NCBI RefSeq assembly: GCF_964204645.1
Contig: NC_134030.1
Location: forward strand, 5,374,778-5,438,777
Source of the DNA: Tubulanus polymorphus
Lineage: Eukaryota; Animalia; Nemertea
Length of the DNA stretch: 64,000 bases
Direction: 5' to 3'
Notes under the pieces: generated by a model
What the model saw: the letters and a program-made list of their open reading frames with translations, nothing else
What the model was told of the DNA's origin: nothing
The model's database searches: none
Position numbers and translations under genes: made by a program
Part shown: piece by piece, positions 1 through 64,000 of the stretch
How positions within the stretch are numbered: the stretch's first letter is position 1
How the letters are laid out: every line of letters starts with the position of its first letter

Positions 1-2164
1 AGGGCCTTAGAACGTAACGCGAAAAGCTTCTTACAAATACTGGCCACATGTTGCATGGAATAATGTCAAAAACAGTGCAACAGAATGTTTGAACAATTCA
101 AGTAAAATCGATCTTAAGCAGAATTCGAAATACGTAGAACTAATCACAAAAGCGTTCGTTGCGATTCTAGTGTGTATTCAGGTTATAGTTGATGTACTCA
201 AAAAGTAATCATAGCACAGCTTGGACATGGGTGTTATTGCCATTGAAAATTCATTATTGAACGTCTTATTCTTATATGTCACATGAGTTAAGATAAATAA
301 ATCACCGAATCAGTCAATCAGGAATGCGTGTATTTCGTGTGTTTAGATATAATTCATACTATCAATACTATCAATAGATATAAAAAGAATATAATTCTGA
401 CTATTTCGAGTATGTACGGACGGATTTAGAAGGACTATGCTATAAACGCTCCTTTGATAGTTTTATGGGGCAATTAATATAGATTCACATAGATTTTATT
501 TCCGAAAGTTTCGAATCAGTAATGGCATAGATTGATTAGAAAACAGATGAATTAATTTCACGTTTAAAGCAAATAATTTACTAAAATTGTTAAAAGTGAT
601 TTCGAGCATGCTTCTGTGAATGAAAGTCATTTATTTTGTTTCTTTGTTTGATCGTTCATTACCGGTTGAAACAAGTGAATTCTAATTCCCAATACAATTT
701 TGCTCGGACTAGAGAAGAATGGTTTCAGCCTGTGTACAGGTGGTTAATGACGTTATGAGCTCTGCTTTTAATCAGCGAAAAAACGTAAGTCGTCGATCTT
801 TTATGAAATGAATAATAAATACATCATGACGTGCTCGCAGTTACGAGCGATTAAAGGTTTTTAATGTCGATTTAAGCCACTTTTTCAATAAATTTCATAA
901 TTCATTTGTCACAGCTCGTGGTCGGAATCTATTGAAACATTACTTGTAACTGTACCTATATTGGACATTTTCCAATACAATTTTGGCAAGTTTTGACCTC
1001 GAAATAGGGAAATGTACGCTTTTAGTTTGCAGATGTGAATTGATCTTGCGCTCGTGTTGGTGTGTCCCTTACGAGTCTACCACACACCTGTCGGGACCGA
1101 AAATGGGGGTTTGATTTTGAAATCGGAAATCGAAGTAAAGATACAGTTGTGGTCGGCGGGAATCGGTATAAATTGGTTAATTTTTGCTTGATACAATGTA
1201 ACGGATCAAAGGAATTCAAAATCTATTTTTTACAAAACGGCAACCGCAATTCAAAGACTTGTCGGTATAGCGTGGTCGTGACAACTTATAGGATCATTCT
1301 TTATAAATACAACCAAATATCATAACTAGGACTCTTTAGATGCGCTATACAAAATACATTTTATGGATAACGCAAAAAATGGCGGCATGGGGACAAAGTG
1401 CGCGGAACAATACACGAATGTGAATCGCCTAGTTTCATGAATATGCATGCCTATAGTATTCGAAAGACGAATCGGCTTCGAGTGAATGCATTTCAGATAT
1501 TTCTAAAATGATTTCGCTGTGTTGCTTTTAGATTTTTTCGATTTGATTTTCTAATTGATCACCCTTTTCCACTCAGCATGCGATTGAGTGCTTTCACAAA
1601 TGATGCAATATCCTTTAATGAGTGATTCTTGAGTACACTCTGGAGAATTTCCGTCGAAATCGTGGAAATTACCTAATCTTAAGGACATTCTTATTAATTC
1701 TTAGAATTTCCATCGCTCAAATATCTATTGCTGCATGAGACAAACTCACTAAGGATCCTCAGAACGTTTGAACATATTCAAACCGTGCCATGAACATTTT
1801 CAGGAAATAAACCAGTTCTTTTGGCAATACTTTTGTTTCATAATGAGCAACCTGGGTAACTTTTTTCTTGTTTGTGAAGCAAAAGATTAGTGAATTTAGT
1901 CGACCATGGATGCACTAAAATGAATTGAAAATGTACGCACGGCACTAGGTTCTTACCATACCATAAGAAACTTTTTTTTTCACGAATTTACTTCTCCTTT
2001 TTCAAAGAAATCAGTTTAGTATGGTAAGCCTTGAGTCGAACGTGAATATCAAACTGTAAAGAAATCATGTGTTCATGACTTTCAGATGTTTTGGCTTCAA
2101 ATCGAGTCTAAAAAGGCGCATTTCTTATCTTGACATATCCGCGAACGATCATTGCTTCAATATT

Positions 2165-2775
2165 TACAAACCATTCTCGTCGGTAGTCTGAATTTAGATG
2201 TGTTTTGTAAAATATCGTTATATTTTTCGGTAGCTAAACCTTGGGAATAAAAAACTTTCCGTAGTACGGATTTGTATCATAAGTATTATTTTTATACAAT
2301 TCTCTTGGATCACAAACCATTCTCGTCGGTAGTCTGAATTTAGATATGTTTTGTAGAATATCGATATATTTTTTTGGTAGAAATTGCTGAACATTGGGGA
2401 TAAAAACTTTCTTTAGTACGGATTTGTATCACATTATTATTCTTATACAATTCTCTTAAAAATTCACAAACCAATCTGGTCGGAAGTCTACATTTTAACA
2501 TTTTTTGCGAACTGTTTCGATAGCTTTTTCGGTAAAAATTACTGAAATTGGTGGATAAAAAACTTTCTTTCGTACGGATGTGTATCACTTACAAGTGTTA
2601 TTTTTAGACGATTCTATTGAATATCTACAAATCAATCTCATCTGAGTTAACATTTCAATATGTTTTGCGAAATATACAGATTTTTCGGTAAAAACTCCCG
2701 AAATTCGACAGTTAAAAACTTTCTTTGTTACGGATTGTATCACTTACAATTGTTACTAATATTCATCTCTCTTAA
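2165..2775. repeat. Diverged tandem repeat, four units of about 146-161 bp
   Basis: Units begin near 2165, 2311, 2465 and 2626 (ACAAACCATTCTCGTCGGTAGTCTGAATTTAGAT...AAAAACTTTC...TACGGAT..GTATCA). Confidence 0.9.
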
Positions 2776-5700
2776 TTATTTATTTATGAGCTTCCAAGTT
2801 ATATTTTCTACCGTGATTTACATTAAATTTGTCGCTTTTTCGAGATCGAAATCTGCGCCGATTTAAACTATCAATGGCCATCAAAACTATATTTCGTTGC
2901 GCGATTTTTTGCCGAAGTTATCGAGGCGTAAAGCGTTTCAATTAAAATCACCTCTGACGGGTTAATTGAATGGTAAAAAATTAGCGAGTCGGAGAACCTC
3001 GCAATTGCGAATCGAGCGCAAAATCAACACTACTGCCATCTATCCATAGGCATAGCTACTAAACGCATGAAAACTTTTGTAAACTTTTCGGTTGCGTGGA
3101 AATGACGGATCCTGGCACATCCGGTATATAGAGTCGTCCTTAATCAATTCGATGACAATTTTGAATGCATGTTATCTATTCTTATTCCACTCTTGATATA
3201 CATGAATTCATTTCCTATTTTCAATTCCACAAAAATAGCACAATTTTTTAGGATATAAAGTTTCGCTAACATTATTGAAATTTTTAACTGAAACTAATTA
3301 AAGGGGGAGTTAACTATTTAACTTAAACTAATTAAATTAGATTTCAAAGTAATATATATTTCTTAAAAGATTACGGATTCACAACCTTAAGTTTACTCGA
3401 AAGAAAGATTATTCTTTCTGTCAGAATGACGTCGTACAGCCGGATTCTTTATCTAAATGATGAAGTATATATTTAGTTTATTCATGTAGAAATCGTGATA
3501 ATCAATCTTGATAAATATTTTGCGGTAGCAATTTGTCACGCTTCATGATACGAAAAAGTGCACGCAATTATTTTTTGCAATACCTCCACCCCTTATATAA
3601 ATCAACTTATATAAATGCAGAGCTAGCTTAACTGCAAACAATGAAAATATTTGTGTCCCTATGAGAGCTCATTTCATAAATATATATTGAGTACGTGAAA
3701 ACTGCATGAAGGATATGCCAATACGCATTATTGCTAGGCACTTTCCAATAGGAGACTAATTTAGGGTTTCGTGCAGGCTGTAGAGTTAGCGACTGAGCCG
3801 GATGAGGCGACCATCAGCAAATTGAAAACTCTCGCGCATGTCCACGAAAAAGAAAATGGGAGAAGCATTATGGGATTTGCAAACGAGACAGACGCAGGTG
3901 TGTTCGTAGATTTTACATCTAAATCATGATAGACAAAACTCCAGGGCAACATTTCATAAATATCGTGTCTATAGTGAATGCCGCTGATTACGGTGTTAAG
4001 GAAGGTCGTTCGATGTTAGTTTTATTTAGCCATCTCTATCGACAATTGCAACTTGTCTGCAAGGGATACTGCAAATGACGCCTTACGTCACCGTTAACTT
4101 AATGATATTACATAGAACGGGTCATTTTGTTCTAAGGGGGATTGCATCCGTCGCTTTTTATCTAGCCATCTATCGGCGACTAAACCTACAGCCAGCCGAG
4201 GACGACGTATATAATTACGCAACGGTAAACGTAGCTTTTCGCGTTGTCAAGATAGTTCTTTTATTCGACAAGTTACGCCTGCTAGGTGATAATCTTATTT
4301 CGTAAAGTAATTGAGCCGAGAGCCCATCAGCAGTAAATCAACGCGTCATTCGCGTCTCGTACTGCGTCGACCGGGCCATTATGTTCGACGTCGGATATTT
4401 TTGTTCGAAACTTGGTCACGACATTTCTTTTATCTCTCCGCCAGTTTATAATTCTCGTTTCCATGGCGATGACAAGCAGAAGAATCGCACGTAATAATCC
4501 GCAGGGAATAAAAGCACCGAGAAGAAAGTATCCAGTTTTTTTTTCACTTCTCCTCGCGCTAAATTGTAGCCACCCGAGACTCGGTCTTTGTATAACGACA
4601 ACGCTAGCGATGGCTTCAAAAATAGCATCAAAAAGAGAATTTCGCTCATTTTTTCCTATGATCGTAAATTAATCATACGCTTTGTCCTGCAGCAGAACGA
4701 ACGCGGAATAATCAGGACTTGATTTTCTTACAAGGCATGTAGTATCCGGCTCCAAACAAGCGAACCCAGTCAGTTGTGGCTTTTTGGGAACGTAAATCAA
4801 TGCAAGAATGAGTCTCAGATGAATGCGATCTTGCGTATAGAAAAATTTCCGCAAAAAGATATAAAGGGGTCTTACTCAATTTATGTATGAGCCAATGGGA
4901 CAGATCTCACAAAGAGCTAGATTTCAGCCATCATAATGCTTGAAAATGATTCTTTTTAGCCGGTCTAGAAAAAACAGTTAATGACCACCATTGCAAGAGA
5001 ACGTTTGAATTATCGTACACTTTTATGATTCTGTGGTATGTCTTTTTAGTGCTCTATATGTCAATGCATTTATGTTTAATGTCCTTGCTCTGATCACCAC
5101 TGCACATAAATGAGACCTTGGAAGATATTGAGAGTCGGTTTAGTTATGATAAACTACATTTTGTCCATCTTATAGTCTACAAGTCTATCTTAGTTCCGCA
5201 AGGATACCGACAAAATCAGATCTGTTGCATTAATTTAACACAATAAATATACAACATACCTAGTTATTTGTTTTAGAATAATCCCTATACATCATCTGGC
5301 TGTACAATTTCATTTAACTTAATCCTGAACGTTCCCAAAGTTATTTTTGCTCGAAAGGGTCCAAAGCTCCGCCGGATATTACCATTTATCAGTCTCAAAA
5401 TAAGACTATATTTTGCATTTGAAGCCGGCCGTATTTGCAATAAATCTGTTTAGTTATTGAAAACGTTATATTACGTTATATGCATTACTTGGGTTCCTGC
5501 ATTAATAAATTATCCTGTCTAATTTGTACTCGGTGGCCCGCGTTGCTGGCCTATTTTAGCGCGGTGAATGAAAATCAGGCTACGTGCCCTAAAACATTAG
5601 TTTATAACTAAGAACGAAAATAAGTAGATAGTTCGCTTTAAGAATCAGATGGAATTAGGTTTACAGAGAGAAACTAAGTCCTGGGCATTTCGTTTAGCCA

Positions 5701-8700
5701 AAATCATTGTGGTGCTAATGAATTCTAAGAATGCCATGGATAAAATGCCAAATTGTTGTTTTATGCCCTGTAGAAATGCAGAATTTCTTTGTTGTCGATA
5801 CCAGATAACCGCATTTCTAGTTTGGAAAAATTCTTTTAAACAATGTAATAATGCAGTAAGATAATTTGGACATAACAAAGAGCACTTAAGCTTTTGACTT
5901 CATGGCATGACATGGCATTTTGGATACTGAAATACATTTGTTACAGATGCATTTCAGAAATTCTGAATGAACTTTTGATTTTCCAGCAATCAGGACAAAT
6001 GACAATACAAATCTGTACATCGCTATTCAATTTCATTCTGTTACAAACGCTGACAAATGACAATTATCTCTGGATGAAAAATCAATACGCTTCTAATGGT
6101 ATATTATCACGAGTATTTGCCGTTTGATGGGCGAAATATAATTACAAATCACTAAAGCGAGAGTGCATTTGCGTTCATTTGAAAAAGAAAAAAAAAGATA
6201 TTTCCATTTCAATTCTCTGGAATCCATCAATTAGGCATCGCGTGATATGTTGCTGAAACTCGGTGCTGATGGGGTTCGACCAATTCACAGAATCACGGTT
6301 GTGTTCTGCGCGCTTTAAAGCGCAATCGGTTTTTACCGGGAATTAGGTTCTCTGTGCACGCAAAAATACGACCTATTCGTCATTATTATGACTTGGCACC
6401 CAATAAATTACCTGCAAGATATCGGGATACGGCAACGAATATTTACCGAATACCAAAAATTGCGATGCCGAATGCGCTCGCGTTGAGTGAAATCAGTACA
6501 ATCGCGTTGTAATATTAGTCGTTGACACTCGCAACGTTTCCGACGCATGAAACGAAGGCTACGATTGGTCGATTCGTCGGCGGGATCGATGCGCGCTAAT
6601 TTGCGTAAGTAGCGCCGAGTAATGATTGATCATTTTTTACAGGTTGTCAATTGCGTTGCCCCCTCTTTTGTTACCGTTATGGACCAAGGAAGCCGAAAGC
6701 CGATGAAAAGTACCAAAAAGTTGCGTAATTGGGAAAACATGTTTGCAACGGCGAACAAACATCCGCCACCGACGATGTGGACCGAGGTAAGCATGTTCTT
6801 TTCTTCTTTTCTAATTCAGACAAAAAATAAAAACCACGCGTTTTGGCATCAGATCGTGCCGGCATTTGATTGACGTGATTATTATCATTAATACTATTTT
6901 CTGTCTAAATCATGAATATCCTAATTATTCAGTTGAGTAATAGGTGCGCGAAAGCCGAGAACTTCAGGTGTTTGTACATGTAACTGACAACCTTAACTAT
7001 TTGACCTAGAAGCTACCGGTGCCAAAACGATATTTCAGTAATTCGACGTCATCGTTCAATTATCATTGAATAGGATTAATATGTTGTTACTGTCTCATAA
7101 ACCTAAAAACTCAGATACCCAGAAAAGGAATTTGAATGTTATTTATTTCAGTGCAAAAAGACCCTAACCCGCAACAAGTGCTTTGTAACGACTCACCTAA
7201 AGTATCAAATCCACACTCAAAGTAATTCAAAATTCCATAAATTCGCGAATCTAAAGGACGCATATTTGTAACCTGCGTCAGTACTGTGAAGTGTAGACCC
7301 GTATTTTTCAGTTACCCTCCGTCCTATACCCAAACACACAACGCATCCACACCGCCAGACTTTACAACGGTTTTAATAGTATCATTTTATTGCACGAACT
7401 AGGCTACTGTGAAGCCCGCTAAGACTAAAGTTATTAAGCAGCTGGCATTGCATTTTTTAGCATTCATCGGCGCCTTTGATGTTTCGTCCGATTATGTGGC
7501 AATAAAGCAATAAAACGTAGTTTATAAACAGAAATTCGACCTCTCCAACTGTATATGAACGGTGTTTGTCGAAACCGAGTTCTGTGTTCGGTTCGTTTCG
7601 CTGTAATATTTTGTTATATAGAAAATTTGGTAGAATATACATTTGGGCCTTGTGTCATAGGACTTGGAGTAATCAGAATGAAAGGCTGGGTATCCAAAGT
7701 TACTCCTAGGGGTAAATCCCCAACCTGGTTGACAACAGCCATAGTAATAATGAGAAACCATCAGTAATAACGGACACTAACGGATACATGTTACCGGGGA
7801 TTATTTTGCCCCAACATAAGTAAGTTTTGGACCAGTCTTGGTATTTTTGGTCGGGCCCAGGATCCATGGAGCCCAACAAACAAAGACTTTCCGTAGAAAA
7901 ATCCAATCTTAAGGTGATATTGTATGATATCACGTGTTTTGAGCTGACATTCTAAATCTTTAACATCCCATTTTACTGTGGGTTCAGACTCTGCCATTCG
8001 TGGACGGACTTGACCTATTGATCTAGATATTTTTTTCAAATTTTTTTCAATTCCAAATTGGACGGACGACTTTTAAATGATTTACGTAAGTTACTATTGT
8101 TGTGTAAAACGTTTTTCAACTGCGTAGACCATGGGCTAAAAGGAGCGCGCACCTTAAATTTCGAAAAGAACTATAGAATTATATAGGTTCCCCTCCCTCA
8201 ATTGCGACGAGGTGGGATGAACAGACACGACGGTTTTGTTTCGAGTGAAAAATTGGCACGGTCGTAAATTTTCGGCATTGTTTCATAAGAGTTCGGGACG
8301 CCACAAATTACACGAAAACCACGTATGCAAATGACAGAATGTGCAATTATATAAACCCGGCTTGATTCATGTGGCTGTGGCTACATCTTATTGGGATTTT
8401 TAACTTACTGACAAAGGGAAGACTGTGAAAAAATGTTTTGGGTCTTTCGAGACGTGTGTTTTCCGGCATATTTATGTTTATGGGTTGTTTCGTACGCTTC
8501 GTCTTGTTTCAGGGACTCGACACGATTTTTCTGTTTCTTGTGTCGTGTCGGATAATCTGCCTTACCGTTGCTTTAATTGAATACAAAGACCTATTTCAAA
8601 GTCCGGGTTAGAATTGCGGCTGAAAATGTAAAATAGATTTGAGTCAGAGTTGGCTATATAACTAACAAACCAAATTCAAGATACCATTTTCTGTCAAGTA

Positions 8701-11700
8701 ATATTTCAGGTGATCATTGAATGATTGAACAATCCAATATATTGTTTGTGGGAATTTTGCCAGGATACTTGAATATTTAAAAGTAATTACCTAGATTTGC
8801 TTCTGCTTTACGCATAGAATTTACTTGCAGATTGAAAACAACCTTGCACAAGAACATTCGTTCGAATATCTTATTTCTAAGCATTTTTTTCTAATCTATA
8901 GATTAAAGATCCAATTATCTTACCTCGTTGATATTTTCTTTCGACTCGGAATATTTGCGAACGAAAATATTGCGATCGACTCAGTTCCGGTGACTAAACA
9001 CAAAATCCTATCAACAGTTGAATACGAACTATGACATAACCTGGTTTCTGCTGTACGTTTCTTTTTTTCTGTTGAGGATAAAAGCAATCAACTAACCTGA
9101 ATAATAACAATTTTTAGCAAATGAAAATAAATATCATGTTTGATAAACCTTTCTTTTCTTATCAACGCGCATTTATTCAATTTGCCGTGTAATTTTTCAG
9201 TTCTTTCGACAACTTAAGCCTTTTATCATTTTGTCCTTTCGCCGCGTCACGAATGGACTTAGAAAAAAAGTTCATTTGTAAACGCATTAAATGAAACGAT
9301 GTTCAATAATTGTCGTATTGTGTATCTTGTAATAACTTAATCAAAAACTCGACCGGGAAATGACGAGCGTAATATGACAGCCACGTTCCTATTTATTTCC
9401 AGATTATGATGTATAACATTTTAATCCTGACAAATTATGCGACCTCTGCGGCTAATCTTGTCAGTCTATTCTGCCATTATTAAATGGCTTATGATACGGT
9501 TATAAATCAAGCAAGACGAAGAACAAAGAACGGTTGTTTGGATATTGATAACGATTTATCATTTAATTCGATTTCCACCGTAGTTTTCTTCCTCGGAATA
9601 TACTAATACGAATAAACCTGTAGAAGATAAAATCATATTCCCTTCAAAACTAAGCATAGCGAATACATAGTCATCTAAAACAACGCTAATTGTTGATAAC
9701 TAATTGCGGTTTTTTGAGCTGTTGGTTTCTCAAACGTCCGTCAGACGTCACCACCGTACAACGCACGGCATGGCCCCTATCCGCCGACGTTTTTATGGCG
9801 GTTTTTATGGCCGTCTGGTTCAGGTCACGAAGAAACAAGTCGGCTCTGATAAAGCCGACATCAAAAACGCCGACGTCGTTTGCGGCAAACCACAAAAAAT
9901 GTCGGCATTTCAGTATGCAAATTACTTGACACACATATATACAACGGTGTTGCCAGGGATTGTTCATAGAGGGCACTCATACGAAAATAACTATAGCATT
10001 CGTAAAAAGTTACTGGCTTTGATAAGATTTAGAAACTTAGAGGTAAATGTCGCAAAAAGCATGAAGTATTAGACCTATGAAGGTAAAATACCCGTATTAG
10101 TGGTTTGGAAGGTTTCGTCCAAATATTGTTTCCGGCCTTACTTCTTTCAAACGCATTCTTCTTTTATGCGCAACAGCTTTGGCTAAGTAAATACCTGTCA
10201 GAAAACTTGTTTGAATAGATTATCGTTTTATTCCTCTGATATTCGAAATACGAAGAGCCGGGCACCGATGAAAATTATATAGGGCCGAAAAATATATTTC
10301 TCTACGCGTTCGGGTGAATATTTTTTTTTTGACAACACGAATTGCCCGCATAAATTATGCCGCGGTAAAATACTGCTCCCATGGTAACGTAGGTCAGGGA
10401 TCATGTTGCACGATCGACACGGGAGCACCGTGGTATAAGACATTTACATAATATGACGTATAGGGAGATATAATTTACGAGACGTAGCTCATGTTTTTGC
10501 TTCTCGTTTAAAACGAATCTGTGATGAGAACCACACAGTTCGCTGTATCTAATCACGCCATTTTCTCTGATTTTCCCAGCGCCGCCGCTGCTGCTGCTGC
10601 GGGGTACAGCATTTTCTTTAATTCAAGGTGAGATTGAATTCGTCAAGTCAACGGAACATAGATCTAGAACACTCAGATATTGACATGATCGCGAAATAAA
10701 AGGTAGTTCTAATCCGTTTATGCAAAGTAATTATTTCTTCCAATATCCTTTCATCAATTTTAAAGGCGCAAAAAACTAAGATATTATTTTTGACGCTTTT
10801 ATTTTACCCGTGAAGAGATGGGATTTTATATTTTGCGCTGAAAATGCCATCCCAGCGTGGGCGCAACGAGCCGGGCGATGCGCATACGAACTCCGCTGTA
10901 TAGTGCCTGCCTACGCGATGATTGATTCTCTTAATTCCGAAAGATCCTTAAGACAATATCCCGGATTACTGCCGGTCACAGGTGCGCGAATCCGATTGAC
11001 GTAACTTCATGAAAATTAATGAACGGTATCGTTCGATAATCACGATTCATCTGGATTCGACGCGTTGAGACGTGGTCGACACAAACGAAGCGACGCTGCG
11101 GCCCCGATGTTATTTATCGCCGTTGATTCACCACCGGTGGAAAAACTGTCGAATTTATACCTTCGCGCGGCGGCGGCGAGGACCGAACGAGAACGTTCTC
11201 CGTTATTATTTACGGGCGAAAATGCTATTTCGAATATTGCGTACGGACACAGACAAATGATTCGGCGTAGCGAATTATGTATCATTATTCAGCGCGGATG
11301 CGAACGACATAATAAAAACAATCAGAAATTTCCTCGCGAGATGATTTATCAGATGCGTTTTTGTTTTCGTAAAATTACTTATAAGCCATTAAAGAACAGC
11401 TGTAAATTTCGATCTCGGCATTGTTGTTTTTACGGAAGGGCTATGATCGATTCTGCGCGAAAATGGGTAAACGCTCATTTTCGTTCGCGTTCGTGATTTT
11501 TTAGCCGAGGAATTCAAAATGACTTAACATTTTTATGCCGGCGTCGAATTGATGGCGACAACGGCAAATAAGATAATAATTAGATGTGTCAAAGTAATAA
11601 GAAATCGAATAGGCTTTTACAGTCTGGTGTAGCCGTAATAATCATTTCGCAGCGTGGCCCAAATTCCCGATGGCCATTTGCGGTACCCGGATCTCGCGCA

Positions 11701-13732
11701 AACTAATTCGACCCCGCGCAATCAATTGCTTCTCCGTACAACGCAAACGTTTGTACATTTGTAAAATCCACTTTCGTCCGATTCTTGCAGCAAGGGAGGG
11801 GGAATATCGAGAAGATTTATTCCCGTTATCTTCGGATTGATCGATCTAAGGGCTATAGTTAGGATTTAGAGGGTGCTTCATCAAGTTTGATTTACGGTCG
11901 TCGCCCGACACGCAAACGAAAGTTAGCACTGCGGGCGGCCGATGCGCTGTTCAACCGGATGGCAATATTTCACCAGCTTCATCAACTGTGTGTCACTTTG
12001 CTTGATTTTCCTGATTTGGAAGGGATTTCTCTGGAGGGATCGTGAGATGGGAACGGTTTATAGCGGTCATATATCAGGGGATGAGATGACTGGCGTCCGG
12101 TAAGGGGAGGAGGTCGCTTCGTCTGAAACTGTCAATTACGAAAACAGTTGGAAAGAATCGTTTCTTTTTTAAGTGGGACGCAAAAATACAGAAATCAGTC
12201 TTAAAACCGCTCGTAAAATTCGATGCTTCCTATCAGGTACGAAGTCCTATAATCATTAATGGTTTTATTCGTTTTCCATCTTTAACAAGTCCGAATACCG
12301 CAATAATTGAAGTGTCGTCGAAATGTTTAGAAGCGAGCGATGAAAAAAAGATCCGCTTTGAAATTTTTTGCAACAGCACAACTGACACATATACTCGATA
12401 GATAGTCTTCAGTTGTATGGAAACAGTTTGACCTGATTTTCGAAAATGTGACCTTGAAAATGTTGCCGTCACCGTAAAACAAATTATAGCGACAGACACA
12501 GCCACCATGTGTGATTAAATGTATGATGATCCCATTTTGAAAATGAGCAGAAAAAACTTTCGAGAATTATGAATTATTGACTGAGATTTATTGATATTGG
12601 AAAGGCTCATCGCTTCTTTTTTTCGTGCGATAAATATTGACTGTAAATATATGACTAGCCTGTACATTTTGAAAATGAAACGGACAAAAAGAGAAACTTA
12701 ATGTAATCTGCTAATTGTATGGACTGTAAGAGTTATAAATGTGGTTTATTCATGAATACAGGAAGTGCTCATTGTTTTTACCAATGGAATAAATATTTGC
12801 TGTACGTGCGGTTTTCTGAAGAGGAAGCCCCTATACAATAATCATTTAAATGATACTGGCTAGCCGCGAAATGATGCGACAGATGTTTTATGACTAAAAA
12901 CGCTGAAATTCTTCAATGAACATTTAGATTTTTAAGTCACCGAAAAAGAAAATATTTTTCATCTGACCTCGGGTCAAAGTATTTTCGGGCGCTATTAGTA
13001 CGATATCCCGTTGTGCGCGCGATACGGTACCGTTTGCATATCCTCGAAAAATGGGAAAATATTGCCAGTCAGCGCTGTTTAATGGGCAAATTGACTAATT
13101 TTATGACTGCAATAAAGTCTGCCGAAAATATCGGCAGTTCACGTGTTCACTTTGATGTGTGCCATCGACTGACAATTGCCTTTGTATTTTGGCGTAATTA
13201 AGCTTTCTAAAAAGGCCATTGGTAGGTTTAGGCGAGGTCACGTAAAAATCTCAATCGTTCCATTTCAATTCTAAAAAGAAATAAAAGAAAAAATTGAAGA
13301 CAGCGCGGCAATTCACGCTCATCTGAGATTCTTTATTTCTCCATTCAATAAAAATCGTTATCGTATTGGACATTAGTTGACGGTATTTTGTTTAAAAAAA
13401 AATCTAATCATCACGGGAATGAGCAGTCGAAAGCTTCTTTATCGAGATTATAAATTATAATGCGCAAGTAGGATTAATTATGGAGACGATGGATTATGTA
13501 TGAACGCGTTGCTCAGAAATAGAGAAAAAAGCCACGATTGTGTCGGCGACTGGCGTTCTATAACGGTTTGTGTTGTGAAACAAATAATTTGCCCGATAAA
13601 ATCTAATCAACGTATGACGCATTAACTCGTCGAAAACTTCGAATCGAATCCGCAAAACGCGGATGATGTCAGAAAAATCCCAGTTCGTCGGCTGCTTTTT
13701 CGATTTCCACCGACGAACGAAATGTCGGCCGC

Positions 13733-13808
13733 TCATTGGCCCCGCCCAGTCACGTGCTATCGAATCGGTCGTCTTGCATTTACGTCGCTACAATCCGACA
13801 CGGTAAGT
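13733..13808 (+). promoter_or_regulatory. Putative Antp promoter and short non-coding first exon
   Basis: ATTGG (13735-13739), GC box CCGCCC (13742-13747) and CACGTG (13751-13756), then a consensus donor ACG|GTAAGT at 13802/13803. It matches the module upstream of Lox5. A strong acceptor lies at 19537, upstream of the Antp ATG. Confidence 0.6.
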
Positions 13809-15849
13809 ACCGATATTTTATTTCTCTTCGTTCGTAAAAACCGGGAAAACTTATCCGAGAAGCTGGCGATGTTTGCGCCGCGCGATGGCTATATGTTCGT
13901 ATTATTGGCTCGGGTGCGGTTTATTTCGAAATGAAACTGTCGTCGCATATCACACTGAGCTAAGCTATACTCGGAGAATACCTCAAAACGATGGCAGTTT
14001 TATTGCGCCTTAATTTATCGCTTCATGCGCAGCCATTTTCCGCAGTTACATGGCCTTTTATGGCAACCGATGCTTGATAATACACAATAAATAAGTAACG
14101 TATTATAGCTTTACATGTACAGCTGTTGTTTATTAGAGAACGGTTTTCTATGTGGGATATTATAATTATGTGCTGGTGCGTCCCTGACGAAGCATTGACA
14201 GCAGTTTGATCGGACAAAGGTCTTCAACTGATCGACCAATCACACTCGGTAAATGCAACGATCAATTCGACGATAAATACATTATCGACTGACTATCACG
14301 GGCAATGTCAATTCTGATCGGTTTATTATATCTGTCTAAAGGTGGTAAATCGAAATTCTTACATTATGTTTATTTTCGTCGAAACTGTAAAACCAAGCGC
14401 ATAATCGAAAAATAGTCGCTTTAGGTTTTGAGAATTGTAACGATTGTCGTCATTATGATGGACTGGGTTCGGTTCGAAACTATAGGAAAAAACCCGTTCT
14501 TTCTTACGTGATTGATAGCAGATTGAAAGCGTTTCAATGTATACATTTCGAATTATTTTTTTCGTCAGAATCCTCAAAAAGCGAATTCAGATTTTATAGT
14601 TTTAATAGGTGTTAGAATTATTGAACCCTTCTTCTAGGATTTGATAATATGATTTTAATGTCGCCTACGTGTGATAATGTTCTGTAAGCGAAAAAACTGC
14701 CGATTTTTACTTGCATTCGATATCATTGGTGGCGCTGGTGTGTATACGATGGCCTACAAGTTATCGGGTGCTAAATCATAATTCTTCCTTAATGGACATT
14801 CTAGAATACATTAGTATGCTTTTGTACATATACCCTGGAGCAATTAGTAGTATCACGAGACAGGGAAAATGTGCTTTAAAAAATGTATGTATACCAACTA
14901 CTTTTTGTCACAGAATAGATGCAGGTCATTCGGGACCGCGTGTCTTTTGAGTTTAAAGTTTTCATTTGATAGCGGCCTAATTAATCAAATATAACTCTGA
15001 AGATGATATAGACGTAATGATATAGATTATATCTGAAAATAGAAAGGCTGTATTCATTGGGTCAGTATGTCTTATTACGGAACGACCATTAGTTTTTCAT
15101 CTAATTGCAAACGAACATAATCACGAATGCACCTGGACAGATAATGGACATTTCTTTTAATGTTCCTCTGGACACGTAATTACCCGTAATGTTTTATGTT
15201 ATCGTCGTTCGACGACGAGACCACGCGGCCTTTCGCGATTTTTTTCTTCTTTCTGCAGGTCCGAGGACGGACGCTTCACATCAGTCACTTTGACAGACAT
15301 TTTTGCAAGTCTTGATGTTTCTAATTGCGCAAAGGCAGGTGCTAAACTGTGTCGCCTTATCATTTTTTTCTCACAGTGGGTTCTAGTACGTAGCCAGTGG
15401 AAGGAGTGCAGGTTGCTTTAAGAGACTTGGGAAAATGTCAGCCTTTGAAAAGTGGACTGGGTTTACAACGTCCGATAAAAAATGCGCTCGTAATTAGTTC
15501 AAACTATGTTTTTACAGTATCGTGAAATCTTTCGAAATCTTTCGTAGACAGGCATACTGCAGTCAGACTGATATTCATCTCAGATCTATACAGTTATCAA
15601 GTAAAACCTACAGTTGATATAATAAACTTCCTTGGTAACAACTACATTTCTAGATTACTGTAAATCGTCATTTCTATCATTTTGGTTTCTCTGATGCTGT
15701 TAGAAAATAAACTTTTTATATCAGCTCTGTGTGCTTTTACTTGTTAGGCACAAATCAGCCGGTATAATGTGTCAGCGAAGTTGTAACATTTCTATGTTTA
15801 CGAGTTTGAAATGGTTGATTCGTCGTCGAGGGCTCGACAGTCGCTCATC

Positions 15850-15968
15850 GCAAGTTGGTTAAAATTGACCCCTCGGATAAAAACCACAGTGAACATGTAG
15901 TTTTAATTGTAATTACGTCGACTATCCATACTGGTTAACTGTAAACTCTTGTGCAACTGGGCCCCAGA
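15850..15968. mobile_element. Probable MITE relic (right terminus only)
   Basis: Ends TGTGCAACTGGGCCCCAG, nearly identical to the right terminus at 37536-37552. The left boundary is uncertain. Confidence 0.5.
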
Positions 15969-17540
15969 TACCAATTCTTCTATACGCGTTAGAAGAGATT
16001 CATCTCTCATGAAATATTCATACGGTGTAAATCTCAATATCGTGTCCAGCGCCGGACAGTATCACATTAGCCGCGTTCATTCGACCCGCGCGTCGGTCAT
16101 TAGTCATTATACTTTTACGTAACAAACAAAATAAGCTTTTGTCACCGAGAGGAAGCCATCGTTATTCATATCCTATTCCAGCGCAATTTCTTGAGATTCA
16201 GAGGTGATCTGTTCGGCTGCCGCGACGAGCGTCGAGCGACTTAAAATTCTGATCGCCTGCACGGATGAGTAAAGCCAGAAACGGAGAGCCGCGCCGGGGC
16301 CCGATAAAAATCTATAAGACCTATAAAACTCAATGCGCCCGTCGACGACAGAATCATTCAGTCTTCCGGAATCGAGTAAAACAAGGAAATTATTCGCAGG
16401 AATGAAGGGCACCATATCGCATAGAAATGGCATATAATGAGCCTACGTTGCACGTTGACTTATTTCCGCAAGTCCAAAAACGATTTGAAAAAGGCAACTC
16501 GGACGTTCTGGTTCAGTTAATGAGCTTAATGAGGCTAGTCTCTAAAAAAAGTTTAGCGAACCGAAATAATCTGGATCAGCAACTGATAGGATATAAAGTA
16601 AATTCACCAATCGGTGATATATCTAATAATGAATGAATTATGTTTATCGAATAGGCGATCTTAGCTAAAATAGTGGGTTTAAACATCAGGGCGGTTCAGG
16701 GCGCTGCCCGACTGATGAGAATGCCGAAAGGGAGATGATGGCTTGTCGCGCGTCGAATCGCTGGGGACCGATAAAGATTACGAGACGTCTAACTTGACGA
16801 CCGTTAATCAGGCTACGTGAGATAAACACGATTACGTTTCACTGGTTAATATCAGTACTTTTTAAATTCTATCGCCAACGTTTGGCACTTTCGGAGAGAT
16901 GCATGAACTCCTTTACTTTCTCACGAACGCCTCCATTTTTATGTCAAATCAAATATACGCGCAATTCTGAATCAATCGCGACCCCGAAGCACAGAAAGTT
17001 AAAAATAGTTATTAAAGCCATGTATTTGCTCAGAATATCGCATTAATTAACGTAGCTTGAATGAGCGATTCCTGCGGCGATATTATTTGCTTAATGTCGA
17101 TTGACATTTGACAAAGTAAAATCGATATGAAACGAACTAAATGGTGGCCATTAGGATTAATCAGTGGGAGAAAATGACGACTGGGTTGAATTTCAAGTAA
17201 CACTACTCCGATTTAAATCTCTTTTGAATCGGTAAACGTTCGGAGTCTATATTTGATTGTGGCAATCGAGGATTCCGCTTATGGCAAGCGACGATCCGCC
17301 AGGTGCGCTTATGTGCTAATGTGGGACAACGAGGCCAGATTTTTCAGATGTAGTTACAATATTTCCACAATTTCTTATATTCTATGAATGATGAATGAAA
17401 ATCGTACTAATCTAGAACCCTTTCGGAGTTTATCAAGAGACATCATTTGCCTAAATCATGTGGGAATCTAAAAATCTAGAGATGAAAATTGCTTGATGAT
17501 AAACTTACTATTTTGATTATTGAGTTTTCCTATTGACACG

Positions 17541-17556
17541 CACGCCATCTAGTGGG
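17541..17556 (-). promoter_or_regulatory. CTCF-like core motif
   Basis: The minus strand reads CCCACTAGATGGCGTG, matching CCASYAGRKGGCR. Confidence 0.55.
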
Positions 17557-18158
17557 ATAACTGGTGGCACGGAGTCCTCATTGTATCATCGTGGAACGTT
17601 CTGATCACCATTCGAAACAAGGGCGTCATAGATTATAGAATGGTGAAGGTTCAAATTTGACATGTATTTGGGCTTTCGGGCCATTAGCGCTGCATATCAT
17701 GAATAAGATTGCTGAATTTTCAAATAACCATAACATGACCGACGAAATGAAAGTCAGGTCACTTGTGAATAAGTTAACACGATCGTCAACCTTTTCATTA
17801 TACATTAAACCATTTAACCCGGGGATTTTCGAGCGGATTAGCGTCTTAGCTGTACTCGGTGTTAGGTTCGGGTCAATTAGTACCCGGTGAAGGCAGGTTG
17901 CGTATTTTTCCCATTTCATCTTCAGAGATTACGTGATGAGAAACGGTTTTTTCGTTGATCGATTGATTATAACCGGGCCATTAATACTAGCAGCGGGCTT
18001 TATGGGCGATATTAATCGCGATTAGATCACCTTCATGTGTGGATAAGAAAATCTCGTTTCCTCACCACCTGCCATCAGCCAAAGAACACATCACTATTAC
18101 TGTGATACACGGCCATATCGATAAAAATAATGTTCCATCGACATCTGTATTACGTCGA

Positions 18159-18188
18159 CGCGCGCGCACACACACACACACACACACG
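18159..18188. repeat. (CG)n(CA)n microsatellite
   Basis: CGCGCGCGCACACACACACACACACAC. Confidence 0.9.
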
Positions 18189-19376
18189 ACCTTGACTCGT
18201 GTCTCGCGCCGCAGCGATACGGCATTTTTGTCGTAACCAAGCCGCGCGATGATGTCAGCGTTTCGACGAATACACTATTACACCGGTTTCGGTCGGCCCA
18301 GTAGACGTAATTGATGAAATTAAAAATTCCGGACGACGAATTACTTAAAAACACCCGAGGGATTCTGAATAGCTATTAGTAGTTGCGGATGGAAACTGGA
18401 CTTCATCGGGCGATATGCTATTAGAATAGCTCGGCAAAGGGTTAACTGGCAATAACTTTCTTGCGGCATTCCTCCGATGCGGACCACAAAATATGCAATT
18501 TACGAGCAATCAAATTGTCTTAGAACCCAATAAATAATGTGCATCATAGCGTCTGTGATGCGGTTATACTGATCCCAATGCAGAATGTAATTATATTGAC
18601 AAAAACGTACGCTGTCTGTCTGGTGTGGGACTAGCTCTCCACATGCGAATAGAAATGAATCCCACACCGCCCTCCCTTTAGGCCTACTTCTATTACGTTT
18701 TTATGTCGGCAACCCTCTGAATCTTGTGAGGCCCTCGAATAATAACAACAAAGATACGATATTTTTTACGGGAGGCAATGCGGATCGGCCGGACAAAAAC
18801 CTGAACACATGTTTAATGTGGAAATCCCATTACTTTTCTTATATTTATTTACACCGTCAGTTTTATCCGCGCCTCAGCGCGGATTATTATTCATTTTACT
18901 TGGCGAACAATTAATTAGCCGGCGTGAGCTATATAGTATATAGAACCTATATACTAGAGGGTTTTGATAAATAGCTAATGCATTGCACATCGGTCGGATG
19001 TGTTAGTATTGAGCTGCTTAAGGCGGCAACATCAAAGCGTCGGAGCCATTCGGCGGTATGTTTTCTGAATATTGGGTCATTAACAATAATATCTTCTAAA
19101 CGACCATTAGTCTGTTCAATATTCGAGCTCCGACCGTTTGTTGTGATGGCCGAACTGTATCGCTTTATAAGGACACCACAACAGTAGTTATAGCCGCGTA
19201 GTCGGTAGGAGTATATAATCGAATGGATGGTAATGTCGAGTGTAGGGCATAAAGAAATCGTATCAAACCCGGGTGAATGAATCGCGAGTTCTTTGTCAAT
19301 TTAATGGCCGTTAAAATGGGACGCCACATGCGCGTTGAGTGCCGTAATATTCGCGATGAATACGAAAAACGCTTCG

Positions 19377-19393
19377 GAGAGAGAGAGAGAGAG
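19377..19393. repeat. (GA)n microsatellite upstream of the Antp acceptor
   Basis: GAGAGAGAGAGAGAGAG. Confidence 0.9.
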
Positions 19394-19537
19394 GTTCCGC
19401 GTGAAATAGTAACGATCTACGACTTCGCGACGCGATGCAGCATTCTCTATACTCAAATGCGATTTAAAAACGTTAGTTTACGCGGCTCGATGATGCCAAT
19501 AAGACTGTTTAATAAGCTCATCTCGTCTCTTTTGCAG

Positions 19538-19685
19538 ATCACCAGAAGCCAACACCGTGGAGCGGTATTGTTCACGCGAGGCTTTGATGTTGTGCCGACG
19601 GCCGCCGTTGACTGCGCGTGCGCCATAACGTCGTTTGGTTTTAAGTACCACTATCGAGAGCCACAAATCACATGACGACAGAATT
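19538..19685 (+). other. Antp 5' UTR part of the first coding exon
   Basis: TCTCGTCTCTTTTGCAG acceptor ends at 19537, 148 nt upstream of the ATG. Confidence 0.65.
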
Positions 19686-20292
19686 ATGAGTACATACAGT
19701 TTTACGAATCCGTACAATATCGGGGCCACGCCGGGAAATCACATTGACCAATATTTGCCGAACAATGCTCTAAGCGCAAGCTACGCCCATCAGACGCGGG
19801 ACTACGGCCACTACGACACCGGAGGAGTGGGGTTCGACACCGCCAACTGCGTAACGTCTCGATACCAGCATCAACAGTACGATAGATTGGACCAGCACCA
19901 CCAGCATCTACGAACCGTAGTGAATAATGGTGCTCACCATCACGGTCACGGTCAGGGAGCCGGTGCCTCGCCTACAGATCATTTCTGCGGCCTGTCGGAC
20001 AGTAGTGGGAATAACCCGGTGGTTAATTACTCGAGATTGAATGGCGGCGGTGAATTCTCGTCTTCCCGAACGAGTGATTACACGAACAGTTGCGGTACGG
20101 GCGGTGGATCTGTGCAGGATTTTTCGTGCGGCAATCGGGCGGGAACGGTCACCGGCGATTCGGCCGGCGATTTTCGGATTTCGTCGCATTCACCGACCTC
20201 GACGACTGCCGCGAGTCAGCATAACTCAACAAATGGCTCACCGGCTCAGCTACCTCCACACGGCCTGTACCCGTGGATGAAAAGTTTACACG
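19686..20292 (+). CDS. Antp: Antennapedia-class Hox gene, coding exon 1 (N-terminus to hexapeptide)
   Basis: ATG at 19686 opens MSTYSFTNPY (compare Drosophila Antp MTSYFTNSY). A His/Gly/Ser-rich region follows, then LYPWMKSLH and a phase-1 donor G|GTAAGT at 20292/20293. Confidence 0.9.
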
Positions 20293-25040
<4,748 letters not shown>

Positions 25041-26730
25041 AACGGAAACGTTCTAGAGTAGAACTTTTCATGAAAGGTCGATACGTAGAATTTTGAATAT
25101 ATACTAAAAACATTGAATGAAAATTTAGACCATAACCCACATTTTTGAATTGGATTCTAAGAAAGTGGAATTTACTATTGAACTCAAATGCGGTATGATA
25201 ATGTAAGTATTTTCGATTTTTGTTCGTAAAGGAAACTAGGTCATATTCATTTCAAAAATGACTTAGGGATTCAATTTTTCGTTAGTTGATATGAATAATC
25301 ATGGAAAGAAATATTCTACCGGCCGATAACAGATCTCACGCGTGCAAGAATGTTGTATAGTTATTCCGTAATAATATATATTCATTGCACGACTTGTACA
25401 GCTCAATAAATAGTATAAAACGGAACACTAATATGAATATCTATATGAATGATCTATCAGTGAATCGAATAATTATTCTTAAGACTTTCCACTCAAAAAC
25501 GCGAATATCTTTTCAACTACTCGATGAAAAAATAAGCCTATGGAATATTCATTTAACCGATGATTATATCTCAAAATGAATGTATGGGATGATTAATTTT
25601 TTCATAAAGATAGTAATTAAGGTCATATCGTTGTACTGGGGAAAGCGCAATCTCTAGACAGCGTACGATTGTATTATCTTTAAATCGGTCGTTGGAATAC
25701 ATTGAGTCTACGAGAAATAATCGGAAACTGGATAAATATTTCCATTTTTTCAAAACTTTCGAAAAACTTGAAAATCTCAAACTTTCAATACATTTTCAAT
25801 GTATCCGACGTACGGTATTATGATCCAACGATTCCCAAATATCAACGAATCGTCTAAAAAGATATCGTAGAAATCAATCGAATTGATGAACATTATTATT
25901 CTACACATTCGTTCTGGGTGCATTTCTTAATGTAAATATATATATATAGAATTTACATTAGTTGATCTTTTTCTTGCAAAATACGGTTTATGGTGAAATA
26001 ATAATCAAGCTCACAGTCGGGGTACAAGGAAAAAAGAGTTGTGTATATTATTTTATTGAACTTTTAATTTATTACTTATTTTCATTTTATTACCACGTGT
26101 CGTTGCATATACATGTATATAAATAGTAAACGTGCACGAATGTAAAAAGTGAAACACGACGATGTGGCTTGTGTATTTATAGAATTCAGTCTGACCAACA
26201 TGACCGTCTCATTTTTAAATGTAAAAGATAACTAGTAATATATGTGAGTTAGACTTAGAGAATGATTATTGTATTGTTCCAAGGAAACTATTTTGTCTGT
26301 GACGTTGATATAGATACTCGATCCGTGTAGAATTTTATGCTAATCATTTCAAACTATAGGTAGGTCGATTATTATTTCCTTAGTATTTATTCTATGTAGG
26401 GCGGAGCCTTCTTTTTTATTCATGAATTTACAAAGGTCTTTTGTTAGGCTCGAAGCCGTCGGTGTTTTATGTCTTTTAGTTTCGGGCTTTTCCGCTAGTC
26501 GGCGGTAGCTTTGAAAGCCCCGGTTCGCTATAATACGAGTGGGAGATTTTTGCAGGGTAAATGAATAACACTATTTCTCTCTTATTTCACGGTGGCGTGT
26601 ATAACGTGTTATTATGTGAATACCACCGCATTAGAATATACATTATATAGACATATATGAATATATTTTGTAGAATATGCATTCGTAATTAGTCTCAACG
26701 TGAAATAAAAAATGTATACATGTCATGTGA
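25041..26730 (+). other. Probable Antp 3' UTR ending near AATAAA 26704-26709 (a proximal AATAAA is at 25405-25410)
   Basis: AT-rich with many TGTA motifs and Pumilio-type TGTAHATA at 25931 and 26114. The end is inferred from the poly(A) signal. Confidence 0.5.
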
Positions 26731-27915
26731 CTCAACTATTGGTCAATTCAATGTCTCCCGTCTGCTCAGTTGCTATGGAAACCAATCGGGGAATGTCACG
26801 TCAGTTTTGTCATGTTTGCAAAGACGTCTCAAACACAATGAGGGACCGTGAGTTCATACTTTTTATGATAACACAATTTTCAACACGTGAATCGGCCTAG
26901 ATAATGTATGTTGATTTTTATGACTTCTCTTTGACTTGTTTATGGCCGTTGCATTGAATAGGTACATATACTAAATGCAAGAGCGAATAATGCATGTGTC
27001 TAGGGTTGATCTACACCGCGTACCAAAAGGTACCCTGTTCGGCTTAGGTTTTTGTCCCTTTTGACATGTTTACGAGGTACTGTGTACATAATTCTACCAG
27101 CTGGTATATACCGCGTGCATCGGGGTTCCATTGTCTGTTTAGGCAAGGCTTCACCAAGCGATGCATTGAAAAAAAGAGGGTTAGTTGCATTTCACCGGAA
27201 AAATCAGACGGAGGTATTATGCTTACTTGCGCCGGTACGCGAGTTGATCTTTCGACTTCGTCCGTGGCGTTCTCGTGTTGTTAGCCAGCCGGTTTTCCAT
27301 TGGATTCGCGATTTATTTGATTACGCGTACGTATACATTAAATTATTCATAGCATCAATGCGACTAGGCTTAAACGACATTTGAGACGAAAAATATCTGC
27401 GTCGCTTTATGCGATAAGAATTGATGGTATCGGCGTTAACCTTGGGAAGGCAAATTGACATTCAGAACAGCTAATACGACTATATTTATGTATTCCTCGG
27501 TTTGCCGTGTTATCCCTCGCGTTCGAATTCGGAATCCCAGATCACGCGGCGTAATTCAAAAATGGAAAGTTCACCGGATCCGGAGAGAGTATCGCCGGTG
27601 ATTAATGCTCCCGTCATTCGCTCCGAGAATTGCGATTGCAAGTGGAACCGCGACGGAGGTCAGGGTCATCGGACGTGAGGTCATCGCGGACACCAGTTAT
27701 CCGTGGCGTGATAAATCGCGTTCGTGATTGAGCCGACATTTCCCGATCATTTCTGGACCCTCGACGAATGACATGATTACTTCTAGCGGTCTGTATAAGT
27801 AATCAGTGGTAGTGTATGAAATATTCGCCCCCGGATCAACAATACAGACACCATGGCGATGACCGATAAACAGATATCGAATAGATGCGGGTTGATTCGT
27901 ATGAGGAAATGGCGG

Positions 27916-27992
27916 GTTTCTACGTACCCTGTAGAACCGAGCTTGTGTTAAAAATAATAATTCACAAGCCATTCTACAGTGTACATTGAAAC
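27916..27992 (+). ncRNA. mir-10: miR-10-family microRNA precursor; predicted 5p mature UACCCUGUAGAACCGAGCUUGU (27925-27946)
   Basis: The 5p arm has the miR-10 seed ACCCUGU and differs from canonical miR-10 (UACCCUGUAGAUCCGAAUUUGU) at 3 non-seed positions. Fold-back pairs: GTTTC/GAAAC basal stem, GTAC/GTAC, CTGTAGAA/TTCTACAG and GCTTGTG/CACAAGC, with an AT-rich loop and UGUG at the apical junction. It is on the same strand as the Hox genes. The paralogue identity was not determined. Confidence 0.9.
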
Positions 27993-29785
27993 ATTTGCTA
28001 CTTACACCATCATGGCGCACAGATTCTGGTCGTAGGACTGCTGGACAGAAAATAAGAGCTATGAACTGGCAATTAATATTTTTCCGTTATACCCTTGACC
28101 AAATAACGAACATTTCCTTTCACTTAGAAAAATGTTTATTTCAGATCACGAACACGCTTAATAGAAATATATGCAGGTTTTACAGCATAAATCAGCCAAA
28201 ATGTGGAAGCGGTCTCATTACGTATTCGCATACGTGGCGAACCAGTCAGCCACGTATGCTGTCTGGCTGCCTACACACAACATCATACAAAAATACCTTT
28301 TCATACAAAATTCATGATTCTGGTTACTACACGTAGAGAAATCAAGAATTCAGTTTCCCCTACCACACACGTCTTTAAAGACCTTTGTTTAGAATTTGCC
28401 CCGTTTGAGGCCACAATGGCGTCTTTGTGATGATCAATAGAGCCGTCGCGATAGATGTCAAGGCGTTTTGAATGTTAATGCAATGGAAGCCTTCTCATGA
28501 ATTATTGACGAGTAGGAGGTGCTTGTCTTTCTCGAATATCGCACACACTGCATTCGCAACACTCTTCCATCCTAAAACAAGTATAAATTCGTATATGAAA
28601 ATATGCTTTTTGTCACAAGGTTACGTTAATTAATATCTGCCTTTAATGGCCAAAAACTGGAGAGTTCGTGGAGAGTTTGGAAATGAGGATTCGTCAACAG
28701 CCAGTGGTTAACGTTTGTAAGAAGTAAGAGAGCAACAAAAGCCCAAACGAAAACAACCAACTACGTATACCTTTTAGACAATATAATAAGCGTATAGCTG
28801 TGGTTTGAGAATGCGAGCAAATCATTTCATTTTGTCAAATTGTGTTGTTTTCAAAACAGATACTCTAATCACATTCGAAAAGGTGCTCTCTATTTCCCGG
28901 TGTAGCGCAACTAAAGTATAAACCCATGCACAAGAATCTATTCCGAGAGCTTAAGATACCAAGCTGAAGCAAGACGACGTATGCATGTACAAACAATAAG
29001 ACATAGGCGCCTATAGATAATCGACACTGATTTCTCCACATCGCGAATTTAAAAATGGGTCACAATCGTTTTCATGGGGCACAAACTTACGCGTTGAATG
29101 TAGGCGAATCCTTGATTTATTATATTTATTGAGGCTAGGCATTTTTATTGCGAGCGGTGGCCTTTGATGTTTGTTCACCCTATCAGTCTGCGGTTAAACA
29201 ACAAACGATTCATCTGTCCACTGGTTCTGATACACGCCGACCGAACCCTACATACACAAGTATTTTTTTCGTCGACAAATCGGTTGAAAATATAAAGTAA
29301 CTGCACCGGGAAACCTCGGACGCTTCTTTCAAGGGTCGCAGTACGACGTCCAAGGCCGGTGGAGCTTATTTTTAGCTTCCGTCGTTCCCAGAATGCCCTC
29401 GTTGATTACCGTGAACCGATATTGTTTCGAGAATCAAACGCTAATTTACCGAGAAATCTACAGAGCAAAGCGACACGGCGTTCATCATTGTGTTCAAACA
29501 AAATTAATCATTTCATTAATATTGTTGAGTGCGGCGCCCTCCAAGTACAACGTTTACCGTTTATTTTCACGCTCGGCGTCTTTGATGCTCAAGAAAATCC
29601 ATAAACAATTTTTTGATTTTCAAGTGCAAAAGAAATACACATTTTGCAAAAATGGACGAAATGTTGAACCCCACGATTTACCTGATTATCATAACCTATT
29701 GATAAAACACTCGGTGTTGTAACGAGTATGCGAAATCCCACAATAGTCATCTTTGTGAATCCTCGACGAGGGTCAGAGAATAAGT

Positions 29786-29890
29786 GTCGGTTTTATAGGC
29801 TAGTATCAACTTTGAGCCAGGGGTTAACTCATTTGAAAATGAATTGAGTTAGCCCCAAGGTTAAAGATAAGTCTATAAAACCGGCCCCTG
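29786..29890. mobile_element. Palindromic MITE-like element
   Basis: Nested inverted arms CGGTTTTATAGG/TCTATAAAACCG and GGGGTTAACTCA/TGAGTTAGCCCC; ends in GGCCCCTG like the other elements. Confidence 0.75.
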
Positions 29891-32800
29891 TAGGTGAATG
29901 AAGTCGAAACGCCGAGATTTACCAGCTTAGGGGAACACTTCGAACAATTTATTATCGTATTCATATTATGAAATATATATACCCAGTGTTTTCCTTGACT
30001 TATTCCCTACGGATCAATTTGGATTATAACGTACGCCTATAGATATTGTGGTGTGGTGATCGAAGTGAAATAGTTTGAGGGTATTTATTAAATTCCATTT
30101 TTCATATTATATATTGAGGTCACCCCACACACTGTCCGCAGATTCGCTGATTCTAATATAGATCTGAAATAAATTTGATTGTTTTGTACATGTATTCTTT
30201 AAATACACAAACCTCTTCTTGACATTCAGATTCAGTTTATTCTTTACACATTTAACACGAATCAACAGGACATATGCTTTCCCACAGTCCTATTCAAATC
30301 GATAGTCACTGGGCTAATTTTAGCTCACTTCGTTTTACGACCTTTATAAAAATATACACGCAACCAATGCGAAGAGACGACATCTATTGTTAAACGCCTG
30401 AAACAGTTGAACCGGGAACAATTTCACACAGATCTACATGTACATTATTTGTAAAAATATTCAATTCCAATATCATACTCTTATGAATCCATTCCATACA
30501 AGTGCCAAATCAAAAATGTGCAATGAAAATATTAGCGTGAGTGTGATTTAAATTATTGTATGAAATAGCTGCTAACTAATTTGTGATGAAACAGAAAATA
30601 AGATCAAAATCAAACCAAAGCTTGTCGAAAGATATTCCGGATTAAAGAAGCCTGCAACCTCGAAGAAGATTACAGATTTTAACAAACGTTTGAACAACAG
30701 GGTTAAACACATTCTTTTTCGAACAATACGTAATTGGTATCAAAATATTATTTTCATTTGCTTTTCATGGCCGAAACATGAATTATACATACGAGCTAAT
30801 ATCGCAAACCCCAAAACAGCTATTTCCTACTGTACGACATTGCGACATCGTCCACCAACGCGTAATAAGTGCCATCGCCATGATTTAAAACCACGGAGCA
30901 CAATAAACGTCCATAATTTTCAATCGTACTTTAATGATGGACAAACAGCCGCCGGCGTTTTTACCGCGCAATAATTATGTCATATTTTGACAGATTCCCC
31001 TCAAACGAGCATGATCTATGTATTTTAATCGTATGGCGTTGTTTTGTTGACCGATTTGACTACGGCTGTTGACACCACTTATGAGACCTCGTCATTCACT
31101 GATAATAATTTACTAGATTCCTAGCCATTAATTCAAGTTTGCATATTATTGGTTAATTATCGCCGGGCAAATGACAGTTTTAATAGCTCACGACACGTTT
31201 TCGTTTTATGTAATATAGAACTCGATGATAAATTCTCTCTCGCATTCATCATCGGTCGAGATTTAATGGCTATTAATTTATTTAATAAGTTCTCCTAATG
31301 CGACAAGGGGTTAAGTGGTGAATCGTTGTAATGGTTATCAAAATTTTATTATGAAATAAATTATCAAACGTCACTTTAGTACATAGGATACGCGTAGCAC
31401 TTTCCCTACACACGCGCGCGCGCAGAATACATTTCTGTTTGCCGAATCGTTGCGATTTTTGGTTTCTAACAGAACTATAAGCATTTACTTTGATTTCAAG
31501 TACGTGCAAGATATTGATTCGAAAAGTAAGCAAAATACAATTTGAAATTGGATGGCAAATATCTTGCGAAGAATATAACGTAATATCGTAGAGTTAAGTT
31601 CTTTAGAAGTTGTTAAGAAATCATACACTTTCAGAAAAAGTTAATTTTCAAAGAAAATAGACTTATCTATTTTTGAGAGTGATGAAAATAAATTATGATG
31701 CGCAAACTGGGTAAAAGAGAAATATGTATATATTACACACAAGTATTCTTGTGTAAGGTGTCAAGGTGAAGTATATGGTTTATACTTTCTAATAACTTAC
31801 TAACACAAACGTAGACTACGTTTTCCATTAAAAAGTTAGACATTGATGCATGATTTAGTGGTAACATATTTTACTTTCATAAGTTGTTAGCACAGGCTTA
31901 AAGCGTCGTTCACGCGCTGAGAGGGCGCTAGCTGCAACCGTGTACATAATGCAAGCCGGCGGCAAGAACAAAAGCTGTCATACAGGTCATAAATTGCTGC
32001 AGTCAAAGACGACGAATAAATCACCATCCATCATTGAAATGGCCGCCTCAACCTCTCATACTATAATTTATCCCCGTAATATAAGCGCCAGCACATGAAA
32101 ATATTTACTAGCAGCCCTCATAATTCTTCGTTTGTCATTAGCTCGGCTTGCCGGCTTTGTTAACCACGTAGAATGTCTTGTATTTTGGAAAGTTTTATGG
32201 AACACTGCGAACGCAATAAATTTGCGATGTTCAATGAGTTTGAATCGAGCTTGAATTGAAGGTGAAATATACGGCGGTCGGTTTTGTTTTATGGCCCTGT
32301 AATCCCGACGCCCAGAGCTTGGCAGATTTTTGATTTACAATTGCGCGGTTTTTGTTTCGCCATCGCCGGATATAGAAACGAGTGAACAGATTTCATCCAC
32401 GATGTTTTAACCTTTTGACCAGTTTAATCTATTTTTGACACCGAAAGCAGAAGTCCAAATCAAATCTTTAATATGTGAAAGCAACTTTACGATCTACGAA
32501 ATAATTTCATAGCTTTTGTAGTTATATGAAAGAATAAGCTGTCAGCGAATTCTGAAAGTCTTCAAATCCTCTTCAAGAGCCATTACTACACATTTCCTGC
32601 AACCAAAAAGGGTAATGAGTCTGAAGAGCCGGTGAAATATTTCATAGATAATATGTTTGATCGCTAGTTTTGAAATGAACATACTAGATTGGTAAAAACC
32701 GAGATAATGGCGGTGAAAACTCAGTCAGCAAAGAAGAGAAAAATATTCATCCCACGTTTTTGCTGCCAGTCTCCCGGAGAAATACAGAATTTAACCTCTA

Positions 32801-34739
32801 TGACGCCACTGGTTCTGATAAGGCAAGATTTATGGACGAATTGTGTCGCTATAGTTAATTACTTTCGTGATGGTGGTCGCCCTAAAAAGCCTGTCTAAAA
32901 GTTTAGAAATGTCAAGAAATATTTCGCAATAATTTATTCGATTCGGAATACGATCTATTTGCGTAATGTTATCAAATTTGAAGGCATTCATTATACGCGG
33001 TTGTAATAAGTAATTTAGATTATTTTCTAAACGGATAACTTCGATATGGCGTTTCAAATACATAGATCACGCGAAGAAGTTTTTTATTGCTAAAATGACT
33101 TCATTATTAGAATAAATGTGAAAGATACATATACAAACACGAAACAAATAGCCACAGCCGCTACCAGCTCATAATAAACCAATCATAAACACGCACGGAT
33201 ATTTATGTATCGCCATTCTTATGAGAACACTTCGAATTTATGCGTGGGAAGAATTCTGATAATTCAAATGTCAAACTACTCAGTCGTGGACGAAGAAAAA
33301 TCGCGAATATGTGCTTTACAAAATGACACATATGTGCGAATAAGCACCACCCCTATCAGACAGCTGTGCTAGGTTCACCTCAGAACCGTCTCTTATCGCC
33401 TTTGAAATACGTGTTTTCTGCACAAAAATTAAATAAACAAAATTCACAACACTGAGCGCGAATATTCCAAATGCGGTTTACGAAAACGCATGGCACTCTG
33501 CACCGCCATCGTGACATCGATATGTAATGCGAAATAACCTCTAGAACATATTAATTACCATGTAATTGAAGCGGCAGGTGGAATTTATGTAATGTGGCCG
33601 TCTATGATAAATAATAATGGATTCGCATCACGAAACAGTCGTAGACAGTCACAAAAATCTGTTGAATATTACAAATACGCCGCTTTTGAAACATATTCTT
33701 CACGTTTTTGTAACTTAATCGCTATCATTTAATGCAGAAGAGGTTTTTTCTTCTAAAGCGATTTATCTCAAATTCAGAGGGGGCGTTTCTTACCGGAACA
33801 TTTCATAATATCGATAATAACTTTAGTGATTAAAATTTATCCCTTTTCAGTTCGTTTTATCATCGAAGGCGCGCGCGCGTAGCAAAAATGTCAAGATTCA
33901 TTATCGGCGGGAAAAATAGTTTTCAAAATGTTTGCAAATTGTTTTGTGACTTTGGCGTGCGTTTTGACCATCGGTGACCGTAATAACAAGAGCAACGCAC
34001 GAACCTGTACATATTAGAGCTCATTGCTGCCATATACACGGGTCAAACAGAAGTTATTAGATTCTTATGCGTCTAAATATATAGACCTAACACGCATTCT
34101 TTTTCTTTCGGCATTCGCTCGACTGAAGTTCATCGTTCCTATTTTATTGCCGGGTGTGTTAAAATGTCAATCATTCTAAACTCAGATTTTACTAGGTTTT
34201 TTCCCAAATAAATCATGATTCCGTCTACGAACGACTGAAAGGTGATACGCAAAGTGACAAGGAGGAATCGGAACGCTTATCGGTGTATGTCGCGGCAAAA
34301 AAAAAAAACTTATCAGAAAAAGTTTTCCGCTGAGTGTTATTATTCCATAAGCGGCGCTTATTGCGAATAAACTCACTTATTGCGTGCGGAGTGACCTTCC
34401 AAGAGCTCGGCTCGATTATCGGTCTTTGTTTGGATGACAAAACGGTGGTCAGTTATGATTAAGTTAAGCGATTACCGCGCGGACGCTGGCGCAAAAAGAA
34501 TATTGCATTACCTCCGCAGAAGATGAATCATTTCTGCGCGAGTTTGTTGCAACATTTAGTTTCTTATGTATCCGCTAAGTTAGTTAATTCGCCCGAGAGA
34601 TAGCTATGGCAACCGGGAGCGCAGAAAGCTGATTGCATTGCAAATGTAATCAAACGAATAGGCATAAATGCGAATCCATTCATTGTACAAAGTAGCGAGT
34701 CGAGATCCCTTTTATCGCGGGCTCGCCGACGAGCTGCGC

Positions 34740-34765
34740 TGATTGGCTACACGTCCCACGTGACC
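34740..34765 (+). promoter_or_regulatory. Lox5 proximal promoter: inverted CCAAT (NF-Y) plus CACGTG E-box (USF-type)
   Basis: GATTGGCTACACGTCCCACGTGACC, about 90 nt upstream of the ATG, with 10 nt between ATTGG and CACGTG. Confidence 0.7.
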
Positions 34766-34851
34766 TGTCACTCTCGCATATTATCTCGTTGAACGAGGCC
34801 ATTCTGTAACGATTGTAGCGCTAATCATAGTCGTGTTTATAGAGCCGAATT

Positions 34852-35365
34852 ATGTCTTCTTACTATGGCAATGTCTTATCGGCTCCGATGCCCAACGGAA
34901 GTCCGGTGGAAACTTTTCAAATGCCGGACATCAAGTACGATACAAACTATAACCACCAAAACGGCGGCAGTCCGGACCACTTGGACATGCAAGCACCCGT
35001 GGCTGGCGGAATTTACCCGAGGTTTCCACCTTATGACAGGTTGGAAATTCGGCCGATAAACAACTCGAATCACCAGCGCAGTTACGGCTATAACGGAAAT
35101 GTTTACAGTAACATCGGTGGTGGAGGGACTAATTGCGGTAGCGCCAGCCCGCCCGAGGCTCGCCAGTACCCGCAATACAGCGAAAACATGGACTCTCGTT
35201 TCGCGAACGGACAATACTTGAACGCTGCCCAACAGGCTATGAATTCTCATTCCGCGTATGGTACTTGCAGCCCGACCTATGGCACGAATGCGATGACCGG
35301 AGGACTGCCCGGTGGCCAGAACAACTGCGTCATCTACCCGTGGATGAAAGCTACCCTTAACGGAG
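34852..35365 (+). CDS. Lox5: Lox5 Hox gene, coding exon 1
   Basis: MSSYY N-terminal motif, YPRFPPYDRLEI motif, VIYPWMK hexapeptide, and a phase-1 donor G|GTAAGT at 35365/35366. Confidence 0.92.
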
Positions 35366-43559
<8,194 letters not shown>

Positions 43560-46435
43560 TGTATCACATGACTCTCTAAACCAATGAGATTAGTCTTTGT
43601 GCGGGTGCCATTTGGCGCAAAACGAACATTGCAGAGAGGAACAATGATCTCCCGGTCATAGGAGAGCGGGGCATAGGAGAGTGGGCATAGCCTGCCATAC
43701 AACCAACCGCGCGGTGCCCCCACATAGCGGACAGCTGTTTGCGTTTGACGAAGGTGTCTCCAACTTTCATGTGTATAGCTCATTTTTCGTTCGTTACTTT
43801 TTTGTTTTGGCCCGAAATGTTGTTCGTCTTCTTACATTTAGTTTGAATTTCATTTCGTGTAAAATGATCTGAAATGTTTCATGAATATGTGTACTCTCAG
43901 GACGTGGACAATGATATCTTACTGAACTCGGTGCAGGCGTTCTTCACTGAAGAATCTTTCAAATATTATACTATTTTAAACATATCAGCCTATTCCTCCG
44001 TTTTTTCTTTCTAAATTCGAGTGTTACCTCGAGTTTAACCATTATCATGTGGCAAACACTATACAGAACGGCCTGTACCACCGATATCTTATTCTCGTTA
44101 TTTAATCGTGTGTTAAATTTATTGGTTACTCAACACGCCTGGAAACTTCACTTCTCCATTCAAGTTGCTTAAACACGTAGCTCCGAGTATACTGAGAAAC
44201 TCGTGGTAATAATTCGTTTTAGAATCGTTATCACGAGTGACGGGCGTCCCTGGGTTCGTGGGTGGAATCGTTTTTATTTCGAAGTAATCTCCCTGTAACG
44301 CTATCTCACCAAACTGGCAGCCATTTAACTCTGATAGATAATTTCTGTTTAGTATTATATACAGCAGGGTGAGTGTCCCTACCGAAGAATCAATACAAGA
44401 TACATTTAAAAAGAAAAATGTGCTGGATAATAGTTTCGGATCTATTTTCCTTTGGATTTGTGGGACTTCTATCTTTTATCATCATTACAATACGGACAGA
44501 GTGTTTCAAAGGTTACTAAAAATGAACTTCTCCGTTTTAGCTTTTCTTCCTGTCCGAAAATTATTTATTAGGTTTGCTATAGGAAAACTTACGTATGACA
44601 AGGGTAACATTTTGCAGCGCATTATGTGTATTCTTCGATGAATTTTATTTATTCAGTTCCATTAATGATTGCTAGTTTTTGTTGTATGAAAATGTAATTT
44701 ACGAGTGATGCCTACTTTTTGGGCAAATCGGTTTATGAAGGGTAATAAAGAAAGATTTTCACGAAACCAGCCTGTGACCTGATAATCCAAATGTCGTACG
44801 AGTACTCTAGTTTTCGGTAAGGCCATTAGTTTCGTAGGTAAACAGTCCTTCAAACTTAATTCAACGTAACTATTTCAATTATCAGTCGAATGAGGTCTGC
44901 TTTTCGTGTGTGTATGAGTGCAAAATAACTAAGATCTACGTCCTTTTGTCGCTTTGTGTCATTTTACGTAGGGTCAGAATGCATTAAGGATATAGCAATG
45001 TCTGCGTCTCTGCAGCGCGTCAGTTGTACACATCATTGCCATCGATTCTGTTCATTCCTTAGCAGATATTCTACCTCAAACCACATCTCACTGCTCAAAA
45101 CTGAAGAGACTCAGGTGTGTTCGAACGTAAATCGCGCATAAAACTGAACCAGATAGTCGAACGATGATAGACTGTCTCCGGGCGATCCGACCTTACGCAA
45201 ACACCAGTGCCGTAATCTACGATACCAAAACATTGCATAATACATTTTCGATACTAAAACTGATGTTCAAACAAAATGCAGCATTTTAAACTAAAGAATC
45301 TCATTCAAATGTCTAAGACGGACTAAAACGGTCTTTAAATTTCAAATCGTATATGTTTTGATTTTGTGTGTTACAGTGCGGAAATCCTAGAATACACTGA
45401 GAACCCCTAGTTATACTTAATTACACCAGGCAGCTGCGGGTATGATGTACTCAAGAGCATGTGGCAGTGACAAAATTAAAATATGGCAAGGTAATCCCCG
45501 AGAGGACCAATTAAGTTCGCCTCGAGATACATTAATACGTCATTTGTCTTAGGATTGAATTATAGCGGATGCGAAAAAAGTATACGCCCGAGGGCTGGGA
45601 TTACCAGGTGAACATTGCCGGGGAATAGTGAATATATTTCAAAATGATTGGGAACTATGAGGCAATAAATTTTGTTGGAACTGAGGTGTGCGTTCAATTG
45701 TATTCTGATTCGATCTAAATCGTCATTATTAAATTCTCGATCCAGAGGCGAAATCGTGTATTTCTATTTTCGTTTCCCTTCGCATTGTTGACCCTGTACA
45801 CCTCAAGCGTTTTCTTAGATAAACCTCCATTCAAATTTGATATTTGGCGTGATGGCTTTCAGGATGACGACATACTAATCTTAATATAAGTGGCTTTGGT
45901 GTTTTTTCTTCCTTTTTATATCTGAGTTACGAGTGAATTGGAAATATTCTTTTGTTTTTCTTTTTCAATAATAACATAACGAGAAAATAAGTCACCGAGT
46001 GTTATTTAAAATGAGGACGCGATTATTTATCATATTTTATTATATTCCAAAAGTATGTTTTAAGAAACAAAAAGATGTTTTGTGCAAAGTAAGATTCGAA
46101 AAAGGAACACTGCGCATAGTTTCTTTTTTACATAAATGTGCATGTATCTAATATATATCTAATGTACGTACAATGATCGAGTGAGCTATGCTACTACAGT
46201 AGTTTGTAAATAGAAATGGGGAAATCCAGTTTTGTACATGTATTAATAATGTGTATAAAGATACTGTATTGAAAACTATGTACGTATTAAGTAAAAACAT
46301 TGTACACTTTGTCCATACTGTGTTTGTAAAGGGTAGAAAAAAATGTTTAATGTCAAAAAAGCAAAAGATGAAAAAAATCTCTGAATGATATGGCAATAAT
46401 TTTTGTCTAAATAAAAATCTATTTCTTGTGAATTT
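43560..46435 (+). other. Probable Lox5 3' UTR ending near AATAAA 46410-46415
   Basis: Dense TGTA cluster at about 46130-46330 including TGTAAATA at 46205, then AATAAA followed by GT-rich sequence. Confidence 0.5.
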
Positions 46436-46711
46436 GTATAGTACGAATGGGTGTTTTATTTGACAAAAGTCTCTTCGAGGATGGGTTTCTCTTTCTACTC
46501 GCCTGAACGAGCTGGTGTTCTTTGGGACAGTTTGTGTCGGTGTTTGCTGCTAATACCCAGGGCCCGATTGCTTAGCCGAACGCACAGGGAAAGAAAAAGT
46601 TTTCTCCCTGTGCGTTCGGCGAACATCCATTCTCATCGTCCGCTAGCAGGATGTAGGCCTAATTCTAACAGTTTCTAAAAATGAAACAAAACCTGAATAT
46701 TCCGTGTGCCT

Positions 46712-46806
46712 TGGGCTTTAAGACCAGTCTAAGACCTCCGCTGTTTAACCAATCTAATAACTTAAAACTAGTCCAACGATTTAAGACCACTCTGGAACTG
46801 GAACCT
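46712..46806. mobile_element. Degenerate copy of the 37409-37552 MITE family
   Basis: TTAAGACCAGTCTAAGACC...CCAATCTAATAACTTAAAACTAGTC...GATTTAAGACCACTCTGGAACTGG aligns by eye with about 37433-37520. Confidence 0.7.
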
Positions 46807-49800
46807 GCGCATCCCAACTATTCTTCAATGTCGGCAGAGTCATTCATTGAAAGCAACGCGCCAAAAAGGATAAAGCAAGAAACGTTGAATTAGAAACAGC
46901 GTTTGACAGAGTGATGTAACGTCTAATTTCTGAACGTCTAATTTAGCTGAATAGTAATTCATTGCTAAACAAAGGACAGAGCGTAATGAAGAAGAAAAAA
47001 GAAAAACCAACATATTAACTGGGGATTTAGACGACGCTCAAAATAAGACGATAATTTCGGTTGATTGAATGAATTTCCGTTACTGTAAATTAGAAGTTCA
47101 GAAAAATAATGCCACGATAAGTACTGGGAAGACTCGCCGACTTAACGCGGTATCAAGTAGGGTTTCGGTATTGTTTTCCGTTTTAATCTAAATGGAGGTG
47201 CAGGCACACGTCGATAAACCCGGCCGAAATCCTCGACGGTCGCCTCGTCGTTTTATCACGATCATTAATTACGCAATAACGACATGGCGACGCATAAATC
47301 GCGTCGCGTTGTGTACACAGTCGATGTGATCAACTGCTCCGGCGATACGCGCTCCTCTCCCCCGTCCTCCGGCCGACGCGATTAGCCCCCGATTTTCAAA
47401 TTTAATACTCGACGTCGGCGCCGAGTCTACAAAGACGACCACGCATCAAAAAGACATTTTCGGACGCGAAAGATGTATTATTTACGCATCGTGGTAAGTC
47501 TTTTAATCCGCGACAGCCCGGACTGCTCGGCCGGGGTTAATCACTGCCGGATTTCGGTAAGTTATCGACGGCTCAACTTAACGATATCATTCTCTTCATG
47601 ACGTCTGCGATTGAGTCGATTTCAACCGTCTTCATCTTGAACGACAGTATCATCTCGGACACTCCGGTTAAAAGTCGTAATTGGCAGTTTGTTCAGTTGA
47701 TCCTCGTCTTGATTAAATTGATCATCTGTATGCGCGTACGGTGCTAAACTCACTTCTTCAAAAGGCAAATTAACGATTTCGTTTGATCTGCAGGGACATT
47801 TCTTTAGATGCAATTAATACCATACCACCCAGTACAGTAGATGTAGTAAGCTAGGTATTCTCACTCATCTCTCTGATGGGAAACTAACCATAATATACCC
47901 GTTCAACGAATATCGATTGGCCCAGTATGAGTACAGATTGAATACTCTATTGAAGAGGGGTAGGGGAAATGTACTGATGTGACGGTTTAGAGTACTGGTG
48001 TGTCTACCAGCTAACTTTTTGTGTCTTATGAAACCCTGTAACACGTGAACGCGGTTGAGGATGTGCAGAAACAGCTGATGACATAAAGTCATTAGGGTCT
48101 AAACCAATTAGATAGAGTGGTATCAGACGAGACTGTTTTAGTCAATGTACAGGTTTGTTTCCAATTTCGCCGGTGTATATTACGTCAAGATAACTTTGAA
48201 AAGACCAACGCCAAAAACAAGGAGCCAATTCATTTCTAAGGCCTCTTTTGGTTTGAACACATTTTGAGAAATTCTATCGCTCGAATTGCTTAGTTTGGAA
48301 GTGACGATTCTGTTTTAGCAAACTTCGAACATTCGTGACATTTTATAAGAGCTCGATAGATGGCTCCAGGACATTGCATCGAAATTGAGAGAAAAAACCA
48401 TAACTTTATTCCATCAATCGATGGCGGAAAAGATAAATTTCACGTAATTAAACATTATTGTGACTAGAATGATTATCTGCGCCAGGCCTGAAAATTAAAA
48501 CGATCAAAGATTTCTCTGAAGTCGAACGAGGCGTGCCACTTTCAATTTGTTCGACACGCAGCTCCTGTCGTCGCGTTTTACAGCAAAATCCATCGCAAAT
48601 CGGCGACACCATTAATCACATTCACTTAAAAACTTTTTCAGATTCCTTTTGGATTTCGAAAGTGATATATCAGCGACCACATATTACAGATCAGTCTTTA
48701 ACTCGCCAACCTGAGTCAACCTTTAAAAAGTCAAAAAGAAATCATGAGACAAATCCGAAGTGGTAGAAGTGATAGAACCAAAGTTCAGTAGCAAAAGCTC
48801 TATTCGGTAAATTCTAAAATAGTTTGTTTTCCGCAACACCCGTGCAACAGGTGGCTATAAGATACAAGGTTTCATTATTGAATACGAAACGACTATAGTT
48901 TGACCTTTTTCTCTATTGTGATATCACAGCTTGAGCGACTTGGAAACGGGCTATAGGATCGTCTGCAACCAACGGGTATAGTATGCAAATAGAGACGAGG
49001 CCACATTTGAATAAGAAAAAGTGTCACGATCAAAGAAAATGAAGTGCTGTCCGGCATTATTAGATTAGTCAAGCCGCGAACAATTCCATCGTCTGAACGG
49101 GTAGATCCTGCGGTGTAAAGATCGCCAGAAACGCGGAAAAGATCCGCAATTTGTACGACGAGTATCTTATTAATATTCAAATCCATTTTCGATCGAGAAT
49201 AAATCCATTTATCGCGCCGTCAAAGTCGATATTGATCGATCGGTTTACGACAGAACTGCGCAGGTTGCGCGCACGTGGAACCATTGAATCGTCCCGGGCA
49301 CGCACGATGATAAATCAGTTTTGTCGCCGCACGATTACCGCTCAACCCTCCCACCGCAGAATGTCCACAATATCATTCAGTCCGTCCAGAAATCTGCCCT
49401 GTTCTGGATATCTTTAAAACAATTGTCCAGGGAAAAAAGTGGAAAAAACACGGATGATGACTTTTAGTTGAAAAATATATTTATTTTGAGTAAACTTTTG
49501 TAAAATTGAACACGGATAACAGTATCTAATACTTTTTAAGGTAATGAAATAAAGACGAGTCCATTTAATGATAGTTGATGAAAATAAAGGACCGAAATAT
49601 AGATTTCAAAATAAAATTCGTATGTTGAAAATACATACATTCTACAAGCTGAATAAAACCTGACATTTGAATGTGATGTACGTTTCATGATATTCTCTAA
49701 AGGTACTTAGCGAAATTAAAGTTTTTAATAGAAGAAAATAATATATACACCATTGAGATAAATGGGGAGCAGATTAATGAATTAAACATTGTGTCATAAA

Positions 49801-52497
49801 GTTAACATATCATATTGTCATGTAAACGATATCGATGAAGCTTGATGAATAATAATAACATTTAAAAAGTCGTATTAACGAAAGGCTTATTCATTAAGTT
49901 CGAATGGCGATCGAATCGGCAGTTACGAACGACGAAGACAACACAACTCCCGAAATGTCCGAGCATAATCCGAGCTTAATCCGGAATTCTGCTGTCTCAT
50001 GACTAGCCATGCGACGCGAGCGTTATCCCGGTGTCTTATCTGCGAATAATTTCAGCAGCTAGGCCTCGCGTTTTATGATAATAAATGCAATTCTATTGAC
50101 TAGATGTAAGCGGAGATATGCGCGCCAGCCAGGCTGTCGTATCGACGGACTCATCTTCAATTCGGTTATTAAATACGTGCTGTCGTCTGTAGCATGCGAG
50201 TAAGCCTGAAACGAAATAAATCAGAGATCGGTCGTATAAACGTCGCCAGTAAATGAAAAGCTACCGATAAGCTAGCCGGACGATAAGATCTCCTATACAT
50301 ACGCGCCAGAGGGGCTAAAACACTCGCCGTGGGAGAATCGGAATGTGAGCGCAGCATGTAAATTACCGCGTATCACGCGTGTAATTTATGAATCGCTCTC
50401 TTTAGTCGAACGTGACAATATTGAACGTAACGACTAAACGCACGAACTTCTATTAATTGTAATATTCTGTTTCGTGTATACATCATAATGCATTGATTGA
50501 ATATTCACATTTCCCAAACCTTCGGAGAATTGGCAGAACGAAAATATGGTCGCGCCTAATCAAAAAAAATGCGGCTCCGTCGGGACACGATTTCAGACGC
50601 GCTACCCGCGTTAACTAATGTCCTAACGAATAAAACTGTGTTACGAAATGACGTGGCAATTAACGCGTATCAATAGACCCGAAATTATACCGTATACAAA
50701 TTGAAAAATACATTTTGGGACAAAATGCTTACGCGTGCGGTCGGCAGACGCCTGGCACAAATCGATTTTACAGCCGGCCAACGTAACAAAACACAATGTG
50801 ACGACGACGGAGGTAAAAATACAACCGAAAAAACTTCTGTTGGGCTGTTACGCATTATCTCCATGCATATACGCTCACGTTTAATGAATATACCTGAGTG
50901 AGATAACAACGTTTTTGATTAACGTTTTTTCCGCCGACTCAGTCATAGACCGCGCGAAACTCAAAGGCTTGAAGCAATTTAGCTAATGGCCAGTTGTCGA
51001 AGTTGCCTCTGTTCGCGAGTCTGGGAGCACCTTGCACCAGTTTCGAGCTTCAAAGAAAACAATCGCCGAAAAAAACATTAATAAGGCATATAGATGTAAC
51101 AGGCCGAAACAGTGAGGATAGTTTTGAAGATAATTCCAGGCCAACCGTGCAAATATTCGCTTCACAAGACTCGACGAAACGAACAAACGAAGTTCGAAAA
51201 GGCGAATAAGGAAGTTCTTCCTATTTCTAACAACACGAAAAGTAGAATTTATAAATAGTTTCATCTGTGATTTCTTTGTACAACGATCCGAACAATAAGA
51301 ACCAGAAAAGGGAAACATTTTTCCTGAACAGAAACGAGTAGAATTCTATACTTAAATACTCATTATACATTCTTCACATTAAACGTTATTGTTGAACATA
51401 CGAAAATGATTTGTTTCAAAAATCGCTCTGATTCAGGTAACTACTACAACTACCTGAAAAGTCCATCAGGTGTTTACGATTTGAAGCACGTGCCGTCTTA
51501 ATCATTTTCGGTATAGATATATTCCAAGAAGTTGGGAAACGAAAAATGTACGTTCGACGGCCTTTTGTATCGTTTTATCAAACTGTCTGCGCTCACTAAG
51601 GTGCCTTGAAAAAATTTTCTCGACGCGCCATCAGCTCGGTCGAATGCTGCCGAAATAAACATTATCATTACTGTTCGACAAAGAAAATACAACTTGTCAA
51701 TAACAAAGTCGGCGAGATCAAAGCCCATCCATACTCGACCGGCTGTGCTTCGGGGAGGAAAGAAATATATCAAAATTATTTCAAATCCACGGAAGTTCCG
51801 AGTAGTTTCGCGTCATTTCGGATCACGCAATCGCCTAGTTCGTCAGTGCACTTTACATTAATAACACTTATACGAGTCACTTAACGTTCCGAGCGTTGGT
51901 TTTGTTTCAATGCGGGCGTCTTTCAGTACTTTCGTGTACGACTTCCTGACGTTTGATAGGTAATTTTGAACGAAAGAAATGACGTAATTATCAAAAGACT
52001 CCTGAAACAACTTAATACGGAAAAAAAGCGGCGAAACAATCCATCTGAACTTCTGTCGCTGTTGTTCCACTTGTCACAAACCCTATTGGAAGTTGGCGTT
52101 CGAAAATTAATGAACCCTTTTTTCTCCTGTTGTTTGCTGTAGATTGTTTCCACGAAACTGAGTACCTTATGTTGAAAAATAAAAAAAAAGTGCGCTGACA
52201 AAGCAGTATAATACCTCGTACGATACGAACACTTGGAGCCAGTTTTACAGTTCTTGGAGAAAAACAACTCCTTGAGTTAAAAACATCGCAAATGAACCGT
52301 TTTCACCCGAGTGAAAAGCAACCCACGAGTTTGAAACTCGGTTCTGATCTTCTTCATTTTAAACAATATTTGCCTGATTTATTCTTTTAATTAGGTCATG
52401 CTTTATAATCGCGATGAAACACAGTACGTGTTAAAAACGATAATACGGTAAAAGAAATTCCCTTGTTGTATTATCCCCTTGTAATTTGTATCACTTC

Positions 52498-52601
52498 TGG
52501 GCCCGGTTCGATCGTCGTGAGTTGGAGTTAAAACAGTTCACTTTCAATGTTCTAACTCTAAGAGAGTCAAATCTATCTCAGAACTATGGGTCTAGATCCT
52601 G
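52498..52601. mobile_element. Probable degenerate MITE
   Basis: Begins TGGGCCCGGTTC like the other termini, has GAGTT/AACTC inverted pieces inside, and a degraded right end. Confidence 0.4.
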
Positions 52602-53358
52602 GTTACTTGATTATAGTCTACCTGTTCTTGATTATACATATTTCCTAATTTCTGTTGTAACTTAAGTATTCCTGAAGAAATAAACTATAGCTCAAGGAAA
52701 TGAGCTTACGGGCTCGTTTTTCGTTTCTGTATTGAGAGATTTTACCGTATCAACATAGATTATATAAGTAAAACACGAGCGTTGCACATAACATAGCGAG
52801 GCAGAATAGAAAATAATCAGGTGAACAGTTCCTTTATTTTACGGACGAAAATACATTAATAGTCCACCTTTCAAAGCTTCTGAATTCGAGAATCTGAAAC
52901 CTCTACGACTTTCAAATGAACTTGAACGTTATCTGTGAAATTAATTGCGTCAGAATCGATACAATTAAGTGGCGTTAATGGTTTCTGCGGTTTTTATTTG
53001 TGAAAGGACCGATCAGTCTTCGTTTTCCAGCCGACTGGAACCTGCCCCATTGTTCTAACCGTTCATTGGAATCGGCTATTTATACATTCTCAAAAAATCG
53101 GAAAAAGTGATCGATCACGATATTTCCGATATACCGAAAAAAAAGAAAAGTCAGATTGCGTGCGCGTGTTGTGTTCGCTTCTATCGAGTATTTGTAGATT
53201 GTGTAACACGAAAGAAACCATTGTCCTTCGTCTAATGATACTCCAGATATGGATTTGTACCGATGGCGTGAACGACGTGATTTAAACCCGAGACAATTCT
53301 GAACCAAAAGTATGAAATAAAAAGGCAGATTGTGTGTAAATGCGTTCGTACCATCTAA

Positions 53359-53556
53359 ATGTGAGTAGTTACTTACGTAAAAGAGGTTACGTATATACAT
53401 ACGTTTACGAACCATTCTATAGACTTACAATAATGACTGTGCCGAAAGTGGACAAAAAGGCAAAGTGTAAATGTGATCGTAACATGTGAGTAGTTACGTA
53501 TACGTTTATGACCAATTCTACAAGACGTTCATAACGACTGCGCTGAAAATGGACAA
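53359..53556. repeat. Diverged tandem duplication, two copies 125 bp apart
   Basis: ATGTGAGTAGTTAC...TACGTTTA...TGGACAA starts at 53359 and again at 53484. Confidence 0.75.
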
Positions 53557-56500
53557 TCATCAATCCGAAAAGAACCTCGATTATAGAGACTGAGTTAATA
53601 TAAGGTGCTATAGATTATCCGAAGACGTGTATATTGTGGCAGGCAATATTACGTGATTCGTGATATTTCATTCAATATGGCCAACGGGCAGTACTCCTGT
53701 AGGGTGAATACAACATTAACCGTCCTTGAGGCAGCTGAATTCATTTGTACGAACTGTTCGATACGTTGTTTTGGGGAAAATGGATAAAATATGCAAATTC
53801 GAACGTGGTAATGAGGCGATGGTGTTTCATGACACCCCGAGGGAGACCCTTTAAATTCCGCTCACGCAGCTGGTTGCCTATTTGCCGTTTGATATTACGA
53901 TATGGCGACTAGATTTCTATCGTTTAAGCGCTACGCCATCATCTCCAGAGCGGAGACTTTACGTTGGCGTTTGTATTTATGGCCCGATCGACCTCCGGCG
54001 CGCCCCCGATCAAGGAGAAAGAAGCACCGATTCGAACGAACGCCTGGCGTTTACGCGGCGGATGTAACGTCGTGAGAAAAGCAAACATTTTAATCGCCAT
54101 CTTGTCGCGGAAACGCTCTTAATGAAAATTAATTGAAGGTATCGGCGTTTGAACGATGTTGATATAAGGTTATAGGTGGACTCGTGGGTGACAATGACAT
54201 TTTGATTTCTTAAAAAAACGAAAAACGTTTTTTCCAGTCGATGTAAATATCTACCCATCCAGATGTGGGTCGGGGCCTCATGATACAAAGAGATAACGCG
54301 TCTAAATGGGAAATAAAACCCCCTTACATGAGACGCTTGATGCGACGTTGACTCATTAGTTTGTTTCAAACTTCACGATAGGACCGCATAGCCAAGAGTC
54401 GTCCCAAAGAGGTACTTACATTCATTGACCGTTCAAAATTAATTTCCAGACCTTCTCCTCCAAGAGGAAAGCTACTGGAGGTCTTTGCGCTTGCTACATC
54501 GCCCCCAGTCATCACTTAAGAGGGATCGGCGAGAGGGACCGGATCACTCCGACCCAGTGGAGCTGCGCACAGTCCCAGGAGCCGGTCTCCGAATCATCTG
54601 CTCTCGAAAGCTCACTTACTTAGTGCTTAGTTCGCTAATTATAGACCAGACGAACTACTGAAATTGGTCGTAAATCTCGCACCTTCTAAATTATCCTCGT
54701 GTCATCGCACATTCTCGCATTCTCTCGCGCGCCCACCGGTTAATTTTACTTAAAACATTTTCCGGCCGTTCGACGACCGTTTCTTTTTTCTTCCCCCATC
54801 TTTGCACGTCGTATAATTATGTTATCAGTCACCGGTGTATACGTTCTACACTAACCGGAGCGCCATTTTTATCTTTTAATAATGCATAACGTGTTATTGA
54901 AATTCTGCAATAACACAATAACTTCGGGTTTTTCTATTGTTTGAGTTCAAATAAAAAACGAGCCAATTTGCGAGACAAATGGCACACCGTGGGATCGCCA
55001 ACATCCCAACGGTCATTAGTACCGGGAACATTGCGCAACATTAATGACCAAAAATTGATAATAATGACTAGTTTTTGTTGTATAATACAATCTACAGCGA
55101 GAACACCGGGCCGCATCAATCATCAATATACGATTGATTTAACCTCGTATAGCAGCGCGCGCGCCGACGGACAAGAGCCCGGATCATCGCTGATGAGGTC
55201 ATCGCTCGTATGTGGCATACCTGACGCGAGTCGGGACCGGGATTGATCGCTCATAAATCTTCACACTGAATAAAACATTAAAATATCACTCGTTGATGAT
55301 GGCTTCATACACGTCGATGTAATATCATCGTCTCTTTCATAGTTCGTCGTCGTCGTCGTCGTTAAGAACAAAGAGAATTCGTGCGCGTTTTGAAATTCTT
55401 GGCCCCAAACGAGAATAGCACTCAATTACTGTAGCGTAATTACTCGCTGGAAGGTCGTTCGGTTTCTCCCCGGCCACACTGGGTCAAAACAACCGCAATA
55501 CATCATAAACAATGTGGATGAGACTTCGAGAACTGTCTTTTAAAACCTATCGATCAGGAGACATTATATCGCACTGAATGTACCAGAATATCTAAAAGAT
55601 GTCATTATCAGATGAGAACAATGAAGAAAATTAGCCCGCCTGCGAGGTTACAGGTTACTGTTTTTGAAAATTTGAATTCAATGTGTCTGCCTTCAATTGT
55701 TTCATTTGTGGAGCCTAAAACTATGTTTTCAGAAAGTTAAACAAGATACAAATCTGTGCTGTTGGTATCAGTTCATATCACCCGTACGGGTTGGAAAGAC
55801 GGTTTTTGCGGTGAAGAAGGTGAAGCACGTAGCAACGAGATTTCGTGGAACGAACCATTGTCGATCGAATGCGGAATTTTTAGTTGGGACGATGAAGGCT
55901 TAGAGAGAGAGAAGAAATCAATCAATCATGTATGAGTTGCTAATTATTTGCCGGCTCGTAAAATGCGCCAACCCTTTGAAAAACGCTGAACGCGTCATAA
56001 CCGGGAAAGAATTACAATTGCTTTTTATACGCGACGAAGGCTCAGACATCAAAGGACGCCGACAAAATCGTTCACATAAATTACTATCGGAACACCGCGG
56101 TTCACCCTAAAATACGGATTACGGCGATATCTCCACATCAAATTCGTCCATTTGTACGCATTTTAAATACAGCAAAATAAAACGTCTATAATCTATCAGA
56201 ATCCACATCAGGATAATCGTAGCTCATTGGAAAATAGCACGATGTAAGAGACAGTTCCATTGTACATAAAACCGTTATGTTGTGTACCTTATTAGTCAAG
56301 GACTACGCTTTCGTTTGGCCCCATTATAAGCCGATAATCCCCTCGCCGAAAGACCAAACCCTTCTAAAACTCAAACACCAGCATTATCATATGTATTTAG
56401 TTTCCAGTTACATTTTCCCATCGTTACTTATCCTTCAAACTGTTTGATGTAATTCACCAATTCGAGCGGTTAGAATAAATAGGCAAAAAAGTATGATATC

Positions 56501-57847
56501 ACCCGTCAACTAGCATCTGTATTCTTCATACAATAGTTTACAATTCCCATTTTACAATTTTTAACTTTATCGAACTTAAAAAACTATATTCCGTAACCCC
56601 AATATTGATCGTAACTCTCGATTAGACATTTTCATTTATTACAACAATGAGGGGACATTATCAAAACCGAACTTTACACTTAATTTCATTGCAATTGGCA
56701 ATGGAAAAATAGACTATTTACTTACTTAAAGTACTGATTAATAGACAAATAGATTCCCATTAACGGAACGACATTCGTTTTATATTTCGATAATTCACAC
56801 CGAGAACAATTCGTCAAACTAATTAGTCTTACTAGCCTTCATATTTTAATTAAAATGACACATTTAATGGCGCGAAATATGCAATTTGTCACCGGTAAGG
56901 TGAGACCGTATTCGGGGTAATGTCCATCATGTCTCCTCTCGCGGTAAACTATACAATTATTTCTATTTTCCTTCAATAAACATATTTGCAATAATAACCG
57001 GCGCGCGCGTGCGGTGTCCAACCATTAATAATATTTCGTCTGAGTCTAATAAATTCTTTTTGTGCGTAATTTCGTTTTTCGAATGAATCGGCAACAGCGT
57101 AATGAATATCTGGGGACGTTGTCTTATTGCAAAATACGGTATTAATCATGCGATGGAAATCGTTCGCTAAATGAAATCTCAGTATGTTCCGGTTCACCAG
57201 GGGATGCATTTCAGTTTTCTGATTCCACAACGGTGATCGTATATTCTCCCTAACGTCTGATACAGAGTCCCTACATCAAAAACTTCGGTTTTGATGAAAT
57301 GATTGTTTTTTTCGGATTTCTCTCTTTTCTTTCCCCATAGATCCCCCTCAGTGGCAATTCAATGCCCTATTAGACCGATCTCCGCGCTAATAAGCGAGAA
57401 ATGATTTTGATATTTCATTTGCGATCGATTCGTTATCACTAAGTGTCTTAAAGTTCTGCGTTATCGAAGTATTTAAAGATAAATGTGTAAAGATAAAAAC
57501 AAAAATTTTCGAAAACCAAAGCGGACAATCCCACACATCCCTTTACAATCGTAAGATATGCCAATTTCAATTTCTTTGAGTCCGTGGAACTGAGATCCGG
57601 GATCCTCATTCGTGAGTTGAATTTGACGCTAGAAAATGAGGAGTCCAAGCACTAAAAGTCAGTCGGTTTATTTTTGCCCGAACAGAAAGTCACGTCATGA
57701 CCAACAACTGTAAAAATTCGTCTAGAAATCTTAGCTAGCCATAATTTACGAGTTTGATACGTCCTTTCAATTAGTTCAAACTGACCGTCAGAACCGTTGG
57801 GATTCCTCATTGTGTTCACAATAATTACTTTAGTATTTACTATAGTC

Positions 57848-57868
57848 ATATATATATATATATATATC
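57848..57868. repeat. (AT)n microsatellite
   Basis: ATATATATATATATATATAT. Confidence 0.9.
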
Positions 57869-57910
57869 TATATGAGTATTCATTTCTGATGATTAGGTTT
57901 CATAGGTTTA

Positions 57911-57924
57911 GCAGTAGATGGCAG
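57911..57924 (+). promoter_or_regulatory. CTCF-like core motif downstream of Lox5
   Basis: GCAGTAGATGGCAG, one mismatch to CCASYAGRKGGCRS. Confidence 0.45.
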
Positions 57925-59275
57925 ACAAAACCAAATACTCACATAAATTCCGGACTTTTGCGCGCTTGCAATTACAAAAACGCGTATCCTTGTAACAAAA
58001 CCGAGGATATCTGCAAAAACAAAATACGGCATATTTATCAACAAGCATCACTGCTGGAATTACGATAGAATGATATTTCAAAGTCGGGACGTCGTATAAA
58101 TCAATTAGATAAGATAATCTTGCGCAACATGGCACCTCGGTCGTGATTTACGGTCGACAATATGCAAATTTTTCATGTGAAGTTTTGACCGGGTTAAGCG
58201 TCGATAAATTTCGGATGTGGGAATAGGTCACCGACTCGACGGCAACCTGACGCGTCGAACAGATTTTAATACACCTGTAAAACTGTAGATATGATTAGAT
58301 ACCGACTACAAATCATATTCATAGCGAGGATTGTTAATCAGATGCGCGGTTTTCATTTTCTAATCATAAATACCTATAGTTAAATCCATCCCCTAAAACA
58401 CTAGCGTAAAGAAGTACAGAATTGTACAAGGAGTTAGAGTCGTTGAGTTTATTCGTGTCAACGTTTGAATCGTTATGTGAATATCTCTAAAGATAATTCT
58501 TAAAAATTTGAATATTTCATGTATAGTAATCTAAATATTCATTTAAAAATGTCGTATTCTACACACGTATAACATTCTAACATTGTTAGTTTAACCCACT
58601 GACTGCTTATATCAATTAGAATCGCTGAAATTCTTCAATTATTCTTATATTCAATATAAAAGGAGTTCGAAGGGATAGATATAGATCTTATCTTGCTATA
58701 GTAAATTTACGTGAATGAAAAATAAGATATTCATGTTTTATTTATTTTCTAATGTGTGAAATTATGTTTTGGTTTGTCTAAGAAAAAATCGGTCCGAATT
58801 TTTACTATTAGAATTGAAAATTCGACGAGAAAACAAAAATATCGTAAGAAAATCGTTTGGAAGAAATACAATGCTGGAGCTGTGTTAAAAATTTTACTAA
58901 ATATTTTATTACCAAAAATTCTTATTCTTATTCTTATTCCCTGGCACACCGGCGTTGGTCTTTATTGGACGGAAACTTAATTTATTATCTGCGGGTTGCT
59001 TAGAAATTGCTTCCATACACAAACAACCTTAGAAAATATATCAAAAATGAACAGGGTAAGAGTTATTTTTGAGACATTCGGAAGGATTGGTTGACAAGCC
59101 GGTAGCGTCGCGTAGCGTAGTTTCGCTGAACTAACGTGACGGCTTATGAACGGGTGTTGCGAGTCAGATCCGTGATCCTACCGTATATCCATTGAAATAT
59201 CAGGGTCATAATAGATACGGCCATGATTTAAGATAAAGTATAAATAATATCTTTCCGAGTATAATAGATGTATAT

Positions 59276-59483
59276 CAAATAAAAACCCACAATAGATGTG
59301 TAGAAAAAGTTTATTTTCTAACAGTTTCGAGGTTAATTCTAAACCTCATCTTTATTTTCTAACAGTTTCGAGCTTAATTCTATACCTCATCTTCAGAAGT
59401 TCCTCTGAAGATGAGGATTAGAATTAACCTCGAAACTGTCAGAAAATAAACTTTTTCTTCGATCTACAGTGGGTTTTTATTTG
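59276..59483. mobile_element. Inverted repeat resembling Penelope-like element termini, with minimal hammerhead motifs
   Basis: CAAATAAAAACCCAC... and ...GTGGGTTTTTATTTG arms are near-complementary, and the left arm has an internal duplication of about 40 bp. Each arm reads CTGAAGA-T-GAGG..(C/G)CTC-GAAAC-T-GT(C/T)-AGAAAATAAA outward from the centre. Confidence 0.7.
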
Positions 59484-62400
59484 TTAACTATACTGAGATT
59501 TATATCAGTTCACTACAGTCATAGATGTATACATTCATCAAGAAAATTACGTTCAGTAATGAACACGAATATGAACTGAATTGTAAATAAGTTCGACGTA
59601 AAACGGTTAAACCGAGGTAAAGAAAGAAAAATGTTTCTCCTAGAATTAAGAAGAAATTGTTTAAAGTACTGGCAATCATAACTACTTGTATCTCAGTCTT
59701 TATGCAAACATATATCACAATATTCAAGGTTAACCTCAGTCCGATATCCAACTGTCTCCTAGGTTCGTGGGGTATTGCATTGTTTGTCATGCGGGGACGT
59801 TAAATCATAATTTCGAAGATAAGACTGACAAAAATGTGATTAGTTTGTTATTTCGGGCGAAAGATAACGCGGCCGCTGGAGGTTAGTAAATCATCATTCG
59901 GTCGTCGAACTAGGAGTAGACTTGATGCATGCATATAACGTGGATCTATAAGGGAATTTCAGTTTGAATTCACTTTCTTTTTCGACCTTATAACTTGTGG
60001 AAATATGAAATACTGTATTTGTGCTTCTTCAAACTTTAGGCTAAGAAAATTGATACCGATTTCTCATTCCGGCCGGCCGCCTATCTACCATGTACATTAC
60101 TTTTTAAAAATCATGATGAGGCTAGTCATAACAGACCCGGCATCTATAGAAATGGACTGATTACAAATTCTATTGCAGTTTACAAAAGTTACCCGGCCAA
60201 TTGGGAGAAACGAGGTATCGTTGTATTTTATCCTTACTTAAAAAAACCTAAAACCTTCGCAAAAATGATTTATATGTATAGAAAAAAGTGTACGTGGTCG
60301 CTTACGCTAAACCCCTAAATTCAGCGCGTCTCAAATCCCGATTATTACGTCATGATCTATGCGTTTCCGGGCCACATTAAGTCGAATGCGTGATTTGCGG
60401 ATACTTTGACGTGTATTAATCTGCTTGCTTTAAGGCAACCCGAAAACCCATCGACGATTTTCCTGATTTACGGGACCCGATAAATTTATACCCGCGCGCA
60501 TAAATCAAGACCCCCTCTCTTTAATACGGCGTGAGCATCTAGGCCGTAAAATTTACACAATTTCCCGGAGACAGGAACCGCGTACAAAGTATCACTTCAT
60601 ACCGAAGCGGTATAGATTTTAAGGCAACTTTATTTATCGAGACGGCCAGCAATGATTCATTCACATTTTCGCAGAAATTCAGCCGCTGAATTTCAAAATT
60701 CACCGAGGCCTGAAAATTGTTCTTACACGCACCGAAAAGGCGAATGTAGAATGCCCTATGACCGGACTGTCTCGGAATGCGACCCAAATCAAATTTCAAG
60801 AATGATATAGGTCAGTGTTGGACCTATTTCAAAAAAAAATTGTCACAATGTTCGAAATAAAAAAAAAGATGCAAAGAGCTACTTTCAAGCGTGTGAAATA
60901 AATTCTCCTTTCAATCAGAATTCAACGAGTAAAAAATATATTTGATTGATAGCATACAGCGTAAAACTGGGCCAGTATAAAATGTTAATCAAAAATCCCA
61001 CGACGAGGTTTAGACGTCTAAAAATTCGCCGAAGTCATGATATATTTTAATTGTATTCGCTGAAGAGACTCTCCACGTATTAAAGATACTCGTAACCTGT
61101 ATTTATGAAAACGAAAAAGTCAAATACAGCGACGAATTTCATCTTTATTTATGCACATGTCAAACCGCGTACAATAAGGTATTTTTAGTTGCGCACAACC
61201 GAGTCTCAGTATTCAAAATTCTACATTCAAAATCTCCGAGGCTCAAGAGCAAGAGTAGACTATAGACTAGAGGATACATTTCGACGGTGGTGCCCGCCCA
61301 GAAAAGGCCTCTTCAAGGTGAGCCTAATATTTTGTTCAGCTTAACACAAATATCAGATTAAAAACGGCAGATTTTAACACTTCGAATTAACAAACCTGTA
61401 GCATGTTTGATAAAACTCCTATAGTGCTGGCTTTGATCGCAGATGAAAATAGGGCGATACTGCGCGAGGATCACTGCCCATACTGGCACCTCAGAACCCG
61501 TGCTAACTTATCTAACCGTATATTCTACCCGTTACAGGAGGTCTACCCGTGTTTGTAAATCGCTGTCGGATTTTTTTCAATGTCGGCAAGTCGCCTCGGT
61601 TCTTTTGATGTTGGTGGCAATTACGGCGAATTTGACAGTTTTATGGCCGACGAAAATTATGTCGTACAGGCAGGCAGCCAGGCAGGCGAAGATAAACTCG
61701 AGTATTCAAGGAGGATATCACCATCACTACACCGCAATATAGTACAAACATCTAACACTACAAAAACTTCAAACTGACATTCGAGGAATGCTTAAAAATC
61801 CGGATGAAAACACTGGTTTCACGATACGATAGTGCAATGTCATAACAGATTTATAACAACTTTCCAATGACATAGTGAATTTGTTGCTTTTAATTTTGTT
61901 TTGTTGGTTCAAACGTGGTTTTAAGGGATGCTTTAGCACGATTAGATTATCTATAAAATAGCCAGTGGCTTGTGCAAGGTTCACACTAATCTTAAGATAT
62001 CTTTATAATAAAAACGGTTAACTAATCATTTTTTCTTTCTTTGGCGATTTAAGGTATAGCATTTGTACCATTAAATGCATTTGCACCATTAAATGCAATC
62101 CATGATACTTCTGGAAGGAGCCACTTTTGACGAACAGCACAAAATGTAGGTCGCTAGTTGAAATGTGTCTCGTAATTTTTAAATCGCCTAATTCTTCTTT
62201 CGGAGATACCGAGCTACGACGAGCCTCGTCAAACGTTGTCTCGATAAATTACTTATATATTCAAATGAAGGTACGTGTGTCCACGAGGAGAGAGGTCTCA
62301 CATGTAACACATGGTGTGTGTATCGGAACGTCCGCGCACACAACAGCTGCCGTGACAGACACATCTAAAACAGCGACGGATCCTTTCAACGAATCGACGA

Positions 62401-64000
62401 AAATGAATTGGAAATCGACCGACAAGTGTCTTGGCACTAGACCATCAAACGGCGGCCACCGATGCCGACTCAAAACTTAACTGTCCGACAAACAAAAGCC
62501 ACGCAATTTGTTATATGTTTTTAAAAGCGCCATTCGCTGTTGGCAAACAAGTAACATTCGTTGAAATTTTGGCCATTAAAGACATCGGCTACGTTCTTTA
62601 AATTGAAATTACGACGAGTTTCCTTTATATTCGCTGTGTTGAGTGGGAGGCACCTATCGATGAAATATTATTATGGGCATTTTCGGCTACAAACGCGCAA
62701 TTCGAAAACAATTTGATTCTAAAGTATGACGCAAATGTTTTTGACTTGTGCTCATATTAGAGAAAAAAATAACGGGTTCGAGTTTGCGTTCGTTTTATAC
62801 GGTAGAAACTAAAGAGAAATTACTAATATTTCTGATATGGCGAGATATTTCTGGGCGTCGAAAGCTCATTCCCAACGCATAAATTATGCCAAAAATCTCG
62901 CCGCGTAAAATTCAAGGATTACTCGAGTGGGCTTAACCCATCAGAAGAGGTAGCTAGCATCGCCTTTGATGGAGCGAGTTGACTGATTTCCCTGTTGCCG
63001 TCGACTAAAGCTCCCAGCGATCGCGCTCACAAAAGCCAGCAAAAAACCTATCAATAATCCGTGACGGGAACATCTCGGTTCTGCCTTGAAATCTAACCGT
63101 GCGCGCACCAGTCTTAACGTCGATGAGAAGACAGCAGGCAGCACTCAAAGCTCGCATCAGGTGAGTGAAAAAAACATTTTCTAAAAATTACAATTCTGCA
63201 AGAAAAATCAATGACGGCGTCCCGCAATCGCTGTACCAGCGCTGGAATGCCGGCCAATCTCGAGCCGTCAAAGCGGAATTCGCCGGGGTTTTTTATGACT
63301 CAGTTAGCACTGTGTATATTTTATGAGCCGCCATTTTGTATGTTGACACCTGCCTATAAAAGCTCATCCGGAACCATAACCATTACGGAGAAAATTATGA
63401 GGGTCATAAAATCAGAGATTTTCACGCAAATGTATGAACGCACAGTTATACACATAGTATTCTAGACTCATCATTGGTCAGGGTAGCTGTCTATTGCTAA
63501 TATACTGAGCTACTAAACGCACATGTTTTCAAATCATCAAACGACATAATTATAGGTTTTATAGAGCGCTACCTAATCTTTCATGACGTTTCAATCATTC
63601 ATTCTTCTTAAATTTCGATTTTTTCTTCGTTTTCTGTTTGTAAATCAAACGTACACCGACCACATTAGCAAAAGACGAAAATGATGCGAACCATTTTTTT
63701 AATCTAAGTTTCTTCCGAATCAAGCTGCGTGATGGAAATTTCATCATTATCTCGATACAGATATTACCAACAAGTTTTTTTAAAGTATATATTCAATTCA
63801 TTACAAAAATAAATGATCGTTTCTATCTATCTGATTTTTGTTTAAATGTCAGTCGTGTTTCGTGGTATAACACGCGCTCACAGCTTATCTGTATAATCTA
63901 CGTCCCGTGGGTCTTATTAATTGCCATTAAACTGTTCACAGATATTTCGTTTCACCTCTAATTTCATCATCTCGACAGAAAAGAAAAAATCACGAAAATT

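Follow-up and report, generated by a model that had tools for sequence, protein, structure and literature searches.

The Hox cluster of the palaeonemertean Tubulanus polymorphus is intact over the 264 kb (NC_134030.1:5314840-5578640) examined around the window, by which we mean the whole 64,000-nt stretch of DNA that was analysed. Post2, Lox2, Lox4, Antp, Lox5, Scr, Dfd and Hox3 all lie on one strand of this interval. The first coding exon of the Hox7-like Antp gene is identical (100%) to the N-terminal 202 aa of a 294-aa T. polymorphus protein, and searches with this exon returned nothing but Tubulanus Antp itself. The two-exon Antp model has the same length (202+1+91 codons, 294 aa). Repeats across positions 24950-35000 of the window are at chance level. 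The 264-kb cluster also holds five miR-10-type hairpins, which are Mir-10-P7, an inverted twin of P7, P5, P1 and P4 (Table 1).

Table 1. Features of the Antp-Lox5 interval and related loci (window positions unless another numbering is given)
Feature	Position	Strand	Basis or remark
P7 twin, same mature arm	NC_134030.1:5357940-5358030, window about -16767	-	between Lox2 and Lox4
P5 (variant hairpin)	window -11802	+	between Lox2 and Lox4; matches P5
Antp (Hox7-like) coding exon 1	19686..20292	+	YPWM motif at end, phase-1 donor
Antp coding exon 2 (homeobox) and stop	24763..25040	+	homeodomain type, cluster order Lox4-Antp-Lox5
Proximal AATAAA	25405..25410	+	hexamer only; candidate signal
5' extension of site, non-conserved	26535..26552	+	pairing with miRNA nt 8-22 private to Tubulanus
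Conserved core CAGGGTAAA	26553..26561	+	7mer-A1 for P1/P7; 8mer for P5 (-1 register); 8mer for P6 (-2 register)
Distal AATAAA, probable Antp mRNA end	26704..26709	+	by position matches ATTAAA of contigs A and B
RFX X-box (26769-26782) with CCAAT and CRE-like motifs, candidate promoter/enhancer	26769..26803		motif scan
Mir-10-P7 hairpin with lower stem	27910..27999	+	fold, homology
Predicted mature 5p arm, seed ACCCUGU	27925..27946	+	5' end predicted from homology
Predicted 3p arm, seed AAGCCAU	27965..27985	+	star in Platynereis; possibly active on anterior Hox genes in Tubulanus
Lox5, next Hox gene, two coding exons	34852..43559	+	6.9 kb past P7 hairpin
Canonical miR-10	between Scr and Dfd
miR-993	between Dfd and Hox3	-
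Contig A	site 14015-14023, X-box 13298-13311, hairpin from 13283	-	locus numbering
Contig B	site 18414-18422, X-box 17847-17860, hairpin from 17832	-	locus numbering

The hairpin downstream of Antp is the known paralogue Mir-10-P7 (MirGeneDB nomenclature), here in a new phylum, with its processing predicted by homology. It lies on the Hox strand between P5 and P1 and folds with -32.4 kcal/mol (z -5.2), a value that none of 200 shuffles equalled. As in other miRNAs, the arms are paired and the mature sequence is conserved around a variable loop; the automatic consensus fold of P7 hairpins is weak, owing to gaps in the arms. The Rfam mir-10 model (RF00104) matches the hairpin with an E-value of 3.6e-6 and 33 bits, below the gathering score of 47.5, which reflects the model, because the canonical P1 of the same genome also falls below this threshold. 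The Tubulanus 5p arm shares 21 of 22 nt with Pdu-Mir-10-P7, and differs from P1 at three positions and from P5 at two internal ones. In Platynereis, Pdu-Mir-10-P7_5p is listed with 1871 mature and 2 star reads, a position between P5 and P1 and Annelida as its node of origin, and P1 exceeds it about 150-fold (288,965 vs 1,871 reads; PMC11213123 suppl. 4). In Capitella, P7 occupies the same place in the order, and the Lottia and Lingula rows are without P7 (PMC11213123). Tubulanus P7 is therefore like that of Platynereis dumerilii and Capitella teleta (PMC11213123, PMC12257675) in its P1 seed, Hox strand and P5-P1 placement. It is unlike them in its nemertean host, in nt 1 (U for C, the sole change to the Platynereis arm), in its 3p arm and in having a second, inverted copy between Lox2 and Lox4. 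The occurrence of Mir-10-P7 outside Annelida goes against the node in the Platynereis table and bears on the miRNA-based phylogeny of nemerteans.

P7 and its twin share two letter-identical blocks of 36 and 49 nt, covering the arms, the lower stem and the 3' flank past the stem, with loop and flanks otherwise unrelated. Either gene conversion or very strong selection on the two arms may explain this identity, and an assembly duplication was rejected on account of the differing loop and flanks. Mir-10-P6 (miR-1991) was not found in the 264-kb cluster or by a pattern search of the Tubulanus genome, and may have been lost or have diverged. The exact P7 21-mer had no match in the JGI metagenomes. 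A shorter P7 pattern retrieved from the metagenomes three Mir-10-P5-type hairpins and five sequences that are not hairpins; the contigs with the three P5-type hairpins are evidently animal host DNA.

An earlier note on this DNA had proposed that the miRNA downstream of Antp represses Antp itself through an extended site in the Antp 3' UTR, and the arrangement it described holds. The site spans 26535-26559 and lies between the AATAAA hexamers at 25405 and 26704, and the hairpin is about 1.2 kb past the distal hexamer on the same strand, with the mature arm starting 1221 nt after it. CAGGGTA at 26553-26559 is a 7mer-A1 match as claimed, provided that the mature miRNA starts at U27925, and is lost if it starts at A27926. 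Pairing runs contiguously from nt 1 through nt 12 with the two G:U pairs of the original description, at nt 8 and 10. The further claim that ACGAGT pairs with the 3' end of the miRNA, including bases that differ from canonical miR-10, is correct as to the pairing (nt 17-22, two G:U, including the divergent nt 17-18) but not as to paralogue specificity. Canonical miR-10 pairs at nt 17-18 too, with one Watson-Crick and one G:U pair in swapped order, and reaches -21.7 vs -23.3 kcal/mol for P7 (22-mer from U27925), so the 3' pairing gives almost no paralogue specificity; P5 reaches -19.9 kcal/mol. In addition, conserved Watson-Crick pairing to miRNA nt 13-16, as in a 3'-supplementary site, was not found, as nt 15-16 are unpaired and nt 13-14 pair only past a 4-nt bulge, with none in the two annelid-like contigs described below. 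Paralogue-specific 3' pairing was rejected because it is private to Tubulanus, skips nt 15-16 and leaves P1 and P5 binding nearly as well.

A seed match of this kind is not rare, given that 6.0% of dinucleotide-shuffled UTRs contain a 7mer-or-better seed; a seed together with a duplex energy of -23.3 kcal/mol or below occurs in 1 of 3000. Shuffled miRNAs reach the score of the Antp site in 0.1% of cases and, with the seed held fixed, 2.8% of shuffled 3' parts pair as well as that of P7. Apart from the miRNA hairpins themselves, the Antp site is the best 7mer-or-better site on either strand of the 264 kb. The site remains above chance, though the tests are post hoc with eight Hox UTRs to choose from. 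Its nine-base core, CAGGGTAAA, occurs three times on the plus strand of the 264 kb, with two of the three copies behind Hox stops (Antp and Hox3). An origin of the Antp site by repeat or duplication was rejected, as it is single copy. Predicted accessibility of the site is average or low, at percentiles of 0.55 in Tubulanus and 0.26 and 0.31 in contigs A and B.

These contigs, A (ERZ25767047) and B (ERZ26222911), were found in ENA by Lox5 exon 1, and Antp was reached upstream; three further Lox5 contigs are too short upstream to include Antp. Among named matches, the Lox5 of the contigs is closest to that of the annelid Paralvinella (41% vs 34% to a brachiopod). A and B are related, and the comparison is one of two independent lineages. 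The Antp-Lox5 interval of both contigs also contains P7, its arm beginning with C, and the order of features is the same in Tubulanus, A and B: Antp stop, CAGGGTAAA, poly(A) signal, RFX X-box and P7 hairpin. Counted from the Antp stop (Tubulanus/A/B), the site lies at +1513/+1727/+1455, the poly(A) signal at +1664/+1756/+1486, the X-box at +1729/+2439/+2017 and the P7 mature arm at +2885/+2467/+2045, and the gap from the hairpin to Lox5 is 6.9, 28.7 and 24.3 kb. The hairpin as a 5' element of Lox5 was rejected, since its distance to that gene varies fourfold.

CAGGGTAAA is the only sense 9-mer common to all three regions. An antisense control also gave one 9-mer common to the three, so the argument rests on the sense 9-mer being a predefined seed match in matching order. 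By chance, CAGGGTAAA appears in 0.4-0.5% of shuffled Tubulanus regions and in 1.3-1.9% of those of A or B. Between A and B, the site and the ATTAAA that follows it by 20-22 nt form a 52-nt block (88%, E 2e-13) that is the strongest in 2-2.5 kb, and this block and that of the X-box are the only strong alignments. The extended site described in the earlier note is thus kept in part across spiralian Antp 3' regions: the seed site is present in A and B, where it is an 8mer for P1 and P7, and the extended pairing is not (-15.4 and -16.8 kcal/mol). Upstream of the core, the annelid-like sites have the final TTTG of the 5' extension in common with Tubulanus. Conservation is confined to the seed complement and ends at the third A, which is the footprint of the three registers in Platynereis, where P1 and P7 start N-ACCCUG, P5 starts one base earlier and P6 two (PMC11213123 suppl. 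4). A cut of P5 one base further 5' is also reported elsewhere (PMC12257675). The third A may be AU context, because P6 was not found in Tubulanus.

Our analysis leads us to propose, with about even confidence, that the long Antp 3' UTR contains, at its end, a conserved seed site for the whole Hox-embedded miR-10 family. Argonaute carrying P1, P7 or the P7 twin (seed ACCCUGU, 7mer-A1) would bind the same nine bases as Argonaute carrying the seed-shifted P5 (seed UACCCUG, 8mer), and this binding would modestly dampen Antp. Much of the input would come from paralogues posterior to Antp (P5 and the twin) and from the abundant P1, with the neighbouring P7 as one contributor among several. P7 itself might be made from RNA of the Antp termination zone, from the X-box element or from both, and a polyadenylation switch would be unnecessary. 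From the sequence we infer inclusion of the site in the mRNA, Argonaute binding, repression and the relative input of the paralogues. Hox miRNAs usually act from the posterior side, in keeping with posterior prevalence (PMC3394115), and both P5 and the P7 twin are posterior to Antp. In Drosophila, deeply conserved miR-10 sites in Hox genes have only subtle effects (PMC3290615). A family-wide site is the most economical reading of the predicted pairing with P1, P5 and P7. The interpretation of the earlier note is partly supported, in that its observation is confirmed, the miRNA is real by homology and Antp has a conserved miR-10 seed site.

We found no paper on this Antp site in the literature searched. 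The miRNA itself was already known, as was the old principle that Hox miRNAs tune Hox genes; what is new is a site for the miR-10 family at the Antp 3' end, kept between nemertean and annelid-like worms, readable in several registers and forming a cassette with P7. A close comparison is iab-4, also encoded in a Hox cluster, whose conserved target site in a Hox 3' UTR is surrounded by sequence of low conservation. Unlike that case, the present one involves a spiralian Antp target, a miRNA of miR-10 type and conservation across two phyla, with one site that fits up to three registers and one miRNA gene directly 3' of its target. The literature searched does not identify targets of the extra spiralian Hox miR-10 paralogues, for which the Antp site provides one precise candidate across two phyla. 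Convergence on one site at different strength also offers an idea of why seed-shifted paralogues are kept.

The X-box module begins 60 nt past the distal AATAAA and contains the only strict X-box and the only CRE+CCAAT pair in the 264 kb. Genome-wide, the X-box motif has 629 matches vs 12 for controls, an excess of about 50-fold, and no X-box was found within 3 kb of the other four miR-10 paralogues. In A and B, too, an X-box follows the poly(A) signal and precedes the hairpin, at 14 nt from the mature-proximal stem region. The module may be a promoter or enhancer of P7, and an RFX site would point to ciliated or neuronal cells as the place of expression. At the same time, the hairpin lies 0.56-1.2 kb past the Antp poly(A) signal and 2.0-2.9 kb past the Antp stop in the three species, and this short, fixed distance behind the signal is compatible with read-through. 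Sense miRNAs less than 4 kb downstream of a gene are a likely read-through class in which host-targeting loops are known (PMC6609535). P7 is likewise sense and less than 4 kb downstream of a putative host with a site, as are miR-21/VMP1, miR-26b/CTDSP2 and miR-338/AATK (PMC6609535), but it differs from them in its candidate separate promoter and in a seed common to three to four other loci of the same cluster.

A rival reading, which we consider unlikely, derives P7 from Pol II read-through transcripts that continue beyond the Antp poly(A) signal. P7 would then be produced in all cells that transcribe Antp and would be the chief repressor acting through the site, in same-locus negative feedback or incoherent feed-forward. 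Its distance to Antp is stable while the gap to Lox5 varies, it falls in the class with known host-targeting loops, and P7 forms the best duplex in Tubulanus. Against this, the extended pairing is missing in A and B, the site can be used by P1, P5 and the twin, a conserved X-box intervenes between poly(A) signal and hairpin, and in flies pri-mir-10 is transcribed from a start site of its own (PMC3290615). The X-box and at least three other miR-10 paralogues thus provide simpler routes than a read-through loop. Only a small sliver of the probability of this rival goes to the addition made in the earlier note, namely escape of Antp mRNA through a short UTR. That proposal is unsupported, as there is 1 AATAAA between stop and site vs 2.6 expected, and the proximal signal has a weak downstream GU/U element and no conserved counterpart in A and B. 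In Drosophila, alternative polyadenylation is reported to control the visibility of Hox mRNAs to miRNAs (Thomsen 2010 and Patraquim 2011, cited in PMC3394115). The Tubulanus site is alike in lying between two AATAAA hexamers, and unlike in that its proximal hexamer is at chance frequency and lacks a conserved counterpart.

It is improbable, in our view, that the 9-mer is kept for another reason, as a DNA site, an element for an RNA-binding protein or upstream context of the poly(A) signal, with the miR-10 match incidental. The core in A and B overlaps the TALE/Meis motif TGACAG within a block that runs into UG-rich sequence and ATTAAA, and Hox 3' regions are dense in enhancers. Tubulanus, however, is without TGACAG and the UG-rich part and yet has the exact seed-complementary bases on the sense strand, and there is an excess of miR-10 seed sites downstream of Hox3 (3 vs an expected 0.4 for four genes) and downstream of Antp in B (P 0.02-0.03). 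More doubtful still is a Tubulanus site that is fortuitous or not part of the mRNA and that resembles the annelid-like site by convergence. The frequency of 7mer-or-better seeds in shuffled UTRs would allow this, the nemertean and annelid-like UTRs cannot be aligned beyond words of 13-14 nt, and the UTR end at the distal AATAAA is only predicted. The same 9-mer in the same order at similar distances in three species argues otherwise, as does the rarity of a seed with such a duplex energy. A weak hint in the same direction comes from a sequencing run, which may not be RNA, that contains 0.39 of the words of 24765-28200 vs 0.19 for a transcript with the proximal end.

A further reading is an ancient nemertean-annelid cassette of Antp, terminal site, poly(A) signal, X-box and P7, in which P7 from the termination zone would feed back on Antp, P5 (and P6 where present) would read the same nine bases and the inputs would be summed. 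We regard this reading as rather unlikely. If it is true, the shared P7 would also count as a rare genomic character that unites Nemertea with Annelida.

The other arm of the hairpin may have different targets. The 3p seed AAGCCAU has 8 sites, four of them 8mers, in the 2.5 kb downstream of Lox5, Scr, Dfd and Hox3, vs 0.98 (0.18 for 8mers) expected, and it has none downstream of Post2, Lox2, Lox4 and Antp. This enrichment was not reached in any of 1000 shuffles, with 12 register-group tests; A, B and Platynereis do not share the 3p seed. The strongest signal of the P7 hairpin in Tubulanus may therefore be repression of anterior Hox genes by the 3p arm rather than feedback on Antp by the 5p arm.

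Further matches to miR-10 occur elsewhere in the cluster. Downstream of Lox5, canonical miR-10 has an extended match with an imperfect seed at 44719-44750 (-19.3 kcal/mol), which abuts an AATAAA, and the sense strand of the Lox5 intron contains a miR-10 8mer and the 9-mer at 39297-39306 and 42310-42318. The 3' region of Scr has an extended site with a G:U pair in the seed at NC_134030.1:5463684-5463712 (-27.1 kcal/mol for P7 and -23.6 for P1), which is reminiscent of the conserved miR-10:Scr site of insects. In the 3' region of Hox3 (NC_134030.1:5565197 plus 863, 1200 and 1280), there are three miR-10 5p seed sites, among them one 8mer and the second copy of CAGGGTAAA behind a Hox stop.
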